A stretch of DNA of 64,000 nucleotides from a virus. Taxonomy: Duplodnaviria > Caudoviricetes. Positions 1 through 64,000 of the stretch are shown piece after piece. Position 1 is the first letter of the stretch. Every line of letters begins with the position of its first letter. The position numbers and the translations under genes are program-made. A model generated the notes under the pieces. That model was not told the DNA's origin. It was given only the letters and a program-made list of their open reading frames with translations, and searched no databases. The stretch is taken from the IMG/VR virus record IMGVR_UViG_3300033072_000683, positions 1 through 64,000 of that record; one strand, written 5' to 3'.

Positions 1-165
1 AGAAGATCGCCGCACGAAGAAGATTACGAATTCGACGATGTTGACGCACACGATCCAACGCGTCGTGTAAGACACTTTAAGAAGGATCGGGATGAAGATA
101 ATAAAAAGCGTTGGGAACGCGAAAGCTATTTTGATAGCGATAACGATTACGACGAGCGCAGATAA
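1..165 (+). CDS. C-terminal end of an acidic/basic hypothetical protein (5'-truncated by window edge)
   Basis: Frame 1 open from base 1 to TAA 163-165 (RRSPHEEDYEFDDVDAH...YDERR*). Confidence 0.6.
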   Translation, partial: RRSPHEEDYEFDDVDAHDPTRRVRHFKKDRDEDNKKRWERESYFDSDNDYDERR

Positions 166-168
166 ATA
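161..168 (+). promoter_or_regulatory. T4-like late promoter GATAAATA upstream of tRNA-Ser
   Basis: Same octamer precedes most structural genes in the window. Confidence 0.55.
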
Positions 169-175
169 GCATAAA

Positions 176-268
176 GGAAGGTTAACTGGACAGGCGCGCC
201 AGACCTGCCTCGAAAACAGGTTGTGTTACTAACCGTAGCATGGGGATCGAGACCTCAGCCTTCCGCCA
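176..268 (+). tRNA. tRNA-Ser(CGA), non-canonical 8/4 cloverleaf with long variable arm
   Basis: Acceptor GGAAGGTT/AGCCTTCC, G73 + encoded CCA, D-stem CTGG/CCAG, anticodon loop CT-CGA-AA, variable arm GTGTTAC/GTAGCAT, T-stem GGGG/CCTC with loop ATCGAGA. Confidence 0.8.
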
Positions 269-273
269 GAATT

Positions 274-501
274 ATGAGATTATCAGAAATTGATCTAATT
301 GGAAAACCATCGCCTAAGTTTGATGAAATTCAAACTAAGCATGGTATTGGGTACAAAGATCTGATGGTCCAACTCTCGAAGGGTATTAAAGTCGAACTAG
401 AACATACCGGTGATATTGCGATGGCAAGGGAGATTGCTCTCGACCATCTTGATGAATTTCCGGATTATTATGATCGGCTAGAAAAAGTCGAGCAAAAATA
501 A
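274..501 (+). CDS. Small phage protein, DUF5661-like (GIKVELEH...IALDHLDEFPDYY)
   Basis: Recognisable motif; start moved to ATG 274 because 223-268 lies inside the tRNA. Confidence 0.7.
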   Translation: MRLSEIDLIGKPSPKFDEIQTKHGIGYKDLMVQLSKGIKVELEHTGDIAMAREIALDHLDEFPDYYDRLEKVEQK

Positions 502-506
502 ATCCT

Positions 507-581
507 GTCCCTGTAGTTCAATGGACAGAATAGTCCTCTCCTAAAGGATAGATACAGGTTCGATTCCTGTCAGGGGCACCA
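507..581 (+). tRNA. tRNA-Arg(CCT)
   Basis: GTCCCTG/CAGGGGC acceptor, D-arm GTTCAATGGACAGAAT, anticodon loop CT-CCT-AA, T-arm ACAGG-TTCGATT-CCTGT, encoded CCA. Confidence 0.95.
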
Positions 582-584
582 AAT

Positions 585-896
585 ATGGAAACAGTTCTAG
601 TCAGACAAATCCAAATCCCGATGACGCAGGTGTTGCCCTTTGAGGCAATGATGCGCACAAATGGCATCGGTGTGAAAATTATCTACGGGCAAAAGAATGC
701 CACAGTAGAATTTTACAACGATGCTGATTACCTAGCCTTCATTTTGAAGGATCTGCTAGGAAAAGCAAAAGAAGAATCCGGTATGTGTCATCTAACACAA
801 CCGGATTTTGATTTTATGATTCGCCTTGAAAAGAAGCTCAAAACTTATAGCAAGGGCGACGAATACTATATTAGAAAGGCGTTGAAAGGAAAGTAG
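585..896 (+). CDS. Hypothetical protein
   Basis: 103-aa ORF directly after tRNA-Arg. Confidence 0.65.
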   Translation: METVLVRQIQIPMTQVLPFEAMMRTNGIGVKIIYGQKNATVEFYNDADYLAFILKDLLGKAKEESGMCHLTQPDFDFMIRLEKKLKTYSKGDEYYIRKALKGK

Positions 897-1058
897 ATGA
901 CTCTTACACTTTTCTTACTTGTTTTCTTCTTCATTTTCCCACTTGTATCTATTCTAATGTCGGATAGATATTACGGTAGCAATAAAGCGAAGGCGTTTGC
1001 CATTGTTCTCTTTACAAGTCGGGTTGGTCGTATTTGGCTCTGGTGCCAAGAAAAATAA
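897..1058 (+). CDS. Small hydrophobic (membrane) protein, 53 aa, below ORF-track cutoff
   Basis: ATG immediately after upstream TAG; MTLTLFLLVFFFIFPLVSILM...WLWCQEK*. Confidence 0.55.
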   Translation: MTLTLFLLVFFFIFPLVSILMSDRYYGSNKAKAFAIVLFTSRVGRIWLWCQEK

Positions 1059-1079
1059 AGGACCCGAAGGTCCTTTATT
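1054..1079. terminator. Bidirectional intrinsic terminator
   Basis: AATAAAGGACC-CGAA-GGTCCTTTATT between convergent genes. Confidence 0.8.
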
Positions 1080-1095
1080 CTTAAGACGTAAATTC

Positions 1096-1476
1096 TTACG
1101 CTAGGTTTAGATCAGCTTGTCCAAGAGCGACAGCAGGTTGTGTCGACCAGGAATAGCTATTGATGGAACCATCAGCTTCCCAAAGATCGAGACGGAACTG
1201 AGCAATCTTCTTGCAAGGTCTTGCAGAACCACCAAAAGGTGTTGCTGTGATAAAGCACTGACCTGGTTGCAAAGAACCAACTGCTAGAGCATTTACCATA
1301 AAGACAATTTCCGACTTAGTGCCGTTACTTACTACATATGCAGCAGATCCTGTCTGCTTCACAATGTATGCATTTGTATCAGTGGAACCATCTGCCCACT
1401 TTACGCCATCAACTACGATCTGATTGCCACCAAGTGCAGCAGGACCAAACCACTTTTTCTGAATAGGTCTTCCCAT
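1096..1476 (-). CDS. Late, probably virion-associated hypothetical protein (MGRPIQKKWFG...)
   Basis: 126-aa ORF with AGGAG SD and GATAAATA on the minus strand at 1529-1536. Confidence 0.75.
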   Translation of the reverse strand: MGRPIQKKWFGPAALGGNQIVVDGVKWADGSTDTNAYIVKQTGSAAYVVSNGTKSEIVFMVNALAVGSLQPGQCFITATPFGGSARPCKKIAQFRLDLWEADGSINSYSWSTQPAVALGQADLNLA

Positions 1477-1528
1477 TTTGGGCCTCTCCTTTACTCAAAT
1501 TATGTGGAACCATTTCCTCATAACTCAC

Positions 1529-1536
1529 TATTTATC
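1529..1536 (-). promoter_or_regulatory. Late promoter GATAAATA
   Basis: tatttatc on + strand. Confidence 0.6.
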
Positions 1537-1545
1537 TAAAACCTG

Positions 1546-1574
1546 TTGACTGCACCTATATAGACGTGCATAAT
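1546..1574 (+). promoter_or_regulatory. sigma70-type early promoter of rIIA
   Basis: TTGACT-N17-CATAAT. Confidence 0.7.
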
Positions 1575-1607
1575 AAAAGAACCTTCTAACACAGAAAGAC
1601 AAAACAC

Positions 1608-3746
1608 ATGAAGCTTGGAGTTGACGTTAACGAAGTAACCCTGTCAGGGGTGGGTGCGACTGGGGAGTTCCGCATCCGTAATTCTGCTAAGGCCTTTAAG
1701 ATTCTGTCCGATGGCCTTTATTCGAACAAAATCCGCGCAATCATTCGTGAGCTGTCCTGCAATGCTGTAGACAGTCACGTTGCCGCAGGTAAGCCCGATG
1801 TGCCCTTTGAGGTTCATCTTCCTACTATCCTTGAACCCTACTTTGCGGTAAAGGATTTTGGACTCGGCCTGAGCGGTGATCAAGTCACCAATATCTACAC
1901 AACCTACTTTGAATCCACAAAGACTGATTCCAATGACTACATTGGCGCGCTGGGCCTGGGTTCGAAGTCTCCTTTCTCCTACACGGAAAACTTCACGGTA
2001 ACTGCTATCAAGGATGGCATTAAGCGCATTTATAGTGCGTTCATTAATGAATCCGGTGTTCCTTGTGTTGCTGAGATGAGCACCGAACTTACCGATGAAG
2101 CAAACGGTGTTGAGGTTAAGTTCTCGGTAACCAACCGACACGATTACAACAGCTTCCGTCATGAGGCGCAGGAAGTTTTCAAATGGTTCAAGCATCAGCC
2201 TGTTATCACCGGTGTTGATAACTTCAAGGTACAACCGGCTGAATTTAAGGAACGAGATATTGTTCCTGGTGTTCACACTATGGGTGGCTTTAATGAATAT
2301 TACGGTGCGCATTCTATTGCGATCATGGGTAATATTGCATATCCGTTGAACAAGATTCCGGAACCTGCCAAGCATTTTGGCAATCTTGCTGCACTACTTG
2401 AGTGTGGGCTGGTATTGGAATTCCAAATTGGCGAGCTTGATTTTGCTGCATCGCGTGAGGAACTGAGTTACATTCCGCAGACTCTTGCAAGTATCAAGAA
2501 TAAACTGCAATTGCTGAATGCTAACCTGACCAAGCACCTTGCAGAAAAGGCTGACAAGATCGAGAACGAGTGGGAACGTGCCATTTATCTGGTTGAGCAA
2601 TATCAGACTCGTCTTTATAAGAGTGCAGTTCCGAAATATGTTGCTGACACGAAGTTTGCACTTTTCAACCCGAATCAGCATTACGGCCGCCACGAGTTTG
2701 AATTTACCGATGAACAGCTGAAAGAGCACAACCTTGAGCTTGTTGCATTTCGCGCAAGCCACGGATCTACCAGCAAGATGACGGTAATGCACCAGCGTTA
2801 CAATAAGCAAAGCAAGCTCGAGACGGTCGGTATAATCACGGTTCAGCCGGGTGTTGTATTTGTTCTGAACGACTTGAAGACTGGTTGCCAGGCACGGGCA
2901 CGTTATCACTTTGCACAAGCCGGCAAGAATGTAACGGTTTACTGTGTTTCGTCTGCATCCGAGCTTGATGCACGTCAGCCCGACTACGATTGGTTTATCA
3001 AAGAGATTCATAATCCCCCGGTGATTATGAAGGCTTCTGAGTTAGATAAGCCGATCAAGAAGAAGCCCACCACTTCGCAAGGTCTTATGTATATGAGACT
3101 GAAGATGGATAGACGACAAGGGTACGAGGATTCGTATTGCTGGGCACCTTATACCGAGGAGCTTGACGACAATGTGGAATATGCCTACGTCAACCTGAGC
3201 AATTATCAGGCGGTCTCGAAAGATGGCACTGCCGCCTTCAATGTGCATCGCCTGAAATCGTGGATCGATGATTCCGGCGTCAAGGCTCTTACCGATATCA
3301 AGATCATTGGTGTTCGTAAGAACAGAGTTGAAGAAATTGAAGGTCTGGACAATTGGGTCTGGCTCGAAGACAAGATCCGTAAGGAAATTGCCAAGATCAA
3401 CGACGCTCAAGTTATCCAGATGGTTTCGGCTGAGATGCTTGACAATTACAACGACAGAATCTATACTAATGATTCAGTTGCAAAGGCAGTTGGGCCTGAT
3501 TCTCCGTATGCACAATATGTGAAAAAATACGGAAAAGCTAACCGAACTGGCAATGTTGCAGCATTGGTACAGCTCTGCGCCGAATATGGCAAGTCCGTCC
3601 AGGTCGACGCAGTGAAGAAAGAAATTTCGGACGCAAAGAAAGCAATTGTTAGCCGCTATCCTTTGATTAAGCATGTTCATCATGCTAATGAGAATGATGT
3701 GGCGCATTACATTAAACTTGTAGACACTCAACAGGAGAAAAACTAA
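1608..3746 (+). CDS. rIIA: rIIA-like protein with N-terminal GHKL/HSP90-type ATPase domain
   Basis: IRELSCNAVDS, VKDFGLGL, GALGLGSKS motifs; directly followed by rIIB. Confidence 0.9.
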   Translation: MKLGVDVNEVTLSGVGATGEFRIRNSAKAFKILSDGLYSNKIRAIIRELSCNAVDSHVAAGKPDVPFEVHLPTILEPYFAVKDFGLGLSGDQVTNIYTTYFESTKTDSNDYIGALGLGSKSPFSYTENFTVTAIKDGIKRIYSAFINESGVPCVAEMSTELTDEANGVEVKFSVTNRHDYNSFRHEAQEVFKWFKHQPVITGVDNFKVQPAEFKERDIVPGVHTMGGFNEYYGAHSIAIMGNIAYPLNKIPEPAKHFGNLAALLECGLVLEFQIGELDFAASREELSYIPQTLASIKNKLQLLNANLTKHLAEKADKIENEWERAIYLVEQYQTRLYKSAVPKYVADTKFALFNPNQHYGRHEFEFTDEQLKEHNLELVAFRASHGSTSKMTVMHQRYNKQSKLETVGIITVQPGVVFVLNDLKTGCQARARYHFAQAGKNVTVYCVSSASELDARQPDYDWFIKEIHNPPVIMKASELDKPIKKKPTTSQGLMYMRLKMDRRQGYEDSYCWAPYTEELDDNVEYAYVNLSNYQAVSKDGTAAFNVHRLKSWIDDSGVKALTDIKIIGVRKNRVEEIEGLDNWVWLEDKIRKEIAKINDAQVIQMVSAEMLDNYNDRIYTNDSVAKAVGPDSPYAQYVKKYGKANRTGNVAALVQLCAEYGKSVQVDAVKKEISDAKKAIVSRYPLIKHVHHANENDVAHYIKLVDTQQEKN

Positions 3747-4745
3747 ATGAGCAAGCCGATCCCGTATCTGCTTCAGGGTAAGAACATTATCCTGGTTATT
3801 GATGGTAAGAGTCACACCATCAGCCGCGATACTCACATCGCGTATGTGAAGATCGTTGACGCCCTTAAGGCGCAAGATTGGGACGCTCTGCGCGACCTAG
3901 TTGAGCCGAAGAAGGCGATCGTGAACTTTGGTAAGGGCTTTGTGTCGATTAACGACAACAAGGTCATGTGGAAGGGCAAGCCATTCCACAATGCATTGGC
4001 AAACCGCATGATCGAGATGTTCCAAGATGGCTTCCCGATTGACCCGATGGTACGCTTCATGGAAAACCTGATGCAGAACCCGTCCAAGCGTTCTGTGGAC
4101 CAGGTGTACGGCTTCTTGGAAAAGAACAAGTTGCCGATCACCGAGGATGGTTACTTCCTGGCGTACAAGAAGGTTCGCACCGACTATAAGGACATCCATA
4201 GCGGCACTATCAGCAATCACATTGGTGCTGTTGTCGAGATGGATCGAAACCTTGTCGACGACAATCCTGATTCGCATTGTTCTGTTGGCCTGCACTTCTG
4301 CAGCGAAAGCTATCTGGGCCACTTCGGTGGTGGTGGCGATCCGGTGATGATCCTGAAGATCAATCCGGCTGATGTTGTGAGCATTCCGACTGACTATAAT
4401 GGTGCCAAAGGTCGTTGCTGCAAGTATGAAGTCGTTGGACAAGTGAACGGCAACCCTGCCGAGGCATTTGCCAAGATTGTCAACACTGAGCATTCGAAGC
4501 CCGTTGCACCGGTGAAGAAGTTGGAACCTACCGCTGCATGGCCTTTCCCGACCGGTGAAGAAGCTGCCGCTACCGTCACCGAAGACGATGATCAGTTGTA
4601 CGACCTGGTCCGTGTGCATGGCGAATGGACTGAGTTCTACGACATGACGCTTGCTGAAGCTCGTGCCAAGGTTCAGAAGAATCTTGAGCAGAAGAAGGCG
4701 AAGCTGAAGATCGTTAAGGCCGGTACGGACGAAGAAGTCCAGTAA
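3747..4745 (+). CDS. rIIB: rIIB-like protein
   Basis: PITEDGYFLAYKKV, CSVGLHFCS, KINPADVVSIPTDYNGAKGRCCKYEV motifs. Confidence 0.92.
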   Translation: MSKPIPYLLQGKNIILVIDGKSHTISRDTHIAYVKIVDALKAQDWDALRDLVEPKKAIVNFGKGFVSINDNKVMWKGKPFHNALANRMIEMFQDGFPIDPMVRFMENLMQNPSKRSVDQVYGFLEKNKLPITEDGYFLAYKKVRTDYKDIHSGTISNHIGAVVEMDRNLVDDNPDSHCSVGLHFCSESYLGHFGGGGDPVMILKINPADVVSIPTDYNGAKGRCCKYEVVGQVNGNPAEAFAKIVNTEHSKPVAPVKKLEPTAAWPFPTGEEAAATVTEDDDQLYDLVRVHGEWTEFYDMTLAEARAKVQKNLEQKKAKLKIVKAGTDEEVQ

Positions 4746-4748
4746 TGA

Positions 4749-4766
4749 TAGGGGCTACGGCCCCTA
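4749..4766 (+). terminator. GC-rich hairpin after rIIB (terminator or RNA-stabilising)
   Basis: TAGGGGC-TACG-GCCCCTA; weak U-tract. Confidence 0.5.
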
Positions 4767-4775
4767 CCATTTCCG

Positions 4776-5165
4776 ATGAATAAGTTAGTCATAATTCTGC
4801 TGCTAATTTGTTCGGCCAGCTATGCTAAGGAGCCTGAGCAGGTTGTCGAAGTCCCTTTAACACCTGTTCAGATTCTGAAGTCCTTTGAAGAGCAGAATGT
4901 ATTAGATATTTCCACACTGCCAGATTTGGTAGTAAAGGAAGAGTTGGTTTCGGCATGTATGGAAGCATACATTAAGAAACAATCAAATTCGTACTCGAAA
5001 ATTGCACAGAATAATCTGTACGAATTGATACATAACTTTGATCGTATAGCTTCACGTATTGCAGGAAAGAAGACGACACCGGATTCAATCCCGCAAGAAG
5101 AGAAAATCGAAGCTCTTGCAAGATTGCAGTGCGAAGCGTACTATACGATGGGAGTTTTGAAGTAA
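4776..5165 (+). CDS. Hypothetical exported protein
   Basis: N-terminal signal-peptide-like MNKLVIILLLICSASYA. Confidence 0.65.
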   Translation: MNKLVIILLLICSASYAKEPEQVVEVPLTPVQILKSFEEQNVLDISTLPDLVVKEELVSACMEAYIKKQSNSYSKIAQNNLYELIHNFDRIASRIAGKKTTPDSIPQEEKIEALARLQCEAYYTMGVLK

Positions 5166-5171
5166 GTTTGA

Positions 5172-5358
5172 GTGTGTAGCTTTGTAGAGCTGGATGCGAA
5201 CCTGCAGTTTTGAAGTAGAGCCTATGTGAAAAACGCTGTCGACGGCGTACATGCTTCTAATTAAGGACGGCGCGGCACTTTTCACTACAATGAGAATGTA
5301 ACCGCGGGGGATCCGAAATGCAGGACGGGGAGCTTAGGTGGGGTGCCTAAGCACACAC
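5172..5358 (+). ncRNA. Candidate structured non-coding RNA (unassigned family)
   Basis: No + strand ORF; nested stems GTGTGT/ACACAC, CCTGCA/TGCAGG, GAAGTA/TGCTTC, ACGCTG/CGGCGT, CGCGG/CCGCG, GCTTAGG/CCTAAGC; followed by a terminator. Confidence 0.6.
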
Positions 5359-5361
5359 AGG

Positions 5362-5395
5362 AAACGGTAACGGGGAAACTCGTTACCGTTTTTTT
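5362..5395 (+). terminator. Intrinsic terminator
   Basis: AAACGGTAACGGG-GAAA-CTCGTTACCGTTT then T-tract. Confidence 0.85.
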
Positions 5396-5406
5396 ATGGA
5401 GTTTTT

Positions 5407-6288
5407 ATGCTACGATATGTGGGAATAATTGGTTATGGATTTGTCGGAAAGGCAACAGCCGAAGTCTTTAGACACAATTCTCAGCTTCTGGTAATTGATC
5501 CGAAGTCTGCACCTGTATTAGAGAAATCTGATTACCTTGATATAGTCAGAAAGAATACACCGATTGTTTTTGTCTGCGTGCCTGTGCCTACGCTAGAGAG
5601 CAGAGCCGTTGATATGACGATAATTTACGACGTTTTAGACAGTTTAGCCAGGGTCGGCTATGCAGGCATCGTCGTTATAAAGAGCACAATACCGCCTGAA
5701 CAAGTTCACGAAATCTATACAAAATACGCTAAAGATTCTATCCTAAAAAAGGAAGGTCTTTTGGATATTGTTTATTCTCCAGAGTTTTTGAGAGAACAAC
5801 ATTGGACTGAGGATGCAGTAAATCCGAGAATGATTATACTTGGCGGTGATTATAAGATTTGCAGACAAGTTCAAGATTTCTATGAGTTCAACGGATATCT
5901 AAAAACCCGTCCACGGGTGTTTATCACATCTATGATGGAAGCATCTCTTGCTAAGTACACTATCAACACTTTCTTGGCTACAAAAGTTGCATTCTTTAAC
6001 CAGATTTACAAATACTATACGGAGTTGAATGAAGGTAAAGAACCACACTACGAGATGTGGGACGATTTTACTGAAATGATAGGTTCTGATTTCAGAATGG
6101 GTATTTCCCATATGAAAGTACCCGGACCTGATGGTCAGTATGGTTATGGTGGAACATGTTTCCCTAAGGATGTGAAAGCATTTATCGGTTCAGACAAGAG
6201 TGGTCACCTTTCGATTCTACGGGAAGTTGAGTTAGCCAATACGAAAATTAGGTTGACAGGTAAGGCGGAAGACAGCAATAATAGCTGA
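5407..6288 (+). CDS. UDP-glucose/GDP-mannose dehydrogenase family nucleotide-sugar dehydrogenase (short form)
   Basis: GIIGYGFVG Rossmann motif, VIKSTIPP, YSPEFLRE, GYGGTCFPKD (catalytic Cys). Confidence 0.88.
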   Translation: MLRYVGIIGYGFVGKATAEVFRHNSQLLVIDPKSAPVLEKSDYLDIVRKNTPIVFVCVPVPTLESRAVDMTIIYDVLDSLARVGYAGIVVIKSTIPPEQVHEIYTKYAKDSILKKEGLLDIVYSPEFLREQHWTEDAVNPRMIILGGDYKICRQVQDFYEFNGYLKTRPRVFITSMMEASLAKYTINTFLATKVAFFNQIYKYYTELNEGKEPHYEMWDDFTEMIGSDFRMGISHMKVPGPDGQYGYGGTCFPKDVKAFIGSDKSGHLSILREVELANTKIRLTGKAEDSNNS

Positions 6289-6743
6289 TGAATACTATCG
6301 AAGAAGCCAAGCGCCTGCACAAACTTGTGGTATCCTGCAAACAGGATCCATTAAAGAATTTTGTAGCACAAGTCGACGCAGATAGACTTGCGGAACTGCG
6401 ACAAGAAAATCTTGATAAATTGTTTGCAGAAGCAAGAAAACTCAAGGTTAGATATATCTACATCGGCACCGATGAAATTTGCGGATGCGAGGATGTAAAA
6501 GATTCCGGTGGTACCTGGCCTGCAATGTGGAAAATTGCAGAGCGTGTGGGATTTCCCGGCTCTTGTGGAAATAGCGATCAATATCAGTGCCATGAGGCAA
6601 ATTTGGTTTTCCCTCATACATCATATGGTGGATGGGACCTAAAGGAAAATAGAAAACTAACCGATAAGGAAGCAGAAGAAAAGAAGTTCCGTAAGGTTGT
6701 TGAACTCTTCAGAAAGACAAAAAATGAAATACCTGTTCCTTGA
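6288..6743 (+). CDS. Hypothetical protein
   Basis: 151-aa ORF with stop/start overlap with upstream gene. Confidence 0.65.
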   Translation: MNTIEEAKRLHKLVVSCKQDPLKNFVAQVDADRLAELRQENLDKLFAEARKLKVRYIYIGTDEICGCEDVKDSGGTWPAMWKIAERVGFPGSCGNSDQYQCHEANLVFPHTSYGGWDLKENRKLTDKEAEEKKFRKVVELFRKTKNEIPVP

Positions 6744-7095
6744 CGATGAAAGAATGCCACGAGATGTGACCTGGGTCCTCATCGGCGGGGTAGGTTCTTG
6801 GGGTGCCGATTGGCAAATTGTTAGAAACCTCCAAGAAGCCAAAGAGTGGGTCCTGAAAAATGGATTCCCTGATGTGATCAGTTTTGATCACGATTTGGGT
6901 TTGAAGCATTACGAGGGCGATTATTCGGATGAAAATACCGGATACGATTTCGCGAAATGGTTAGTCGAGTATGACATCGATACAAATACTATGCCTGGTA
7001 ACTTTAAGTTCACCATACACAGTAAGAATCCTACTGGCTCGGAAAATATCCGTTGCCTGATGGAAAATTACATGAGGCATAAAGGAATGGTATAA
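6724..7095 (+). CDS. Cyclic-phosphate-processing Receiver-like domain protein
   Basis: YLFLDDERMP, ISFDHDLG, TGYDFAKWL, IHSKNPTG motifs. Confidence 0.75.
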   Translation: MKYLFLDDERMPRDVTWVLIGGVGSWGADWQIVRNLQEAKEWVLKNGFPDVISFDHDLGLKHYEGDYSDENTGYDFAKWLVEYDIDTNTMPGNFKFTIHSKNPTGSENIRCLMENYMRHKGMV

Positions 7096-7110
7096 TTTTT
7101 CCATTCAATT

Positions 7111-7118
7111 GATAAATA
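7111..7118 (+). promoter_or_regulatory. Late promoter GATAAATA
   Basis: Octamer match in intergenic region. Confidence 0.6.
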
Positions 7119-7196
7119 CTCGTAACACCCTTAGGACCATTGGTGTTACGCCAACAGGCGTCGCGGGGGATGATTCGCTACCATCCCCCGCTTTTT
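7119..7196 (+). ncRNA. Candidate ~78-nt late small RNA or attenuator (two hairpins)
   Basis: CGTAACACC/GGTGTTACG stem then GCGGGGGATG/CATCCCCCGC + TTTTT, directly after GATAAATA. Confidence 0.45.
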
Positions 7197-7209
7197 ATAT
7201 GGAGTTGCT

Positions 7210-7386
7210 ATGAAGCTTATTGAGATTTTTGAAGCAAAAAACGCTAATAAGAAGAAAGTAACACCTCCTGCGCCTCGCAATTTCGTGGCTAAGCATGCAC
7301 AAACATCTGGTGCAGGCTCCCACACCGACAAGAAATATAATCGCAAAGAGAAGCATAAAAAGCCCTTTGACGAGTCGGAAGAATAA
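7210..7386 (+). CDS. Small basic protein, 58 aa (MKLIEIFEAK...PRNFVAKHAQTSGAGSHTDKKYNRKEKH...)
   Basis: GGAG SD at 7201-7204, clean ORF below track cutoff. Confidence 0.65.
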   Translation: MKLIEIFEAKNANKKKVTPPAPRNFVAKHAQTSGAGSHTDKKYNRKEKHKKPFDESEE

Positions 7387-7468
7387 TCCCTAACTGCAAA
7401 AACTCAAGATTATTTGTGTTTCTATTTTGGCATAGCTAAAATAGTTGACGTATCATTGAGGATATAAC

Positions 7469-9115
<1,647 letters not shown>

Positions 9116-9117
<2 letters not shown>

Positions 9118-9123
9118 TAAATA
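9116..9123 (+). promoter_or_regulatory. Late promoter GATAAATA
   Basis: Octamer 27 nt upstream of ATG 9150. Confidence 0.6.
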
Positions 9124-9149
9124 GTGTATCACTGGAGAGTAGATACATT

Positions 9150-9902
9150 ATGTCCTCACAAGTTACCCCGAGAGTTATGTTAATGAAGCAAATCGAGCTT
9201 GGTCTCGGTGCGCAAATGGTCGATGTTGAATTAGATGTTGAACACTTAAATCTTGCAATCAACATTGGTATTCAGAAATTGCGTCAGCAATCGGACGGAT
9301 CCATGCTTGAGAAGGATATCTTCTTACACATCACAAGGGACATTACAGAGTACACTCTTCCGGAGGAAGTGCAAGAAGTTCGACGTCTATACCGTCGTGG
9401 TGTCGGTGCATATACCAATGGCGGGGTCAATTTCGACCCGGTAGATGCTGCATTCTACAACATTTATTTGTTACAGCCCAATAGATCGGGCGGTTTGGCA
9501 ACCTGGGACTTTTATAATCAATTCTTAGAGACTACTGAACGAGTATTTGCCAGCCAATATAATTTCACTTGGGACGTAAATAACCATAAGCTAACAATTA
9601 TTCGTCGTCCGACAGCAGACGAAGAAGTGGTTGTTAGAGTGTATGCACAGAAATCCGAAGATGATATTATTCTAGATCCTTATACAGGTCCCTGGTTGCG
9701 TTCTTATGCAACGGCCACAGCAAAATATATGCTTGGCGAAGCAAGAGATAAATTCCCCGGCGGCTTCCCGGGCCCAAATGGAAATGTTCAGTTGAATGGT
9801 GCTACTTTGAAACAAGAAGCACAGGCTGAACTTGAAAAATTAGAGTTGCAATTGTTCAATCTGGTCACTGCCGGAAACGGATACGGATTCATCATAGGTT
9901 GA
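9150..9902 (+). CDS. Neck/head-tail adaptor protein (T4 gp13-like)
   Basis: LGAQMVDVELD, WLRSYATATAKYMLGEARDKF, GNVQLNG motifs; late promoter; ATG 9150 preferred over TTG 9114. Confidence 0.8.
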   Translation: MSSQVTPRVMLMKQIELGLGAQMVDVELDVEHLNLAINIGIQKLRQQSDGSMLEKDIFLHITRDITEYTLPEEVQEVRRLYRRGVGAYTNGGVNFDPVDAAFYNIYLLQPNRSGGLATWDFYNQFLETTERVFASQYNFTWDVNNHKLTIIRRPTADEEVVVRVYAQKSEDDIILDPYTGPWLRSYATATAKYMLGEARDKFPGGFPGPNGNVQLNGATLKQEAQAELEKLELQLFNLVTAGNGYGFIIG

Positions 9903-9905
9903 TTC

Positions 9906-10574
9906 ATGGGACTATCAGTATCAAATGCAATCTCACGAAATGTTAAATTAGGGAATTCTACAGTAATTCCTATTAGTCCTACCTACACCTGGACAACAAC
10001 CGATAGTTTTACCGACGGTGGATTAATGGTGTTGTCCAATGGCAATCAACGAATTACCTATACACCTAATGCAATCGGCCACTCTGGTTGGTTTAGAACA
10101 GCAACACCTATTACTGGAAAGACATATTGTGAATTCCAGGTAATTCAGCGAGGTGCGTTATTACCTAATGCTTTTGGTGTTACTACCGTGCCATCGAACG
10201 TATTCTATAATGCCGGTAGTGCAAGTATGTTCGCCGGTAACGGTGGCTGTGGATTATCTGCCAATGGATACTATAACAACGGTGTTCCAACAACAAGTGC
10301 TTCTTATAACTTTGTCCAGGGAAATAGAATTGGTGTTGCCTTTGATACAGTAAGTAAGAAATTGTGGTTTAGTAAAAATGGTACGTGGATTTCTGGTGAT
10401 CCGGCAACAGGCACATCTCCTACAATGACACTTGCGTTTGGTCTAACTTTTTATTTCTATTTTTCTGCCTATACATGTTCAATTTCGTCGGGAACTTTCA
10501 TCTACGAAATTTACCCTAACACTTCTTACCAGCTGTACCCCGTACCTGCAGGATTTAGTCCATATCAGCCATAA
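9906..10574 (+). CDS. SPRY/B30.2 (ConA-like) domain virion accessory protein
   Basis: GKTYCEF, GNRIGVAFD, KLWFSKNGTW motifs. Confidence 0.75.
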   Translation: MGLSVSNAISRNVKLGNSTVIPISPTYTWTTTDSFTDGGLMVLSNGNQRITYTPNAIGHSGWFRTATPITGKTYCEFQVIQRGALLPNAFGVTTVPSNVFYNAGSASMFAGNGGCGLSANGYYNNGVPTTSASYNFVQGNRIGVAFDTVSKKLWFSKNGTWISGDPATGTSPTMTLAFGLTFYFYFSAYTCSISSGTFIYEIYPNTSYQLYPVPAGFSPYQP

Positions 10575-10576
10575 TT

Positions 10577-10975
10577 ATGCCATTTCCAGATAGTTCTAAG
10601 AAAGCACCGAACGTATTCGTTGAAATAAACGACGGGACAGGTTCTCCTAGTGCTGCATCATCGTCGGTAAAATCTACAACAACAAAAGTTATCAATGTAA
10701 CCCCAACACCGCCGCCTCCCCTATCTTGCCCATTGCCTTCTTGGCTTGAAGATCAATACACAATTGATCTCTGGCATTTTGACGAAGGCATTGGTGCTAC
10801 AAATATTGCGGCCACAATCTATTATGGATTTTTCCCGCCATTAGATTTTCTTGGCGGGTCGTTTGTCCTGGGCCCAGCACAGACAAATTGTGGAACCGCC
10901 TTATACACCGGTGATCAATTCAATTCTTACGAATTACAATTGCTTGAACCACCAATGTTATTTCCTCCAGGTTAA
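10577..10975 (+). CDS. N-terminal half of LamG/ConA-like protein, ends at an in-frame TAA
   Basis: Pro/Ser/Thr linker then TIDLWHFDEG; same frame as 10979..11446. Confidence 0.55.
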   Translation: MPFPDSSKKAPNVFVEINDGTGSPSAASSSVKSTTTKVINVTPTPPPPLSCPLPSWLEDQYTIDLWHFDEGIGATNIAATIYYGFFPPLDFLGGSFVLGPAQTNCGTALYTGDQFNSYELQLLEPPMLFPPG

Positions 10976-10978
10976 TGT

Positions 10979-11446
10979 ATGCCAATTCCTGTTTTTGATC
11001 CTTTTTATAGTAATGAAGTGCAAATTTTATTTGCAGTAATGAATCCTGGCGTAGATAACGGCCCGTGGGATCCTTATAGTCCTAAAGATTTCTTAGCATC
11101 TGATGTATATTCCTATGCTGGAGGCGAAGGCGTGGCTAGACTCTATTTCTATGCTTGCAGTGGCGGGATGATGGCAACCAAAGGATTTGGTCCTGGAAAT
11201 GAACTAATTTTTTTGCCATTAGTAGATAATACATGGTCAAACATTAAGATTTCTTACAATTACGGATATGATGTCTTTACATTATATCAGAATGATAATG
11301 TCATGTATTCTGGATCGTTAATTTCTACATTCTCGCCAAGCTGGACCATTGATAACACTTCTGCAACACTAAGAGTCTACACCGGTACCCAATATGCGAT
11401 AGATGAATTGCAGAGAAAATTAATTCCTTTACCGCCGCTCCCGTAA
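10979..11446 (+). CDS. C-terminal half of the same LamG-like protein (or separate beta-rich protein)
   Basis: In frame with 10577 ORF, separated only by TAA-TGT; no SD. Confidence 0.5.
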   Translation: MPIPVFDPFYSNEVQILFAVMNPGVDNGPWDPYSPKDFLASDVYSYAGGEGVARLYFYACSGGMMATKGFGPGNELIFLPLVDNTWSNIKISYNYGYDVFTLYQNDNVMYSGSLISTFSPSWTIDNTSATLRVYTGTQYAIDELQRKLIPLPPLP

Positions 11447-11453
11447 ATAAAAT

Positions 11454-11482
11454 CTGACCTCTAAACTGTTCGTTTGTATAAC
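11454..11482 (+). promoter_or_regulatory. sigma70-type promoter for dNMP kinase
   Basis: CTGACC-N17-TATAAC. Confidence 0.5.
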
Positions 11483-11510
11483 TACAGTTAGACACAATTT
11501 AGGGGTTCAT

Positions 11511-12143
11511 ATGATTGTAGGATTGCTAGGTTTTATCAACAGTGGAAAAGGAACAGTTGCATCTCAGCTAGTAGGCGGATATAATTTCAGACAAGATAGT
11601 TTCGCTACAAGTTTGAAAGATGCTTGCGCAGCGATATTCGATTGGCCACGCCATCTACTTGAGGGAGATACAAAAGAATCTCGCGAATGGAGAGAAGTTG
11701 TTGATCCTTGGTGGTCGGAACAACTCGGTATTCCTAATTTCAGTCCACGTCTGGCATTGCAGGTAATTGGAACAGATGCTCTGAGAAACAATTTTCATGA
11801 GGATATCTGGTTCCTGACATTGCAGAACAGAATTAGAAAGAATCCTAATCAGCACGTTGTTATCAGCGATGTTCGATTCCCTAACGAAATTAAGTTCATT
11901 AAAGAGCAGGGCGGCGTTCTTGTAAAGATCAACAGAGGTCCGGCACCTGTATGGTACGAAACCGCCATGTTAGCTAATCGTGGAAATTCTCTCGCCAAAG
12001 AAGCAATGACCAGAACTTACTCTAGCGCACATTTTAGTGAGTGGGCGTGGGTCGGCTCAGAAGTGAATTTTGAGCTAAATAATGATGGTACCCTAGAAGA
12101 TCTTACTTCACAAGTTAAGGAAATGATCACGAAGATATTGTGA
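11511..12143 (+). CDS. Deoxynucleoside monophosphate kinase (T4 gp1-like)
   Basis: GFINSGKGT P-loop, PRLALQVIGTD, VISDVRFPNE. Confidence 0.9.
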   Translation: MIVGLLGFINSGKGTVASQLVGGYNFRQDSFATSLKDACAAIFDWPRHLLEGDTKESREWREVVDPWWSEQLGIPNFSPRLALQVIGTDALRNNFHEDIWFLTLQNRIRKNPNQHVVISDVRFPNEIKFIKEQGGVLVKINRGPAPVWYETAMLANRGNSLAKEAMTRTYSSAHFSEWAWVGSEVNFELNNDGTLEDLTSQVKEMITKIL

Positions 12144-12182
12144 GCTTGGTACTTCATTTGCCTGGTATTTAACGTCCTTCAA

Positions 12183-12190
12183 GATAAATA
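12183..12190 (+). promoter_or_regulatory. Late promoter GATAAATA
   Basis: Upstream of tail sheath. Confidence 0.7.
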
Positions 12191-12231
12191 CTCATAACAC
12201 GAAGCTAATTCTTCAAAGGAGTTAAAATACA

Positions 12232-14796
12232 ATGGCTACATTAGTATCACCTGGCGTAAGTATTTCGGTCATCGACCAGAGCATCAATATTGGTGCTGGA
12301 CCTGGCACAGTACCGTTAATCTTTATTGCCACACAACAGGATAAGTCTACACCTGAGGGTACAGCGACAGCCGAAGGAACAACAAAAGCTAATGCTGGCA
12401 AGGTGTATTCAATTACTTCCCAACGTGAGCTTGTACAGACTTTCGGTGACCCAATTTTCTATGAAGTTAGCGGAACTTCCCTAAATGGATATCCTCTAAA
12501 CGAATACGGTCTACTAGCTGCATACTCATATCTTGGCATTTCTAACCTAGCACGAGTTGTTCGTGCTGATATCGACACAGCTCAACTTGAAGCATCGTCG
12601 GTAGAACCAACAAGCCCTGCAAATGTAGGCACATATTGGCTAGATGAATCCCCACTGCCAGACGGTACAGCATGGGGTCTATTTGTTCGCACAGGTACTT
12701 TCCCTAACGAAATTTGGTCGCCTGTAACAGTCAGCTATGTTTTCAACTTCGCAACAGGTGTTGCAAACGTTCCTCCTCCAGCAACAGGTGCAAACGGTGA
12801 ATACGCAGTTGTATTCCAGACAGTTCCTGGTGAAATTTCTTACTGGCTAAAGACTGCCGGAACATGGAACCAACTAACAGGTGCATCTGGTGCTAACAGC
12901 TTGATTATTCAATCTGTATGGCCTGATCTAACTAACGTTGGTACTACACAAGTTCATTGGCTAAAGACTGGTTCGGCAGCACAAGGTGCTAACATTGTTC
13001 TACGTAGAATGGATGCTACACTTGCTAAGTTTGTTCAAGTTGAAGCTCCAATTCTAACAGATGATTCGGCTGCTGATACATATTACAGTTCTAATCCAAC
13101 TGGATCTGCAGGTCAAATTTATGTTCAGCCTACACCACTTGGTTCGGCAGATTCCCTAACATTCAAGATGAATGTAAGCGGAACATGGACAGTTATGACA
13201 ACAATCGTTGGTTCTGAAACTGTTCCTGTAAACGGTCCTGTAAATGGCCAGCTATGGTTTAATTCCGAAGTTGGTGTTGATAGCAACGGCGAAATCACAA
13301 TTGATATGCTAATTGCTGATGGTACCGGCGGATGGCAAAACGTCAACCTTGATGGTTGGACAACATTTAACTCGACATACGTTTCACCGGGCTCGATTAC
13401 TGTATATTCTCAGTCTGCAGATCCACGCGATAACGTTCCTGCACCGACATTGATTCAAGGTGATGTATGGGTTGACACAGATCAATCTCCATATCCTGTA
13501 ATTTATCGTTGGAGCGGTTCTGCATGGGTTCTAGTTGATCTAGAAGATCAAACAACACCAAATGGTATCTTGTTCCAGGATGCACGTCCTAACCCGATGT
13601 ACCACGCAGGTTCTTATTCTGGTGAAAACAACGGCGGTGGCGCAAACCCTGACCTAGATCCAGATGCACCCGATTCGGACTTGTATCCAAAGGGATTCCT
13701 GCTGTGGAATACACGTTATTCCACAAATAACGTCAAGGAATGGCAGAGCCCGTACGTCTATGACAATGTCACAGCAGAACCAGATGATACAAACAACGGT
13801 TCGACAGGTCGTTGGGTAACAGCTTCGGGTAATAACCCAGGTGGCGTACCTTACATGGGTGCAGCAGCACAGAAGATTATGATTGTTAAGGCAATCCAAT
13901 CTACAATCGTAAGCAACGAAGAAATTCGTGCAGAAGATTTGTACTTCAACCTAATTGCTGCTCCAGGATTTGTTGAAGCACTTGATGAAATGCTTGTTCT
14001 AAACGAAGACCGCAAGCAAACAGCATTTGTTGTTGGTGACTCTCCATTCACGCTACAGGCTTCCGGTACAGCAATGCAGGCTTGGGCAACCAACTCGGCA
14101 GTTGCATATGGCAACGGCGATGAAGGCCTAGTATCTGCAAGCAAGTATCTTGGCGTATGGTACCCAAGCGGTTTGAGCACAAACGTTGATGGAACTGATG
14201 TTGTTGTTCCACCATCGCACATGGCTCTAAGAACAATTGCTTACAACGATCAGGTTGCATATCCTTGGTTTGCTCCAGCTGGTTTGCAACGTGGTGTGGT
14301 TAACAATGCAGCATCGGTTGGTTACGTTAACAGCTCTGGTCAATACATTCCGACTAAGCTAACAGAAGGTCAACGTGATATTCTGTACGTTAACGGTGTA
14401 AACCCAATCCGTACAATGCCACAAGGCGGAATTGTTGTATTCGGTCAAAAGACACGCCAGAACTATTCTAGCGCAACAGACCGTATCAACGTAGTTCGTC
14501 TTGAAAACTACCTACGTTATCAGTTGAATCTACTTGCTCAACCATTCTTGTTCGAGCCTAACGATTCTACAACACGTAAGGCAGTTAAGGATGCATTTGA
14601 CAGATTCCTATCTGAATTGATCACATTGCGCGGTCTATATGACTTCTTGGTTGTTTGCGATACAAGCAATAACACACCAGCAAGAATTGATAGAAACGAA
14701 CTATGGGTTGATATTGCAATCCAGCCAGTTAAGGCAATCGAATTCATCTATATTCCGATCAGAATTCAGAATACAGGTGCAACACTTTCGATCTAA
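12232..14796 (+). CDS. Contractile tail sheath protein (gp18-like), 854 aa with large central insertion
   Basis: LVSPGVSISVID, YPWFAPAGLQRG, RINVVRL, FLFEPND, NELWVDIAIQPVKAIEFIYIP. Confidence 0.95.
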   Translation: MATLVSPGVSISVIDQSINIGAGPGTVPLIFIATQQDKSTPEGTATAEGTTKANAGKVYSITSQRELVQTFGDPIFYEVSGTSLNGYPLNEYGLLAAYSYLGISNLARVVRADIDTAQLEASSVEPTSPANVGTYWLDESPLPDGTAWGLFVRTGTFPNEIWSPVTVSYVFNFATGVANVPPPATGANGEYAVVFQTVPGEISYWLKTAGTWNQLTGASGANSLIIQSVWPDLTNVGTTQVHWLKTGSAAQGANIVLRRMDATLAKFVQVEAPILTDDSAADTYYSSNPTGSAGQIYVQPTPLGSADSLTFKMNVSGTWTVMTTIVGSETVPVNGPVNGQLWFNSEVGVDSNGEITIDMLIADGTGGWQNVNLDGWTTFNSTYVSPGSITVYSQSADPRDNVPAPTLIQGDVWVDTDQSPYPVIYRWSGSAWVLVDLEDQTTPNGILFQDARPNPMYHAGSYSGENNGGGANPDLDPDAPDSDLYPKGFLLWNTRYSTNNVKEWQSPYVYDNVTAEPDDTNNGSTGRWVTASGNNPGGVPYMGAAAQKIMIVKAIQSTIVSNEEIRAEDLYFNLIAAPGFVEALDEMLVLNEDRKQTAFVVGDSPFTLQASGTAMQAWATNSAVAYGNGDEGLVSASKYLGVWYPSGLSTNVDGTDVVVPPSHMALRTIAYNDQVAYPWFAPAGLQRGVVNNAASVGYVNSSGQYIPTKLTEGQRDILYVNGVNPIRTMPQGGIVVFGQKTRQNYSSATDRINVVRLENYLRYQLNLLAQPFLFEPNDSTTRKAVKDAFDRFLSELITLRGLYDFLVVCDTSNNTPARIDRNELWVDIAIQPVKAIEFIYIPIRIQNTGATLSI

Positions 14797-14811
14797 TAAT
14801 AGATCGACCAG

Positions 14812-14841
14812 AAATACCGGCCAGGGGGCCGGTATTTTTTT
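14812..14841 (+). terminator. Intrinsic terminator after tail sheath
   Basis: AAATACCGGCC-AGGG-GGCCGGTATTT + T-tract. Confidence 0.85.
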
Positions 14842-14842
14842 G

Positions 14843-14850
14843 GATAAATA
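14843..14850 (+). promoter_or_regulatory. Late promoter GATAAATA
   Basis: 6 nt before ATG 14856. Confidence 0.6.
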
Positions 14851-14855
14851 TTTCT

Positions 14856-15536
14856 ATGATAGATCTAAGGAGTTATTTTAGATATATTCCTTCGCAGGAA
14901 AATGTATCTTGTTGCACAGCTTCTGCAACACTCCTTGCATGCGAATACCTATATGCAAGACATGGTGATCATAAACACTTCTCAAGATTATTCCTCTATT
15001 ACATGACTAGAAAGTTACAAGGGAGAGTAGGGCAGAAAGGTGCCGAATTAAAGGAAACTATGAGGGCCTTATCAAAATATGGATGTTGTCTTGAGGTAGA
15101 CTGGCCTTTTATGGCAAATAGGGAAAACCGAGAACCTATTTCTAGAGCAGTGGATAACGCTAAGAATTATATGCTCGAGGAATACGATACACTTGATAGC
15201 ATCAACTTTAAGGAATATCTCAATAATGAACTTCCTGTAGTTGTGGGTATGAATGTCGGCCGTCGTTTTCTAAGGCTAGCAGGACCGATTACTGAGCACA
15301 CCTACTGCAAGATTGGAGACAATAATAGATATTCTCGGGGGCATGCACTGGTTATTGTAGGCTATGATGATACACTTTGTGGGGGTTCCTGGATTGCAGC
15401 TAATTCTATGGGGCTAAAGTGGGGGGATCGTGGATTCGCTGCTATACCCTATGAATGTAATCAGGATATAGGCGAGGCATATGTCGTGAAAAGATTCGGA
15501 AATAAGACCACCGAGAAAAAAATTTCTGACAATTGA
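14856..15536 (+). CDS. Papain-like (C1A) cysteine peptidase
   Basis: QENVSCCTA (oxyanion Gln, catalytic Cys), SRLFLYY, GHALVIVGYDD, WIAANSMG..WGDRGF. Confidence 0.85.
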   Translation: MIDLRSYFRYIPSQENVSCCTASATLLACEYLYARHGDHKHFSRLFLYYMTRKLQGRVGQKGAELKETMRALSKYGCCLEVDWPFMANRENREPISRAVDNAKNYMLEEYDTLDSINFKEYLNNELPVVVGMNVGRRFLRLAGPITEHTYCKIGDNNRYSRGHALVIVGYDDTLCGGSWIAANSMGLKWGDRGFAAIPYECNQDIGEAYVVKRFGNKTTEKKISDN

Positions 15537-15542
15537 TAAATA
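15535..15542 (+). promoter_or_regulatory. Late promoter GATAAATA
   Basis: Upstream of tail tube. Confidence 0.7.
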
Positions 15543-15570
15543 GTATTAGCTTTAATAGCAGGAGAAAAAG

Positions 15571-16185
15571 ATGGCAAATTTAGCTAAGTTTGGTATTCCA
15601 CTAGACGGTAACAAGCTAGGTATCCTTCACCCAAAGCAGAAATATCGCTTTAGAGTAGTCTGGCAAAACTTCGGTGAAAATAATGGTCTACGTGAAATGA
15701 CTGCGAACGTAGTTACTTGCACACGACCAAAGATCATTGAAAACGAAGTTGAATTGCATTCATACAACTCGGTTGCTTGGATTCGCGGTAAGCACTCCTT
15801 CGATCCTATTGAAATTACTCTGCGTGATGATATCACAAATGCAGTTGTTTCTTCGATTGGTGCGCAGATCCAGAAGCAAATGAACCACTTCGAACAGACA
15901 AGTGCTGTAGCAGGTATCAACTACAAGTTTTCTATGGAAATCCATACACTTGATGGTACTGATAACGATCAGCTTGAGTCTTGGGTTCTAGACGGTTGCT
16001 GGATTCAGCAGGCTGCATATGGTGATCATGACTACGCAAGTGGTGATCCTAACATCGTTACCCTAACAATTCGATTCGACAACGCAACCAACGTTTCTGG
16101 TCCAAATACTAACGACGGAACAACAGTCGGCGGCAACCCATATCCAGATATCGCAAGCCCAACTGGCGGTACAACCTTCGCTTAA
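15571..16185 (+). CDS. Tail tube protein (gp19-like)
   Basis: HPKQKYRFRV, CTRPK, FDPIEITLRDD, LTIRFDNA; follows sheath. Confidence 0.9.
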   Translation: MANLAKFGIPLDGNKLGILHPKQKYRFRVVWQNFGENNGLREMTANVVTCTRPKIIENEVELHSYNSVAWIRGKHSFDPIEITLRDDITNAVVSSIGAQIQKQMNHFEQTSAVAGINYKFSMEIHTLDGTDNDQLESWVLDGCWIQQAAYGDHDYASGDPNIVTLTIRFDNATNVSGPNTNDGTTVGGNPYPDIASPTGGTTFA

Positions 16186-16205
16186 TCGCGAGCTGGAGGC
16201 GGTAA

Positions 16206-17465
16206 GTGCCTAGCTTTTCGAGTCTGTTCACTTCACTAACTGGCGCGGGATTCTTCTATGAGAAGAGTCCCCGTCATACTACCTACGTTTTCAACCAAGA
16301 CAGTCAAGCCTTATACAGAAATCAACCAAGATTTCCGTTTGAGTATTATGTGACTATCAATTTGAATAACGTAGGCACAGCTTCATCGTTTATTGGACAA
16401 TTCTACAATAACCCTACCTGGCAGCAAGTTCCACCACTAATTAAGAGTGTGGAAATGCCAAGCATGAAAATTGAAACTACACCACTAAATCAGTACAATA
16501 GAAAAAGATTAAGTCAGACAAGAATTAATTTTGAACCTATTAAGATGGTGTTCCACGATGTTGCTGATGGCAAGACACTGAAGTTCTGGGAAATGTACTA
16601 TAGATACTACTTTCAGGATGGTACCGAACCGGGCAAGAACCAAGTAAAGCAAGCACAAGGTAACAACAAACAATATTCCGTTGAGCAATTCTTAAAAAAC
16701 ATTACGCCGAAAATTAATCCTAACATTCTGAGTTTGCCATCTAGCATTAAGGATGTTTTCAGTGGTGGTCCAAATAAGAATAATGCTCTTCCTACAAACT
16801 CTGATGGTGAAAAGGCTGCAATTCAAAATATTGTGGCCGATACATTAGATAATCATCACTTTGGTTTTAACTTACCTACAGTTGGTAATATTAGAAACCT
16901 GATTCAGTCTATTGATATCTTCCAAGTTCACGGCGGACGTTTCAATGCTGTACGTCTAGTTAATCCTAGAATTTCAGCATTTACCCACGATCAGTTAAAT
17001 TATGCAGTCGGTGATAGAACATTAGAACTAACAATGTCTATCGAATATGAATATGCATACTATATCATTCAGAATTTAAAGCTTGGTTCCGATGATCCTA
17101 TAAAGTCTTCAAAAGAACCCTTTGAGCATGGCGAATTCCTTGAACTACCTGCACTAGCATTCAATACTACGCTTATGGATTTCATTGAATCTAACAATCC
17201 GTTGTTGAATTCTGATAATCCTATTCTGCAAAGAATTGGTAAAAACGTACAATCAAGTGTTGGTGCTGTAACAGGATCGTTCCTGTCCGATAAGGTTGTT
17301 AGAAAAGTAAGTGCCGGCGCACTAGACGGATTGGCTAACATTAATCCGAAGCCGTACTATCCTCAATCTGCGCCGCAGGTTTCTACAAGGCCGTTTAAAT
17401 CCACTGCTTCTCAGGCAACACCGATGTATAAAGATGTAAACAGAACAGGTGGTAATGGTGGCTAA
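16206..17465 (+). CDS. Tail-tube-fold baseplate/tube-initiator protein (gp48/gp54-like)
   Basis: IKSVEMPSMKI, NQYNRKR, FEPIKMVFHD, LVNPRISAFTHDQL. Confidence 0.7.
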   Translation: MPSFSSLFTSLTGAGFFYEKSPRHTTYVFNQDSQALYRNQPRFPFEYYVTINLNNVGTASSFIGQFYNNPTWQQVPPLIKSVEMPSMKIETTPLNQYNRKRLSQTRINFEPIKMVFHDVADGKTLKFWEMYYRYYFQDGTEPGKNQVKQAQGNNKQYSVEQFLKNITPKINPNILSLPSSIKDVFSGGPNKNNALPTNSDGEKAAIQNIVADTLDNHHFGFNLPTVGNIRNLIQSIDIFQVHGGRFNAVRLVNPRISAFTHDQLNYAVGDRTLELTMSIEYEYAYYIIQNLKLGSDDPIKSSKEPFEHGEFLELPALAFNTTLMDFIESNNPLLNSDNPILQRIGKNVQSSVGAVTGSFLSDKVVRKVSAGALDGLANINPKPYYPQSAPQVSTRPFKSTASQATPMYKDVNRTGGNGG

Positions 17466-17931
17466 TTCTAACATTTCGTCCCTAGGCCGCTTCAGTTCTC
17501 AAATGCTTACCTATTTGGGTACGCAGAGAACTGTTAAGTCTGTTACCGGTTCGCCGAATAACACATTTAAGTATGCTACCGGACCAACTGTATTCCCGAA
17601 TCCCGGATCACTTCAGCAATCTAAGCTTGGTGCCGGTGTTTCTGGTGCCTATTCTCCCGAATGGTATAATAATACACGATGCTATTTCCTGGCACGAGGT
17701 GCATCGGCAGTTTATGCTGACACCATGACGGGAATAGTCATTGATATGGCAACAACCTTAGGCCTTACACCTCAGTCATTGCTAGAGCAAGTTGACGACA
17801 ATGGTAAGCTATTTTTTGACGCGAATGCATATAGAACATTCAATATGCTAAGAGACCCGGGACATCAGGTCGGTACCGTTACGTCAGTCGACAACAGATA
17901 TAGTCTAAAAGCTAAAGAAATAAGGGTATAA
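17455..17931 (+). CDS. Hypothetical virion protein
   Basis: ORF coupled within the tail operon. Confidence 0.65.
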   Translation: MVANSNISSLGRFSSQMLTYLGTQRTVKSVTGSPNNTFKYATGPTVFPNPGSLQQSKLGAGVSGAYSPEWYNNTRCYFLARGASAVYADTMTGIVIDMATTLGLTPQSLLEQVDDNGKLFFDANAYRTFNMLRDPGHQVGTVTSVDNRYSLKAKEIRV

Positions 17932-18369
17932 ATGAGATCATATGTTCAGGGAGAATATAAACCTGTAAATCCCGACAAGTATGTCGGTGCGTACCCTATC
18001 TATTTCAGATCGTCGTGGGAGTTCAAAGTTATGCAACTCTTCGACACCAATCCAAACATTATTTCCTGGGCAAGCGAATCCTTAAAGATTCCTTATAAAA
18101 ATCCCTTTACGAATAAATACACTGTGTATGTGCCTGATTTCGTGGTCACTTATGTAGACGCTAAAGGTAATCAAAAAACTGAGATTATTGAGGTAAAGCC
18201 AGCCAAGGAAACTTTCTTAGAACAGGCTAAGAGTCAAAAGGCTAAGGCAGCGGTCGCATTGAATACATTCAAATGGGCAGCAGCACAAGCATTTGCGAAG
18301 CATCACGGCATGTCATTCAGGGTTATGAATGAGGAAAATATCTTCAATAATCCAAAAGGAAAGGCTTGA
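17932..18369 (+). CDS. Head completion nuclease (T4 gp4-like, TnsA-type PD-(D/E)XK)
   Basis: PVNPDKYVG, FRSSWE, WASE, YVPDF, IEVKP. Confidence 0.9.
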   Translation: MRSYVQGEYKPVNPDKYVGAYPIYFRSSWEFKVMQLFDTNPNIISWASESLKIPYKNPFTNKYTVYVPDFVVTYVDAKGNQKTEIIEVKPAKETFLEQAKSQKAKAAVALNTFKWAAAQAFAKHHGMSFRVMNEENIFNNPKGKA

Positions 18370-18878
18370 TGACTAAGAAAATGGAAGAATTCTTTAATTT
18401 GCCTCCCAGCGACGAGCCGGAGGCAGAAGAATCGTTACCCGCTAAATCTCGTGAAGAGCTTTTTGAAGAAGCTCAGCAGATCTATTCCTCCCTAACAACA
18501 GCAGAAAAAGTAGACGTTGCATTACCTACGGTTTCGGGTTTAGATACCCATGATACCGAAATGGACGAAATTGCTAAGAAGGCGGTTGATACATTCAACG
18601 ACTTAATTGCATTAGGTGGGAATGTGCCAGATATGCATGCCGGAAAGATTTACGAAGTAGCAGGGCAGATGCTTAAGACTGCACTTGAAGCTAAGAATGC
18701 GAAGGCAGAGCGTAAACTCAAGATGATTGAGTTACAGCTTAAGAAAGTTCGAGCAGAACAAATTGATTTCGAAAATGGTAACGGTCAACGCCAGGGCGGT
18801 GGGCAAGGAGGCGAGTTTGACCGTAACGAACTCCTGAAATATATTGTTAGCAACAAATCAGAAAAATCTGATAAATAG
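18369..18878 (+). CDS. Putative terminase small subunit
   Basis: Helical/coiled-coil 170 aa ending DRNELLK (gp16-like), upstream of TerL. Confidence 0.5.
   Translation: MTKKMEEFFNLPPSDEPEAEESLPAKSREELFEEAQQIYSSLTTAEKVDVALPTVSGLDTHDTEMDEIAKKAVDTFNDLIALGGNVPDMHAGKIYEVAGQMLKTALEAKNAKAERKLKMIELQLKKVRAEQIDFENGNGQRQGGGQGGEFDRNELLKYIVSNKSEKSDK
18870..18877 (+). promoter_or_regulatory. Late promoter GATAAATA
   Basis: Octamer match. Confidence 0.65.
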
Positions 18879-18901
18879 TCATAACACTGGAGTTTACTAT
18901 A

Positions 18902-19567
18902 ATGGAAATGAAATCATTTGCATCTTACGTTGCAGAAACTAAAAAGGAATACAAATATGTCCTTAAGTTTGCTGTAAATGATATGCCGGATAGCATGATT
19001 GATATTCTTGAAGCTTGCCTTACAAAGTATGAGCTCAAGGAAGCTTCGGCATTTAGAAAAACACCTATTCAAGAAAGCCCACTAGATTTCCCTAACATAA
19101 AGAATACTCCTGTATTCATTTGTGATGTAACACTTGGTTATCCAGGCTCTCTTGATTTTTTAAGAACATACGTTTGCAATAACCTTGGTATTTCTCCAGG
19201 TCAGCTTGCAGTATATTCTGAAAACGATCCACGTCAAATCGAAACAGATTTATTCCTAGAAAGATCAGCCCCTCAATTTAAGGAAGGCTATAAGACAAAG
19301 CTAGGAAGCGATTACGAAGAAACAGGCGACAAGAATATGTATGGTGAGACATACAATGTTTCTTTCTTAAAAGAGCTTGATAAAGTTCGTAAGGAAAGAG
19401 AAACAGTCGTTGTTGAAAATCCACTAAGCAAAAAAGAAGATGTTGATCATTCTACACTTCCAGCTGGTTATGATGGTTTCAATGACCCTAAGAATTTAAA
19501 GAAGGATGATGTCGGATTCTTCGGTCGTATTAAGAGACCAAATCTACATAAGGCAGGTATCAAATGA
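18902..19567 (+). CDS. Hypothetical late/virion protein
   Basis: 221-aa ORF, late promoter, GGAG SD. Confidence 0.75.
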   Translation: MEMKSFASYVAETKKEYKYVLKFAVNDMPDSMIDILEACLTKYELKEASAFRKTPIQESPLDFPNIKNTPVFICDVTLGYPGSLDFLRTYVCNNLGISPGQLAVYSENDPRQIETDLFLERSAPQFKEGYKTKLGSDYEETGDKNMYGETYNVSFLKELDKVRKERETVVVENPLSKKEDVDHSTLPAGYDGFNDPKNLKKDDVGFFGRIKRPNLHKAGIK

Positions 19568-20808
19568 AAAGCATGCGTCAACTAATTAACCTCATGGAGA
19601 GTGTAGAGGCTGTTCCGGGATTGAACGAAAAGTCTAGTTCCGAAAAGCAAGCACGTTTTATGGCTGCCGCTGCTCACGATCCGAAATTTGCCAAGAAGGC
19701 TGGTATCGAACAGGATGTAGCCAAGGAATTCAACAAGGCCGACACAGGTACAGAACTTCTAAGCAAGGCAGCAAAGAATAAAGAAGAATCTTGCAGCATG
19801 GAAGAAGCTCACGTGGATACATGCCGTCAGACAAATGGTGCTCCTGCACGTGATGCATGTGCAATGGAAGGCGCCGATGAATCTGAAATTACCGATGATA
19901 TGGTAAGAGCAGCATATCAGGCAAGACATGAAGCATTTGCTAAGGATCTTCCAAATAAGTATCAATTGGCTGATTATGCAAGTATGTTGGCGAATAAGCA
20001 TGCACAACAGCAATCTATGAAGGCACACGGAAAGGGTTTCGATCCTATTTCCGGTAATCTTCTTCCTGAAGATCTAAACAACGGCTATGACGATGTTGAA
20101 ATTGCTAGCGGCCAGGATTTCTTCCCTAATGGTGCAGATAGTCCTGTAGTCAAGGCAGTTGGCCCATCCGGCGCACGTCAAGGTGATAATCCAGAGCAAA
20201 AGAAGATGAAAGTTGCTGAGGAAGAACATCGCGAACTGGTGTATGCCTACAGACAGTATTTGAAAGAGTCCGCTAAAGTGGCTCCAAAAAAAAAATTAAA
20301 GGAGAACCAGCAGGTTCTTTCTGACTTCGAAATTCAGGACTACGATCTAAGTTTCGATAGTAGTTCTGATTCCGCAGATATCAGCGGTTCAGTTTCAGCA
20401 TCAGCTACAGTCCCGGGACTTGACGGCCAGCCAAAAGATATTGGATGGGACGTATGGGTTGAGGCAACATGCGGCATTGGTTGGGAATCAGACGAATCAC
20501 CAACTGGCTGGAATTACAAAACAGATAATCCAACCTACACTAGCTATACCTACGCTACCGGCGATAGCCTCGAATTTACTTCAATTACATTCAGCGACGG
20601 TGCAGTTTTCTACATTAACAACGAAGAATTGACATTGCAGGATGCGCAGCAACAAATTGATCCTGCTGTCTTGAAACTTCTTCTTGATCCAAAACTCTTT
20701 GAACCTACTGTTGGAAAGTTTGCCGATAGTAAGATTCAGGATATGGAGCCGCCCGAGCCTGACTTTGATGAACCCGACAGGGACGACTATTACGATAGTA
20801 GATATTAA
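19564..20808 (+). CDS. Acidic late protein (possible head internal/scaffold-type) containing an A10 run
   Basis: 414-aa ORF coupled to upstream gene. Confidence 0.7.
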   Translation: MKSMRQLINLMESVEAVPGLNEKSSSEKQARFMAAAAHDPKFAKKAGIEQDVAKEFNKADTGTELLSKAAKNKEESCSMEEAHVDTCRQTNGAPARDACAMEGADESEITDDMVRAAYQARHEAFAKDLPNKYQLADYASMLANKHAQQQSMKAHGKGFDPISGNLLPEDLNNGYDDVEIASGQDFFPNGADSPVVKAVGPSGARQGDNPEQKKMKVAEEEHRELVYAYRQYLKESAKVAPKKKLKENQQVLSDFEIQDYDLSFDSSSDSADISGSVSASATVPGLDGQPKDIGWDVWVEATCGIGWESDESPTGWNYKTDNPTYTSYTYATGDSLEFTSITFSDGAVFYINNEELTLQDAQQQIDPAVLKLLLDPKLFEPTVGKFADSKIQDMEPPEPDFDEPDRDDYYDSRY

Positions 20809-20810
20809 AT

Positions 20811-22385
20811 ATGGCGATTTATCAAGACGACAAACTGGTCAAGCGTGCCTATAAAAAGGTTAGCTATACCAAGGAACAAATTGACGAATTAAAGGCATGT
20901 ATGGACCCTGTAAACGGGCCCAGATACTTTATTACTAACTTCATGTATATCCAGCACCCACGTTTGGGTAGACAGAAGATTGAGTTATTTGATTTCCAAT
21001 ACGAACTACTTGATAACTATCACAATTCTAGAAAATCAGTAAACATGATTAGCCGCCAGATGGGTAAGACCACTGTTGCGGCTGGTTATCTTCTTTGGTA
21101 CGCTATGTTCGTTGATGATGCAACAATTCTAATTGCATCTAACAAATATGACGGCGCACAGGAAATTATGCACCGTGTTCGATATGCATATGAATCTGTC
21201 CCGGATCATATTCGAGCAGGTGTTAAATCTTACAATAAACGTTCCATTGACTTTGATAATGGATCGCGTATTCAGGCAACCACTACTACAGCAAACACTG
21301 GTCGTGGTATGTCCTTGTCTCTAGTTTACCTTGACGAATTTGCGTTCGTGGAACCAAATATTGCTAAGGAATTCTGGACTTCACTATCACCGACCTTGTC
21401 GACAGGTGGTAAGTGTATTATTACTTCAACTCCAAACACTGACGAAGATCAATTTGCTGATATTTGGTTCGGTGCTAATAAATTAGTCGACGCAAACGGA
21501 AATGAGACCGATGTTGGTGTGAACGGTTTTCGTCCGTATATTGCTACCTGGTCTGCTCACCCTGATCGCGATCAAGCATGGGCAGATTCAGAATTGGCAG
21601 CATTAGGTGAAGATAGATTCCTTCGCGAACACGAATGCCAGTTTATTACATTTGAAGAAACACTTATCAATCCTGTTAAACTTGCTCAACTTAATTCTAT
21701 TCAACCTATCAGAAAAACTGGACAGGTACGTTGGTATTCTGAAATTCGTTCAAACATGACATATGTTGTTTCTCTTGATCCTTCGTTGGGAACAGGCGGA
21801 GATAACGCAGCTATTCAAGTTATCGAATTACCGACTCTTGTTCAGGTTGCCGAATGGAGTAGCAATAGAGCACCTGTTGAAGAACAAGTTAAAATCATGC
21901 GTAAAATTCTTGAAGAATTATACGATAATGGAAAACCTGAAATTTATTGGTCAGTTGAAAGTAACACACTAGGCGAAGCTGCATTGGTAGTTATTCGTGA
22001 TACTGGCGAAGAAAATTTCCCCGGAACAATGCTGCACGATCCAAAGAATAGATTGCAAGGCAAGACGGGACGCAGAGCAGGTTTCGTAACAACAAACAAG
22101 TCGAAACTCGAGGCTTGTGCAAAACTCAAATTCTTGATCGAGTCTGGCAAAATGAAGCTAAATTCAAGAGGTATTCTGTCTGAGCTAAAGGTGTTTGTTT
22201 CGAGAGGAAATACATTTGAAGCTCGAGAAGGACAGACTGACGATTTGATTATGGCTATGATTCTTGCAGTTCGAATGACAGATTTTATTTCTACCTGGGA
22301 CGATCAATCTCAAGCCGCTATCAATTCAAGTGTGGCAATCGACGACGATAGAAGCTTCGATGCGCCTCTGCCTGTTTTTATCTAA
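20811..22385 (+). CDS. Terminase large subunit (gp17-like)
   Basis: SRQMGKTT Walker A, YLDEFAF Walker B, IITSTPNT, SLDPSLGTGGD, TDDLIMA nuclease motifs. Confidence 0.96.
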   Translation: MAIYQDDKLVKRAYKKVSYTKEQIDELKACMDPVNGPRYFITNFMYIQHPRLGRQKIELFDFQYELLDNYHNSRKSVNMISRQMGKTTVAAGYLLWYAMFVDDATILIASNKYDGAQEIMHRVRYAYESVPDHIRAGVKSYNKRSIDFDNGSRIQATTTTANTGRGMSLSLVYLDEFAFVEPNIAKEFWTSLSPTLSTGGKCIITSTPNTDEDQFADIWFGANKLVDANGNETDVGVNGFRPYIATWSAHPDRDQAWADSELAALGEDRFLREHECQFITFEETLINPVKLAQLNSIQPIRKTGQVRWYSEIRSNMTYVVSLDPSLGTGGDNAAIQVIELPTLVQVAEWSSNRAPVEEQVKIMRKILEELYDNGKPEIYWSVESNTLGEAALVVIRDTGEENFPGTMLHDPKNRLQGKTGRRAGFVTTNKSKLEACAKLKFLIESGKMKLNSRGILSELKVFVSRGNTFEAREGQTDDLIMAMILAVRMTDFISTWDDQSQAAINSSVAIDDDRSFDAPLPVFI

Positions 22386-22390
22386 TTTCA

Positions 22391-22398
22391 GATAAATA
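22391..22398 (+). promoter_or_regulatory. Late promoter GATAAATA
   Basis: Octamer match. Confidence 0.65.
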
Positions 22399-22417
22399 AG
22401 AGAAAGAAGGATTCAAA

Positions 22418-23695
22418 ATGGTAGAAATTAACGAGTTAGCTCATAAGATTTTTTCTCTTCTGAAGGGTAACGGACTTCAGGTAAAAATCTTTGATGTTGA
22501 AGGCGCTGAAACTACCAATCCTGAAGACGGTCGTCGTTTCTTCGTTATGGCACCAAATATTATGGTTACAATTGACGAGGATGGCAACAATGTCGGGTTT
22601 AGTAAAGGTGCAGACGTCGGCGACGAAGTGGCCAGTGTGCAAAAAAGCATTCGTAAATTAGCAGATGAATTCCTACTAAATTCGAGCATTAAGGTATTTG
22701 GCAAGTCAATTCAACCAAGAGATTTTGCATATCAAGCAAAGATTAAAAAGGCAGAAAATATGGGCGCATTACAAGAAAGTTTCAGCAAGATGTTTGGTTC
22801 ACTAAGAACATCTCATCAAATGTTAGAAAATGTCAGAATTCTGGTAAAGCATAAAGTACCTGTGGACGAGTCTGTACCAGGTGCAAGATCTCGCCATATT
22901 GCTGCAATTTTCCTAGAATGCAATGGAGAACGTTTCCGTTTTCCACATAACTATCTCCCGGGTGCAAGAGCAATGGCACAACACCTTGCGCACGGTGGCT
23001 CCATGGGCGATAAGGTTGGTGCATATATTAATGAAAGCACTGGTCAGCTATTGAAGCTTCAGTCCTTTAACCGTTATGTTACCACCAATAAACTAATTAA
23101 TGAAGATAGCTCCGGTATTGTTGAAACGGTAAAGGAGAATATCGAGACATTGCGTACAGAGCTAAGAAAGCTAACTGGCGTAAAAACATATGAAACAGTA
23201 AAGGCACGTATCGAAACATTTGAACGTGAAACACTTGCTGAAGATGATGTTTCCCAACTCAAGGATCTATTTACTATTCGCCGTTTTGACGAAAAGTTCG
23301 AGGAAGTGCTTCCTATCGTTAAACAATTGATTCAAGAGAAGGATACATATCACAAGCGTATCGAAGAGGCTGCCGCAAATGTAGTCAGAGTTCGTCGCGA
23401 GGCTATAAATACTACACCGATTTTTGAATTCGCAAGCGAAAGTGCTCGCCTAGGATATAAGATCAGTGAACTTTCTCTACGTATTCTTGAAAACGAAGAA
23501 CTTTCTTCCTTTGTTGGTAAGATTGGCAATAAGCTAGTCAAGGAAGGTCAGATTAATGATTTCGAGAAGGCTGTATTATCTCAAATCTTCGAGAACATCG
23601 AAGTAGTTGAGGCAGCTCAAGTAGAGAAAAAAGAGATCAAAGAGGCATTCGATTTCGATACATACTTTGATAAATATATTTACAAGTTTTTCTAA
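22418..23695 (+). CDS. Conserved-type late hypothetical protein
   Basis: 425-aa ORF; GERFRFP..YLPGARAMAQH..HGG motif. Confidence 0.75.
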   Translation: MVEINELAHKIFSLLKGNGLQVKIFDVEGAETTNPEDGRRFFVMAPNIMVTIDEDGNNVGFSKGADVGDEVASVQKSIRKLADEFLLNSSIKVFGKSIQPRDFAYQAKIKKAENMGALQESFSKMFGSLRTSHQMLENVRILVKHKVPVDESVPGARSRHIAAIFLECNGERFRFPHNYLPGARAMAQHLAHGGSMGDKVGAYINESTGQLLKLQSFNRYVTTNKLINEDSSGIVETVKENIETLRTELRKLTGVKTYETVKARIETFERETLAEDDVSQLKDLFTIRRFDEKFEEVLPIVKQLIQEKDTYHKRIEEAAANVVRVRREAINTTPIFEFASESARLGYKISELSLRILENEELSSFVGKIGNKLVKEGQINDFEKAVLSQIFENIEVVEAAQVEKKEIKEAFDFDTYFDKYIYKFF

Positions 23696-23705
23696 ACCGA
23701 AAAGC

Positions 23706-23734
23706 TTGACAGATACATAAGACTTTCGTACATT
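23706..23734 (+). promoter_or_regulatory. sigma70-type promoter for SSB gene
   Basis: TTGACA-N17-TACATT. Confidence 0.75.
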
Positions 23735-23849
23735 AGTCGCTGTACGTTAGAAACACAGTTAGGGCGTGAAAGGGTTTAACGTGACCCAAGTAGGCTGCGA
23801 CTCAGGGAAATAACGTTCTTTTTAAACTAAAGCATAGGATAAACATATC

Positions 23850-24908
23850 ATGTCAAAAACATTAGAAGAAATTCGCAAGAAGCTACAAGCACTAGACGCC
23901 CGCAAGGGTCCCGCAGGTTCCGGCGGTGGTGGAGATAAAACCACTTACCCACACTGGAATATCCCAGAAGGAACATCCCTCTCAACTCGCTTACTCCCTG
24001 ACGCAAATCCAGATAACACATTTTTCTGGGCAGAACGTCAAATCATTAAGCTTCCATTCCCTGGCATCAAGGGTCAAGACGAAAGCAAGCCCGTCATTGT
24101 TCAAGTTCCATGTATCGAAATGTGGGACGGTAAGAACACCTGCCCTATCCTGAACGAAGTTCGCCCATGGTGGAAAGACAAGTCTCTCGAAGATCTTGCA
24201 CGCAAGTATTGGGTCAAGCGTACCTACTACATGCAAGGTTTCGTGAAGAACGATCCGCTGAACGAATCTGATCCTCCAGAAAATCCAATTCGTAAGTTCA
24301 TTATCGGTCCACAGATTTTCGCAATCATCAAGGCTGCGCTGATGGATCCCGAAATGGAACACAGCCCTGTTGATTATGTCAACGGTGTTGATTTCATTAT
24401 CTCGAAGACCAGCAAGGGCGGATTCGCAGATTACGGTACATCGAAGTGGGCAAGAAAAGAGTCGAGCATCACAGCCGATATGCAAGAAGCCATTGAAAAG
24501 TATGGTCTTGTAGATCTATCCACATATCTGCCAAAGCGTCCAACTCCTGAACAACTAGCTATCATCTATGAAATGTTCCAAGCATCTGTAGATGGTGAAC
24601 TGTATGATCCGGAAGCATGGAGCCAGCACTACAAGCCATTCGGCTTCGATGCAGGCGCCGGCGACGACGACGGCGGTGAAGGTCGTAGAGTATCGCGCTC
24701 TGCTCCTGTTTCTCGTCCAGCACCAGCACCAGCACCTGCACCTGCCCCTGTGGCACAGAAGCCGGTCGTTACAGAAACTGAAGACGAAGATCCACCTTTC
24801 GAGCCAGATCCTCCTAAGGCTACCACAGAAGCTAAGGATACCGGAAGTGCCACAGCAGGCAAGTCTCCGCAAGAAATCCTAGCAATGTTGCGTAACCGCA
24901 ATAAGTAA
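23850..24908 (+). CDS. Single-stranded DNA-binding protein (T4 gp32-like)
   Basis: RLLPDAN, VPCIEMW...CPI, NPIRKFIIGPQIF, SKGGFADY.TSKWAR; acidic Pro/Ala tail. Confidence 0.88.
   Translation: MSKTLEEIRKKLQALDARKGPAGSGGGGDKTTYPHWNIPEGTSLSTRLLPDANPDNTFFWAERQIIKLPFPGIKGQDESKPVIVQVPCIEMWDGKNTCPILNEVRPWWKDKSLEDLARKYWVKRTYYMQGFVKNDPLNESDPPENPIRKFIIGPQIFAIIKAALMDPEMEHSPVDYVNGVDFIISKTSKGGFADYGTSKWARKESSITADMQEAIEKYGLVDLSTYLPKRPTPEQLAIIYEMFQASVDGELYDPEAWSQHYKPFGFDAGAGDDDGGEGRRVSRSAPVSRPAPAPAPAPAPVAQKPVVTETEDEDPPFEPDPPKATTEAKDTGSATAGKSPQEILAMLRNRNK
24718..24750 (+). repeat. Coding 6-nt tandem repeat (CCAGCA/CCTGCA) giving a PAPAPAPAPA linker
   Basis: Seen directly. Confidence 0.8.
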
Positions 24909-24918
24909 TTTCTAGACA

Positions 24919-24941
24919 CGGGGCAGGTAAATACTGCCCCG
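24919..24941 (+). promoter_or_regulatory. Inverted repeat with GTAAATA in the loop, upstream of uvsX
   Basis: CGGGGCAG-GTAAATA-CTGCCCCG. Confidence 0.5.
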
Positions 24942-24964
24942 ACTAACTTATTCAAGGAGAACCT

Positions 24965-26056
24965 ATGGCTAAGGCCTTTGACGTTTCAAAATTTCGTAAA
25001 AATCTAACTAAGAATATCACAGGTATTTCTACAGGATTCAATGATCCTGATACCTGGATTAGCACAGGTTCGTATGGACTGAACTATCTCATTAGCGGCG
25101 ACTTCTACAGAGGCGTTCCTATGGGTAAAGTCACTGTTTTTGCAGGCGAATCCGGTGCAGGCAAGTCCTACATTGTGTCGGGCAATATCGCAAGAGCAGC
25201 ACAAGAACAAGGCATTTACGTTGTTATGATTGACACCGAAAATGCACTTGACGAAAAGTGGCTGCATACCCTAGGCGTTGATACTGATGAATCGAAGATG
25301 CTTCGCATTGGTGCGTCTATGGTTGACGAAGTAGCAAAGATCGTTCACGACTTTGTTGCAGAATACAAACAAAATTATCTTGATCTACCACGTGCAGATC
25401 GTCCTAAGATTCTATTCATTGTTGACTCTATTGGTATGTTGCTAACACCAACAGAAGTAGATCAGTTCAGCAAGGGCGATATGAAGGGCGACATGGGTCG
25501 TAAGGCAAAGCAATTGAAAGCTTTTGTCTCGAACTGTGTAAACATGTTCGGTGACTTGAACATCGGTATGGTTGTGACAAACCATACATATGCAAGCCAA
25601 GACATGTTCGACCCCGATGACAAGATCTCCGGTGGTTCTGGCTTTATCTTTGCTTCGAGTATCGTTGTTGCAATGAAGAAGTATAAACTGAAGGAAGATG
25701 AAGATGGTAACAAGACTTCAGAAGTAAATGGTATTCGTGCTACCTGCAAGGTTGTAAAGACACGTTATTCCAAGCCGTTTGAATCTATCAAGATTGATAT
25801 TCCGTGGGAAACAGGTATGAATCCCGTCTCTGGTCTGTTCGATCTATTCGAAAAATCGGGCGTGCTCATTAAGGAAGGCAATCGTTACAGCTACACATGC
25901 AAGAGCACAGGTGAAGTCATGAAGTATTTCCGTAAGGAATGGAATGACTTTGAGAAAATGAAAGTGATTATGGATGAGTTCACCCAGGATGACCTACATG
26001 CGGTTATTACAGATGCTGAGGATGAACAACTTCCTAAGGCAGTAGTGGAGGCATAA
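24965..26056 (+). CDS. uvsX: RecA/UvsX recombinase
   Basis: GESGAGKS, IDTENALD, IVDSIGML, NHTY, ISGGSG. Confidence 0.95.
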   Translation: MAKAFDVSKFRKNLTKNITGISTGFNDPDTWISTGSYGLNYLISGDFYRGVPMGKVTVFAGESGAGKSYIVSGNIARAAQEQGIYVVMIDTENALDEKWLHTLGVDTDESKMLRIGASMVDEVAKIVHDFVAEYKQNYLDLPRADRPKILFIVDSIGMLLTPTEVDQFSKGDMKGDMGRKAKQLKAFVSNCVNMFGDLNIGMVVTNHTYASQDMFDPDDKISGGSGFIFASSIVVAMKKYKLKEDEDGNKTSEVNGIRATCKVVKTRYSKPFESIKIDIPWETGMNPVSGLFDLFEKSGVLIKEGNRYSYTCKSTGEVMKYFRKEWNDFEKMKVIMDEFTQDDLHAVITDAEDEQLPKAVVEA

Positions 26057-26057
26057 A

Positions 26058-26300
26058 ATGGTTAGCGAACATAACGAACTAATCATGGAATTGTGGGGAA
26101 GAATTAAAACCCACATTCAGCCAAAGGAGCGACTAGAAGTGGCCGATATTCTAATCGATGTTTTCGATGAGTTTGGCATGTTGGACGACAGCATTCTAAA
26201 TGAAGACCTTGACAAAGAACTGAAGGCTGCTACAAAGAGCCGGTTGGCCGATGACGAAATTGAAGATTACGAGGACGAGGATGACAGTTTTAGCTTCTGA
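26058..26300 (+). CDS. Small acidic hypothetical protein
   Basis: GGAGG SD; 80 aa. Confidence 0.7.
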   Translation: MVSEHNELIMELWGRIKTHIQPKERLEVADILIDVFDEFGMLDDSILNEDLDKELKAATKSRLADDEIEDYEDEDDSFSF

Positions 26301-26589
26301 CTTCGGACAAGAACTTCTTGGGGTTATAAAGAGCAAGGATGCTCAGCAATCCCTTTCGAAAGTCCAGCAGTATAAAGAGAAAATGCGAGATACGACTGTG
26401 GGTGTTGACTACGTTACCTGGATTACTGAGCCTGCAAATCTGACCTTGGTACATAAGACCTTGGCAGAAGACCTGGGCGTCCCTCCACGTTTACTAGCCA
26501 TCAAGAGAGTTGCTATGTCTCGAACTCAGAAAGCGGTTTTATTGGTACAAGCTATCGAATTAGGAATTAAGAAAGTACACAAACTATGA
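26281..26589 (+). CDS. Hypothetical protein
   Basis: ATG 26281 with GAGG SD preferred. Confidence 0.6.
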   Translation: MTVLASDFGQELLGVIKSKDAQQSLSKVQQYKEKMRDTTVGVDYVTWITEPANLTLVHKTLAEDLGVPPRLLAIKRVAMSRTQKAVLLVQAIELGIKKVHKL

Positions 26590-27047
26590 GCAGTTGGTAT
26601 TACAAGGTCACACAAGACCTTGCCAATGTGCCAGCTTTTATTGACTACTTCGAAAGTGAACTCGAGGAGGCTAGAAAAGAGCTGTCTCTAAAAGGCAAGA
26701 CTCTTGAAAAGCATGCAGCCGAACTTCCTGGATTGGTTGAGTATAGATTTGCTCAACTCCAGGAAATCGAGGCTGTGCTAGAGTACCTAAACATAAAACT
26801 AAAACAAGAACGTTCTGCACAATTTAAGAAGTTTCTTGAAGCGTACAATAAGACGCTAACCTCTCGCGATGCTGAAAAGTATGTAGACGGTGTAAAGGAA
26901 GTTGTTGATTTGACAATGTTGAACAACGAAGTCGCTTTACTACGAAACAAATTTCTTGGAGTCAGCAAGGGGTTCGAGGCTAAGAATTTCATGACTGGAC
27001 ATATCATTAAATTAAGGGTGGCTGGTCTAGATGACGCAGCAATTTAA
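26586..27047 (+). CDS. uvsY: Recombination mediator UvsY-like
   Basis: FLEAYNKTLTSRDAEKYVDG, KGFEAKNF; between uvsX and uvsW. Confidence 0.8.
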   Translation: MSSWYYKVTQDLANVPAFIDYFESELEEARKELSLKGKTLEKHAAELPGLVEYRFAQLQEIEAVLEYLNIKLKQERSAQFKKFLEAYNKTLTSRDAEKYVDGVKEVVDLTMLNNEVALLRNKFLGVSKGFEAKNFMTGHIIKLRVAGLDDAAI

Positions 27048-28501
27048 TGGCAACCACAAAACTAATTATTCAAGATGAAGTAAACGTCAAGTTCGAAGGA
27101 CTTGACGTTGTCACACGAAGAAAGCTTGTAGAGACAGTGGAATATTTTGTTCCATATGCAAGACATACTCCTGCTTACAAGCTAGGAAGATGGAATGGTA
27201 AAATTTCATTCTGTGATGTTGGGGCACGAACATATCTAAATCTTCTAGATAGATTACTTCCGGTAGTTCAACAGAACGGATATGATATAGAAATCGATGA
27301 TCAGCGAGAAGTACACGATTTTGTTTTTGAGGAAGTCGAAGAGGATTCTTATTCCCACATTAAATGGCCTAAGGGGCACCCAAAGGCCGGAGAACCTATT
27401 GAAATTCGCGAACACCAGCTTGATGTTATCAATTCCTACCTAAACAATCTAACAGGTATCAACATTGCCCCTACAGGCGCTGGCAAGACAATTATTACGG
27501 CGATTTTAAGCCATAAAGTTCAACCGTATGGGCGAAGTATTGTCATCGTGCCTACTAAGGACTTGGTCACGCAAACCGAAGAAGATTACATCAACATGGG
27601 TCTTGATGTAGGTGTATTCTTCGGTGATAGAAAGGAGTATGGAAAAACCCATACTATCTGTACATGGCAAAGCTTGGAAAGCCTATCCAAAAAGTCAAAG
27701 GAAGACGAGTCGGTAGATATCGAAGCCTTCTTCAGCGGCGTTATTTGCGTTATCGTAGACGAAGTACACAAAGCAAAGGCCGACGTCTTGCGCAAACTAT
27801 TGTCGACCTACTTAGCGAATTGTCCGATACGCTGGGGACTGACTGGGACGATGCCTGAGGAAGAATACGAGCAGGTTGCGGTTATGGCCTGTATCGGACC
27901 TATGCTTGGTGCTATTAAGACAAAAGAATTGCAAGATAAAGGTATTCTTGCTAACTTGCATGTCAATATTTGGCAATTGCAAGATCTTGGCGAAGCAGCA
28001 TTCGACAATTATCAGACAGAGCTAAAATGGTTAACTTCTAATCCGCAAAGATTGAAGTTCTTGGCTAAAGAGATTGAGGCCATGGCTGAGAACGGTAACA
28101 CTCTTATTCTGGTAGATCGCGTACAAACTGGCGAAATGTTACAATCGCTTATACCGGGCTCGATTTTTGTGTCCGGTAAAATGAAGTCAAAAGATCGTAA
28201 AGAAGAATATAAAGAAGTTCAAGAGGTAGACGGCAAGGTTATTATTGCCACTTATGGTGTGGCGTCTACGGGCATCAACATTGTCCGTATTTTTAACCTA
28301 GTCTTGTTTGAAGCAGGCAAGAGCTTTGTTAGAGTAATTCAGAGTATCGGTAGAGGTATTCGTGTTGCACCGGACAAGGATTTTGTTAATGTGTATGATG
28401 TATGCTCGAACTGTAAATTCTCTAAGCGACACTTGACAAAGAGAAAGAAGTTCTACGATCAAGCGGAATATCCATACAAGGTAACAAAGGTGCAATATTG
28501 A
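27047..28501 (+). CDS. uvsW: SF2 DNA helicase UvsW-like
   Basis: APTGAGKT, IVDEVH, GLTGT, STGINI, QSIGRGIR. Confidence 0.93.
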   Translation: MATTKLIIQDEVNVKFEGLDVVTRRKLVETVEYFVPYARHTPAYKLGRWNGKISFCDVGARTYLNLLDRLLPVVQQNGYDIEIDDQREVHDFVFEEVEEDSYSHIKWPKGHPKAGEPIEIREHQLDVINSYLNNLTGINIAPTGAGKTIITAILSHKVQPYGRSIVIVPTKDLVTQTEEDYINMGLDVGVFFGDRKEYGKTHTICTWQSLESLSKKSKEDESVDIEAFFSGVICVIVDEVHKAKADVLRKLLSTYLANCPIRWGLTGTMPEEEYEQVAVMACIGPMLGAIKTKELQDKGILANLHVNIWQLQDLGEAAFDNYQTELKWLTSNPQRLKFLAKEIEAMAENGNTLILVDRVQTGEMLQSLIPGSIFVSGKMKSKDRKEEYKEVQEVDGKVIIATYGVASTGINIVRIFNLVLFEAGKSFVRVIQSIGRGIRVAPDKDFVNVYDVCSNCKFSKRHLTKRKKFYDQAEYPYKVTKVQY

Positions 28502-28860
28502 TAACAGTTGACACAAATATTTCGTGGGGATATTTGCCTTTATTAGAAATATTTGCAAAGGCAAACAGTCTTGTCCTAAAATTTGAAATGTATTATCACG
28601 AAATTGGCGATAGCGATGGTATTGTTATTGCTAGAGAACATACTCGTATTTCATATGAGGATGATTCTGATACTGCAATGGCTATTACTTGCCTATCAAT
28701 TAAGCATCTTGGATTTGAAAATATGCTTTGTGATTATCTGATTCGTTGCAATGTAGAACCAAAGATGATTCCAATCGGGAAATATGTCATGAGGAAGACA
28801 CCCGAACAAATGGAAAAAGATTGGCAAGAACATAGAAAGAAAATAGGCCTAGCAAGATGA
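28498..28860 (+). CDS. Hypothetical protein
   Basis: 120-aa ORF, overlapping stop/start. Confidence 0.55.
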   Translation: MITVDTNISWGYLPLLEIFAKANSLVLKFEMYYHEIGDSDGIVIAREHTRISYEDDSDTAMAITCLSIKHLGFENMLCDYLIRCNVEPKMIPIGKYVMRKTPEQMEKDWQEHRKKIGLAR

Positions 28861-29360
28861 ATATTCTTACAAACGAAAACCGAGCGTACAACCTTGATAA
28901 GATTCCCGACGAAGTTGAGGATATCAGATATTGTGTGCTTGATTATTCAGATCCAAAAAATCCAGATTATTTCTTTATCCCGTTAATTTTCTTGGAGAGT
29001 TTTCACGCCCCAGCAGTAGTTTTGCGAGTAGGTGAATACACAGTACAGATGCCGCTCGATTGGTCTATTCTTGTGTGCGATGAAGATTACAGTGACCTTG
29101 AAGTTATGCCACTTACAAGTTTGAACGATCGTGGATTTTATACTATGGCGTTCAATCCACTAAGACACATGGTACCAAGACCTCAAGAAGTTTATATCAC
29201 AAATGTTTATCAAGATGTGAAATGGTTTTTCCCTAAGCTAAAGAACGGCAACATCTTGGTAGTACCTGTAGAAGACAAGCCACATCCAAATTGTGTACTC
29301 TTCGTTAAGGAAGTGAGCAAATTGCCTGATGTAATTGATATTGGAGCACTCTTTGAGTAA
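28857..29360 (+). CDS. Conserved-type hypothetical protein
   Basis: 167-aa coupled ORF. Confidence 0.75.
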   Translation: MNILTNENRAYNLDKIPDEVEDIRYCVLDYSDPKNPDYFFIPLIFLESFHAPAVVLRVGEYTVQMPLDWSILVCDEDYSDLEVMPLTSLNDRGFYTMAFNPLRHMVPRPQEVYITNVYQDVKWFFPKLKNGNILVVPVEDKPHPNCVLFVKEVSKLPDVIDIGALFE

Positions 29361-29907
29361 TTGGGTCGAAGACTTCTTTGCACTAAATCCTGACGCAGTT
29401 AAGGAAGAAGTTGATACAAAGAAGAAGAAAAAGGAAAGCACGCTAGGACTCGATAGAGAACTGCCTGCTATGGATTTCAGAAATCTAGAATTCTATGATA
29501 GTTTAACTCCCGAAGAAAAGAAAGAAATCAGCCTTTGGGTTCTAATGCGATTTATGAGTTCATCTCAAGGTGATGCAATTCATCATCTGACAATGGTGAA
29601 TGAGTTAGTCAACATGGACTTTAATGTTATTTCGAAGCATCCAGAATTACAATGGAAATTACTTGCTATCTGTGGCACTAAGCGTAAGCAATATCATCCT
29701 TGGATTGCGCCACCGAAGGGCGTGAAGAAGAACAGGCTCGAAGAAGCAGTTCTTTCGCATTATCCGTTAATGAAAGATGATGAGCTAGAGCTCTTCTTGC
29801 AAGTAAATACCAAGCAAGAGTTAGAAGAATTTTTCAAAGATAACGGCTATGACGACAAGGCAATCAAAGAATTATTTAAGAGTGGCGGTTCTAACAGGGG
29901 GGTTTGA
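29353..29907 (+). CDS. Clamp loader small subunit (gp62-like)
   Basis: SLWVLMRFMSS, VNELVN, KHPELQWKLL, KQYHPWI; TTG start after GGAG. Confidence 0.65.
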   Translation: MSNWVEDFFALNPDAVKEEVDTKKKKKESTLGLDRELPAMDFRNLEFYDSLTPEEKKEISLWVLMRFMSSSQGDAIHHLTMVNELVNMDFNVISKHPELQWKLLAICGTKRKQYHPWIAPPKGVKKNRLEEAVLSHYPLMKDDELELFLQVNTKQELEEFFKDNGYDDKAIKELFKSGGSNRGV

Positions 29908-30316
29908 TCCTGTTACTCCGGGACATATAGAATATTTCAAAGATGCATCTGCAATCGCAGATGTTGTCCTTGTTTTTGCAAATTCAGATGCATGGCTTAC
30001 TCGAAAAAAGGGTAAGCCATTTATGCAACAACCAGCAAGAATTGCTATTCTTGAGTCAATCAAGTATATTACAGCAGTCCTGCCTTTGACCGAGGTAGAC
30101 GATGCTGATAACACATCTAATTCAGCCATCAAAATTTCTAGAATGATGTATCCCGATGCAAGGATACTATTCATGAATGGTGGTGATAGAAATGCCGGAA
30201 ATATCCCGGAAAGTGAAACAGCAGAAGCTTTTAACGTCGAGTTACTTTTTGGTGTAGGTGGAACAGATAAGAGATATTCTAGTTCCTGGTTTCTGAGAGA
30301 TTGGAAAAATGCATAA
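29849..30316 (+). CDS. Cytidyltransferase-like (HIGH superfamily; RfaE/TagD-type)
   Basis: TGGFDPVTPGH, NSDAWLTRKKGKPF, NGGDR, YSSSW. Confidence 0.85.
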   Translation: MTTRQSKNYLRVAVLTGGFDPVTPGHIEYFKDASAIADVVLVFANSDAWLTRKKGKPFMQQPARIAILESIKYITAVLPLTEVDDADNTSNSAIKISRMMYPDARILFMNGGDRNAGNIPESETAEAFNVELLFGVGGTDKRYSSSWFLRDWKNA

Positions 30317-30653
30317 GGTAAAAAGACGTTGGGGTTCTTACGAAGTATTGGCAACGAAAGAAGGTTGTCTTATTAAGGAACTCATTATTGAACCGGGAAA
30401 GAGTATTAGCCTGCAATATCACAATTACAGGGATGAGCATTGGGTAATACGTTCCGGGGTAGGTGCTGTACGAGTCGGTGAAAATATAATCAGAGCCGAA
30501 GCAGGATCGACGTTTTCAATCAAGGCAGGACAGATACATAAGATACTAAATATTGGCCTAGAAGAACTTGTTTTGATAGAGGTACAACTTGGTAAAACCC
30601 TCAGCGAAGATGACATTATTAGACTCGAAGAAATCGATGAAACAAGATTATGA
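30309..30653 (+). CDS. Mannose-6-phosphate isomerase type II-like cupin
   Basis: RRWGSYEVL, PGKSISLQYHNYRDEHW, IEVQLG, EDDIIRLE. Confidence 0.88.
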   Translation: MHKVKRRWGSYEVLATKEGCLIKELIIEPGKSISLQYHNYRDEHWVIRSGVGAVRVGENIIRAEAGSTFSIKAGQIHKILNIGLEELVLIEVQLGKTLSEDDIIRLEEIDETRL

Positions 30654-31317
30654 GTGCAAATTTTGTGGCGTAAGATTTCATAAAGAGTCAACATTAACCA
30701 CGCATATGTGCGTCAAGAAAAGACGCCATGCAGATCTTAATTCGACAGGTTCTAGACTTGGGTTTAGAACCTTTCAGCGTTTTTACGAAAAAGCAACAAA
30801 TTCAAAAACTCTAAAGACAACTGATGATTTCATTAACAGCACATATTACATTGATTTTGTGAAGTTCGGAAATCACCTTGCACTTCTGAAACCAGTTCAT
30901 ACTGAAAAGTATATTGACTTTGTTATCATGAATGGTGTAAAGTTAAAGGACTGGACAAAAGATTTTGTATATGAAACTTACATTGAGGACCTGGTAATGA
31001 AGGAGCCCGCTGTAAGTGCTACCGAAAGAACAATTGAAGAAATTATTGCTTGGTGCAGTGAAAACAAAGTCGAGTTTAAGGATTTCTTCGGCAAGGTAAA
31101 TCCAAACGAAGCGGCATATCTTATTAAGACTGGAAAAATTAGTCCTTGGGTGTTATATCTTTCCAGCACCGGCGATGATCTAATGACACGGTTTAACGGA
31201 GATCACGCCAAAATGATTGGTACGATCATTGATCCGGGAAACTGGATGAGAAAATTTAAGAAACAAGAAGATGATGTTTCTTACATTAAAGAAATACTTG
31301 AGCAGGCCGGATTATGA
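30637..31317 (+). CDS. Hypothetical protein with N-terminal Zn finger
   Basis: YECKFCGVRFHKESTLTTHMC. Confidence 0.75.
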   Translation: MKQDYECKFCGVRFHKESTLTTHMCVKKRRHADLNSTGSRLGFRTFQRFYEKATNSKTLKTTDDFINSTYYIDFVKFGNHLALLKPVHTEKYIDFVIMNGVKLKDWTKDFVYETYIEDLVMKEPAVSATERTIEEIIAWCSENKVEFKDFFGKVNPNEAAYLIKTGKISPWVLYLSSTGDDLMTRFNGDHAKMIGTIIDPGNWMRKFKKQEDDVSYIKEILEQAGL

Positions 31318-31505
31318 TAGTAGTAGATCTGCTAGAATGGAATCTAAATGTTCCTATGTATTCGAAATGGTGCAATGAGAACAAAGTCCCTGTACTTCGA
31401 GTTTCGATGACAAAGTACAGAATGAAAGAATCTGATTATGTATTCTTTAAGATGAAATTTACTAAATCGGATTACAGTAAATTTAGAGTTTCATGCGATG
31501 AATGA
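31314..31505 (+). CDS. Hypothetical protein
   Basis: Coupled 63-aa ORF. Confidence 0.5.
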   Translation: MIVVDLLEWNLNVPMYSKWCNENKVPVLRVSMTKYRMKESDYVFFKMKFTKSDYSKFRVSCDE

Positions 31506-31804
31506 AAGACATATGTGTAAAACTTCTCAGTAAACATCCGTCGTGGAGTCCTAAGTACGACGAACAGATACAAGAATACAAATTGTGGATGAAGGAGCAT
31601 CTTCCGGATGGTTCGTATTACATTCCGAGGAGAAAAGAACCTATAGTCTTTTTCCTAGAAGAACAAGATCTTATGTTGTTCACCATGTATTTTAGTAGAA
31701 GTTCATATCAACGCATAGGCAATGCCATAGACATGTCACGTGTTGAAAAAATGTTAATAAGAGAAGTTCTTCTAGAAAGACAAAATGAAAAAAGTAACAA
31801 CTGA
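31502..31804 (+). CDS. Hypothetical protein
   Basis: Coupled 100-aa ORF. Confidence 0.55.
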   Translation: MKDICVKLLSKHPSWSPKYDEQIQEYKLWMKEHLPDGSYYIPRRKEPIVFFLEEQDLMLFTMYFSRSSYQRIGNAIDMSRVEKMLIREVLLERQNEKSNN

Positions 31805-32375
31805 TGTCGATATTGACTGCTTTGGTAGAGATAACATTCTGTCCGGAATGGAATCCATCTTTGGCAGAATTGATCGACCAGATGGAAGAGTGGAGAAGCA
31901 TCCAACTGGGGTTTACTTCCAAAATATTCCTCGCGACCCTGTTACTAACATGTCCACTCTTGATCACCGTATTGCTAATGATTATGGATACTTCAAGATA
32001 GACTTTCTGAATGTCAACATGTATGAAAAAATTCGTGACGAAAATCATTTGTTGGCATTATTGAATACTGAACCGCCCTGGGATTTCTTCCAGTACGAGG
32101 AAGTAACAGAACAGTTATTTCACCTCAAAGGGCATTCCGATTTACTGAAAAGATATAAGCCGCAGTCTGTAGAAGACTTGGCTATGATTCTTGCTATTGT
32201 TCGTCCTGCAAAGGCATACCTGCAAAGGCATGATTGGGACAGAATTAGGAAAGAGGTCTGGGTAAAGGAGGTAGGTGAGGAAGCCTATCAGTTTAAAAGA
32301 TCTCACGCAATCAGCTATGCACTAGCTATCATTGTGAATCTTAATTTACTGATAGAAGAATTAGCTAAGGATTAA
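31785..32375 (+). CDS. Miniature DnaE (Pol III alpha, family C) palm-like protein
   Basis: TDVDID, KHPTGVYF, GYFKIDFLNV, LAMILAIVRP, YQFKRSHAISYA in only 196 aa. Confidence 0.8.
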   Translation: MKKVTTDVDIDCFGRDNILSGMESIFGRIDRPDGRVEKHPTGVYFQNIPRDPVTNMSTLDHRIANDYGYFKIDFLNVNMYEKIRDENHLLALLNTEPPWDFFQYEEVTEQLFHLKGHSDLLKRYKPQSVEDLAMILAIVRPAKAYLQRHDWDRIRKEVWVKEVGEEAYQFKRSHAISYALAIIVNLNLLIEELAKD

Positions 32376-32743
32376 TCCTGCTTTCTTACCAACTGAATCT
32401 GGCGCTTTTTGATTCTCTTCTTCATTATGTTGTTCAGGCTTGTCACTGAACCAAACATAATCTCGACGTCCTTATTAACGATGGTTTTTAGGCAATAGCG
32501 AAATGGAATCATTTGGCCTTGCATAAAAATGTTAATAGGTAGAAGTCTATTACTTTCCCACCACCAGGTTTCCCCGTGTTCAAGGAAAAGCATTTTTTCA
32601 TCCTGTGAACGGATGGAATCGTAATCGTAGAAGCTTATGATTCTGTCATCAGAATTCTGGATTATCCCGATATACTCGTGATTTTGAAACCGAATTCCGG
32701 TCAGAAAGGGGAATTTTTCGTTAATGTCGTCTAGATTAAACAT
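32372..32743 (-). CDS. Late hypothetical protein
   Basis: 123-aa ORF; TATAAATA on minus strand at 32751-32758. Confidence 0.75.
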   Translation of the reverse strand: MFNLDDINEKFPFLTGIRFQNHEYIGIIQNSDDRIISFYDYDSIRSQDEKMLFLEHGETWWWESNRLLPINIFMQGQMIPFRYCLKTIVNKDVEIMFGSVTSLNNIMKKRIKKRQIQLVRKQD

Positions 32744-32750
32744 ACCGTGT

Positions 32751-32806
32751 TATTTATACTCTTTCGCCGTGGCTGGAACTTTTTTTGGTGCTTTGGGTGA
32801 TAAATA
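32751..32806. promoter_or_regulatory. Divergent late promoters (TATAAATA minus, GATAAATA plus at 32799-32806)
   Basis: Two octamers 40 nt apart facing away from each other. Confidence 0.65.
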
Positions 32807-32824
32807 CAAGAAAGGCAGGTTAAA

Positions 32825-33694
32825 ATGGACGTAACTTTTCACAAATTGTATCTTTATGACCACGTAAGGGAACTACTTCTGGTAGGTGATACATTCTGCC
32901 CATGTAAGGATAATGGACCTATGCACAAAAATCCGATAAAGGCACATAAGGGCGTTGATAACAAGATTATTTTCAGGGCCCTTCAACCAGATAGATCGCC
33001 AGCCACTGTTGATTGCGATCAACAAATTTATGCACGAATTGTCGATCCTAAAAATAGAAAGATTGTCCTAGAAAAACTTTGCCGCCTAGGCCCTGCAAAA
33101 GGGTTGATTACGTTGATTCTTGACGAGGGCGACATTGTTGATGTTCATGCCGGTCTTTACGAAATGGTTCTAATTAGAACAGAAAATTTCGTAGCAGGTG
33201 TAAATGATTATATTGTACAGAAGCCATTGTACTCGGACATGTACGATAATATTTCAATGGAAATTGAAATAACTGAGCAAGCATTCAAAGCTCCTTTGCA
33301 GCCTTTTGTTTTGAATCCCGAAGACTGGACATCAGACATTCTTATCCCTACTTTTGGTCCACCTACACCTTGCTTCTATTCGCCTCGAATTCCCGGTGCA
33401 AGAGTACAGAACCATAAGGAATCGGTGCATACCTTCTCGACCTACACTCAAAACTTTACGGGTGTTCTCGAGATTTGGGGTTCTCTCGAAGAGACTCCGG
33501 ATCCATATCTTAACCATGCAAGATGGTTCAAGATTTTTCCATCTACAATGTCTACAGATATTCAATTCTTTGCCTATACAGGTACACAGGCATGGACATT
33601 CTCTGCAGACTTCATGTGGTTGAAATTTAGATATTTCCCATCGACCGAAGTCCTTGATCCGGGCATTATGAAGAAGTTAATTGTTCGAACATAA
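32825..33694 (+). CDS. Putative virion structural protein
   Basis: Late promoter; beta-rich; IKAHKGVDNKIIF. Confidence 0.65.
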   Translation: MDVTFHKLYLYDHVRELLLVGDTFCPCKDNGPMHKNPIKAHKGVDNKIIFRALQPDRSPATVDCDQQIYARIVDPKNRKIVLEKLCRLGPAKGLITLILDEGDIVDVHAGLYEMVLIRTENFVAGVNDYIVQKPLYSDMYDNISMEIEITEQAFKAPLQPFVLNPEDWTSDILIPTFGPPTPCFYSPRIPGARVQNHKESVHTFSTYTQNFTGVLEIWGSLEETPDPYLNHARWFKIFPSTMSTDIQFFAYTGTQAWTFSADFMWLKFRYFPSTEVLDPGIMKKLIVRT

Positions 33695-33695
33695 T

Positions 33696-33724
33696 TTGAT
33701 TTTCGCTAGAGAATCTGTTATTAT
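33696..33724 (+). promoter_or_regulatory. sigma70-type promoter for primase
   Basis: TTGATT-N17-TATTAT. Confidence 0.55.
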
Positions 33725-33730
33725 TGTTCA

Positions 33731-34795
33731 ATGATCATAGATGCCCTTAAAGATGCCATTCTTGCAAATATAGGAACGCTGAAGCAAGCCCCCAAAGGCT
33801 GGCATAAGCGCCATTGCATGCTGTGTCACACACAAGGACATGGCAGAGATACAAGAAATCGTTTTGGCATTCAATTTAATCCTAACTCTATTGCAGTGAA
33901 TTGCTTTAACTGCGGATTTTCTGCTGGTTACACTGAAGGCAAAGAGTTGTCGAATGGCTTTAAGTTTTTCCTAAAACAAATCAATATTGATGATAAATTT
34001 ATCAAGCAAATTGAATTTGAAATCTTCAAGCATACGAAAGACATTAAGGTAGTAAGGGAAGGTGACGAAGAGACCGCAGCAGATAGAGAGGCAAAATTAA
34101 AATCTCTCTTTCAGAAATGGAAACCAATAGATCTTCCAGAGGATTCGTTACCTGTAACACAATGGCTTGAATATGGACTCGATGATCCCGATTTTATGCG
34201 TGTGGTTGAGTATGCTCTCAGCAGAAAATTGTACGATCTTGAAAATTTCTATTGGTCGCCTTCAAAGCTATTCCAGGTAAATCAGCGTTTGATTATTCCG
34301 TATTTTTACCGTGGTAAAATTGTCGGATTTACCGCAAGATTGTCATACGACACAGATGGCAAGAGCATACCAAAATACTATCAGCAATGCCCGACAGATT
34401 TTGTCTATAACCTAGACAATCAACAAGATTGGTCGCGTAAATACGTTATCGTCACAGAAGGTGTCCTTGATGGATACACTGTTGATGGTGTAAGTACGCT
34501 GGGCGAAATAGGTCAAGCGAAAGTAGATATTATCAACAGGTTACAAAAACAGGTTATAGTTTGCCCTGACAGAGACAAGAAGGGGTGGGACCTTGTTGAG
34601 GTAGCAATAGAAAACAATTGGGCTGTATCTTTTCCTAGGTGGGATTCGAACATCAAAGATGCGGCCAAGGCGGCCGAAAAGTACGGACGTCTTTTAACCA
34701 CGTATTCCATTATCTCTTCAGCTGTTCATGGAAGAGACAAGATAACGTTAAAATGGAAAATGGAGCAGAATGAGCGATCAAGAAAACGCCAGTGA
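33731..34795 (+). CDS. DNA primase (Zn-binding + TOPRIM)
   Basis: CMLC...NCFNC, IVGFTAR, VIVTEGVLD, PDRDKKG, KDAAKA. Confidence 0.88.
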   Translation: MIIDALKDAILANIGTLKQAPKGWHKRHCMLCHTQGHGRDTRNRFGIQFNPNSIAVNCFNCGFSAGYTEGKELSNGFKFFLKQINIDDKFIKQIEFEIFKHTKDIKVVREGDEETAADREAKLKSLFQKWKPIDLPEDSLPVTQWLEYGLDDPDFMRVVEYALSRKLYDLENFYWSPSKLFQVNQRLIIPYFYRGKIVGFTARLSYDTDGKSIPKYYQQCPTDFVYNLDNQQDWSRKYVIVTEGVLDGYTVDGVSTLGEIGQAKVDIINRLQKQVIVCPDRDKKGWDLVEVAIENNWAVSFPRWDSNIKDAAKAAEKYGRLLTTYSIISSAVHGRDKITLKWKMEQNERSRKRQ

Positions 34796-36215
34796 AATTA
34801 GCGATTACACAAAGGATATCGAAGACTTGTTTATCAATTTTATGGTAAGCAAGCCGGATCTCTTTGTCCGCTGCAAGGGTATTCTGAAGTCGGGTTATTT
34901 TGACGATAAGCAAAATAAGGATACTATTGCTTTCGTCGAAAATTATAGCACTGATTTTACAAATATTCCGTCATTAGAACAGATCAAGGCAGTGACAGGT
35001 AAAGATATTTTCCTGATGCCGCTCGAGGCTGAAAAACATGATCAATGGTTTCTGAGAGAATTTGAAAGATTTTGCCGCCATAAGGCATTGAGAGATGCAA
35101 TTCTGGCATCTCCTGATTTGTTAGATAAGGGTCGATATGGCGAAGTTGAAGCGACTATTAAGGCGGCGGTACAGATCGCCTTGGTTAAAGACCTTGGGAC
35201 GGACTATTATGCAAATCCCAAGGAGCGTCTTGAAGCAATCCGCCAGGGCAAAGGTCAGGTATCGACGGGCTGGAAAACAGTAGATGAAAAACTCTACGGT
35301 GGTCTGAACAGAGGAGAAATTACAATCTTCGCTGGACAGTCGGGTGCAGGTAAATCTTTGTTCTTGCAGAATATGGCTGTAAGCTGGGCACAGGCTGGAT
35401 TGAATGTAGTTTATCTATCCCTAGAACTTAGCGAAAAGCTCTGTGCTATGCGTATCGACGCAATGCACACTGGCTATGAGACCCGAGAGGTTATGAAGAA
35501 CATCGACGATGTTCACATGAAGATTAGGGCGTCTCAGCAGAAAACACAAGGCATGCTTCGTATCAAGCAATTGCCAAACGGATGTACTGCCAACGATATT
35601 AGAGCGTACATTAAAGAATACGAAATTCATATTGGACGAAAAGTTGACGCTATTCTTGTTGACTATTTGGACTTGATGTTTCCTATGTCCAAGAAGATTT
35701 CAGCGGAAAACCTGTTCGTTAAGGACAAATATGTAACTGAAGAATTGCGTAACCTAGCAGTTGAACTTGATATTCTTTGCGTATCTGCTTCACAGCTGAA
35801 TCGTGGTTCTTATGAAGAAATTGAATTTGACCCAAGTCACATTGCGGGCGGTATTTCCAAGGTAAACACTGCGGATAACGTTATTGGTATTTTCACAAGT
35901 GCTGCGATGAAGGAAGGTGGTAGATACCAGATTCAGTTCATGAAGACACGTTCTAGCTCTGGTGTTGGTTCTAAGGTCGATCTAGCATTTAACAATAAGA
36001 GTTTACGTATTTCCGATCTTGATGAAAATGATGATAATGCAATTACCGCTGCAAGCAAGAATATCTATGATACTCTTAAGAAGAAAAGTGTTGTAAAGTC
36101 TGGAGAAAAACTCGATCCGCAAACAGGCGAGATTACCTCTATGACACAACAGGTGGCAAAAGTTGACCCACTTGAAGGTGCTGCCTCGCTAAGAGCCTTT
36201 CTTAAGAAAAGATAG
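34770..36215 (+). CDS. Replicative DnaB-like helicase (gp41-like)
   Basis: GQSGAGKS, LSLELSE, ILVDYLDL, SASQLNR, QFMKTRSS. Confidence 0.93.
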   Translation: MSDQENASEISDYTKDIEDLFINFMVSKPDLFVRCKGILKSGYFDDKQNKDTIAFVENYSTDFTNIPSLEQIKAVTGKDIFLMPLEAEKHDQWFLREFERFCRHKALRDAILASPDLLDKGRYGEVEATIKAAVQIALVKDLGTDYYANPKERLEAIRQGKGQVSTGWKTVDEKLYGGLNRGEITIFAGQSGAGKSLFLQNMAVSWAQAGLNVVYLSLELSEKLCAMRIDAMHTGYETREVMKNIDDVHMKIRASQQKTQGMLRIKQLPNGCTANDIRAYIKEYEIHIGRKVDAILVDYLDLMFPMSKKISAENLFVKDKYVTEELRNLAVELDILCVSASQLNRGSYEEIEFDPSHIAGGISKVNTADNVIGIFTSAAMKEGGRYQIQFMKTRSSSGVGSKVDLAFNNKSLRISDLDENDDNAITAASKNIYDTLKKKSVVKSGEKLDPQTGEITSMTQQVAKVDPLEGAASLRAFLKKR

Positions 36216-36222
36216 ATAAATA
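36215..36222 (+). promoter_or_regulatory. Late promoter GATAAATA
   Basis: Heads the 36247-40411 coupled operon. Confidence 0.65.
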
Positions 36223-36246
36223 TGTAAAAGACTTGGAGACGAGAAA

Positions 36247-36528
36247 TTGACCATTAGTCGTAGAAGTAGATCTATTCTAGAGGAAATTAGTTCCTATGTT
36301 CCTCAGAAAAGCAAGGAAGATCTGATTGAGGCAAGAGCGCAGCACATTATAGTTTCGGCTATCAATTTGCTCGAGTCCATTGACGAAACATTTACTCCTG
36401 AAGAAGCTGATGCTCTGAAGAAACGCTTCGTCTCCAGCATTCGCGGTGCTGACCCAAATCGTTTTACTAGAATGGTAAAACGTATTAAGTTGGGCGAAAG
36501 TTCGGAAGACGACAGCGATGGACAGTAA
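36247..36528 (+). CDS. Late hypothetical protein
   Basis: TTG start, GGAG SD; 93 aa. Confidence 0.7.
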   Translation: MTISRRSRSILEEISSYVPQKSKEDLIEARAQHIIVSAINLLESIDETFTPEEADALKKRFVSSIRGADPNRFTRMVKRIKLGESSEDDSDGQ

Positions 36529-37930
36529 ACAATTAATAAGACTCTGGATTCAGTACCTAAAGAGCCTGAAGATAGTAGAACTAAATTCAGGACCTGACGG
36601 TAAGCTTACCTACAACCGTCCAGTTACATTACAAGATATTGTTACCTTCCTTGAGGTAAAGACTGAATATACACTCGACGAAATTGGCGATGCTGTACGT
36701 TCGGTAATGATGAAAAGTCCTACATATGATGTTCCGCAGAATCCAGAACTAGGGCACGATAAGGATATTCCGCAAGGACAGGTAGCATTGCCCGGACAGG
36801 AAGTACCAAAGTTGCCAGGAAAGAAACCCGGCGGCGAACTCTCTACCTGGATGCACAATGACATGACACCGGGCAATCCAGAAAAGCCTAAGACACCCGG
36901 AACCGGTGTAGCAGTTAGACAGCAAGGAGGAGTGGGCCCGGCAAGACAACAGCGACCAGCAAATAATCAAGATGATAATGTTATTGATGCTGAGCCAGTA
37001 AACACCAAGGTAGGGCATGATCCTAATAGTGTCTCTGATGTTGAATACAGAGATGTTCCGCCGAAGGAAAAGAAAAAGGCCTGGTGGAAAAGAATGTTCA
37101 AGGAGGACATTACAGATAAACAGGGTCCTGGCATAGATGAAAAAGATGTTGAACAAATTTTCAATACTCTAACATCAAGTCCACCCGGAAGTTCGGCAAA
37201 GGACCAGGGAGCATCCGGAAAAGGTCAGAGAGCAACCCAATCGGCAAAAACACCGAAAGGTAAAAATCCTGCACCGGCAGCATCTCCGGAAGAGCAACAG
37301 GCCAAGAAAGAGGAAGACTTGCGTAAGCTGAAGAGGCTTATTCGTGATGTCATGACTGATCCACAGCGTAAATCCCTCTGGAGAATGCTCAAAGATGAAC
37401 CACTCACTGAAAGCGAAATTAATAAGGCTGATATTAAGGCCATTTTGCAGACAGCCAGTGATACGAGAAATAAACCATCCGGTCTTGGCAGAGTATTTAA
37501 GGGACTAAGAAAGGATAAGATCGACGTTAACGATCTTCAACAAGCTTGGAAAGAAGCCGGATTTCCGGATGACACTCGTGACATTAAAAAGTTACTATTA
37601 GGCCACGGGTTCAGCGAGGACGATATTAAGAAAGTCTTCTCCCAGGTTTTTGGCACATATAAAAGGGGTAAGGAAGAAGAGCCTGATATCCCTCAACAAA
37701 GTGCAACAATGAATAAGATTGTGCAGTATGCAAAGAGCAACAATCTTGTTCCTGATTTAATTGCTTTCCTTGAAGATGAATACGGATTTAAAGAATCCGT
37801 ACAGAGCGATAAGATGATGATTGAAGACATCAGACAATTGTTCACAGCCATAGTCAAGGAAGAACGTTCTGGCAGAGCTGAACTCATTAAGAAATATGAT
37901 AGAGATCAACTCGGCAGAACAAAGAAATGA
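36518..37930 (+). CDS. Late hypothetical protein with long low-complexity linkers
   Basis: 470-aa ORF overlapping both neighbours. Confidence 0.75.
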   Translation: MDSKQLIRLWIQYLKSLKIVELNSGPDGKLTYNRPVTLQDIVTFLEVKTEYTLDEIGDAVRSVMMKSPTYDVPQNPELGHDKDIPQGQVALPGQEVPKLPGKKPGGELSTWMHNDMTPGNPEKPKTPGTGVAVRQQGGVGPARQQRPANNQDDNVIDAEPVNTKVGHDPNSVSDVEYRDVPPKEKKKAWWKRMFKEDITDKQGPGIDEKDVEQIFNTLTSSPPGSSAKDQGASGKGQRATQSAKTPKGKNPAPAASPEEQQAKKEEDLRKLKRLIRDVMTDPQRKSLWRMLKDEPLTESEINKADIKAILQTASDTRNKPSGLGRVFKGLRKDKIDVNDLQQAWKEAGFPDDTRDIKKLLLGHGFSEDDIKKVFSQVFGTYKRGKEEEPDIPQQSATMNKIVQYAKSNNLVPDLIAFLEDEYGFKESVQSDKMMIEDIRQLFTAIVKEERSGRAELIKKYDRDQLGRTKK

Positions 37931-39309
37931 ATTTAAGCGAAATTTCAAAGGGCATCACACACATAGAGGAACTTGACACTTCCGATTTCTTGCGTGTTCT
38001 GACTAATTTGGTTGAATACGAGGTTACTGAGAAGGTCGATGGTTCCCAGATCTTGTTTGGAATCGACGATAAAGGATTCTATACTTCGCGAGAAACAAAG
38101 GGCGGTGATAGAGTTTATGCTGTCGAAGATTACAATATTCACTTTTCCACAACCTATAGGCGTGCAGCTCATAAGTTATTGGAAAGTGTGTTGCCACAGC
38201 TGAAGGAAGCTGGTCTGAAGCCAGGTGACCAAGTTGAGGCCGAGGTACTCTACGGCGAACTTCCGAACGTAGTGCCCTACTCGGCGGATAGTAACTATCT
38301 AATCTTCTTGCGTACCACTGAGGGTAGTGTAAATATTGATCGTTTGAAGCAAAAGCTTGATGGTCATTCGCTTTCTGTCACTCTTAAGGCTCCGATAACA
38401 GAGGATGGCAAATCAGTTGTTCTGGTGGAAAAAGCTGACCACTGGACATTCTCTCGTGTACCTCAAATTTCAGTAGAATATGCCAGAGTGCAACGCCTGG
38501 TTGAAAAGAAGCTAAAGGTGATGAGGGCATATCTCCTTGAAGTTACCTATGCCGGTATTCCCAATATGACAATTGAGAAGACGCCGCTGAATAGAATTCC
38601 AGCATGGTGTCCTCAATCTGATTGGAAAACTGTTAAAGAAGAACTAAAGGTCCACAAGGAGCGAGTCAAGTTCGAGTTGGACGAGATGAAGATGGAGATT
38701 AAAGAACTTCTCCTCGACCATTTTGTTCGAAAGTACAGTAGCATGTTTGGCCCCATTGAGGGTGGTTGGATCGAAGGCGTAGTTTTGAAGCATAGAGAAA
38801 ACGGCTCTATGGTAAAAATTGTCGATAAAAAGACGTTTGGTGTGATACGGGAGTTCGCCTGGAAAATACGCAATGACCTGACTGATAGACCGCGTGGTGT
38901 GAACGACAATTACAGCTTTATGGGCGAAGTATCCGTTGGGCTTGCCACTGCCTTGGGCCATCCCGAGCTAGGTACTATTCAATGTAAAAAATACAGCAAA
39001 CAGATGGTTCTTGAAGATATTTCGATTGGGAATATTAAAGAGTATATGCTATCGTTCCTTGAGAAGAAGAAGGTTGAACTTGGGAACAAATTAGATAAAT
39101 ATGAAGAAGAAAAGCATAAACTCGTTCTTAAGGTCGTCGAAGGAACGTTCAAAGATACGTTCGTTTATGCGGACACGGGAATTGATAGACGGACGAGAGA
39201 AACATTCGCTTCGGTTTATGAGCAGATCCAGGTACTTATGGATAAAATTTCCACTGCTCAAAGCCAGGATGATTTAATACAGGCGATAGCAGGGCGTTAC
39301 TTGACATGA
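37927..39309 (+). CDS. ATP-dependent ligase-fold (covalent nucleotidyltransferase, RNA-ligase-like) protein
   Basis: Motif I EVTEKVDG, Ia YTSR, III VEAEVL, IV IEGVVLK, V MVKIVDK. Confidence 0.75.
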   Translation: MNLSEISKGITHIEELDTSDFLRVLTNLVEYEVTEKVDGSQILFGIDDKGFYTSRETKGGDRVYAVEDYNIHFSTTYRRAAHKLLESVLPQLKEAGLKPGDQVEAEVLYGELPNVVPYSADSNYLIFLRTTEGSVNIDRLKQKLDGHSLSVTLKAPITEDGKSVVLVEKADHWTFSRVPQISVEYARVQRLVEKKLKVMRAYLLEVTYAGIPNMTIEKTPLNRIPAWCPQSDWKTVKEELKVHKERVKFELDEMKMEIKELLLDHFVRKYSSMFGPIEGGWIEGVVLKHRENGSMVKIVDKKTFGVIREFAWKIRNDLTDRPRGVNDNYSFMGEVSVGLATALGHPELGTIQCKKYSKQMVLEDISIGNIKEYMLSFLEKKKVELGNKLDKYEEEKHKLVLKVVEGTFKDTFVYADTGIDRRTRETFASVYEQIQVLMDKISTAQSQDDLIQAIAGRYLT

Positions 39310-39533
39310 GACTAGATGAGATTGTATCATTAAACACTGTTCTGAAATCAGACCAGTACATTAAGCTCTTACGAAGATTGAGAGCCAAAGCAATTGACGA
39401 CCTAAATGTCCAACGTATCAAGAACAAAATCATTCAGTCTTGGAAAAAGGGCATGAAGAAGCGCAAACATTTTGACAGCCTTCTTGCCGAAATTGATACA
39501 AATGTGGATGCATTACTTCAAGAAGAAGATTAA
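39306..39533 (+). CDS. Small basic hypothetical protein
   Basis: Coupled 75-aa ORF. Confidence 0.6.
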   Translation: MRLDEIVSLNTVLKSDQYIKLLRRLRAKAIDDLNVQRIKNKIIQSWKKGMKKRKHFDSLLAEIDTNVDALLQEED

Positions 39534-40411
39534 TGGATTTGAAATACAAGACGCTTCCGGAAAGTGAAGCAGGAACCGCGGTGCAAGGCTGCGGAACTAT
39601 ACATATTTCTGAAATTCAACCCACTCTTACTAAATTATCTAATGATCTTGAGTTTCCGTTCGATCTGAACGATTATACTCTCGGTTCCACGGGTAAAAAA
39701 GAATACTCGGGTGACATTGATTTAGTCTTGGATGATAAATGGTGGGGGCATGGCTCAAAGGCGCTGAAGGAAAATCTTGATGCACTTTTTGGAAAAGAAA
39801 ATGTCAAAGTCTACGGGGCAATGGTTCATCTAAAATATCCTATTGTTGGTTATGATCCAACCAAAGATGAGAGAAAACCAAGAACCGGGTTTGTACAAAT
39901 TGATTTCAATTTTGGAAATGCTGAGTGGGAAAAGTTCTATCACTTTAGCCCGGGTAGTGAGTCTGCCTATAAGGGCGCACATCGAAATCTTGCACTTGCA
40001 GCAATTACCTTTGCTGTAAATAAACTCGAGTCAAAAGAGAAAGACTCTTACGATAGACCCGAATGGGAAGTTAGGTACAAGTGGAGTCCGAAAGGATTTG
40101 CAAGGGTACACAGAATATCTATGAAGGATATGAGATCTGGTGTCTGGATGAAAAAACGTTGCGATACCGTAATCGAAGGTCCTCATTTCGATCCTGCAGT
40201 AATTGCTAGGATTATATTCCCCGTGGATGGCACTGAAAAAGATCTTGAAAGTTTGGAAAATATCATGGCTGCGGTAAAGCGTAACTATGATAAAGACCAA
40301 CAAGAAGCTATTTGGAAGCGTATGGCCTCCAATTTTAGCGACTGGAGAGACGGAAAAGACTTCGAATATCCATCAGAAATAGATCAGTATTTCGTGGTAA
40401 ATGATAAATAA
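39533..40411 (+). CDS. Pol-beta superfamily nucleotidyltransferase
   Basis: LGSTGKKEYSGDIDL (GS..DxD) and third Asp in VQIDF. Confidence 0.75.
   Translation: MDLKYKTLPESEAGTAVQGCGTIHISEIQPTLTKLSNDLEFPFDLNDYTLGSTGKKEYSGDIDLVLDDKWWGHGSKALKENLDALFGKENVKVYGAMVHLKYPIVGYDPTKDERKPRTGFVQIDFNFGNAEWEKFYHFSPGSESAYKGAHRNLALAAITFAVNKLESKEKDSYDRPEWEVRYKWSPKGFARVHRISMKDMRSGVWMKKRCDTVIEGPHFDPAVIARIIFPVDGTEKDLESLENIMAAVKRNYDKDQQEAIWKRMASNFSDWRDGKDFEYPSEIDQYFVVNDK
40403..40410 (+). promoter_or_regulatory. Late promoter GATAAATA
   Basis: Octamer match. Confidence 0.65.
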
Positions 40412-40458
40412 GTTTATGAATAGGATTAACCTATCACAAATTTAAGGAGTGATTTATC

Positions 40459-41040
40459 ATGACACAAAAGATCAATGGTGCAGCCTACCCAGGTGTATGG
40501 GTTGAAAGAAAGGTTGCTTTCGTTAAGCTTGTTTTCAACAAGGACATCAAGGCACTTGCAGCAGCAGATTTGCACGTTCTTGGCACAGCTACTCCAGCTG
40601 GCGCAGGTACAGTTGCAGATTCCAGCTTCGCAGTTGTTGAGTCGGCTCTTGTTCAAGCTCTTAAGACACTAGAAACCAAGGCTACAGTTCTTGCAGTTTC
40701 CGAATATGACGCAACAGGCTTCGCAGTTGACGTTATGCTAGGCAACGCAGAAGGTTGGTTCTCGGATGCAGCTGGCGTTATCGCTACAGCTCTTCCAGTT
40801 ATCGCAGCTCAAGCTAAGGTTACTACAGCTGGTGCAGCCCCAACAAACGTAGTTGGCGCAACAGTTGGTGTTAACGATGGTGCAGTTACATTTGACATGG
40901 CATTCGTATGGATGGATGGCACAATGGCAGCAGCAACATTCGCTAACGGCGCATTGGCACTTGGCCCAGGTGCAACATCTGGTGCATTCCCAATGAACAG
41001 CCCAACTGGTACACCGGGTTACTACCCACGTCCAGTCTAA
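40459..41040 (+). CDS. Ala-rich virion structural protein (paralog 1)
   Basis: Late promoter, AAGGAG SD, own terminator. Confidence 0.75.
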   Translation: MTQKINGAAYPGVWVERKVAFVKLVFNKDIKALAAADLHVLGTATPAGAGTVADSSFAVVESALVQALKTLETKATVLAVSEYDATGFAVDVMLGNAEGWFSDAAGVIATALPVIAAQAKVTTAGAAPTNVVGATVGVNDGAVTFDMAFVWMDGTMAAATFANGALALGPGATSGAFPMNSPTGTPGYYPRPV

Positions 41041-41061
41041 TCCACGGATTAGCGGAACAAG

Positions 41062-41083
41062 AAGCGGCTTCGGCCGCTTTTTT
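41062..41083 (+). terminator. Intrinsic terminator
   Basis: AAGCGGC-TTCG-GCCGCTT-TTTT. Confidence 0.88.
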
Positions 41084-41106
41084 GTTGACTGAAAATCTTG
41101 TCTCTT

Positions 41107-41114
41107 GATAAATA
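41107..41114 (+). promoter_or_regulatory. Late promoter GATAAATA
   Basis: Octamer match. Confidence 0.65.
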
Positions 41115-41139
41115 TAGATAACTTGTAGGAGAATACAAA

Positions 41140-41712
41140 ATGGTTTTCAGAGTTAACGGTGGCATCATCAATGACCAAACATTGACTGGTGGCATGAGAT
41201 TTTTCAAGATTACAGGCCCGTTTGCATGGACCGTTTCAAATGGTTCGGTCAACTTGCCAGTAGTTTTCAATGGTGGTGATCCTTTGATCACAAGTTATTT
41301 CGTAGTAGGTAACAATAGACCTGTTCCAAACAGTGCAGCTGAAATTGTTCTAAAAGAAATTAGCAAGAAGGCAGATATTGTCCTTGTAGGATTAATGCCT
41401 AATACATACGGTGCAACAACAGAACTTCATATTGGTGTTTCTGCTTCAGCGTTTGGTTGGGGCTCTGACGTTCCTGCATATGATGTTCCTCCAGCTAATG
41501 CGGACGAAGAACAATTGCCAACCTCCCCAACGGCAGCGGCAACACAAATGCAAGCAGCAATTCAAGCATTGCCAAATGCAACAGTTTATGTTTCTGTAGG
41601 TGCCCCAAACCCATTGACAGCACCTGTTACCGCAGTTGCAGCATTTGGTGCATGCACAGTAACAGAAGTTTCTTTCTCGCTAGGAACTGCTACATATTAC
41701 AATTTGGCATAA
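41140..41712 (+). CDS. Virion structural protein (paralog 2)
   Basis: MVFRVNGG...QTLTG...PVPNSAAEIV. Confidence 0.75.
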   Translation: MVFRVNGGIINDQTLTGGMRFFKITGPFAWTVSNGSVNLPVVFNGGDPLITSYFVVGNNRPVPNSAAEIVLKEISKKADIVLVGLMPNTYGATTELHIGVSASAFGWGSDVPAYDVPPANADEEQLPTSPTAAATQMQAAIQALPNATVYVSVGAPNPLTAPVTAVAAFGACTVTEVSFSLGTATYYNLA

Positions 41713-41730
41713 TTGTTTTCTAACCAAGAG

Positions 41731-41752
41731 AAGCGCCCTTGAGGCGCTTTTC
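41731..41752 (+). terminator. Intrinsic terminator
   Basis: AAGCGCC-CTTGA-GGCGCTT-TTC. Confidence 0.8.
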
Positions 41753-41778
41753 TTATGATCTCTTGTTCAGAAAATATT

Positions 41779-41786
41779 GATAAATA
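41779..41786 (+). promoter_or_regulatory. Late promoter GATAAATA
   Basis: Octamer match. Confidence 0.65.
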
Positions 41787-41809
41787 CAAGAAAACATAGG
41801 AAATGAACT

Positions 41810-42733
41810 ATGCCAGTAAGAACAACGGGCGGTGTATTTGATGAGCAGGTGTTGACCGGATCTCTGGCACATTATGTAGTGTGTGGAGCCGATTTCAGCG
41901 GTGCCATTAATAGCTATGGCCAACCAGTACCAAATTCGGCAGCAGAAATTATTTTTACAAAAATTTCTGAAGGTGCCTACATCAATATCATGAATCCAAA
42001 TGATTGTAACCTGTCTTTTGCATTAGAAGCAGGACGATCGATCTGGGATGAAATTTCTCTAACTGCAATGATTCATAGCCTTGGAACAGATGTGGGCGTG
42101 GATCATATCAACTGTACTCTTCTAACAGTTAAGAGAGTTCCGTATGTTTGGGGATGCGGAACCGGTGGGGTTGATACTTTCCTTGAACTTCTTGACACAC
42201 CGGATTCATATGCTGGCGCAGCAGGATTTACAGTTGCGGTAAATGCAACCGAAGATGGTCTTATTTTTGTTCCAGCGTCTGCAGGTGCTAATGCATTTTC
42301 GTTTGTTGCATCTCCTTCGCAGCCAACAATTTCGGCAGTAGGTAGCGATACACTTACAATTATCCCCGGACCGAATATCTATGTTACTACCAACGCTCTT
42401 GCAAAGAGTGTAACAATCAGTTCCGGTGCCGGTGTTGATTATATTCCTGTGCCCCCTGGCACAAACTTGCTTATCGGAACAAAATATTTCGTCACCGGGT
42501 CTGGCACGGTTTATCTTCCTCCTTTAACCGGATCGGGATATACAGCAGGTAGATCTGTAGCGGTAACCAAGGCAATCGGCTCTACGGTGTTCATTGATGT
42601 CGGTCATGTGTCTGACTCTATTTCGACCGACCTCGGCAGTACAAATTCAATTGAATTTGATGCAACACAGGAATGTATTTTTGTAAACAACGGCGCCGGT
42701 GCATGGGAGCTTCAAGTTGGTTCGGCTAATTGA
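41810..42733 (+). CDS. Virion structural protein (paralog 3) with fibre-like C-terminal extension
   Basis: MPVRTTGG...QVLTG...PVPNSAAEII; FLELLDTPDSYAGAAG..VAVNATEDGLIF repeat. Confidence 0.75.
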   Translation: MPVRTTGGVFDEQVLTGSLAHYVVCGADFSGAINSYGQPVPNSAAEIIFTKISEGAYINIMNPNDCNLSFALEAGRSIWDEISLTAMIHSLGTDVGVDHINCTLLTVKRVPYVWGCGTGGVDTFLELLDTPDSYAGAAGFTVAVNATEDGLIFVPASAGANAFSFVASPSQPTISAVGSDTLTIIPGPNIYVTTNALAKSVTISSGAGVDYIPVPPGTNLLIGTKYFVTGSGTVYLPPLTGSGYTAGRSVAVTKAIGSTVFIDVGHVSDSISTDLGSTNSIEFDATQECIFVNNGAGAWELQVGSAN

Positions 42734-42770
42734 TAAAACCCAGGTAAATAGAACAAGATAAGGATTACAG

Positions 42771-43271
42771 ATGCCAAAACAAATTCATGGTGCCGCATCG
42801 GCAATGCAAAATTTGACAGCAGATTTGCAGTATTACGTCTGCTATGCATCTTCACCTGGTTGCTTTACTGACCCAAATCCAAATCCGCCACCTAGCCAAG
42901 AAATTGCACGTTTAGTGAATATTCAAGTTACAGGTAACCCACTAGATCAAAGTCAAAAAAACTTTGAGGTATTCTTAATGAGTATCGGCCTTAGAGCCAT
43001 GCCTGTGGTACTTGCCGACCCTGTTGCAGTTCTTGAATTAGCCGACTATACAGTTGAATTAGCAGGCGAAGGCTTTATCTGGAAATTTGCAGTAGAAAGA
43101 GGCGTACAATTTTTCAACTTTACACCTTACGGAACACCCGGTCCCGTAGGACTTCTTGTCGACGATCTCGATGGTGTTGTTATCCCAAGTGGTGTAAGAA
43201 TTACTACAGTTTCTGGAAGCCCGAGCGGTTGGGCCAAGAATGTAGCCTTTACCAGGATGGATTCCATATGA
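42771..43271 (+). CDS. Virion structural protein (paralog 4)
   Basis: MPKQIHGA...QNLT; GGTAAATA at 42743-42750. Confidence 0.7.
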   Translation: MPKQIHGAASAMQNLTADLQYYVCYASSPGCFTDPNPNPPPSQEIARLVNIQVTGNPLDQSQKNFEVFLMSIGLRAMPVVLADPVAVLELADYTVELAGEGFIWKFAVERGVQFFNFTPYGTPGPVGLLVDDLDGVVIPSGVRITTVSGSPSGWAKNVAFTRMDSI

Positions 43272-44032
43272 TTAAAAATGACCACATAATTCAAAGTATT
43301 GCCTACGGAGATGCAGTTAGGAAACTGGCTGAATTGAGAGGTATTGGTCTAACTGAAGCAAGACAAGAGATTAGCAGAATGGGCTTTAAGGAGTACCACA
43401 CATTTGTGAACGAAGCAGGTGCAAATATTACACCCCCTTCGGGCAATCCGCTAGGGCCAACAACCCCTCAGGGACAAGCACAGAAGGCCCCTGCAGCATC
43501 GAAAGGTCCGCAACAAATTAAGTCAATCTGGCCGGGACAAGGAGCACCTGTTGAGGTAGGAATGACTGTCGGCCTTAAGGATCCTAAGGGTCTTCCAGTT
43601 CCTGGACAGGTATCTCAGGTAGATATGTCAGCAAATGGAGTTAAGGTTAAGAATCCAACTACTGGCAAAGATGAATGGATGAATACCGATGAGCTTCAGC
43701 CTTTTATGGCACAACAAGAACCAGGTACACCCGAACCCGGTGAACAGCAAGATCTTCAAAGACTAAGAGAGCTTGCAGGTATTCAAGAAAATTGCAGCGG
43801 TGGTGCAACAGGCGCCGGTGCTATAGCAATTGCTCCTGCTCCACTAGGTCGTATGAAGAAGCGTGAACCAGCAGAAGAAGCACTAAAGAAAGAATACACT
43901 CCACGAGAAGCTGCAAAAACAATTATAGGTGATACAAAGCCTAATCAAGCTTCGGGCGAATTGTCGGCAACACTTGCGGCAAATGGAAGAAAGACAGCAA
44001 GCAGAATCAACAACGGCATTAAGAGACGATAA
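43268..44032 (+). CDS. Late hypothetical protein with SH3/KOW-like module
   Basis: VEVGMTVGL...GQVSQVD..GVKVKNP. Confidence 0.7.
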   Translation: MIKNDHIIQSIAYGDAVRKLAELRGIGLTEARQEISRMGFKEYHTFVNEAGANITPPSGNPLGPTTPQGQAQKAPAASKGPQQIKSIWPGQGAPVEVGMTVGLKDPKGLPVPGQVSQVDMSANGVKVKNPTTGKDEWMNTDELQPFMAQQEPGTPEPGEQQDLQRLRELAGIQENCSGGATGAGAIAIAPAPLGRMKKREPAEEALKKEYTPREAAKTIIGDTKPNQASGELSATLAANGRKTASRINNGIKRR

Positions 44033-44481
44033 TGAACAAGACTCTTCTTATTGAAAAACTAGATAGGGCTACCGATAAGGCAGTTTCGGTTGCAATAGTG
44101 CGAGGTATTCCTTTGCCTGTTGCAAAGAGATCTACGCTCATCGGTAACATTCTTGTTGAGAAAAATAAGAAGGGATTCTATAATGTCACATCCTTTGATG
44201 GCAGAATCTTGTTTGAGGATATTTTAGTTTTCGATGTAGCGGTTATTGTTGCCCAAAGATATAATGACGGCGAAATGTCTACCATTAAGAAAGTCTTGGC
44301 ATTAGAAGAAAAATATGCCAAGCACCATGCCGATATGGTAAATTATTTGCATTGTCTGAAGTCTGCCAAAAAGCAGAATGATGCAGAAAGAATGGCAATC
44401 CTTGAGGATAAATTCCAGGTATCTGAAATCCATGCTAAAAGCATTAGGGACAGTATCTCCATTTTCAAGAGAACAAAATAG
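44032..44481 (+). CDS. Hypothetical protein
   Basis: Coupled 149-aa ORF. Confidence 0.7.
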   Translation: MNKTLLIEKLDRATDKAVSVAIVRGIPLPVAKRSTLIGNILVEKNKKGFYNVTSFDGRILFEDILVFDVAVIVAQRYNDGEMSTIKKVLALEEKYAKHHADMVNYLHCLKSAKKQNDAERMAILEDKFQVSEIHAKSIRDSISIFKRTK

Positions 44482-44491
44482 CCAGTAGATT

Positions 44492-44499
44492 GATAAATA
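44492..44499 (+). promoter_or_regulatory. Late promoter GATAAATA
   Basis: Octamer match. Confidence 0.65.
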
Positions 44500-44530
44500 C
44501 TAGAAATACAATTTAACAGGAACTGTTTAT

Positions 44531-45901
44531 ATGCTTTTAAACGATATTGGTAAATCACCTGATGCCACTTTCAGAAAGATAAATCAGCACCTTGAGTCGA
44601 ATTACGGTTTTAAGATTTCCGAAGACGTTAGTGATAAAGATTTGGTCATGATTATGGAGCAAATTGAAGAGGAAATTACCGAATTAAAGATTAAGGGTGA
44701 TGATGCTAAGGCTTCTCCGGAAATTTCAAAGAGATTGCTTGTACTCGAAGGCATCAGAAATCTCCGCGAATTCGCAATGATGCAATTTCAGTCTCCAAAA
44801 TTGAATGCAGTTATCAAGAATCTTACAGACTTTGTAGTCGAAACATTCGAGATCACAGGCATGCAGCAAGGAGATTTTGAAGCAGCGGTACAGCGAGCAA
44901 TGGATGAATATCGTTCAAGCAGATATCGCTTCCCCGATGATGTAATTGAAAATCGTGTTCGCCAAGAAGCAATGCAAAGAATTCAAGCAGCAAATAACAT
45001 TCCTACCACAGAACCAGCAATGACTTTCCCTATGATGGAAGATGATCTAGCAGCTGAAGAAGATGATGAAGCATCTGTAGGAGAAATTGAGGAAGGTGCT
45101 TGGGATGATATCGGAAGAGCAAAGCGCCCATCGGCAAGAGGTGGTCACCCAGGCGAAGTTCCGAACACCCCTCAGGCACAACATGCTTTGAAGGCTCTAA
45201 ATAATCCATCTTTGTCATTGGCTCCCCAGAAAGATGACGAACAAATCCCTATGGTTCGTGATAAGCACGGTCGTATGGTACCAGACCCATTTGCAGCACA
45301 AGCGGCTGCCCGTAGAAAAGGAATAGTAATGAAAGAAAATCTAGTAAAGCGTCTAAGAACTCTTCTTGAGACAGAAGTCAGCCAAGCCGAAGTTATGATG
45401 GCAGCTAAGGGTTTTGCTCAAGAATTACAAGAAATGATTGAAAAGATTGGTCGTTTGTCCAACGAAGATCTACCACCTGTAACTGACCAAATGCGTGAAA
45501 CATATGGATCGGATTCATCGATGGCATTCCAGACACAAATTTCTGGTGCCCTACAAAGTGTTATGGATTCTCTGTATGCAGCTAAGGCTCAAGTTGATGA
45601 TGCAGTTTCTAATATGGCTGCTACAGGTCAGGTTGGTGCAGCGGTTGACATGGACAAGGATCTAGCTATGGGCGGTGACCCAATGGCCGAGCCTGAAATG
45701 GCGATGGACCCAGATCTTGACAATATCGAAGCAGATCTTGATGCAGAAGCAGGCGACGAATTCGGCGCTGTTGACGGCGAAGAGCCACTAGGCCGTGCTA
45801 AGAAGATGGAATCGGTTGAAACCATGAAGCGCAAGATTAGCGAAATGCAACGTCTTGTTGACAAGGCTCGTAAGCTAAGAGAAGCATCTGCTAGAAGATA
45901 A
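44531..45901 (+). CDS. Acidic coiled-coil late protein (possible prohead core/scaffold)
   Basis: 456 aa, D/E/A/M-rich, late promoter. Confidence 0.6.
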   Translation: MLLNDIGKSPDATFRKINQHLESNYGFKISEDVSDKDLVMIMEQIEEEITELKIKGDDAKASPEISKRLLVLEGIRNLREFAMMQFQSPKLNAVIKNLTDFVVETFEITGMQQGDFEAAVQRAMDEYRSSRYRFPDDVIENRVRQEAMQRIQAANNIPTTEPAMTFPMMEDDLAAEEDDEASVGEIEEGAWDDIGRAKRPSARGGHPGEVPNTPQAQHALKALNNPSLSLAPQKDDEQIPMVRDKHGRMVPDPFAAQAAARRKGIVMKENLVKRLRTLLETEVSQAEVMMAAKGFAQELQEMIEKIGRLSNEDLPPVTDQMRETYGSDSSMAFQTQISGALQSVMDSLYAAKAQVDDAVSNMAATGQVGAAVDMDKDLAMGGDPMAEPEMAMDPDLDNIEADLDAEAGDEFGAVDGEEPLGRAKKMESVETMKRKISEMQRLVDKARKLREASARR

Positions 45902-46224
45902 TGAGAGCAAGAGAACTACTTGACGAGAATTACAACACCAATCTTGAAGCAGATCTAAGTAATTTACTCGTCGGAGCTAAGGGCGCAGGCGCTGAAGAAA
46001 TTAACACACAAGATGTGGTAGTTCAGCTTCAGGGTATGGGCTATTCTGTCGATGAGAATAGTATCATGACCCTGCTAAGTAGAAATCCAATGGTTCTTAA
46101 TGCTACACCCTCGTCGATTAGATTTACCAGCCCCGAAGGCGTGAATCCCGGTCAAGGTGCTTCGGGTAAAGATGCAGCCGCACAGGTTTCGTCTATGGCT
46201 CAGAAAGCCACAAAAATAGGATAA
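45901..46224 (+). CDS. Hypothetical late protein
   Basis: Coupled 107-aa ORF. Confidence 0.7.
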   Translation: MRARELLDENYNTNLEADLSNLLVGAKGAGAEEINTQDVVVQLQGMGYSVDENSIMTLLSRNPMVLNATPSSIRFTSPEGVNPGQGASGKDAAAQVSSMAQKATKIG

Positions 46225-46228
46225 GATA

Positions 46229-47401
46229 ATGTCAGATTGCTGCACACCCGGCACAGGTTTTCCAAATTCGAGTTTAATGCAACAATTGGCATTAAACCAT
46301 CCTGTAATTTGGGAAGAAATTTGCATGATTCAGCAAGCAATTCTTGCTGCTTCAAGTCAGTGCCAGGTCGGTGGTGGCCAAATGTGTACAACAGTTGGTG
46401 GTACTACTCCGATGACATTTGTGACAGGTGTTGAGAGTGTTACCGTTGTTAATGGTGGCTCTGGTTATTTCGCAGATACTCCGTCTATCTATTTTGAGCC
46501 TCCTGTCGGTGTTACTCCATCTGTTATTGCTACAGGTACAGTTTCGACAAACGGTGGCAATATTATCGGCATCACAATTACCAATCCGGGTGCAGGATAT
46601 CAGCCAGTTCCTGCAACAATGAGTGTTACATCTATTGGTGGTTTCGGTGCAATACTCGATCCTCTAGTGAATGCTGCCGGGGAAATTGTCGGTGTAAATA
46701 TCGTCAATGCCGGATCAGGCTACACGACAGCAGACACCGTGACAGCAGCCAGAGCAGTTGTGCCAAATCCTGCATATGTAAATGCTACATTCGCAATTAC
46801 AAGCGTGAGCATTACCGGACAAATTTTGAACGTTGCTGTTCTAAATCCTGGATCGGGATATCAGAATAGTGTTACAGAAGCTAAGATTGTTTCCACATTA
46901 AATCCTTTAGTTCCATATCCACTTGGAACAGGATTCTATGGAACAGTATTAACTGATAATCTAGGTGGAGTTACTGGTGTAGTTGTCGATAATACTGGTT
47001 CGGGATATTCTACATATCTTCCTTACCTTGTTATCACAGATCCCGGCACAGGTGCAGAAACAACAGTAACCCTTAGCGGAACATCTGTTGCATCTATCAC
47101 AGTTAACGAACCAGGAACACAATATACCACTGGCGCAACAGGCACAGTTTTCAACCCATTGACAGCAGCATTGCCTAATCCGCCAGCTACTCCAGCAGTA
47201 GTTACAATCAACACCATGCAGAATACCTTTGGTACAAATCCTAACTTGTATTACCAGGTATGGGCAGGTACTGCAAGCAATAAACAAATCGAACTTCAAT
47301 TGAATCAAGTGTTGTCTTATTTTACAGGATTAGGCTACACTATCAAGATTCAAACAAACCCGGATACAGGTTCCACTATTCAGTGGAAAATCTGCTGGTA
47401 A
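46229..47401 (+). CDS. Virion (tail/baseplate) protein with repeated hhNxGSGY motifs
   Basis: VVNGGSGY, ITNPGAGY, IVNAGSGY, VLNPGSGY, VDNTGSGY, VNEPGTQY. Confidence 0.75.
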   Translation: MSDCCTPGTGFPNSSLMQQLALNHPVIWEEICMIQQAILAASSQCQVGGGQMCTTVGGTTPMTFVTGVESVTVVNGGSGYFADTPSIYFEPPVGVTPSVIATGTVSTNGGNIIGITITNPGAGYQPVPATMSVTSIGGFGAILDPLVNAAGEIVGVNIVNAGSGYTTADTVTAARAVVPNPAYVNATFAITSVSITGQILNVAVLNPGSGYQNSVTEAKIVSTLNPLVPYPLGTGFYGTVLTDNLGGVTGVVVDNTGSGYSTYLPYLVITDPGTGAETTVTLSGTSVASITVNEPGTQYTTGATGTVFNPLTAALPNPPATPAVVTINTMQNTFGTNPNLYYQVWAGTASNKQIELQLNQVLSYFTGLGYTIKIQTNPDTGSTIQWKICW

Positions 47402-47405
47402 TGCA

Positions 47406-47434
47406 TTGACTCGTGATACTCTTTATGTTACAAT
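47406..47434 (+). promoter_or_regulatory. sigma70-type promoter
   Basis: TTGACT-N17-TACAAT. Confidence 0.75.
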
Positions 47435-47440
47435 TCGTCA

Positions 47441-48106
47441 ATGCAGATAATCAATAAGTTCGAATACAAACCACTTCAAAGGACAGAGGGAGAAGGAGGA
47501 CGTCGCTACATTGTCGGCGAAGGTCGTCCCTTACCTAGTGTCACAACAATTCTATCTAAAACCAAAGACATGACCCATATAAAAGAATGGGTTGCAAGAG
47601 TTGGTGAAGAAGAAGCAAACAAAATCAAGACAGAAGCCAGCGGTCTCGGCAATGGCATGCACAAGAATCTAGAAAACTATATTCTTGGCAATGAGATGGG
47701 TGGCTCGTTCATGGCTAAGACATTAGCCAATGTAATCATTAAGCATGGGTTGCCAAAGGTTAATGAAGTATGGGGCACAGAAGTTGCCTTATACGCTAAG
47801 GAACTCTATGCTGGCACAACCGACCTTATTGGTGTTCATGATGGTAAACCATCTATCATGGACTTTAAGAATAGTCTCCGTGACAAGAAAAAAGAGTGGA
47901 TCGAAGATTATTTCATGCAATTGGCTGCATATGCAATGGCCCATAACGAAATGTATGGTACTGACATTAATCGAGGTGTTGTCATGATTGCAACACGAGA
48001 AGCTAAATATCAGGAATTCATTATCGAAGGGGACGAATTTACACATTATCAAAAGATGTGGGCTGAGAAATTATGCGTCTATTATGATCGATACGGTCGA
48101 GACTAA
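47441..48106 (+). CDS. PD-(D/E)XK exonuclease (lambda-exo/Cas4-like fold)
   Basis: LPSVTTIL, GNGMH, YAGTTDLIG, IMDFKNS, QLAAYA. Confidence 0.88.
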   Translation: MQIINKFEYKPLQRTEGEGGRRYIVGEGRPLPSVTTILSKTKDMTHIKEWVARVGEEEANKIKTEASGLGNGMHKNLENYILGNEMGGSFMAKTLANVIIKHGLPKVNEVWGTEVALYAKELYAGTTDLIGVHDGKPSIMDFKNSLRDKKKEWIEDYFMQLAAYAMAHNEMYGTDINRGVVMIATREAKYQEFIIEGDEFTHYQKMWAEKLCVYYDRYGRD

Positions 48107-48129
48107 ATAAGTTCACAGAGGGAAAGAAT

Positions 48130-49203
48130 ATGGCAGCACCAGTAGTAGTTTCAAGAATTCAAAATAGAAGAGGAACACAGGATCAATTTGAAGCATTGTA
48201 TCCTGCTGAATACATCTCGGCCTCGGGGGCAAGTTCCTCAGGCGTCACTGTGACAGTTGCATCTACTGTCGGTGTTTATCAATATGCCAAGCCTTTTGTG
48301 CAGAGCGGAACAGGACAGTTTGCTCCAGGTACACAGGTTGTTTCTGTCGACTCCCCTACACAATTCACTGTTAATCTTCCACCCGTTGTGCCTCTGTCTG
48401 GCGCAACAGTTAAAATTTCGAAGTATAACGGTACAGGCGGTTGCCCAATTTCTGAATATCCTAATATTCTCCTGACCGGTGAATTAGCATTATGCACTGA
48501 CTCAAAGAGAATGTTTATGGGTAGCGTTAATGGCGAATACATTGAAATTTCTCCAGCATTTACTGATGGTATTTTCCTTTCGCCGCTAACTGTTACTTTG
48601 AATCCTACACCTACATATACAGTTATTCCTCAACTAACATATCAAGCAACACCATTTTTCAATTTGTTGTATGATATTACTGACGTTACAAGTCCGGACT
48701 GGAACGTAGTTGGCACAGGTTATTCACGTAGTGGAACTATGAAAATCACTGCAACAAATGATTTTGTTCCTATTCCTAATCCTCCCTTTCCGCCAATTAC
48801 TTCTGTGAGTCTAGTCGACGACGGAGTAGATATTAATTTATATTCAATGAAGGCAGTTTTATCTGCTTCGGTTTCTTCAGGTGCGGTTTCCGGTATTACT
48901 GTAATTAGACCCGGCGCCGGATATTTCGGTCCTACACCAAATATTATTATTGATCCGCCGCCGGCAGGAACTCAGGCCACAGCAGTACCTACCGTTTCCT
49001 CTGGCCAGGTCTCTTCAGTTGGTGTTACACTAGGTGGTTCGGGGTATTCGACACCACCTAATGTATATATTGACCCACCGGTTGATATAAACATTAGCTT
49101 CACCGCAGCCTATAATGGTGCTAATATTGAAATTTCGTATAAGCACGATTTTCCGGGCACTCTTACACTAAGTTCAAGCACAATTCGTTGGTTACCTTTC
49201 TAA
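48130..49203 (+). CDS. Tail fibre/tip-type virion protein (Mtd-like N-terminus)
   Basis: SRIQNRRG, LLTGELALCTDSKRMFMG, GAGY/GSGY repeats; CTAAATA at 48103-48109. Confidence 0.7.
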   Translation: MAAPVVVSRIQNRRGTQDQFEALYPAEYISASGASSSGVTVTVASTVGVYQYAKPFVQSGTGQFAPGTQVVSVDSPTQFTVNLPPVVPLSGATVKISKYNGTGGCPISEYPNILLTGELALCTDSKRMFMGSVNGEYIEISPAFTDGIFLSPLTVTLNPTPTYTVIPQLTYQATPFFNLLYDITDVTSPDWNVVGTGYSRSGTMKITATNDFVPIPNPPFPPITSVSLVDDGVDINLYSMKAVLSASVSSGAVSGITVIRPGAGYFGPTPNIIIDPPPAGTQATAVPTVSSGQVSSVGVTLGGSGYSTPPNVYIDPPVDINISFTAAYNGANIEISYKHDFPGTLTLSSSTIRWLPF

Positions 49204-49212
49204 GAGGATAAC

Positions 49213-49650
49213 ATGATTTGGAATGGAGTTTCTAATGAGGAACGCCTTCGTCTTTGGAAAAATCTAAGAAAAGATATCAAAGATGAGGATTTCCAACAAC
49301 AGCTTTCAAGTATTGCCAAATTTTATGCGGCAATGCCTTTTGGTGCCAGGACGCTAGACTATTACAGTCCTTCGGATTGGCCGACACCGTGGGAAATTTT
49401 ATTTCACGGTACCTTTTGCAAAAGTTCGATAAGTCTTTTGATCTTCTACACAGTCTTGATGGTTGCACCCAATCACAAGTTTGAAATTCATCTTGTTGAC
49501 GATAATGGCGAAATTTATCTATTGCCGGTATTTGATGACCAGTTTGTTTTAAACTACGAGTTGGGTGTGGTAAGTAACTATCTAGATATTAAAAAAGATC
49601 TTCAAATTCTTCAAGTCTTCCCTCAGGGACGTATAAAAACAATTACATAG
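49213..49650 (+). CDS. Hypothetical protein
   Basis: DYYSPSDWPTPWEIL; AGAGG SD. Confidence 0.75.
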   Translation: MIWNGVSNEERLRLWKNLRKDIKDEDFQQQLSSIAKFYAAMPFGARTLDYYSPSDWPTPWEILFHGTFCKSSISLLIFYTVLMVAPNHKFEIHLVDDNGEIYLLPVFDDQFVLNYELGVVSNYLDIKKDLQILQVFPQGRIKTIT

Positions 49651-49663
49651 AGAGAAAAGTTAT

Positions 49664-51874
49664 ATGGCAAGTAAAGAGATTATGGTAGAAAAGCGTGATG
49701 GTACAAAAGAACCATACGATGTTTCTAAAATCAAGAAATCAATTCACATGGCAGCTGAGGGGCAAGACGTAAATCCACTTGAGCTTGAGTCAAAATTTGA
49801 TCAATTTCTAAAGAATGGTATTAAGACACGAGACATTCAATTGAATGTTATTCAGCATGCTATTCAATTGGCAACACCACAAGCCCCCGATTGGGTGAAC
49901 GTTGCTGGCCGCGCCCTTGCAATGGATGAATGGGCAAATTTTCCTTTACGTGGAAAATCTTTTAAGGAAGTAGTACATTATAATGTCGAGAAGGGTTTCT
50001 ATACAAAAGATCTTCTCGACATTTATTCTGACGACAATCTTGAAGAACTCGGTGCCGCCATTAAGATGAGCTGTGACCTCGACTATAGCTATGCCAGCCT
50101 GATTACTGCAAAGAAGAAGTACCTTGGTAAATTCGAACTGAATCAGCATATGCACATGGTAAATGCAATGCGTTTTGGCCAGAACGAGCCGAGCGAGACC
50201 AGAATCAAGTTTGTTAAGGAAGTGTATAATGCACTTTCTCAGCGCAAAATCTCTCTAGCTACTCCATTCCTTGCGAATCTTCGCAAAGGAGGAAACGTAG
50301 CATCCTGCTTCATTATCGCCGTTGAAGATGATATTGATAGCATTTTTGATAATGTCAAACGAGTTGCTCTTATTTCTAAGAATGGCGGTGGTTTGGGAAT
50401 TTTCCTTGGATATCTACGTGCTAAGGGATCCGATGTTAACGGTTACACAAACGCTGCTGGAACAGTTGTTCAATGGATTAAGATTCTAAACGATACTCTT
50501 GTTGCGGTTAATCAGGGCGGTAAGAGAGCAGGTGCAGGAACAATTGCACTTCCTATCTGGCATAACGACGTTCTTGACTTCTTGGATATGCAGACAGAAC
50601 ACGGCGACCCAAGAATGAAGGCATATGATATTTTCCCTCAGATCTGTGTCCCTGATATTTTTATGGAAAGAGATGCAAACAGAGAGCCCTGGGTAACATT
50701 CTGCCCGTTTGAGGTAAAGAAGAAGCTCGGCATTGATGTTCGTGGTCTACACGGACAGGCATTTACTGAAGCCTATCTAAGAATTGAAAAGGCGGCCGAA
50801 AACGGAACCTTAGCAATTACACGTAAGTTTGATAATGCACGCGATCTAATGAAAATCATTATGCGTGTTCAATTCGAAACAGGATTGCCATATATTGCGT
50901 TTACAGATACAATCAACGAATACAATCCTAACAAGGGTGACGACAATGGACACGTTGGCATTCCGTGCGTAAATCTTTGCACCGAATCCTTCTCTAACGT
51001 CAAGCCAGACGAATTGGGTCACGTATGTAATCTAGCCTCCATTGTTCTAGGTAATATCAAGGATTTCAAGGAGCTAGCGAAGATTTCGTCCTTAACAACA
51101 AAAATTCTTGATTATGGGATTAGTTTAACAAATGCGCCTGACAAGATTACTGCTGAACACAACAATCGTTATCGCACTATTGGTATTGGTCTACAAGGCC
51201 TACACGATCACCTCGCTAGAGAATATCTCAACTTTCGAGACCTGGACTACATCAGAGAAATTGCTGAGTGTGTTGAATACAATGCTGCACTCGCCAGCGT
51301 CGAACTCGCCAAGAGATTCGGCTCATTTGGTGCATTCGACAAGTCAGAGTGGAAAAACGGAAATAGAGTTGCAAAATTCAAAGAGCACGCCTCCGGAAAA
51401 TACGACTGGGAATTCTTGCAAGAACAAATCAACTTGTACGGAATCAGAAACAGTCAATTGACAAGTCCTGCTCCTAATACCAGCACCTCGATTTACATGG
51501 ATTCGAGCGCAAGCGTTTTACCTGTTTATGATGCATTCTTCTCTGAAGACAATAAGAACGGTAAATTGGTTGTTGTTGCTAAGTATCTGAAGGACAATCC
51601 TCTGGCATATGGCAAGACATTCCCGAAGCATACCGCTACTGAAATTATTGATGTAGTGTCTGAATTGCAGAAGTTCATTGACACCGGTTGCTCTATGGAG
51701 TTAATATTTGACCAACGTAAAGAGAACTTTAATGCAAAAGAGCTCTACGATGCAATTCATTATGCTCATAAGAAAGGCATCAAGGCAATTTATTACATCA
51801 GAGCCATCAAGAAAAACGCAAAGGTTGATGAGCCCATGAAGGCAGAGGAAAACTGTGTCGCATGTGCAGGATAA
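49664..51874 (+). CDS. nrdA: Class I ribonucleotide reductase alpha subunit with N-terminal ATP-cone
   Basis: VEKRDG ATP-cone, ASCF, GGGLG, PCVNLCTE, VCNLAS, SPAPNTSTS, IYYIR, CVACAG. Confidence 0.96.
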   Translation: MASKEIMVEKRDGTKEPYDVSKIKKSIHMAAEGQDVNPLELESKFDQFLKNGIKTRDIQLNVIQHAIQLATPQAPDWVNVAGRALAMDEWANFPLRGKSFKEVVHYNVEKGFYTKDLLDIYSDDNLEELGAAIKMSCDLDYSYASLITAKKKYLGKFELNQHMHMVNAMRFGQNEPSETRIKFVKEVYNALSQRKISLATPFLANLRKGGNVASCFIIAVEDDIDSIFDNVKRVALISKNGGGLGIFLGYLRAKGSDVNGYTNAAGTVVQWIKILNDTLVAVNQGGKRAGAGTIALPIWHNDVLDFLDMQTEHGDPRMKAYDIFPQICVPDIFMERDANREPWVTFCPFEVKKKLGIDVRGLHGQAFTEAYLRIEKAAENGTLAITRKFDNARDLMKIIMRVQFETGLPYIAFTDTINEYNPNKGDDNGHVGIPCVNLCTESFSNVKPDELGHVCNLASIVLGNIKDFKELAKISSLTTKILDYGISLTNAPDKITAEHNNRYRTIGIGLQGLHDHLAREYLNFRDLDYIREIAECVEYNAALASVELAKRFGSFGAFDKSEWKNGNRVAKFKEHASGKYDWEFLQEQINLYGIRNSQLTSPAPNTSTSIYMDSSASVLPVYDAFFSEDNKNGKLVVVAKYLKDNPLAYGKTFPKHTATEIIDVVSELQKFIDTGCSMELIFDQRKENFNAKELYDAIHYAHKKGIKAIYYIRAIKKNAKVDEPMKAEENCVACAG

Positions 51875-52034
51875 ACAAATAACGAAATTAGTCGTTACAA
51901 AAAGATATTGGGATACCCTTACTGAAGAACAGCAGAAAGAAATGCGCGAGTTCTACAGCGGGTATCCAGGAATGTTCAAATTATACGTCGAGGAAATAGA
52001 TGACGACCGAACTGACACACAAGAAAGTATTTAA
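51855..52034 (+). CDS. Possible 59-aa protein bridging nrdA and nrdB
   Basis: GTG with GAGGA SD; open frame covers the 125-nt gap and overlaps both genes. Confidence 0.35.
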   Translation: MSHVQDKQITKLVVTKRYWDTLTEEQQKEMREFYSGYPGMFKLYVEEIDDDRTDTQESI

Positions 52035-53019
52035 TGAATTAGGAGACGACTCCACAACAGCACGTAGTCTTATTAATGGTAACGCCACTGGTATTCTTAA
52101 CCTAAACAGTGTTAAATATCAATGGGCGCCAAAGTTGTATAAGATTATGGTAAACAACTTCTGGATCCCTGAAAAAATTTCTTTGGTAGATGACAAGGTT
52201 ACTATCAAGGAACTAACTAAGGACGAAATGGATGCATTTAAGAACACTCTTTCGTTCTTAATTGCTTTAGATAGTATGCAGGTTGCCAATCTGCCAAATA
52301 TTGCAGATTATATTACTGCACCCGAAGTTAGTGGTTTGTTTACAATTCAAGCATTTCAAGAACTGATTCACTCTCAGTCATATCAATATCTTCTACAAGA
52401 ACTGTTTCCAAACATTGAACGTGAAGATATTTATAACCACTGGAGAAACAATCCGTTACTGCTAAAGCGCAATAGATTCATTGCTGGGCAATACCAGAAG
52501 TTCAACGACGACAAGTCAATGGAAAACTTCAAGATTGCTATTGCAGCAGACTATGCACTTGAAGGCATTTATTTCTATAACGGATTCCAGTTCTTCTATC
52601 AGCTGGCGGCTCGCAATAAGGTCGCAAACGTTGCTAAAATGATCAAATATATTGAGAACGACGAGGTAACTCATGTCAATATGTTTGCTAATCTGATTAG
52701 AGAAACATTTGATCTGGATAACGCCAGTGATAGACAAATTCTACTCGATAACATTGTTGAGGCAGCTGAGCAAGAGATTGAGTGGGGTAAGGAAATTTAC
52801 GGTGATAGAATTCTCGGAATTTCTCAACAAAGCACAGAGGATTACGTTAAGTACCTCACAAACCAAAGAACTAAAATTATCGGCCTTGGCACAGTGTACA
52901 AGGGTTATACCAAGAACCCATATGAATACCTAAACGCAGAGAAGAGGGAAAACTTCTTCGAAACTAAGGTAACAGAGTACAGCCGTTCTGAAGCCGTAGA
53001 CGGATGGGACGATTTCTAA
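52000..53019 (+). CDS. nrdB: Class Ia ribonucleotide reductase beta subunit
   Basis: FWIPEKI, ALDSMQ, FQELIHSQSY (radical Tyr), LEGIYFY, NDEVTH. Confidence 0.95.
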   Translation: MTTELTHKKVFNELGDDSTTARSLINGNATGILNLNSVKYQWAPKLYKIMVNNFWIPEKISLVDDKVTIKELTKDEMDAFKNTLSFLIALDSMQVANLPNIADYITAPEVSGLFTIQAFQELIHSQSYQYLLQELFPNIEREDIYNHWRNNPLLLKRNRFIAGQYQKFNDDKSMENFKIAIAADYALEGIYFYNGFQFFYQLAARNKVANVAKMIKYIENDEVTHVNMFANLIRETFDLDNASDRQILLDNIVEAAEQEIEWGKEIYGDRILGISQQSTEDYVKYLTNQRTKIIGLGTVYKGYTKNPYEYLNAEKRENFFETKVTEYSRSEAVDGWDDF

Positions 53020-53330
53020 TGCTACTACAAAAACAGACACTACCATATATTCGCGTTTTCAAACTCGTCACAGGTGAAGAAATTATCACCAAGGTGACAG
53101 CCGAGGACGAAAAGCAATACACCATCGAAAAACCATTGCAAATGGGTATGACGCAGAGAGGCTTGCAATTTGCACCTACTGTGATTATGATGGACCCGGA
53201 CAAGGCAGTTGATTTGCCTAAGGATAAGGTTGTATTGCAAGGCCCGGCCATGCCCGAGGTTGAGAGCCAATACGAATCCATTACCACCGGAATTGCGCTA
53301 CCACAGAAAAGCTCAATCCTAAAAGCTTAA
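53019..53330 (+). CDS. Small Sm/SH3-like beta-barrel protein of T4-like phages
   Basis: VFKLVTGEEIITKV...IEKP. Confidence 0.65.
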   Translation: MLLQKQTLPYIRVFKLVTGEEIITKVTAEDEKQYTIEKPLQMGMTQRGLQFAPTVIMMDPDKAVDLPKDKVVLQGPAMPEVESQYESITTGIALPQKSSILKA

Positions 53331-53347
53331 ACACACAAGGAAAAATC

Positions 53348-53548
53348 ATGCCAACAAGAACTGCACCAAGAACACCGTACGAAATCAGACTAGAATTGCT
53401 ACAATTGGCATTCGATGTACTGAAGGCAAAGCATGCAGCAGCAGGCGTTGCAAACGGTAACAACCAAACAACTTCTCCAACCACTGAAGAAGTTATTGCT
53501 GAAGCCGATAAGATGAACGCATTCGTCTCCAAAGCCAATCAGCATTAA
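53348..53548 (+). CDS. Small hypothetical protein
   Basis: PYEIRLELLQLA...PTTEEVIAEADKMNAFVS; AAGGA SD. Confidence 0.75.
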   Translation: MPTRTAPRTPYEIRLELLQLAFDVLKAKHAAAGVANGNNQTTSPTTEEVIAEADKMNAFVSKANQH

Positions 53549-53577
53549 TTGACAATCCGGCTAGGTGTTGCTAATAT
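53549..53577 (+). promoter_or_regulatory. sigma70-type promoter
   Basis: TTGACA-N17-TAATAT; the ORF-track TTG start at 53549 is this -35 box. Confidence 0.75.
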
Positions 53578-53584
53578 AGCACTG

Positions 53585-54364
53585 ATGCCGGATTCTCACA
53601 TGCGTAAGATTTTCAAAAGACTCTCCCACTGGTTACATTTCCAACCTCCTGGTGCGATGACATCAAAGGGGTGGAGACTCTTTAGAAAAGAGTTTCGTGA
53701 GAAAGCCCCTATACGTTATTGGATCACCAATGACTTTAGGCACAAGGTTACACTTCCGATCCGTTGGAAATACGAGGCAGTGCGAGACTGGATTCGTTAC
53801 CGTACATACGACAGATACCATGTGGTCAACACAGGATTACCTCCGGGATATTACGGTGCGGAAAAGCAATTGTTGCATTCGAGCTTCAATATTCTAAAAG
53901 ACTTTGTTGAAGTAGAATTAGCTTGGATGCACTATATGTGGTCCGATGAAAGAAAGAACGCAAGTTGGTGTGAAAAGCATCTTCCGTTCTATCGTTTCTT
54001 TAAACCTTTTCGCAGTCGCGAACACGGTCTAGCCCATTTGAATTGGGCTGCAACACTGGATGACCCAAATCTTCCACCGCACGAAAGATGTGATCATCAG
54101 GCAGTAAGTGCAAGAGAGATCAGAGAATTGTACCTCTGGTGGGTCGACACAGTTCCTGCAAGAAAAGAAGTTGATGGCGGCACCTACGATCATCAAGGTT
54201 GTGATATGGGTCCTCTTGATGACGATTTTAATCACGATGCGGAAGACTATAAGAAATTCCGCGAAGCAATGGACGCCAACGAAAAACTATCCGAAGAATG
54301 GAACGAAGAGGACACTCAGATGTTCATCCGTTTGGTAAAAGTCAGAGCACATCTATGGACATAA
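53585..54364 (+). CDS. Hypothetical protein (Trp/Arg-rich)
   Basis: ORF downstream of promoter; start ATG 53585 or 53600. Confidence 0.7.
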   Translation: MPDSHMRKIFKRLSHWLHFQPPGAMTSKGWRLFRKEFREKAPIRYWITNDFRHKVTLPIRWKYEAVRDWIRYRTYDRYHVVNTGLPPGYYGAEKQLLHSSFNILKDFVEVELAWMHYMWSDERKNASWCEKHLPFYRFFKPFRSREHGLAHLNWAATLDDPNLPPHERCDHQAVSAREIRELYLWWVDTVPARKEVDGGTYDHQGCDMGPLDDDFNHDAEDYKKFREAMDANEKLSEEWNEEDTQMFIRLVKVRAHLWT

Positions 54365-54723
54365 GCCTGGAAAAAGATATGAAGGCGGATCCGCAAATTA
54401 TTTCGCTTTGCGGTGAAGAAGAAGTTGCCAGAGATTTCTACAGGGCATTATGTAATATGCGCTGGAGAAAAACTGATTATCGAGCCGAGGATGAGCAAAT
54501 TATTGATAGGCTCAAAGGTGAGGATCCGGATGTCTGGAGTTGCTCGTGGCGTTATGCCGGGGGTATAATTGCAGATATACGCAATGACCACCACGGTAAA
54601 AACGAAGATTACATGGATTTCTATTGCTCCGGCAATGAAGGTAATGTAACCGAATTAGTAGATAAACATTTTGAAAGATTGGGCTGGCAACAGCATCCAT
54701 GGCCCGATGATGACAGATTATGA
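54355..54723 (+). CDS. Hypothetical protein
   Basis: FYRALCN, WSCSWRYAGGIIAD, YMDFYCSG. Confidence 0.7.
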   Translation: MDISLEKDMKADPQIISLCGEEEVARDFYRALCNMRWRKTDYRAEDEQIIDRLKGEDPDVWSCSWRYAGGIIADIRNDHHGKNEDYMDFYCSGNEGNVTELVDKHFERLGWQQHPWPDDDRL

Positions 54724-55487
54724 CACACACATTGGAAAAACATGTTAGAGATAATTTTGACGGTATGCTTGTCATTGCTGACCTTCACGGTGACTATGAA
54801 TCCTATGCTCGTGCTGCAAGCTTTGCCGAAAATAATGGATTATTTCTTCTCTCGCTTGGTGACTTAGTCGACCGAGGTCCCTCCCCTTTTGAGGTTGTTT
54901 CCGACATGCATAGACGCATGGTTGCCGGCACGGCAGGCCTCTGCATCGGTAATCACGACGATAAGTTCCGCAGATACTATAGAGGTTCGAAGGTAAGCTT
55001 CTCGCTTGATGCTCGCAGGACTATGGAGTCGGTGGGCGAAGAGCGTATGAATGACTTCCTTAGGATGTACACCGAGATGATCGAAATGCCTGTGCTTTCG
55101 GGCATGTATCATATCTTTGGCGACTATATCTTTGTGCATGCTGCAAGCCATCCATGCATGTGGGAAAATACAGAACGATTTGGCGATACCGCACGTTCTA
55201 GAGCTTTGTTTGGCGAAACAAACGGTGAAACCTACGACGACGGATATCCGGTACGTTTGTACAATTGGGTTGATGAAATTCCAATAGGTAGAACTGTTGT
55301 GGTTGGCCATGACAAAATGGCTGTGTTCAATGTTCCTTTGATGTCTCCGCTTACTAGGCTAAATGCAAACGGGGGCAAGGCGATCTTTATGGACACAGGT
55401 TGCGGTAAGGGCGGTTTCCTTACCGGGGCTGTATTTGTAAATCACAAAGGAAAATTTCGTCTCGAATCCTTCGAGGAGTTCAAATGA
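54720..55487 (+). CDS. Calcineurin-like metallophosphoesterase, PrpE/Pnkp-phosphatase-like
   Basis: DLHGD, GDLVDRG, GNHD, FVHA, LFGETNG...YPVR, VVGHD, DTGC. Confidence 0.88.
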   Translation: MTHTLEKHVRDNFDGMLVIADLHGDYESYARAASFAENNGLFLLSLGDLVDRGPSPFEVVSDMHRRMVAGTAGLCIGNHDDKFRRYYRGSKVSFSLDARRTMESVGEERMNDFLRMYTEMIEMPVLSGMYHIFGDYIFVHAASHPCMWENTERFGDTARSRALFGETNGETYDDGYPVRLYNWVDEIPIGRTVVVGHDKMAVFNVPLMSPLTRLNANGGKAIFMDTGCGKGGFLTGAVFVNHKGKFRLESFEEFK

Positions 55488-56071
55488 TTAAGGGTAAGCT
55501 GGAACCGTTTTTTGAAACCGGAACCGAAGGGACCATCTGGTCTGTCTACGAGGACGGCAAGGAAGGGTATGACGGTCTTCACTGTCTTGAATATGGCGAC
55601 TTCTTGAGGATCTTCGATCCCGAGGACAACACAAAGGTAATTTGGGAAGGTCGGATAGATTACGATTGGGACATTAACTTTCGTTCCTATCCGATGAACC
55701 CAAAGTACGGCCAACAGGAAGTTCTTGGCTTCTGGGTCCACGGAATTCAAAAGGATGTTAAGCCTGAAGATTGGGGTACATGGTTCTTTAAGCAATATCC
55801 TGCAGAGATGGAAAGATCCAACATTGGTCACTTCTATCCTTTGAAGAGTTCTAGCATTGCTGCATATTGCTGGAAAGGAGATGGCGGCCTCTACAACGAA
55901 GGCACAGCCGGTGACCTTATCGTAAAATTTAAGAACGGTGGATACTACAGATACAAGGATGTTCCTCCTAGTGTGTTTTGGGAGTTTGAACGTGCCGAGT
56001 CTCACGGAAAGTATTTCTACAAAAACATAAAAGACAAATACGTCACGGAGAAGATAGAATTAGATGGATAA
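55484..56071 (+). CDS. Two-domain protein with C-terminal KTSC domain
   Basis: SSSI...LIVKFKNGGYYRYKDVP...AESHGKYFYKNIKDKY. Confidence 0.8.
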   Translation: MIKGKLEPFFETGTEGTIWSVYEDGKEGYDGLHCLEYGDFLRIFDPEDNTKVIWEGRIDYDWDINFRSYPMNPKYGQQEVLGFWVHGIQKDVKPEDWGTWFFKQYPAEMERSNIGHFYPLKSSSIAAYCWKGDGGLYNEGTAGDLIVKFKNGGYYRYKDVPPSVFWEFERAESHGKYFYKNIKDKYVTEKIELDG

Positions 56072-56495
56072 AGGCATAATTGGTATTACAGCCGGTAGTT
56101 TCGACCTAACACACGCCGGCCACTTTCTAATGTTTGAAGAGTGTAAAGGTCAATGCGATTATCTAATCGTATGCTTACAAACAAACCCCAACCTTGACAG
56201 GCCAGATAAAAATATTCCTGTTCAAAGTACACATGAACGCTACCTCCAGGTTCGTACCTGCAAATATGTGGATGAGGTAGTGGTTTACGAGACTGAGCAA
56301 GACCTCTACAATCTGCTTTGTTCTATTAAGTTTGACAAAAGATTCATTGGTGCCGATTGGGAAGGAAAACCGTACACAGGGTTTGATATTCCGGGAATGG
56401 CACAGAAGGTTATATTTAACTCAAGGAATCACGGATTTTCGACAAGTAATTTACGCAAGAGGGTATATGAAGCCGAAAGAGCAAAACTTGGATAA
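56064..56495 (+). CDS. Glycerol-3-phosphate cytidylyltransferase (TagD)-like
   Basis: AGSFDLTHAGH, KNIPVQS..ER, YVDEV, RNHGFSTS. Confidence 0.85.
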   Translation: MDKGIIGITAGSFDLTHAGHFLMFEECKGQCDYLIVCLQTNPNLDRPDKNIPVQSTHERYLQVRTCKYVDEVVVYETEQDLYNLLCSIKFDKRFIGADWEGKPYTGFDIPGMAQKVIFNSRNHGFSTSNLRKRVYEAERAKLG

Positions 56496-56616
56496 GCCGA
56501 AGGGTGTTCCGGAACCTGTAGCAATTCCAGAAGATGAAAACTTTGATGATTATCTCGAATGGACTGCTGAGGAAGAAGAAGCATTCCTAAAGATTCTCAA
56601 CGAAGATAACGAATGA
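56467..56616 (+). CDS. Small acidic hypothetical protein
   Basis: ATG 56467 with GAGG SD. Confidence 0.45.
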   Translation: MKPKEQNLDKPKGVPEPVAIPEDENFDDYLEWTAEEEEAFLKILNEDNE

Positions 56617-56756
56617 TTGCTTTCCTACTGATACTATTGGGTCTTTTTCTTGCACCGATAGTAGCAGCATCGCCTTTCTATTTTTATTACGAACACAAAG
56701 ATAAAAAGGAAAGAGAAGCCGTGTTGATTGTTCAGAAACTGCGCGGATATAAATGA
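56613..56756 (+). CDS. Small membrane protein, 47 aa
   Basis: ATGA overlap both ends; MIAFLLILLGLFLAPIVAASPF... Confidence 0.55.
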   Translation: MIAFLLILLGLFLAPIVAASPFYFYYEHKDKKEREAVLIVQKLRGYK

Positions 56757-57097
56757 AGATTCTAAAATTTATTGGTTGGTGGTGGACTAGTCTTGGCACC
56801 GTCAATCAATGGGGCATTGGTATATCGTCAACACTGGTGACGTCTCTTATCGGAGCATTTCTTTTTGGTCCGAAATTTCTTCTGGCAATTCTATCTCTTG
56901 CGCTGATGTTCCTGTTTTGCATAATGATCTATGCAATTTATAGGCTGGTCGAACAGAAGTGGAGTGAGTACAATCAGTATCTTGATTCTGAGCAACAAGA
57001 GGTGGTAGATAGATTGCGCGGATATACAGGCGGTATAGATCCTCCCACTGCATCGGAGCTTCTTGCAAAAATTCGTAAGCGTCAAGGTAAAGTTTGA
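56753..57097 (+). CDS. Membrane protein (two hydrophobic segments)
   Basis: Hydrophobic stretches at residues ~15-65. Confidence 0.65.
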   Translation: MKILKFIGWWWTSLGTVNQWGIGISSTLVTSLIGAFLFGPKFLLAILSLALMFLFCIMIYAIYRLVEQKWSEYNQYLDSEQQEVVDRLRGYTGGIDPPTASELLAKIRKRQGKV

Positions 57098-57133
57098 CCT
57101 AAAACACACAAGCCTTACACTAAAGGCTAAATA
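57094..57133 (+). promoter_or_regulatory. Tandem sigma70-like (TTGACC-N16-TACACT) and late-like (CTAAATA) promoters
   Basis: Seen upstream of nadM-Nudix. Confidence 0.5.
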
Positions 57134-57181
57134 CTTACAGCAGAGAGACTGCTAACTTCAATAACTATTTGGGAGCCAAAT

Positions 57182-58237
57182 ATGTCCAAACGATTCAAGA
57201 GGGCCATCCTCATTGGCCGATTCGAACCAGCCCACAACGGGCACCTCGCTAACTTCCTACAAGGCTTTGAGATTGCTGACGAAGTAATCATCCTTCTGGG
57301 TAGTTCTTTCCAACCTCGCACGCCCAAGAATCCTTTTACTTGGCAAGAACGAGATGAAATGATTGCCGATGCTATCACTGCGGCAGCACCTGGGAAGGTG
57401 TTTTCAATTCTTCCGATTCCTGACTTCAAGTACAGCAACAATGCCTGGATTGCTGAAGTTCAGCGAGTTGTTCGCGAGCATGAACCCGATATTGATGACA
57501 AGGATATTGCTATCCTTGGTTACGATAAGGATGATTCCAGTTGGTACAACCATGCTTTCCCTGAGTGGACTTTTGTTCCGCTGAAGGGCTTTGTCGAATT
57601 CGGTTCCAAGCCGATTGACGCTACCAAGGTGCGTGAACTGTTCTTTGAAGGTCACCTCGATTTCATGCGCAGTGCCGTTCCGGAGCCTGTCTTCAAGTAT
57701 ATGCAGAATTGGGCCAAGACCCCTGCATACCAACAAATGGTGGAAGAATATGTCTTCTACAAGGATTACCACAAGAAGTGGGATCCCGCTCCTTTTGTGC
57801 CTATCTTCCAGACTACTGACGCAGTGGTTATTCAAGGTGGTCACATTCTTCTTATCGAGCGAGGTCACTCGCCCGGTAAGGGACTTTGGGCACTGCCCGG
57901 TGGCTTCCTGAATCCTCGCGAGACTATCGAAGATTGCATGGTCCGCGAACTGTTGGAAGAAACCAAAATCAAGGTCCCCGAGATTGTCCTGCGTAAATCG
58001 ATTACCTATCACAAGGTCTTTGATCATCCGGATCGCGACCTGCGTGGTCGCACTATCACGCAGGCATATCTGGTTGAGCTGACCGGCGGTGACGGCAAGC
58101 TTCCAAAGGTGAAGGGAGCCGACGATGCCAAGAAAGCCGAATGGTTCAAACTTTCCGAAATTGATACCATGGGCGAGATGATCTACGCAGATCACCAACA
58201 CATTATCCAAACGCTGGTAGCCCGCGCAAGGAAGTGA
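57182..58237 (+). CDS. nadM: Bifunctional NMN adenylyltransferase / Nudix ADP-ribose pyrophosphatase (NadM-Nudix)
   Basis: IGRFEPAHNGH, KNPFT..ER, DATKVR; Nudix GGFLNPRETIEDCMVRELLEET, GADDA. Confidence 0.93.
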   Translation: MSKRFKRAILIGRFEPAHNGHLANFLQGFEIADEVIILLGSSFQPRTPKNPFTWQERDEMIADAITAAAPGKVFSILPIPDFKYSNNAWIAEVQRVVREHEPDIDDKDIAILGYDKDDSSWYNHAFPEWTFVPLKGFVEFGSKPIDATKVRELFFEGHLDFMRSAVPEPVFKYMQNWAKTPAYQQMVEEYVFYKDYHKKWDPAPFVPIFQTTDAVVIQGGHILLIERGHSPGKGLWALPGGFLNPRETIEDCMVRELLEETKIKVPEIVLRKSITYHKVFDHPDRDLRGRTITQAYLVELTGGDGKLPKVKGADDAKKAEWFKLSEIDTMGEMIYADHQHIIQTLVARARK

Positions 58238-58238
58238 T

Positions 58239-58475
58239 ATGTGGTATGTCGCGATTGAGCGTATCAATGGGAGATACAAGTTTGCCGAAATTGTCGACAA
58301 ACTGCAAATTCGCGGCTTCGAAGATAGAGTGGAATATTCCGAGGGCGGCTGGCAAGATTATATGTTGCATACAGTCTTGCCACACCTGAAGTTTGATTGC
58401 GAAGACGACGCCTTAGCATATGTTCTTGCATTTGGCGGAGAGGTTAGTAAAGAATTACCGATAAGGCTAACATAA
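58239..58475 (+). CDS. Hypothetical protein
   Basis: 78-aa ORF. Confidence 0.6.
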   Translation: MWYVAIERINGRYKFAEIVDKLQIRGFEDRVEYSEGGWQDYMLHTVLPHLKFDCEDDALAYVLAFGGEVSKELPIRLT

Positions 58476-58485
58476 GGAGTTTATT

Positions 58486-58812
58486 ATGCCTTGCAGAGAT
58501 TATATGGATGACAACAGACCCGACCCTCAGGTCGGTGTCTTGAAGGACCGTTGCAACAAGCTTTCGCGCATTGCGTGTAAGGCATTGGAACATATCGAGA
58601 AGTCCGGAGACGGACTTGAGATTCTGATCCTTCAGGATCCGGAAATTCAAGAATGGTGGACTGCTCATAAGGAAGCAGATCGCCAACAACGGGAAGAAGA
58701 AGCACGACGTCGAGCGGCTGCGGCTGAAAAACGTCGCCTGGCAAAAATTAAGGAAGAAACGCTTGCGACTTTGACCCCGGATCAGATTAAGGCGCTTGGT
58801 CTGAAGAAGTGA
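58486..58812 (+). CDS. Hypothetical protein (MPCRDY... coiled coil)
   Basis: TAAGGAG SD. Confidence 0.7.
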   Translation: MPCRDYMDDNRPDPQVGVLKDRCNKLSRIACKALEHIEKSGDGLEILILQDPEIQEWWTAHKEADRQQREEEARRRAAAAEKRRLAKIKEETLATLTPDQIKALGLKK

Positions 58813-59054
58813 TTTATTTCGTTTATTCGGACACAGTACAGAAACATGCAGGCTTTCCGGAAATTGGGTCAATCAACAAGAATTCCAAATTTGCTGATTT
58901 AAGATTCAAAGAGAAAGCAATGGCAGAATCTATATTCACTTTCGAAAACGGAAAGACAGTTTATATGAAGAACAGACATGATGCACTACCAAATGGATAT
59001 CAGTTTTCCGAAGAGGAAAGATTGGTAATTGTGCTGAAGGCTGTTCCTCTATAA
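58809..59054 (+). CDS. Hypothetical protein
   Basis: Coupled 81-aa ORF. Confidence 0.55.
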   Translation: MIYFVYSDTVQKHAGFPEIGSINKNSKFADLRFKEKAMAESIFTFENGKTVYMKNRHDALPNGYQFSEEERLVIVLKAVPL

Positions 59055-59104
59055 GAAAGTCCTAACAGGGAGTTAGGCATTTAACTGATAAGGAGTTTAT
59101 CATC

Positions 59105-60487
59105 ATGAAATTTGCAAAGAACATCATTCTCAACAGCGATAGTTACAAGTACAGCCAGTGGGTGCAATATCCTATGGGCACCGAATACGTTTACTCGTAC
59201 ATCGAGTCCCGCGGCGGCGAATACGACAAGCTGGTTTTTATCGGCCTCCAAGCTTTCCTTCGTGAGTACATGACCACACCGGTTACCAAAGCAATGGTTG
59301 ACCAGGCGGAAATGATTCTGAAGGCGCATGGTGAGCCGTTTAACCGCGAAGGTTGGGACTATATCGTGCGTGAGCACGGTGGCCGTCTCCCTGTCGAAAT
59401 CAAGTCCGTGGACGAGGGTTCGGTAATGCGTCTGAAGAACGTGCTTGTTTCGATTGTCAACACTGATCCGAAGTGCTACTGGCTGACCAGCTTCTTGGAA
59501 ACTGCCCTGCTTCGCGCAATCTGGTATCCTACCACTGTGTGCAGCAACAGCTACCATAGCAAGGAAATCATCCAAGAATTCCTGAACCGCAATGGCGATC
59601 CTTCGCTCATTGACTTCAAGTTGCATGATTTCGGTGCTCGCGGAGTGTCGAGCCTGGAAAGTGCTGCATTGGGTGGTATGGCACACCTGGTTAACTTCAT
59701 GGGCACCGACACTGTGTCGGGAATCATGGCTGCGATGGAATACTACGACGCACAAGTCTGTGGTTTCAGCATTCCTGCCATGGAGCACAGTACCGTTACC
59801 AGCTGGGGTCGTGAGAACGAAGTTGAAGCATATCGCAACATGCTGAAGCACTATGGTAAGCCTGGTGCCTTGCTTGCTTGCGTGAGCGACAGCTATGACA
59901 TCTACAAGGCTTGCGAGAAGTGGGGAACTGAGCTGAAGCAGGAAGTGATCGATAGTGGCGCGGTGGTTGTTGTCCGTCCGGACAGCGGCGATCCTGTTCA
60001 AGTCGTGAACGATTGCCTGCGAATCCTTGATAAGCACTACGGCCACACTGTGAATGCCAAGGGCTACAAGGTGCTGAACAACGTTCGCATCATCCAAGGT
60101 GACGGTATCAATCATCAAATGATTCGTGCCATCCTGACGGTGATGGATCTGAACGGCTACAGCGCCGACAACGTAGCTTTCGGTCAAGGCGGTGCGCTGC
60201 TCCAACAAATCAACCGCGACACACTTCAGTTCGCTATGAAGTGCTCGGCCGCCAAGATTGCTGGTAAGTGGGTGGAAGTGTATAAGGATCCTGTTACGTC
60301 TTCGATGAAGAAGAGCAAGAAGGGCCGTTTGATGCTCGTCACCGGACCGAATGGTGAATTTGTTACCAAGAACCTGGAATTTGGCACCGAAATCGATCTG
60401 CTGAAGACCCGCTTCATGGATGGCAAGCTCTACAACGAGACCACATTCGATCAGGTTCGTGCGTTGGCTAAGGAGACTGTTCGCTAA
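59105..60487 (+). CDS. nadV: Nicotinamide phosphoribosyltransferase (NAMPT/NadV)
   Basis: NSDSYKYSQ, KLHDFGARG, SIPAMEHS, CVSDSYD, VRPDSGDP, IIQGDG, FGQGG, KDPVT...KSKKG. Confidence 0.95.
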   Translation: MKFAKNIILNSDSYKYSQWVQYPMGTEYVYSYIESRGGEYDKLVFIGLQAFLREYMTTPVTKAMVDQAEMILKAHGEPFNREGWDYIVREHGGRLPVEIKSVDEGSVMRLKNVLVSIVNTDPKCYWLTSFLETALLRAIWYPTTVCSNSYHSKEIIQEFLNRNGDPSLIDFKLHDFGARGVSSLESAALGGMAHLVNFMGTDTVSGIMAAMEYYDAQVCGFSIPAMEHSTVTSWGRENEVEAYRNMLKHYGKPGALLACVSDSYDIYKACEKWGTELKQEVIDSGAVVVVRPDSGDPVQVVNDCLRILDKHYGHTVNAKGYKVLNNVRIIQGDGINHQMIRAILTVMDLNGYSADNVAFGQGGALLQQINRDTLQFAMKCSAAKIAGKWVEVYKDPVTSSMKKSKKGRLMLVTGPNGEFVTKNLEFGTEIDLLKTRFMDGKLYNETTFDQVRALAKETVR

Positions 60488-60513
60488 ATATCCCCGTGCA
60501 AACGGAGGATAAC

Positions 60514-61608
60514 ATGACAAAAGTAGCAGTATTAGGTGCAGGACAAATCGGCAGAGCAGTTTACAAAATTCTAACTACACTGCGCGAGGAGTCCGACACC
60601 TATGATTTGGAAGCTTTTGTTGTTGATTCCAGACGAGACAGCATCTCTGAACTGACATATGGGTCCCACTTTCTAGTGGACCTTATGGAAGTAGATGTAG
60701 CAGATTTGGTCAAACTATTGACCGAACAGAAGGTAACGCATGTCATAAATGCGTTACCTTTCTTTTTGAATGAAAAAGCGGCATCTGCAGCCGCTCAGGC
60801 AAATTGCCATTATATTGACTTCACTGAAGATGATAAGATGGCAGATCGTGTTCAAGAAATCTTTAAAGGCAAAGGTCTTCATTGTGCTGTAAAATGTGGA
60901 CTTGCACCGGGCTTTATCAACTATGTTGGATACAACCTAGTTGGCAAAATTGATACACCTGACTCACTATTGATTAGCGTAGGTGCATTGCCGAGAATGG
61001 TTTCTTATGGCGCAAATGAACCAGAGCATTCGTATAATCTAACCTGGAGTGTGGATGGACTTGTCAACGAGTACATTCGTCCTTGCAGAATTAGAAGAAG
61101 GGGTGTAGAAGAGGAAGTTGCCCCTCTAACGGGACAAGTTAAGGTTGTTCTAGACGGAACTGAGTATGAAGCAGCCTACACTTCAGGCGGTGTGGGAAGT
61201 CTCGTCCGTGACCTTAAGGATGTTCCTAATGTCTGCTATATGACATTGAGATATCCGGGCCATTACCGCTTTGTTAGGGGAGTGGTGCAGGATAAGCTAA
61301 ACGACTTTGAGAAGATTAAGAAAGTTTTCTTAAAGAAGTTCCCATTCACTGATGACGATGTTATTGTGGTGTATGCTGACGCCCAAGGTGTCAATAATGG
61401 TCAACTGACAAGGAGATCATACTACAATAAGTTCTACGGTGTAGATGGTTTGACTGGAATTCAGGCAACAACCGCCGGCTCGGGAGTGGCTATGTTGGAA
61501 TTAATGCTTACAGGAAAGGTAAACGGACTTGTAACACATTCTACAGTAAGCCTGGAAGAATTCTGTAATACAGAAGCCTTCAAACGATACTATAAGACCG
61601 GTAAGTGA
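60514..61608 (+). CDS. Saccharopine dehydrogenase / L-lysine 6-dehydrogenase family NAD(P)-dependent oxidoreductase
   Basis: VLGAGQIG, INALP, YIDFTED, CGLAPG, YNLTWSVDGLVNEY, TSGG, TLRYPGH; GGAGG SD; CTAAATA at 60484-60490. Confidence 0.85.
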   Translation: MTKVAVLGAGQIGRAVYKILTTLREESDTYDLEAFVVDSRRDSISELTYGSHFLVDLMEVDVADLVKLLTEQKVTHVINALPFFLNEKAASAAAQANCHYIDFTEDDKMADRVQEIFKGKGLHCAVKCGLAPGFINYVGYNLVGKIDTPDSLLISVGALPRMVSYGANEPEHSYNLTWSVDGLVNEYIRPCRIRRRGVEEEVAPLTGQVKVVLDGTEYEAAYTSGGVGSLVRDLKDVPNVCYMTLRYPGHYRFVRGVVQDKLNDFEKIKKVFLKKFPFTDDDVIVVYADAQGVNNGQLTRRSYYNKFYGVDGLTGIQATTAGSGVAMLELMLTGKVNGLVTHSTVSLEEFCNTEAFKRYYKTGK

Positions 61609-61632
61609 AAAGGGCCCTTCGGGGCCCTTTTC
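61607..61632. terminator. Bidirectional intrinsic terminator
   Basis: GAAAAGGGCCC-TTCG-GGGCCCTTTTC. Confidence 0.88.
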
Positions 61633-63403
61633 ATAGTCCTGCGTAAATCTTAAAGTGTCTTGGTGGCATACCATGCTTTCTAACATAGAAATCGAATGCC
61701 CACTTTACACCATGTGTATCGATGGTATCTTTGACTAGGTCACTGAGCCTTACGTCGCCCTTGCCCCAAGTCGATGACTTAGGAGCTTTTGCGTATTTTT
61801 GTGGATCTCCCTGCCAAGGACCCTGGTAAACTTCGTCGACTTCTCTATTGTGTGCAACAGTGAGTCCGGGCTTACCCATCTTAACCATATCGCCCTTACC
61901 CTGTACAACACCCTGGAAGATTAGAGGAAATGCTGCGGTATCATTGTCGATAGGTTCTTTTCCACCTAATAGATATCTTCCGTTAGGTTGTAAACCAAGT
62001 GAATTAGCTTCATTTGCAGATAGACCTACCATCGGTAATCCAGTTGTGGTAGCAGTCATCTTGTGCTTTTGATTTCTAATATGAGTTCTCTTGAATCCGT
62101 TTTGTGGTTCAGTAGAAACATAGATCATCGGGGTATTACCATTCTTATCAAACATGATATAGAGTGTTTCTCCACCCGGGGCAAATTCTCTTGCAAAATC
62201 AACGTTGAAGTCAATTGTTACGTTGGAACTAGCTTGTTGCTTGGTGCCACCGCCAGACTTAATCCATTCTTCTGCATCTGCTACAGCATCCTTGTCCGAC
62301 ATGGATTCGCCACGCTTAACTTCTTCGTGCTTCTTATTCAATACAAGCCAGGTTACCTTATCGCCTGGGTTTGATGCTGGACGGTAACGAATTGTCCAAC
62401 CGTGGAACGGAATATCCTTTACTGGCTTTTTCTTAGCAGCCTGGTCGTCTGCGTGTTGGCGCTGAAGTATGGATGAAAAATCATCTTCCTCGAGGAAGCC
62501 CGATAGTCTTTCCTCGTATGTAGCACCATGATGGCGTGTATTAATTTGACCGTATTTTGGTTTGTTTCCAGAACGATCGCCAGTTTTTGCATCAATCTTA
62601 TCGCCGGCCTGCTTAAATCCTACAACCGACTTAGCAAGTTTTCTTAATGGGCGAGTTTGTACAGCACCGGGCGATGTTACCGCTTTACGGTATTTTTGCA
62701 TTGTGTCGACACTCAATTCGTCGGTGCGTCTTGCTTCATTCCACATAGCCATAACTTCGTCAAGAACCTTTTCGTAGCTTACGTCCTGTGCTGGTGCAGA
62801 ACGATTAATTCCGCCCATACCGCCATCGGATAGTTTCTCAACAACAGTTACATTGTCTATTGGTGCTCTCATTAGACGACCATCTTCGGTTCTGAATAGA
62901 ACAGCAGTAAATCCATTATGTGGTTCAATCCTTTCAACCTTGCCAGTCATTTGCATCTTTTTGGTACGAACGGTATCGCCAATCTCCGGCATTTCACTAG
63001 CATCTTCGTCAAGGCTTGCATTCATGTCGGCATCGTATTGTCTCTTCATTTCGTCGTAATAATCATAGATATCCTTGAAGCCATTTTTCTGTGCAGCCTT
63101 ATCAAGAATTTCTCCAATTTTGTAGTCTGTGATTCCTTGCTTCTGCAACCATGGTCCTAGCCAATCGATAGGGTCTCCATCGGGGAAGATATTTGCGACA
63201 ACCTCCTCGACTTTTCTCCAGACTGTGTCTAAATCCAATGCTGGCTTCTTTGGTGCTGCAGGAGCAGGTGCCGGCTTCTGTGGCTTTGCATAGGATTGAG
63301 ACCATGCATCTCGGCCAGCAGTATCGGATGTCTTAAATCTCTTTTCAACTCCATCAAGGGATTTAGCAACCCAATTACCTTCTGAAATCTGATCTAGTTT
63401 CAT
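61631..63403 (-). CDS. Modular late protein (590 aa) with KOW/SH3-like segment
   Basis: GATAAATA on minus strand at 63428-63435; EIGDTVRTKK..TGKVERIE. Confidence 0.8.
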   Translation of the reverse strand: MKLDQISEGNWVAKSLDGVEKRFKTSDTAGRDAWSQSYAKPQKPAPAPAAPKKPALDLDTVWRKVEEVVANIFPDGDPIDWLGPWLQKQGITDYKIGEILDKAAQKNGFKDIYDYYDEMKRQYDADMNASLDEDASEMPEIGDTVRTKKMQMTGKVERIEPHNGFTAVLFRTEDGRLMRAPIDNVTVVEKLSDGGMGGINRSAPAQDVSYEKVLDEVMAMWNEARRTDELSVDTMQKYRKAVTSPGAVQTRPLRKLAKSVVGFKQAGDKIDAKTGDRSGNKPKYGQINTRHHGATYEERLSGFLEEDDFSSILQRQHADDQAAKKKPVKDIPFHGWTIRYRPASNPGDKVTWLVLNKKHEEVKRGESMSDKDAVADAEEWIKSGGGTKQQASSNVTIDFNVDFAREFAPGGETLYIMFDKNGNTPMIYVSTEPQNGFKRTHIRNQKHKMTATTTGLPMVGLSANEANSLGLQPNGRYLLGGKEPIDNDTAAFPLIFQGVVQGKGDMVKMGKPGLTVAHNREVDEVYQGPWQGDPQKYAKAPKSSTWGKGDVRLSDLVKDTIDTHGVKWAFDFYVRKHGMPPRHFKIYAGL

Positions 63404-63427
63404 TGTATGAATCCTTTTCGTTTATGC

Positions 63428-63435
63428 TATTTATC
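63428..63435 (-). promoter_or_regulatory. Late promoter GATAAATA
   Basis: tatttatc on + strand. Confidence 0.65.
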
Positions 63436-63441
63436 CAGAGT

Positions 63442-63470
63442 TTGACATTTGACTTCACTTTGTATATAAT
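63442..63470 (+). promoter_or_regulatory. Perfect-consensus sigma70 promoter
   Basis: TTGACA-N17-TATAAT; also CTAAATA at 63486-63492. Confidence 0.85.
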
Positions 63471-63539
63471 GAACAAACTATTGGGCTAAATACTTTCCTG
63501 TTGGAATTTCCAATAGATACAATTTAGGAGAAAGTTACG

Positions 63540-64000
63540 ATGATAACAGCAAAACTTCTCCTTGCGTATCTTCTACAGACAGTTAATATCACCGGTGTAG
63601 ACATAGACACCAGTAAGATCGATCTCGAACAGGCATACTGCCTAGCCAAGAACGTATATTACGAAGCAGGTGGAGAAGATATTCAAGGTCAATTTGCGGT
63701 TGCGTCAGTTACCCTAAATCGTGCTAATGATTCACGATTTCCTACTACAGTTTGTGATGTTGTCAAACAAACAACAATCTCGAATGTAAGTAAAAAGATT
63801 GTCTGTCAGTTCTCATGGTATTGCGAGGCAGATAAGAAGGGTAAGGATATTCCTGTTAGAAACAAGGATGGCAGTATTAACCAATCAGTGGTTGATAGAT
63901 TCCAGGTAGCAAGTATTGTTGCTATCACGGCCATGGCCGGAGAGGTTCCGGATGCTTCTGGCGGGGCAACCCACTTCCATAATCCTAGTGTTGTCAAACC
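63540..64000 (+). CDS. SleB-like cell wall hydrolase (Hydrolase_2), truncated at window end
   Basis: Read manually: CLAKNVYYEAGGE...AVASVTLNR...FPTTVCDVV...CQFSWYC...GATHFHNP; AGGAG SD. Confidence 0.9.
   Translation, partial: MITAKLLLAYLLQTVNITGVDIDTSKIDLEQAYCLAKNVYYEAGGEDIQGQFAVASVTLNRANDSRFPTTVCDVVKQTTISNVSKKIVCQFSWYCEADKKGKDIPVRNKDGSINQSVVDRFQVASIVAITAMAGEVPDASGGATHFHNPSVVK

Follow-up and report, generated by a model that had tools for sequence, protein, structure and literature searches.

Serine tRNAs whose acceptor branch is divided into 8 bp of acceptor stem and 4 bp of T-stem, written (8/4), are known from bacteriophages. Mukai et al. (2017) reported them and, in the main text of that paper, grouped them with the (8/4) allo-tRNAs (PMC5389517). 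The first examples of Mukai et al. were false positives of a search for tRNA-Sec, and tRNAs of the 8/4 and 9/3 types with serine identity were shown there to be charged and used in translation in Escherichia coli (PMC5389517). A review of these molecules states that SerRS accepts both the 8/4 and the 9/3 acceptor branches (PMC7609411).

The gene considered here occupies positions 176-268 of a 64,000-nucleotide stretch of viral DNA, which is referred to below as the window. A preliminary description of this stretch had proposed a non-canonical tRNA-Ser(CGA) of the 8/4 type and had cited Mukai et al. for such genes in phages; the citation is accurate, as the main text of that paper does report phage (8/4) tRNA-Ser (PMC5389517). 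The analysis presented below, which is built on the comparison of sequences, indicates that 176-268 is very likely an intact serine tRNA gene reading UCG, folded as an 8/4 cloverleaf and belonging to a large, mostly phage-borne lineage.

Genomic context

The window covers positions 1-64,000 of an 82,750-bp IMG/VR viral contig, for which CheckV gives a completeness of ~21%. It encodes rIIA (1608-3746) and rIIB (3747-4745), and its positions 1-3000 found no match among the GenBank phages by megablast. The contigs of sibling loci reach 364-369 kb, and the source contig therefore represents part of the genome of a very large T4-like phage. The twelve closest loci (L001-L012, called siblings below) share the same gene order, in which a tRNA array is followed by the tRNA-Ser element, an ORF of the DUF5661 family and a tRNA-Arg(CCU). 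The DUF5661 ORF starts 5 nt past the CCA of the tRNA-Ser and ends 5 nt before the tRNA-Arg(CCU). It has many relatives on viral contigs; the homologues align from residue 1, and the synteny is kept.

Neither a sigma-70-like promoter nor a terminator was found between the tRNA-Ser, the DUF5661 ORF and the tRNA-Arg(CCU). The three therefore likely form one transcript, and the DUF5661 ORF is probably carried on the same RNA as the tRNA-Ser. The ribosome-binding site of DUF5661 overlaps the tRNA's 3′ end in the siblings, so that 3′ processing of the tRNA would leave the DUF5661 mRNA nearly leaderless.

Table 1. Features at the start of the window, with positions counted from its first nucleotide.
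Feature	Positions	Strand	Details
Upstream ORF	1-165		TAA stop 163-165
GATAAATA, T4-type late-promoter-like motif	161-168	+	7 nt between its end and the tRNA 5′ end
Acceptor stem, 5′ strand, 8 nt, GGAAGGTT	176-183	+	Pairs with 257-264
Connector AA, acceptor stem to D-stem	184-185	+	First A at least 90% conserved in the family
D-arm	186-202	+	Stem CTGG 186-189 / CCAG 199-202; loop 190-198 with GG 193-194
Position 26 (A203)	203	+	Single base ahead of the anticodon stem
Anticodon arm	204-220	+	Stem CCTGC 204-208 / ACAGG 216-220, C208.A216 mismatch; loop CTCGAAA
Long variable arm	223-241	+	7-bp stem 223-229/235-241, loop 230-234 (MFE fold)
T-arm	242-256	+	4-bp stem GGGG 242-245 / CCTC 253-256, one G.U; loop ATCGAGA 246-252
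Acceptor stem, 3′ strand, 8 nt, AGCCTTCC	257-264	+	Pairs with 176-183
Discriminator G73 (G265) and encoded CCA (266-268)	265-268	+	
DUF5661 ORF, 75 aa	274-501	+	PF18905, E = 1.5e-15
Canonical tRNA-Arg(CCU)	507-581	+	ARAGORN; Rfam 64.2 bits; same position in siblings

Architecture and fold energy

The elements of an 8/4 tRNA-Ser listed in the preliminary description, together with the upstream motif, are all present base for base at the coordinates of Table 1. The eighth pair of the acceptor stem is T183-A257 (alignment column pair 8:87), which is preceded by a T182.G258 wobble. The anticodon CGA at 211-213 reads UCG, a serine codon. The D-arm contains four contiguous pairs and a 9-nt loop, with A.G at the fifth position, whereas most relatives have a D-stem of 5-6 bp. 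T241 and G223 form a G.U pair closing the variable arm. In the T-loop, A is found at both position 54 and position 60. This combination recalls the eukaryotic initiator tRNA.

Eight acceptor pairs and four T-stem pairs still add up to a coaxial acceptor/T helix of 12 bp. Such a 12-bp helix has the length expected by EF-Tu, RNase P, the CCA enzyme and the ribosome.

The minimum free energy (MFE) fold of 176-268 is exactly the 8/4 cloverleaf, in which A203 pairs with T221 and C208.A216 is opened. The partition function of the window sequence alone gives P(8:65) = 0.68 vs P(49:65) = 0.08, and P(G223:T241) = 0.83. The fold energy lies within chance when set against shuffles (z = -1.38), and the 8/4 fold is better than the 7/5 fold by only 1.4 kcal/mol. 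These two values led to the rejection of thermodynamics as an arbiter between the registers, and the fold therefore rests on comparative evidence, namely homology and covariation.

The small energy cost is one of the points in favor of an ordinary 7/5 tRNA-Ser. In such a molecule T183 would be the unpaired U8, T241-A257 would be the fifth pair of the T-stem, and three nucleotides would link the acceptor and D-stems. U is the canonical residue at tRNA position 8, and both U8-A65 and U49-A65 can form in the window. The same ambiguity is present in 35 other members of the family described below, so the register of the window gene has to be assigned by the family.

Covariation within the family

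The family was collected from a viral collection by the T-arm GGGGATCGAKACCTC, disregarding the acceptor sequence and the anticodon. The 5′ ends were located by acceptor pairs 1-7 only, and neither 8:65 nor 49:65 was used in the selection. Among the matches listed, this yielded at least 78 distinct phage tRNA-Ser genes with the T-arm GGGG-ATCGAKA-CCTC; the matches listed are part of those in the collection, and the family is therefore larger than sampled. Twelve instances were left out: one mis-parsed Ser(GGA), one 7/5 tRNA-Trp and ten non-tRNA chance matches. All 78 members listed carry a serine anticodon (TGA 29, CGA 26, GCT 15, GGA 8). By these assignments, the mostly phage-borne 8/4 lineage covers all four serine anticodon types. 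Position 73 is G in 69/78 and U in 6/78 of the members listed, and CCA is encoded in 48/78.

The pairing of position 65 discriminates between the two registers. The 8:65 pair is formed in 76 of the 77 distinct sequences among the matches listed, in four Watson-Crick types and one wobble (UA 36, GC 18, AU 16, CG 5, UG 1). The preliminary description had called for covariation at the eighth acceptor pair in homologues, and this is what the family displays. It had also named the alternative outcome, in which homologues would conserve T241-A257 rather than T183-A257; the equivalent 49:65 pair fails in 35 of the 77 listed sequences (U.C or U.U) and is formed in 42, of which 36 have U-A. Those 36 sequences are compatible with the 7/5 fold, but the 35 that cannot pair 49:65 are not. 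Over half of the listed members have A, G or C at position 8, unlike the conserved U8 of the 7/5 fold. Position 49 is an almost invariant U. Its partner is an invariant G, with which it closes the base of the variable arm as a G.U pair (columns 48:71, in 70-71 of the 77-78 members listed). Taken with these counts, the 7/5 register is a very doubtful reading of the window gene, and the 8/4 cloverleaf is preferred.

The remaining stems of the 8/4 cloverleaf are maintained in a similar way. Across the family alignment 94.6% of the cells are paired, vs 72% in shuffles, and compensatory changes occur at 16 of 21 pairs; the sequences are related, so these counts are not independent events, and the T-stem does not vary in the main alignment because the T-arm was the basis of selection. 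The four D-stem pairs are formed in 98.7% of the cells of the listed family, each with compensatory changes, and the stem is extended by a fifth pair in 69/77 and a sixth in 56/77 of the listed sequences. RNAalifold, which was supplied with no structure, returned stems of 8 bp for the acceptor, 4 bp for the T-arm and up to 6 bp for the D-arm, with U49 closing the variable arm. A 26:44 pair, which would lengthen the anticodon stem to 6 bp, is formed in only 27/77 of the listed members and is unsupported. Conservation reaches at least 90% at U33 and A37-A38, the elbow residues G18-G19 / U55-C56 are also conserved, and the window holds all of the nearly invariant residues of the family. As such, the family is a clean natural source of covariation data on the 8/4 register.

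The T-loop itself does not define the register. The sole other tRNA with this T-arm among the matches listed is a canonical 7/5 tRNA-Trp(CCA) (L237, ~1930-2030), which has the A54 T-loop ATCGATA and a 5-bp T-stem, GGGGG/CCTCC. The unusual T-loop therefore also occurs outside the 8/4 register. A second set of genes, chosen by the acceptor start and the anticodon, had diverse T-arms and contained 66 tRNA-Ser(CGA) genes among the matches listed. In 24 of these, 8:65 is a Watson-Crick pair and 49:65 is unpairable, and 9 of the 66 have the opposite, canonical pattern.

Most of the listed family members directly precede or follow ordinary tRNAs in phage arrays. The model built from the family scores the window gene at 78.8 bits, the window being among the model-building sequences, and matches nowhere else on the 82.7-kb contig. 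A search of bacterial and archaeal contigs with the T-arm 15-mer, for which thousands of chance matches are expected, listed 120 matches, none of which parses as a tRNA; they are chance occurrences in GC-rich coding DNA. The comparison shows only that the 8/4 tRNA-Ser type is enriched in phages, and its absence from bacteria is not implied.

A sub-lineage with the anticodon stem ACCGC/GCGAA is recognizable in the genes with GCT in L208, L231, L235, L260 and L298 and with TGA in L239 and L245:9799-9879. This stem has three Watson-Crick pairs only, with A.A and C.A outermost, and is conserved across several contigs. Other RNA genes accompany the family on the contigs of relatives. Bacterial class A RNase P RNA (RF00010) was found at L209:340-627 (-) and L245:5521-5849 (-), with 166.9 and 146.8 bits, within tRNA arrays where 8/4 tRNA-Ser genes occur as well. 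Provided that the two contigs are truly viral, their phages carry an RNase P RNA of their own. A permuted tmRNA (RF04321, 72.6 bits) is located at L294:4941-5170 (-), on a viral contig with two 8/4 tRNA-Ser genes.

Recognition by standard tRNA finders

It had been suggested that a tRNA of this shape may be missed by standard finders, and this proved to be the case. ARAGORN made no call at 176-268 and reported only the tRNA-Arg(CCU) at 507-581. Rfam at gathering thresholds likewise left 176-268 uncalled and reported the tRNA-Arg(CCU), and neither RF00005 (29-bit gathering threshold) nor RF01852 (47-bit) matched 176-268 at E <= 10 in a 601-nt search. The same behavior is seen in the listed family. 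ARAGORN called 9 of the 78 members, and for 5 of the 9 it placed the start 3 nt too far in. The Rfam tRNA model recognized 0 of 20 members in 12 loci, one of which was called as tRNA-Sec with 47.9 bits vs the threshold of 47. The miss by RF00005 reflects on the model and does not speak against function as a tRNA.

Should other pipelines overlook such genes about as often, phage tRNA censuses and analyses of codon supply would undercount serine tRNAs, and reports that a phage lacks tRNA-Ser would also be affected. The main practical value of the finding is this annotation warning; the gene itself is ordinary phage cargo, and its unusual shape is already published.

Variation at the same site in the siblings

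Copies 79-83% identical to the window tRNA-Ser are present in L003, L004, L005, L007 and L008, and none of them is called by ARAGORN. They carry compensatory changes, with G-C, U-A, C-G or A-U as the fourth D-stem pair. The siblings cannot decide the fold, because position 65 can pair with either position 8 or position 49 there. The C.A mismatch of the anticodon stem is also found in the siblings L001, L003, L005 and L007.

A differently built tRNA-Ser(CGA) occupies the same site in L001, L002, L010, L011 and L012, where ARAGORN calls it, and in L009, where it is uncalled. Examples are found at L001:2904-2993, L009:2904-2992, L010:2906-2991 and L012:2903-2992. The genes of these four loci, here class A, have a TTCGATT T-loop, a very small D-loop, A8, U65, and G or A at position 49; they are compatible with both the 8/4 and the 7/5 register. 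Rfam made no call of this type in the three loci scanned (L001, L010 and L012). The presence of a differently built gene at the same locus indicates that the tRNA-Ser gene has been swapped between near-identical phage backbones.

In L006, within the ~50 nt that precede the DUF5661 start at 3001, only an acceptor-strand hairpin is found (GGAAGATTAA ... TTAATCTTCC), with a perfect TATAAATA 7 nt upstream. This hairpin is either the remnant of a tRNA deletion or a minihelix. As L006 keeps only such a remnant, the tRNA-Ser gene can be lost.

Loss in a sibling raises the question of decay in the window, where the gene might be a pseudogene surviving from a tRNA array at the end of the contig. That neither ARAGORN nor Rfam calls the gene is consistent with decay, as are the hairpin of L006 and the A.G of the window D-stem at a position where relatives pair. 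However, the stems are intact save for one C.A, which is common to siblings, all nearly invariant residues are present, and the gene scores 78.8 bits with the family model cited above, of which it is one of the building sequences. The compensatory changes in the siblings also preserve the D-stem. Decay of the window gene is thus extremely improbable, and an intact 8/4 tRNA-Ser gene remains the preferred reading.

Transcription from a predicted late promoter

Late promoters of T4-like phages have a short conserved sequence, which is TATAAATA in T4 and KVP40 and NATAAATA in cyanomyoviruses (PMC2984593). The preliminary description had placed the tRNA-Ser under a late promoter, and the statistics of GATAAATA agree with this prediction from sequence. 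The window contains 18 copies vs 3.0 expected, a number reached in 0 of 100 shuffles. Sixteen of the 18 lie on the gene strand, and they are mostly intergenic, 18-50 nt ahead of an ATG; coding sequence makes up 92% of the window. Sites are found, e.g., at 7111, 9116, 12183, 15535, 22391, 32799, 41107, 41779 and 44492, and the motif is often followed by G/C, a pyrimidine and an ATAA-like stretch. The copies of GATAAATA probably mark a set of late transcription units across the window.

The resemblance to the T4-like late promoters includes the 8-mer length, the ATAAATA core, the over-representation, the gene strand and the intergenic position shortly before start codons. The difference is the first base, which is G in 18 of the 22 cores.

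The placement of the motif next to the tRNA-Ser is shared by L001, L003, L005, L007, L012 and L295, which have the same motif at the same 7-nt spacing with a spacer of varying sequence. The motif overlaps the TAA stop of the upstream ORF, so a part of its conservation is explicable by coding, which does not account for the bases that follow the stop. Eight of the 78 listed members, in this lineage only, have a late-promoter motif directly upstream. Adjacency of the motif as a general feature of the family was therefore rejected on these counts; most members directly follow another tRNA. On the strength of the motif, the tRNA-Ser, the DUF5661 ORF and the tRNA-Arg(CCU) would be transcribed from a late-type GATAAATA promoter, and the tRNA-Ser(CGA) would add UCG-decoding capacity during infection.

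Possible roles in infection

A working serine tRNA that decodes UCG would be the most economical reading of the gene. The TCG codon is not rare in the phage, making up 17% of its serine codons and 10 per 1000 codons overall. Based on crude gene calls, its share is 20.4% in 13 motif-adjacent genes vs 16.2% in 64 others, a difference that is not significant (p = 0.13). A dedicated late supply of TCG decoding is unsupported by this codon usage.

A second kind of role concerns the defense systems of the host. The nuclease of the type I-A retron depletes all E. coli tRNA-Ser species and cuts the tRNA-Ser of phage T5 (PMC12475279). With such tRNA-Ser-depleting defenses known, the family makes a concrete candidate for the question of whether nuclease sensitivity depends on tRNA architecture. 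The anticodon loop of the window gene is that of ordinary 7/5 phage tRNA-Ser(CGA) genes, so nothing points to the evasion of anticodon nucleases.

The existence of these nucleases also bears on a reading in which the RNA is tRNA-shaped but does not decode. It would then serve as a nuclease decoy, or as a processing signal releasing the DUF5661 mRNA and the tRNA-Arg, for which the ORF only 5 nt away is suggestive. The rejection by standard tRNA models, the unusual T-loop (A54, A60) and the C.A mismatch beside the anticodon loop are in keeping with such an RNA. A decoy or a signal, however, needs no match between anticodon and identity, and a serine anticodon together with serine identity marks is found in every listed 8/4 member. 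The conservation of U33, A37 and G18-G19 / U55-C56, the encoded CCA and the location of members inside ordinary tRNA arrays argue for decoding as well. In addition, the 8/4 tRNAs that were tested translate in E. coli, according to the main text of Mukai et al. (PMC5389517). A non-decoding function is consequently quite unlikely, and the UCG-decoding tRNA-Ser is retained.

In a broader proposal, the 8/4 register and the A54...A60 T-loop may together constitute a phage-propagated, partly host-independent serine tRNA design, which might escape host enzymes such as defense nucleases directed at tRNA-Ser (like the type I-A retron HNH) or T-loop modification. Since the late-promoter motif is fixed 7 nt upstream in this lineage, the tRNA might also be transcribed nearly or entirely without a 5′ leader and would then hardly need RNase P to mature. 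The proposal is considered improbable.

Comparison with described tRNA families

The first family for comparison is the canonical class II tRNA-Ser with the 7/5 branch, exemplified by the phage tRNA-Ser(CGA) of L104, L105 and L142. The window gene shares with it the anticodon loop (CTCGAAA/TTCGAAA), the GGAAGRT acceptor start, the long variable arm, G73, the GG of the D-loop and the 12-bp acceptor/T stack. It differs in that the register is shifted by one, with position 8 paired, a T-stem of 4 bp and U49 placed in the variable arm. Moreover, the window gene has A for T at position 54 and is not recognized by RF00005.

Bacterial tRNA-Sec (8/5, RF01852) resembles the window gene in its 8-bp acceptor stem, long variable arm and serylation-type identity, and in the lengthened D-stem that is present in many relatives of the window gene. 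In contrast, the acceptor branch of the window gene is 12 bp (8/4) and not 13 bp (8/5), and its anticodon is CGA vs UCA in tRNA-Sec.

The closest match is the (8/4) tRNA-Ser of Mukai et al., as described in the main text of that paper (PMC5389517). The features that define this type are present in the predicted structure of 176-268, namely the 12-bp branch split 8/4, the long variable arm, G73 and the serine anticodon. Both occur in phage tRNA gene clusters, and most relatives of the window gene have a lengthened D-stem. The likeness to tRNA-Sec also goes far enough for one family member to score as RF01852. Two secondary features depart from that description. The window D-arm has 4 bp and a 9-nt loop, not the long stem with a tetraloop, and the lengthened anticodon stem of the allo-tRNAs in general has no supported counterpart here (26:44, see above). 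The A54...A60 T-loop (ATCGAKA) has no mention in the main text of PMC5389517. The 8/4 shape is thus already published, and the gene is a further phage example of the Mukai-type (8/4) tRNA-Ser.

Follow-up and report, generated by a model that had tools for sequence, protein, structure and literature searches.

The window, meaning the whole stretch of DNA analysed here, takes in positions 1-64,000 of an IMG/VR virus record that is 82.7 kb long and 21% complete according to CheckV, and nearly all of its long open reading frames (ORFs) lie on the + strand. Behind the genes rIIA and rIIB is a gap of 241 nt without a long + strand ORF (5166-5406), as the first-pass annotation had already recognized, and this gap is followed by a series of genes that includes cRec. 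The features of the region are as follows.

507-581: tRNA-Arg(CCU), upstream of the rII genes (ARAGORN; Rfam tRNA match at 507-578)
1608-3746: rIIA, upstream context
3747-4745: rIIB, upstream context
4776-5165, + strand: 129-aa ORF with a lipoprotein-type signal peptide, context outside the RNA
5407-6288: short UDP-glucose-dehydrogenase-like ORF, the first gene downstream of the RNA
between the dehydrogenase-like ORF and the cRec gene: 151-aa ORF
6697-7095, + strand: cRec (PF20274) gene, context
downstream of cRec, in this order: 58-aa ORF, 391-aa protein, RNase-T/Rv2179c-like exonuclease

The 129-aa ORF, which begins with a hydrophobic stretch followed by a Cys and has no known family, is optional in that several relatives carry the RNA straight after rIIB. 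The dehydrogenase-like ORF (5407-6288) encodes 293 aa, compared with about 390-440 aa in cellular enzymes; it comprises the NAD-binding and central domains only, the C-terminal UDP-binding domain being missing, and its relatives are equally short. The 391-aa protein has no Pfam, NCBIfam or PDB sequence match, is unlike the XacN1 RNA ligase, and is poorly modelled in the Atlas. Three elements between cRec and the gene of this protein (7096-7468 in the window) recur in relatives: a strong terminator-like hairpin at about 7158-7196, the conserved, Lys-rich 58-aa ORF (7210-7386), and a conserved palindrome of ~33 bp just 5′ of the 391-aa gene.

Folded as a single sequence, the + strand of 5166-5395 reached -82.2 kcal/mol (z = -3.86), and none of 200 shuffled sequences folded as well. 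Such a fold is weak evidence, and relatives were sought for that reason. They were first reached through flanking proteins, which led to IMG/VR loci with a visibly conserved non-coding stretch and compensatory changes. Patterns derived from the best-conserved block of the RNA were then scanned in three rounds, which returned 27 viral loci, 59 metagenome loci (a handful of which are chance hits) and, with a second pattern, 36 viral loci. A covariance model made from a 20-sequence alignment gave 85 matches, 61 of them distinct, with one match per locus and one in the window. Altogether, ~65 distinct copies of the RNA were found in IMG/VR and JGI metagenome contigs, and each of three complete, terminally repeated genomes (362-369 kb) holds one RNA copy and one cRec gene. 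A blastn search with 4700-5900 gave no match among 50,697 records of cultured phages, and the covariance model, run with filters off, found no copy in the nearest cultured phages with rIIB (Xanthomonas phages XacN1 and Xoo-sp13). A pattern scan of 185,579 prokaryote genomes yielded three chance hits, none of which matches the model. Within reach of these searches, the predicted RNA family is confined to one lineage of uncultured jumbo phages of ~365 kb.

In a structure-blind MAFFT alignment of 20 homologues, RNAalifold found 58 pairs, 34 with compensatory double changes. After one correction (5269-5270 paired with 5313-5314), 99.0% of the cells in this alignment are paired and double changes occur at 36 of the 58 pairs; none of 500 shuffled alignments reaches any of these measures, and pairing falls to 35-47% when the 3′ partners are slid by 1-3 columns. 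The model-based alignment of all 61 distinct sequences likewise has 99.0% of its cells paired, with compensatory changes at 42 of 58 pairs and only 33-48% pairing in slid controls, so that the covariation among homologues that had been proposed as a check is indeed found. Among the paired cells, G-U (394) far outnumbers A-C (11), which identifies the folded strand as +, the same as that of the flanking genes and the T-run. These comparisons indicate that 5172-5358, together with the terminator hairpin behind it, is a real RNA gene on the + strand. Across the 61 distinct sequences, 49 of 194 RNA positions are invariant; the flanking proteins are only 40-80% identical.

The RNA comprises ten helices, with P1, P2, P3 and P9 meeting in an outer four-way junction and P3, the P4-P5 arm and the P6-P7 arm in an inner three-way junction. 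Its elements are listed below.

5172-5177, + strand: P1 5′ strand, paired with 5353-5358; 5 of 6 pairs compensatory, 100% of cells paired
5178-5191, + strand: P2 hairpin, 5178-5181 paired with 5188-5191; all 4 stem pairs covary
5192-5200, + strand: junction strand J2/3; G at 5192, 5193, 5196 and 5198 invariant in the 61 distinct sequences
5201-5209, + strand: 5′ strands of P3 (5201-5206, paired with 5319-5324; 3 of 6 pairs compensatory) and P3a (5207-5209, paired with 5266-5268; 3 of 3)
5215-5261, + strand: P4-P4a-P5 arm, 5215-5221 with 5253-5261, 5225-5227 with 5249-5251, and 5233-5238 with 5243-5248; 14 of 16 pairs compensatory, an A-rich internal loop and a variable tetraloop
5269-5314, + strand: P6′-P6-P7 arm, 5269-5270 with 5313-5314, 5272-5275 with 5302-5305, and 5277-5284 with 5291-5299 (5297 bulged)
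5319-5324, + strand: P3 3′ strand, paired with 5201-5206
5325-5331, + strand: junction strand J3/9 with an invariant GGGG at 5327-5330
5332-5352, + strand: P9 hairpin, 5332-5339 with 5345-5352; 7 of 8 pairs covary, invariant GGGG in the loop at 5340-5343
5353-5358, + strand: P1 3′ strand, paired with 5172-5177
5363-5395, + strand: P10, the intrinsic terminator hairpin, with a 12-bp stem (5363-5374/5379-5390), a GNRA loop (5375-5378) and a T-run to 5395

Much of the fold drawn in the first-pass annotation reappears in this model. Covariation supports its closing stem (5172-5177/5353-5358), its long-range stem (5201-5206/5319-5324), the hairpin 5233-5238/5243-5248 with the 3-bp stem that encloses it, the stem 5272-5275/5302-5305 enclosing 5277-5284/5291-5299, and the hairpin 5332-5339/5345-5352. 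A 6-bp stem placed from 5212 exists in a different register, 5215-5221 with 5253-5261 being the pairing that covaries, and a 3-bp stem ending at 5314 had to be replaced by 5269-5270/5313-5314, where G-C changes to A-U in five distinct homologues, and by 5207-5209/5266-5268. The description of the gap as more GC-rich than its flanks was only partly right, holding for 5225-5374 (0.54, versus 0.35-0.45 in the flanks).

The variable parts of the RNA are its helices, and the invariant parts are single-stranded purines together with the P6/P7 internal loop. G accounts for 16 of the 21 invariant unpaired bases, which lie in J2/3, the P6 internal loop, J3/9 and the P9 loop. The P6′-P6-P7 arm is the most conserved block, with an invariant lower half and an upper part in which all four pairs covary; its internal loop (5306-5312) has four invariant G in two GG. 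About one in ten homologues has an extra hairpin of ~15-20 nt in the P9 loop, and the G run is kept. In most homologues, P1 gains 1-2 bp at its outer end and touches or overlaps the upstream ORF's stop codon.

A mutual-information scan of all column pairs placed a single non-nested pair among its top twelve, joining base 3 of the P2 loop to base 4 of the P7 loop (G-C in 35 sequences, A-U in 18 and G-U in 2). This pair is part of a loop-loop helix of 5-6 bp in the raw loop sequences, in which UGUAG of the P2 loop (5183-5187) pairs with CUACA (5285-5289) of the P7 loop (5285-5290). Changes are matched at four positions of this helix, as is one insertion of 1 nt, and a formal count gives 96% of cells paired and compensatory changes at three of five pairs. 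A covarying P2-P7 kissing helix is thus a predicted tertiary contact of the fold.

The intrinsic terminator that had been assigned to the RNA is present, starting 4 nt past the closing stem instead of 3 nt. Every homologue has a long intrinsic terminator ~4 nt past P1, with a stem of 10-14 bp and a full T-run. A GNRA tetraloop caps this stem in 36 of 51 distinct homologues, compared with 1 of 120 other terminator-like hairpins of the same contigs (Fisher p about 1e-23), and most of the remaining homologues have A-rich loops. Likewise, the terminator of the RNA is the sole GNRA-capped hairpin among ten terminator-like sites on the + strand of the window. Because the terminator stems differ widely, the GNRA loop is not explained by shared ancestry alone; a selected loop suggests that the terminator belongs to the fold and to the functional RNA, and implies both a docking contact and a mature end of the RNA at the terminator. 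A receptor for the tetraloop was sought by mutual information in the alignment, where no clear partner column was seen.

At most loci, 0-8 nt separate the RNA from the stop codon of the gene before it (rIIB or the 129-aa ORF), and no conserved sequence lies 5′ of its start at such loci. One locus, L072, is different: the RNA there sits behind an unrelated 265-aa ORF, away from rII, and is preceded by a promoter (TTGACA-17-TATAAT) that agrees with the sigma-70 consensus at 12 of 12 positions and whose -10 box ends 7 nt before P1. The promoter site is at L072:1067-1095 (- strand), and a 59-aa ORF, cRec and a small Lys-rich ORF lie downstream. This arrangement indicates that the fold works detached from the rII message, with a 5′ end at P1. 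At the other loci, the best sigma-70 promoter match before the RNA is 8 of 12 or lower, and we infer co-transcription with the upstream genes. Often 10-15 nt separate the T-run from the start of the next gene, too little for a promoter; at some loci, the spacer behind the terminator measures 70-190 nt or holds a conserved box. Such a box, ~45 nt long and nearly letter-for-letter conserved, separates the terminator from the dehydrogenase gene in one sub-lineage (L028:~1185-1235, also L012-L014, L026, L030, L032, L057 and L061). Neither the window nor G000-G004 has this box, which may represent a promoter or some other small element. In a single RNA-library run with matching words (5% share), one contig covers 5417-5561 in the dehydrogenase gene, contig-level data that are uninformative on the RNA. 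Synthesis would probably be early, by the host sigma-70 polymerase, and would usually yield the RNA as the tail of the rIIA-rIIB(-lipoprotein) transcript; at least one relative may make it from its own consensus promoter starting at P1. The terminator would set the 3′ end.

Known RNA families were searched with the 4227 models of Rfam 15, which include tmRNA, RNase P, SRP, 6S, Y RNA, pRNA, riboswitches, small ribozymes, and GOLLD, ROOL, OLE, raiA and HEARO. At the gathering score, the tRNA at 507-578 was the only match in the whole window. Relaxing the threshold to E up to 10 for 5100-5450 produced two chance hits, both on the terminator only, and at E up to 5, nothing was matched on the element in twelve homologous loci. 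ARAGORN found no tRNA or tmRNA at the element in the window or at the three complete-genome loci. The failure of the first-pass annotation to place the RNA in a known class is thus borne out by both programs. A likeness of 5295-5314 to the 3′ end of 16S rRNA (16 of 20 bases) was discarded as chance, since 103 of 300 shuffles score as high. The RNA is not described in Rfam 15, in the searched literature or in the jumbo-phage overviews of 2021 and 2026. The 2023 IMG/VR catalogue of candidate structured RNAs by Fremin et al. (PMC10690425) gives motifs of 29-151 nt only and may hold unnamed fragments of it. As far as these comparisons reach, the ~225-nt RNA is a previously undescribed family.

Taken at the sequence level, 5172-5395 of the + strand is predicted to encode a discrete, stable, compact and tertiary-locked non-coding RNA of ~225 nt. 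The suggestion of a new phage non-coding RNA is upheld by the conserved covarying fold, the tertiary contacts, the single copy per complete genome and the lack of an Rfam match. We regard it with moderate confidence, at about an even chance, as a stand-alone, trans-acting RNA, a pre-folded scaffold or decoy that shows its invariant G-rich loops to a partner. Such an RNA would be released, or accumulate as a stable species, early in infection and act in trans. The kissing loop and the tetraloop would lock the fold, and the invariant unpaired purines and the P6/P7 internal loop would be displayed to the partner. This would most probably be a protein, the commonest solution for RNAs of this kind, with a small ligand or a second RNA as less probable candidates. 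Motifs complementary to the RNA that might serve as targets occur in the window at chance level, with none enriched.

The gene directly 5′ of the RNA may be rIIB, the 129-aa ORF or another, the first gene 3′ of it may be the sugar dehydrogenase, the 151-aa ORF, cRec or another, and the presence of the dehydrogenase, the 151-aa ORF and the 129-aa ORF varies among homologous loci. cRec is the sole gene that is always downstream of the RNA in the homologous loci compared, L072 included. All homologues are from one phage lineage with conserved gene order, and context cannot therefore tell functions apart. The cRec protein has been predicted to act as a phosphoesterase on cyclic ADP-ribose or on 2′,3′-cyclic phosphates, linked to RNA ligases (Iyer et al., PMC7824862). 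The cRec genes of the cultured phages Atu_ph07, RSP15 and XaC1 are in tightly packed regions with no RNA-sized gap, and the link between the RNA and cRec is thus lineage-specific and may be mere synteny. RtcB and Rnl2-type ligases are encoded elsewhere in the three complete genomes, with RtcB >100 kb from the RNA. In the window, an NAD-salvage pair consists of an NMNAT-Nudix fusion and NAMPT (57182-58237 and 59105-60487), and a 460-aa ORF (37927-39309) has a sub-threshold RNA-ligase (PF09414) match at its N-terminus. The NAD-salvage pair, together with the RtcB, Rnl2-like ligases and cRec of the lineage, indicates a heavy investment in NAD and RNA-repair functions. Only the adjacent cRec and the phage RtcB, RNA-ligase and NAD-salvage genes suggest an RNA-repair or counter-defence role for the RNA.

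The alternative that survives best, though we consider it unlikely, is a cis-acting attenuator, in which the folded RNA and a ligand or protein would tune read-through at 5363-5395 into the downstream genes that include cRec, either as a riboswitch-like or protein-dependent leader or as an antitermination RNA of the put/EAR type. Its conservation is aptamer-like, the stems being variable and the junctions invariant, a pattern compatible with the invariant junction core and covarying stems of a ligand-binding riboswitch aptamer. The terminator lies 4 nt past P1, the next ribosome-binding site and start codon follow within ~10-15 nt at many loci including the window, and the order of promoter, RNA, terminator and genes in L072 is a classic one. 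The constant presence of cRec downstream is also in line with an attenuator, as are the lack of a promoter before the RNA at most loci and the often short distance from the T-run to the next gene, too small for a promoter there. However, no antiterminator is apparent: appended to the element, the 5′ arm of the terminator gives -0.47 kcal/mol, compared with -0.49 for shuffled arms and -16 for the terminator itself (n = 52). The terminators are long (10-14 bp) with full T-runs, and a selected GNRA loop is unexpected in a mere expression platform. Moreover, the first downstream gene varies, 70-190 nt or a conserved box follows the terminator at some loci, and no leader of this type precedes cRec in cultured phages. 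A narrower proposal, that of a riboswitch controlling the downstream nucleotide-sugar dehydrogenase, is not supported, given the missing antiterminator, the selected terminator loop and the absence of that gene at many loci (e.g., L019, L021, L024, L034-L037, L039, L040, L046 and L072).

Improbable in our view is an element acting on the 3′ end of the rII mRNA, in which the fold would block exonucleases or direct processing and would have no role in trans. At most loci, the RNA lies directly behind a stop codon and closes the rIIA-rIIB(-lipoprotein) transcript as its 3′ untranslated part, as such an element would. A terminator hairpin suffices for 3′ protection, however, and an RNA with 49 invariant positions, a kissing loop and a tetraloop under selection goes far beyond that need; the L072 copy stands apart from rII behind a promoter of its own.

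Quite improbable, too, is a self-cleaving or otherwise catalytic RNA that would free itself from the upstream mRNA and leave a 2′,3′-cyclic phosphate of the kind that cRec is predicted to process. The complex fold with its invariant core, a start 0-8 nt past a stop codon without conserved upstream sequence, and the predicted activity of the neighbouring cRec on cyclic phosphates (PMC7824862) would all suit a ribozyme. Against it, no Rfam ribozyme family matches the RNA, and transcription of the L072 copy would start at P1, which would make cleavage unnecessary there. The topology also differs from that of the HDV-like, twister, hatchet, pistol and hammerhead ribozymes, which counts against this reading.

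The P2 and P7 loops might pair between molecules rather than within one, giving ring-shaped or dimeric assemblies comparable to phi29 pRNA or to the homo-oligomers of GOLLD, ROOL and OLE, an outcome that we judge very unlikely. Each loop is complementary to the other but not to itself, and the two covary; covariation is blind to whether a contact is intra- or intermolecular. Helix lengths, however, make an intramolecular contact geometrically plausible, and the RNA has no tie to packaging genes and is not matched by the Rfam pRNA model.

More speculative still, and in our opinion a long shot, is an RNA that would bind a ligand or sequester a signal by means of its core of 16 invariant unpaired G, possibly G-quadruplex-like, and would work with cRec in counter-defence. 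It might capture or sense an immune signal derived from a cyclic phosphate or ADP-ribose, or a damaged RNA end, and if this were true, it would be the first RNA "sponge/sensor" of a phage anti-defence module. That the locus encodes no RNA, and is instead a small protein-coding gene or a DNA-level site (an origin, pac site or operator), can be practically dismissed: short ORFs do overlap it at 5085-5285 (- strand) and 5343-5471 (+ strand), but the changes are compensatory, 1-nt indels and loop insertions of ~15-20 nt are tolerated, the G-U versus A-C strand asymmetry is strong, and the element is exactly framed by the terminator and, in L072, by the promoter.

The evolutionary record of this RNA is unusually clean, with nearly every helix backed by compensatory change, a covarying kissing loop and a terminator that appears to have been recruited into the fold. 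To our knowledge, complex tertiary-folded RNAs of such size are few, and almost all that have been followed up gave an interesting function or structure, including riboswitches, ribozymes, guide RNAs and RNA-only assemblies. The genomes that carry it belong to huge phages with RtcB, several RNA ligases, cRec and NAD salvage, the toolkit of an arms race centred on RNA and NAD. It is a well-defined, testable candidate for a new phage RNA class, of a size that suits chemical probing, crystallography and scaffolded cryo-EM.

Several known systems share features with the RNA described here. It recalls riboswitch aptamers on a terminator platform, such as the kissing-loop riboswitches for lysine and purines, in that several helices meet at a junction with an invariant core, distal loops make contact and an intrinsic terminator comes immediately 3′. 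Different from these, it has no antiterminator, its terminator loop is selected, its downstream gene is inconstant and it usually stands at the 3′ end of an operon and not in a 5′ leader. With CsrB/RsmZ and 6S, the sponge RNAs, it shares a probable action in trans, an end at a terminator and the display of repeated purine-rich motifs; its GGA-type motifs, however, are largely inside helices, and it has neither a hairpin array nor a 6S-like rod nor an Rfam match. The Y RNAs and YrlA of rsr-rtcB operons resemble it in the closing stem formed by the 5′ and 3′ ends, in a genome with RtcB and RNA-repair genes, and in an adjacent enzyme predicted to act on cyclic phosphates. No Y RNA model matches, however, there is no tRNA-like module, and the phages have no Ro/TROVE gene (none in G000-G003), a host Ro partner being possible.

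Similar to phi29 pRNA, the RNA is phage-encoded, probably transcribed early, within the range of ~170-230 nt, and has two loops with covarying complementarity; its sequence and architecture are nevertheless different, no pRNA model matches it, and it occurs in 365-kb rII phages, away from packaging genes. It likewise matches none of the models of GOLLD, ROOL, OLE, raiA and HEARO, is smaller, at ~225 nt compared with 200-800 nt, and is found in one jumbo-phage lineage and not beside tRNA clusters. Like all five of these orphan classes of large structured RNA from phages and bacteria, it was found by comparative genomics and has many covarying helices and tertiary contacts, and like GOLLD and ROOL, which are often phage-borne, it is carried by phages.

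Follow-up and report, generated by a model that had tools for sequence, protein, structure and literature searches.

What would a phage do with a ligase-fold adenylyltransferase and a nucleotidyltransferase of the Pol-beta superfamily encoded in one operon beside its virion genes? The question is raised by an uncultured giant phage, in a 64,000-nucleotide stretch of IMG/VR virus record IMGVR_UViG_3300033072_000683 (positions 1 to 64,000; hereafter the window), in which five plus-strand ORFs at 36247-40411, g1 to g5, are each tied to the next by overlapping stop and start codons (Table 1), by 11 nt at g1/g2, by 4 nt (ATGA) at both g2/g3 and g3/g4, and by 1 nt (TAATG) at g4/g5. The original prediction of five coupled ORFs behind one promoter is borne out, and because a second box overlapping the end of g5 starts the following gene, the unit comprises these five genes. 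Of the 16 plus-strand copies of the GATAAATA octamer in the window, 12 precede an ORF start by no more than 60 nt. In all 39 related loci, among them PA5oct and Phosso, the spacer between the DnaB gene and g1 contains either GATAAATA or TATAAATA. The late expression first proposed is, judged by this conserved T4-late-like sequence, probably correct.

Table 1. Features of the operon and its surroundings, in window coordinates
Feature	Position	Strand	Description
u1	32825-33694		virion-type gene with same late box
DNA primase	33731-34795	+	directly upstream of DnaB helicase
DnaB-type replicative helicase	34770-36215	+	directly upstream of operon
GATAAATA late-type promoter box	36215-36222	+	T4 late TATAAATA-like, 25 nt before g1
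g1	36247-36528	+	93 aa, TTG start behind GGAG; small conserved protein
g2	36518-37930	+	470 aa; conserved ends, long Pro/Gly/Lys-rich middle
g3	37927-39309	+	460 aa; putative covalent adenylyltransferase, predicted active-site lysine K36
g4	39306-39533	+	75 aa; basic helical spacer protein
g5	39533-40411	+	292 aa; putative Pol-beta-superfamily nucleotidyltransferase, predicted catalytic D61, D63, D124
Second GATAAATA box	40404-40411	+	overlaps g5 end, opens d1 (40459-41040)
d1-d3	40459-42733		virion-type genes with same late box
Virion-type gene	44531-45901		same late box
Calcineurin-type phosphoesterase	54720-55487		in window

The setting of the operon is only partly as first described. The operon was said not to lie among replication genes, and this is not borne out: primase and DnaB genes (Pfam DnaB_C 8e-23, phrog_19 1e-69, phrog_47 5e-22), which themselves lack a late box, adjoin it directly upstream, an adjacency that is kept in every relative. 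The virion context stands to the extent that u1, d1-d3 and a gene further downstream are of virion type, and the operon, sheath and virion genes of the window have the late box in common.

The ligase-like protein, g3, is predicted to consist of an adenylyltransferase domain (residues 1-310, with an insert at ~148-270) and a helical C-domain (310-460; AF2 pLDDT 89.8), which is a helical bundle and not an OB fold. As originally noted, nucleotidyltransferase motifs I, III, IV and V are present; KVDG (K36), EAEV (E104/E106), EGVVL (E283-G284) and VKIVDK (K297/K301) are invariant across the family, and the motif residues are retained in all distant homologues. The nearest structures are all RNA ligases (NgrRnl, Trl1, REL1, Rnl2 and Rnl1); in VIA comparisons NgrRnl scores Z 8.9 over 188 aa, Trl1 8.1, REL1 8.1 and Rnl2 7.8, with DNA ligases lower at Z 6.2-6.3, and the model resembles nick-sealing and tRNA ligases. 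Against PF09414 g3 reaches 25.0 bits, below the cut-off of 27. Direct comparison with the Pfam DUF6267 model gave no match at E <= 0.1, and hhalign aligned residues 9-307 with that family at 94.8% (E 4.8e-8); by this alignment the catalytic domain is homologous to DUF6267. The record encodes elsewhere both a PF01068+OB DNA ligase and a canonical Rnl2-type RNA ligase, and the evidence supports g3 as a third, divergent ligase rather than an ordinary DNA ligase. The company of g5 is not obligatory for it: RsoM2USA has a g3 homologue and no g5-family gene was found in its complete genome, so the ligase can act alone.

For g5, whose family comprises 1004 representatives, the model (AF2 pLDDT 94) has a PolX-like palm and thumb at ~20-242 followed by a C-terminal helical tail. 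The signature first read from the sequence is present and invariant throughout: G51-S52, eight residues, D61-I-D63, and a third Asp, D124. Pol lambda aligns with Z 9.3 over 175 residues at 3.9 A (VIA), and the best eight matches of a wide fold search are all PolX (Z 7.7-8.6, 156-175 aa), against ~90 aa for TUTases and CD-NTases. Pol X of African swine fever virus (ASFV) aligns end to end with g5 (5hr9, Z 7.7, 161 aa). Giant-virus PolX is among the BFVD matches, as is a poxvirus protein that carries the annotation 'Probable AP endonuclease' and may be a PolX fusion. Across 36 members no Pfam family was matched at E <= 10, no PF10127 (RlaP) match was found in these members or in the record, and HMMER by sequence against the PDB returned no PolX or ligase match. 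Structural comparison of both proteins predicts catalytic folds of RNA-ligase and PolX type at middling scores (Z 8-9 at 12-14% identity). On its model, g5 is most likely a family-X-polymerase-like nucleotidyltransferase with palm and thumb only; given this architecture, DNA gap filling is no less probable than RNA tailing.

The companion genes are less telling. The g1 product matches phrog_11854 (2.7e-20), a family annotated virion structural. Its identity to relatives is 80-88% for most of the close IMG/VR loci and 54-65% for four that are more distant, falling to 51% for PA5oct and 42% for Phosso. The middle of g2 is probably disordered; no Pfam or PHROG family matched the protein and its Atlas model (pLDDT 0.47) yielded no usable structural look-alike, while PA5oct proteins at its position, matched to g2 by position alone, were detected by MS. 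Finally, g4 is dispensable, since the g3-g5 gap is <=124 nt, too short for it, in 7 of the 28 loci with both genes and since it is missing from Atu_ph07, Phosso and the fusion proteins.

What binds g3 to g5 more firmly than their neighbourhood is fusion. Searches with a g3 profile (hmmsearch) found a full-length g3 domain N-terminal to a g5 domain in at least 11 separate clusters (<50% identity), of which P0261 occupies the same position after primase-DnaB and reads open without stops in 11 contigs. A g5 domain is likewise joined to DUF6267 in P0287, again directly after primase-DnaB, in P0315 and in P0376, and to a PF09414 ligase in P0282. Synteny agrees with the predicted pairing: of 29 testable IMG/VR loci, 28 have g5 after g3 and the sole exception ends within a known 3.3-kb insertion, and the pair recurs at 26-31% identity in PA5oct, Phosso and Atu_ph07, with all catalytic residues of both enzymes kept throughout that range, fusions included. 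As this co-occurrence is part of a larger conserved core block (u1-primase-DnaB-g1...d3), synteny by itself carries little weight; operon, co-occurrence and independent fusions taken together support, at the level of sequence, a functional coupling of g3 and g5. The repeated joining of g5 to ligases further indicates a polynucleotide substrate. Members of both families also occur joined to HIGH-type nucleotidyltransferase, NUDIX and pyrophosphatase domains, combinations that simple repair does not explain.

Several known systems resemble this arrangement in part. In the bacterial NHEJ ligase LigD, the polymerase adds ribonucleotides and the ligase prefers a nick with a 3' ribonucleotide; with similar ribonucleotide use here, a g5 resembling DNA polymerases and a g3 resembling RNA ligases would no longer be at odds. 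LigD unites ligase, polymerase and phosphoesterase in one chain, a polymerase-ligase polypeptide as in some lineages here, but its polymerase has the archaeo-eukaryotic primase fold rather than the Pol-beta fold, its ligase belongs to the OB-containing DNA ligases, and no Ku partner was seen here. DUF6267 (PF19782) of T4-like cyanophages and pelagiphages, a functionally uncharacterised family of which our literature search found no mention, shares motifs I, III, IV and V with g3, lies just after the replicative helicase in S-PM2, comparable to g3's location, and is fused to g5-type domains in several phages, whereas in cyanophages its fusion partner is a HIGH-type nucleotidyltransferase instead. 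PgVPolX of Phaeocystis globosa virus 16T is a PolX-ligase fusion that fills and seals BER gaps (PMC5537341). Like ASFV Pol X with its viral ligase, it couples a minimal viral PolX-type polymerase to a ligase; ASFV Pol X has palm and thumb only, as g5 does, and PgVPolX is a natural fusion, as is P0261. Unlike these systems, g3 is of RNA-ligase/DUF6267 type without OB fold or LigA domains and belongs neither with NAD+-dependent LigA-like ligases nor with ATP-dependent DNA ligases. They differ further in that similarity between g5 and PolX cannot be detected by sequence, in the lack of any linked AP endonuclease or lyase domain here, and in that the setting is a bacteriophage's, late and beside primase-helicase. 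RlaP adds 1-2 NMP ahead of RNA ligation (bioRxiv 10.64898/2025.12.29.696909), and its systems likewise tie a phage Pol-beta-superfamily enzyme genomically to an RNA-ligase-fold enzyme, 3' addition preceding ligation as proposed for g5 and g3; they differ in RlaP's helical C-domain, and RtcB/RtcA and kinase-phosphatase partners are both missing here.

Among the three functions originally offered, an end-repair pair combining 3' addition with ligation fits best, with the qualification that DNA gap filling is no less likely than the RNA version. That version, in which g5 would restore lost 3' nucleotides in the manner of RlaP and g3 religate the (t)RNA, countering host anticodon nucleases possibly from injection onward, we consider possible but rather unlikely. 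It draws on the RNA-ligase neighbours of g3, its lack of an OB domain and the lower DNA-ligase scores, on RlaP biochemistry, on the phosphoesterase in the window and on the pairing of RNA ligase with Pol-beta nucleotidyltransferase as an established jumbo-phage theme (PMC7824862); yet g5 is not RlaP and its thumb is of PolX alpha/beta type, the operon encodes no kinase or 2H/HD end-healing enzyme, the phage already has its Rnl2-type ligase, and the constant place after primase-helicase and late-looking rather than early expression fit poorly. The fusions with CTP_transf_like domains bring up an improbable further reading, a nucleotide-conjugate pathway in place of strand repair, in which both enzymes and HIGH-type (NMNAT-like) partners would handle a pyrophosphate-linked nucleotide, as in NAD+-dependent ligation, a NAD/App-capped nucleic-acid end or a modified DNA terminus. 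Such fusions are P0376 (g5-like + DUF6267 + CTP_transf_like), P0294 (g5-like + CTP_transf_like), P0293 (three g5-like domains + CTP_transf_like + NUDIX) and P0389 and P0390 (g3-like + InPase + CTP_transf_like), besides S-PM2, where DUF6267 is joined to a 'cytidyltransferase' just after gp41-MazG; the PgVPolX ligase, moreover, is NAD+-dependent (PMC5537341). Against this, none of the operon's five ORFs is a HIGH-type gene, the NadM-Nudix gene 17 kb away is only weakly similar to the fused HIGH-type domains, and the pathway is compatible with NAD+-supplied repair rather than opposed to it.

The shared late box, neighbours from virion-annotated families and the presence of the PA5oct g5 homologue on a virion MS list could also suggest mainly morphogenetic proteins, late virion or assembly factors with catalysis secondary. 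The gp63 of T4 is both RNA ligase 1 and a late protein that promotes tail-fibre attachment, a precedent that also makes the earlier statement that standard T4 biology does not explain the locus too strong. A morphogenetic role is nonetheless very improbable, as the catalytic residues of both enzymes have stayed unchanged across very deep divergence and in every fusion, which argues for a selected enzymatic activity. Scarcely credible at all is g5 as a signalling-nucleotide synthase (CD-NTase/OAS-like) or protein-nucleotidylating enzyme. Its generic GS...DxD...D signature and the CD-NTases in its fold lists recall such enzymes, but CD-NTases match the palm only, at Z <= 6.3, below every PolX match, and repeated ligase fusion suggests a polynucleotide substrate; nothing was found in support of nucleotidylation.

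The reading to which we give slightly better than an even chance is that g3 and g5 together make up an 'extend-and-seal' module of two enzymes acting on broken nucleic acid; their fusion into one protein in related phages implies that they most likely work together on breaks. In such a module g5 would extend a 3'-OH by one or a few nucleotides, whether at a gap, a nick or an end, and g3, a lysine-adenylylating enzyme of RNA-ligase/DUF6267 type, would then activate the 5'-phosphate and seal the break. With an RNA-ligase-like ligase and a DNA-polymerase-like nucleotidyltransferase the substrate may be either nucleic acid, phage DNA being slightly favoured over RNA. A ribonucleotide placed at a DNA 3' end might allow an RNA-ligase-type enzyme to seal it, the route taken by bacterial LigD and Pol mu-dependent end joining. 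On PA5oct virions MS found the g5 homologue EST35_0231 and the small protein preceding it; the g3 homologue is absent from that list, which also contains 'virion-unrelated enzymes'. Virion loading is only hinted at, by the detection of this g5 homologue. The extend-and-seal pair would be transcribed from the conserved late-type promoter, and the phage may package its products in the head and deliver them together with the genome.

The five genes g1 to g5 overlap at every junction (in order 11 nt, ATGA, ATGA and TAATG), and no terminator-like site was found on the + strand within the unit. A copy of the octamer GATAAATA stands ahead of g1, and because a second box opens the next gene, the transcription unit consists of these five genes.

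Coordinates of the operon, its flanking replication genes, the octamer copies and the other ligases of the record
Feature	Position	Strand	Remarks
Primase	33731-34795		directly upstream of operon, before DnaB
DnaB-type helicase	34770-36215		directly upstream of operon
GATAAATA box	36215-36222	+	directly after upstream gene's stop codon
g1	36247-36528	+	93 aa; TTG start, GGAG eight bases before
g2	36518-37930	+	470 aa
g3	37927-39309	+	460 aa; ligase-like
GATAAATA copy inside g3	39095-39102	+	205 nt upstream of g4
g4	39306-39533	+	75 aa
g5	39533-40411	+	292 aa; PolX-like nucleotidyltransferase
Second GATAAATA box	40404-40411	+	opens next gene
All GATAAATA copies (first base)	162, 7112, 9117, 12184, 14844, 15536, 18871, 22392, 23670, 32800, 36215, 39095, 40404, 41108, 41780, 44493	+
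ATP-dependent DNA ligase (PF01068 + OB domain)	record 77113-78489 (L046:13113-14489; L046 is the same record beyond the window)		record's only PF01068 + OB gene
Canonical Rnl2-type RNA ligase (PF09414)	record 78830-79855 (L046:14830-15855), beyond the window		beside DNA ligase

The placement of the box relative to ORF starts is far from random: 12 of its 16 + strand copies in the window lie at most 60 nt upstream of an ORF start, while the 7-mer ATAAATA shows no more than mild enrichment, at 22 copies where 14 are expected. Boxes stand upstream of g1, the tail sheath gene, the three genes that follow g5 and several genes from virion-annotated families, and none stands ahead of primase, DnaB, SSB or UvsX in the window. 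The short spacer between DnaB and g1 contains a box in all 39 related loci that have both genes, including those of the distant phages PA5oct and Phosso; the box is GATAAATA in related loci and is replaced by TATAAATA in more distant phages. The late promoter of T4 is TATAAATA. By analogy, the spacer box would be a conserved late-type promoter, and GATAAATA seems to be the consensus late promoter for this group of phages. The related heptamers CTAAATA and GTAAATA also precede some ORFs. The copy inside g3 encodes the conserved peptide L-D-K-Y-E and may thus be a by-product of protein constraint and not a promoter for g4 and g5.

Measuring 82,750 nt and about 21% complete, the fragment that contains the window derives from an uncultured giant phage; the window mixes virion and replication genes, among them sheath, large terminase, SSB, UvsX, helicases and ribonucleotide reductase. 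The original prediction had set the operon apart from replication genes, which is wrong, as primase and a DnaB-type helicase adjoin it upstream. The block order u1-primase-DnaB-g1-g2-g3-(g4)-g5-d1-d2-d3, where u1 is a virion-type gene and d1 to d3 follow g5, is kept in 35 IMG/VR loci. The core order primase-DnaB-g1-g3-g5 is retained in PA5oct (with u1 as well) and Phosso, and in Atu_ph07 g3 and g5 come after primase/helicase; in none of these three phages was g2 or d1-d3 detected. A Megablast search with the operon gave zero matches in 50,697 phage records, a PHROGs search of g2-g5 returned no family, the largely disordered g2 had no usable match in the ESM Atlas, and GenBank still labels members of the module "hypothetical" or "structural" protein. 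Elsewhere in the window, 14 kb from the operon, lies a calcineurin-type metallophosphoesterase (54720-55487) whose PHROG matches include a phosphatase-ligase family and which is possibly an end-healing enzyme; a KTSC-domain protein (55484-56071) comes next. The same record also encodes a ClpX-like AAA+ protein with a zinc finger and a caspase-family (Peptidase_C14) protein (L046:5141-6382 and L046:9397-10398).

The AlphaFold (AF2) model of g3 is confident (pLDDT 89.8) and predicts the adenylyltransferase domain of RNA ligases at residues 1-310, followed by a helical bundle at residues 310-460; an OB fold is absent from the model. Its match to the Naegleria nick-sealing ligase NgrRnl has Z 8.9 (188 aa, 3.6 A), with REL1 (Z 8.1), Trl1 (8.1 over 223 residues), T4 Rnl2 (7.8) and T4 Rnl1 (7.4-7.9) among the other structural matches, whereas DNA ligases reach Z 6.2-6.3 at most. 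Motifs I, III, IV and V, which the original prediction had read in g3 together with the lack of an OB-type C-terminus, are borne out as invariant in 37 relatives: K36-V-D38-G39, E104/E106, E283-G284-x-V286 and K297/K301. More distantly, K36-x-D38-G39, E106, E283-G284-x-V286 and K297 are retained in PA5oct, Phosso, the long proteins and ten of eleven fusions with g5, the exception (cluster P0379) having an alignment that stops before motif IV and so lacking the motif IV/V region; E104 and K301 differ in a few. By motifs and predicted fold, g3 belongs with the covalent nucleotidyltransferase superfamily of polynucleotide ligases and capping enzymes. Its score against Pfam RNA_ligase PF09414 (Rnl2-like) is 25.0 bits, below the gathering cut-off of 27 and over residues 30-120 only, although a few relatives carry a precomputed PF09414 match; PF01068 does not match, and a HMMER profile of the g3 family gave only chance matches among PDB sequences. 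Identity with an ordinary DNA ligase, which would have refuted the original proposal, is contradicted by the missing PF01068 match, the missing OB domain and the separate DNA ligase in the record. That g3 is the replicative DNA ligase of the phage is likewise ruled out, since the record encodes a PF01068 + OB ligase and an Rnl2-type ligase at 77-80 kb. The phage thus carries three ligase-fold enzymes.

A link also exists to DUF6267 (PF19782), an uncharacterised family of 93 phage records, mainly T4-like cyanophages. An hhalign comparison of the g3 alignment with three DUF6267 segments gave 94.8% probability (E 4.8e-8, 277 columns), spanning g3 residues 9-307 with motifs I, III, IV and V lined up; the single-sequence version of the comparison was weaker, and the Pfam HMM itself did not match g3. 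At the level of profile alignment, then, g3 is a distant relative of DUF6267 and not a scored member. In the Synechococcus cyanophage S-PM2, DUF6267 is divided between p141 and the N-terminal half of the "cytidyltransferase" p142 (L059:5995-7774), a case of either gene splitting or mis-annotation: p141, directly after gp41 and MazG, holds the N-terminal half with motif I, and in p142 the C-terminal half precedes a CTP_transf_like domain.

The model of g5 is very confident (pLDDT 94), and it supports a shared family X palm and thumb fold, with middling Z scores that are not proof. The best Foldseek matches in the PDB were all DNA polymerases beta and lambda, and in an exhaustive structural search the best eight chains were all family X polymerases (TdT, Thermus PolX, Pol beta, Leishmania Pol beta, Pol lambda and ASFV Pol X), at Z 7.7-8.6 over 156-175 aligned residues of palm and thumb. 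A second search aligned model residues 6-242 with residues 334-576 of Pol lambda (Z 9.3, 175 residues, rmsd 3.9 A), whereas TUTases, poly(A) polymerases and CD-NTases match over about 90 palm residues only (Z at most 7.5), CD-NTase or cGAS-like synthases giving palm-sized alignments of 86-98 aa at Z 5.5-6.3. The comparison with viral models ranked uncharacterised phage proteins first, followed by giant-virus PolX and a poxvirus protein annotated "Probable AP endonuclease", which may be a PolX fusion. The GS-x8-DID pattern and third aspartate originally read in g5 hold across the family, in which G51-S52, D61, D63 and D124 are invariant. K55, S59 and G60 (within S59-G60-D61-x-D63) are nearly so, differing in a few distant homologues or fusions, and invariant or nearly so are the third-Asp motif Q122-x-D124 and Y146-K-G-x-x-R151-N152 at the start of the thumb helix, which appears to resemble the PolX YFTGS...N...R nucleotide-binding helix. 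At the sequence level, membership of family X is not supported: 36 members searched against Pfam at E <= 10 gave nothing meaningful, including PF14792 (palm) and PF14791 (thumb), and a HMMER profile of the family found no PolX and only chance matches among PDB sequences. Only about 20 residues precede the palm, and the 8-kDa lyase and fingers (HhH) domains are absent. ASFV Pol X, with 174 residues of palm and thumb only, aligns with g5 along its entire length (Z 7.7) and has the same short N-terminus, so that polymerase activity would be compatible with the missing domains. Two further family members deserve mention: the database protein of a distant gene (L047:1492-2463) is obtained only with TAG read as Gln, marking a recoded phage contig, and Sinorhizobium phage Phosso has a second paralogue (L058:6240-7133; 118239-119132) among small hypothetical genes, distant from its primase-helicase block.

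Judged by sequence conservation, g3 and g5 form a real, conserved and catalytically intact two-enzyme module. Co-occurrence in relatives, on which the original pairing depended, is found in 28 of the 29 IMG/VR loci with enough downstream sequence, the lone exception breaking off within a 3.3-kb insertion known from another locus, where it separates g4 from g5. When 1.84 billion representatives were searched by profile, 1004 g5-family clusters emerged, many within longer proteins; screened in turn with the g3 profile, 11 separate clusters of this set show a full-length g3 domain ahead of a g5 domain in one chain. One such fusion, P0261 (769 aa), is free of stops and occupies the syntenic site on 11 contigs, downstream of primase, DnaB and three small genes. 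The opposite order, with a g5 domain joined to DUF6267, is seen in P0287 (again directly after primase-DnaB), P0315 and P0376, and P0282 joins a g5 domain to a PF09414 ligase. The genes overlap directly in Atu_ph07 and Phosso; g4 is absent from these phages and from the g3-g5 fusions, and in 7 of the 28 loci with both genes the spacing is too small for it, so the module can do without the 75-aa g4. Ralstonia phage RsoM2USA is the one real exception to the pairing: its g3 homologue has 560 aa (L053, 309479-311161), and no g5-family gene was found anywhere in the complete 343,806-nt genome, the 222-aa protein at the g5 position not being homologous. Near two distant stand-alone g5 relatives (L047 and L049) no ligase motif was found, which is uninformative given their short 3-kb contigs. 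The insertion splits g4 from g5 in two related phages (L022:7530-10855 and L017:5360-7173, 87% identical) and has four ORFs, one weakly radical-SAM-like.

Neither family has any published function, and a literature search on DUF6267 and on the pairing of PolX with RNA ligase in phages found nothing. The simplest reading is an extend-and-seal pair, in which PolX-like g5 would add one or more nucleotides at a 3'-OH and g3 would then seal the strand. The module is a new form of the known viral polymerase-plus-ligase repair theme. Direct precedents for extension and sealing are ASFV Pol X with the viral ligase and bacterial LigD. The cues to substrate conflict, as g5 resembles a DNA gap filler and g3 an RNA ligase. 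A ribonucleotide patch on DNA, the mechanism of LigD and Pol mu end joining, would reconcile the two and is slightly favoured by analogy over tRNA repair. Another direct precedent is PgVPolX, a giant-virus PolX-ligase fusion that fills and seals base-excision intermediates and whose ligase uses NAD+ (PMC5537341); on the RNA side stands RlaP with RNA ligases (PMC7824862; bioRxiv 10.64898/2025.12.29.696909). Like RlaP, g5 is tied genomically to an RNA-ligase-fold enzyme (operon, 28/29 co-occurrence, fusions), but that g5 is RlaP is ruled out by domain architecture and by the PF10127 profile, which matched nothing in the record or in 36 g5-family members at E <= 10.

What the extend-and-seal reading leaves unexplained is a further set of fusions, in which members of both families are joined to HIGH-type nucleotidyltransferase (CTP_transf_like), NUDIX and inorganic pyrophosphatase domains; these fusions and the S-PM2 arrangement hint at a link to a nucleotide cofactor, perhaps NAD+. 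Four metagenomic multi-domain giants of 1029-2286 aa (P0389, P0390, P0293 and P0376) bring together ligase domains (g3-like or DUF6267) and as many as three g5-like domains; the group also carries the HIGH-type, NUDIX and pyrophosphatase domains and a weak ABC1-kinase-like stretch. Packaging of the pair in the virion is possible. In its favour are the late box common to operon and structural genes and the placing of g1 in a PHROG annotated as virion structural; in PA5oct the label "structural protein, ESI-MS/MS" is carried by the g5 homologue, by the small protein that precedes it and by proteins occupying the g2 position. Against it, the PA5oct g3 homologue has no such label, and the MS list of 93 proteins includes seven "virion-unrelated enzymes". 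The main text of the PA5oct paper names none of these genes. Capsid-targeted, protease-processed internal proteins of the T4 type would have a conserved N-terminal leader ending in (L/I)-x-E, a three-residue motif that is weak evidence. Among the relatives of g3, about 27 of 37 have [LIV]-x-E at residues 3-5, and the model shows residues 1-7 as disordered; in g5 the N-terminal MKLKY is conserved, L-x-E occurs at 8-10 in only 2 of 36, I-x-E at 25-27 sits within a confident helix, and no conserved site lies outside the folded core. A targeting or cleavage leader on either protein is thus not convincing. Most far-reaching, and improbable, is a head-loaded pair injected with the genome as a fill-and-seal kit that would close nicks, gaps or ends of incoming phage DNA before expression, with g3/DUF6267 as a new ligase clade whose cofactor or substrate is tied to the fused NMNAT-like, NUDIX and pyrophosphatase domains; one option within it is that an NAD+-dependent, RNA-ligase-fold g3 would seal 3'-ribo-patched DNA.

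The minimal polymerase g5 and the OB-less ligase g3 are possible enzyme tools. More broadly, the module belongs to the conserved core of a large group of T4-related giant phages, most of them uncultured, with PA5oct, Atu_ph07 and Phosso among the relatives. Gene fusion ties a PolX-like family that has no name to an equally nameless ligase clade, g3/DUF6267, in a way that suggests a testable function for both. The viral "polymerase X plus ligase" repair theme is thereby widened from eukaryotic giant viruses to bacteriophages. Finally, if the enzymes do travel in the virion, they would represent a new kind of injected genome-maintenance or anti-defence cargo.
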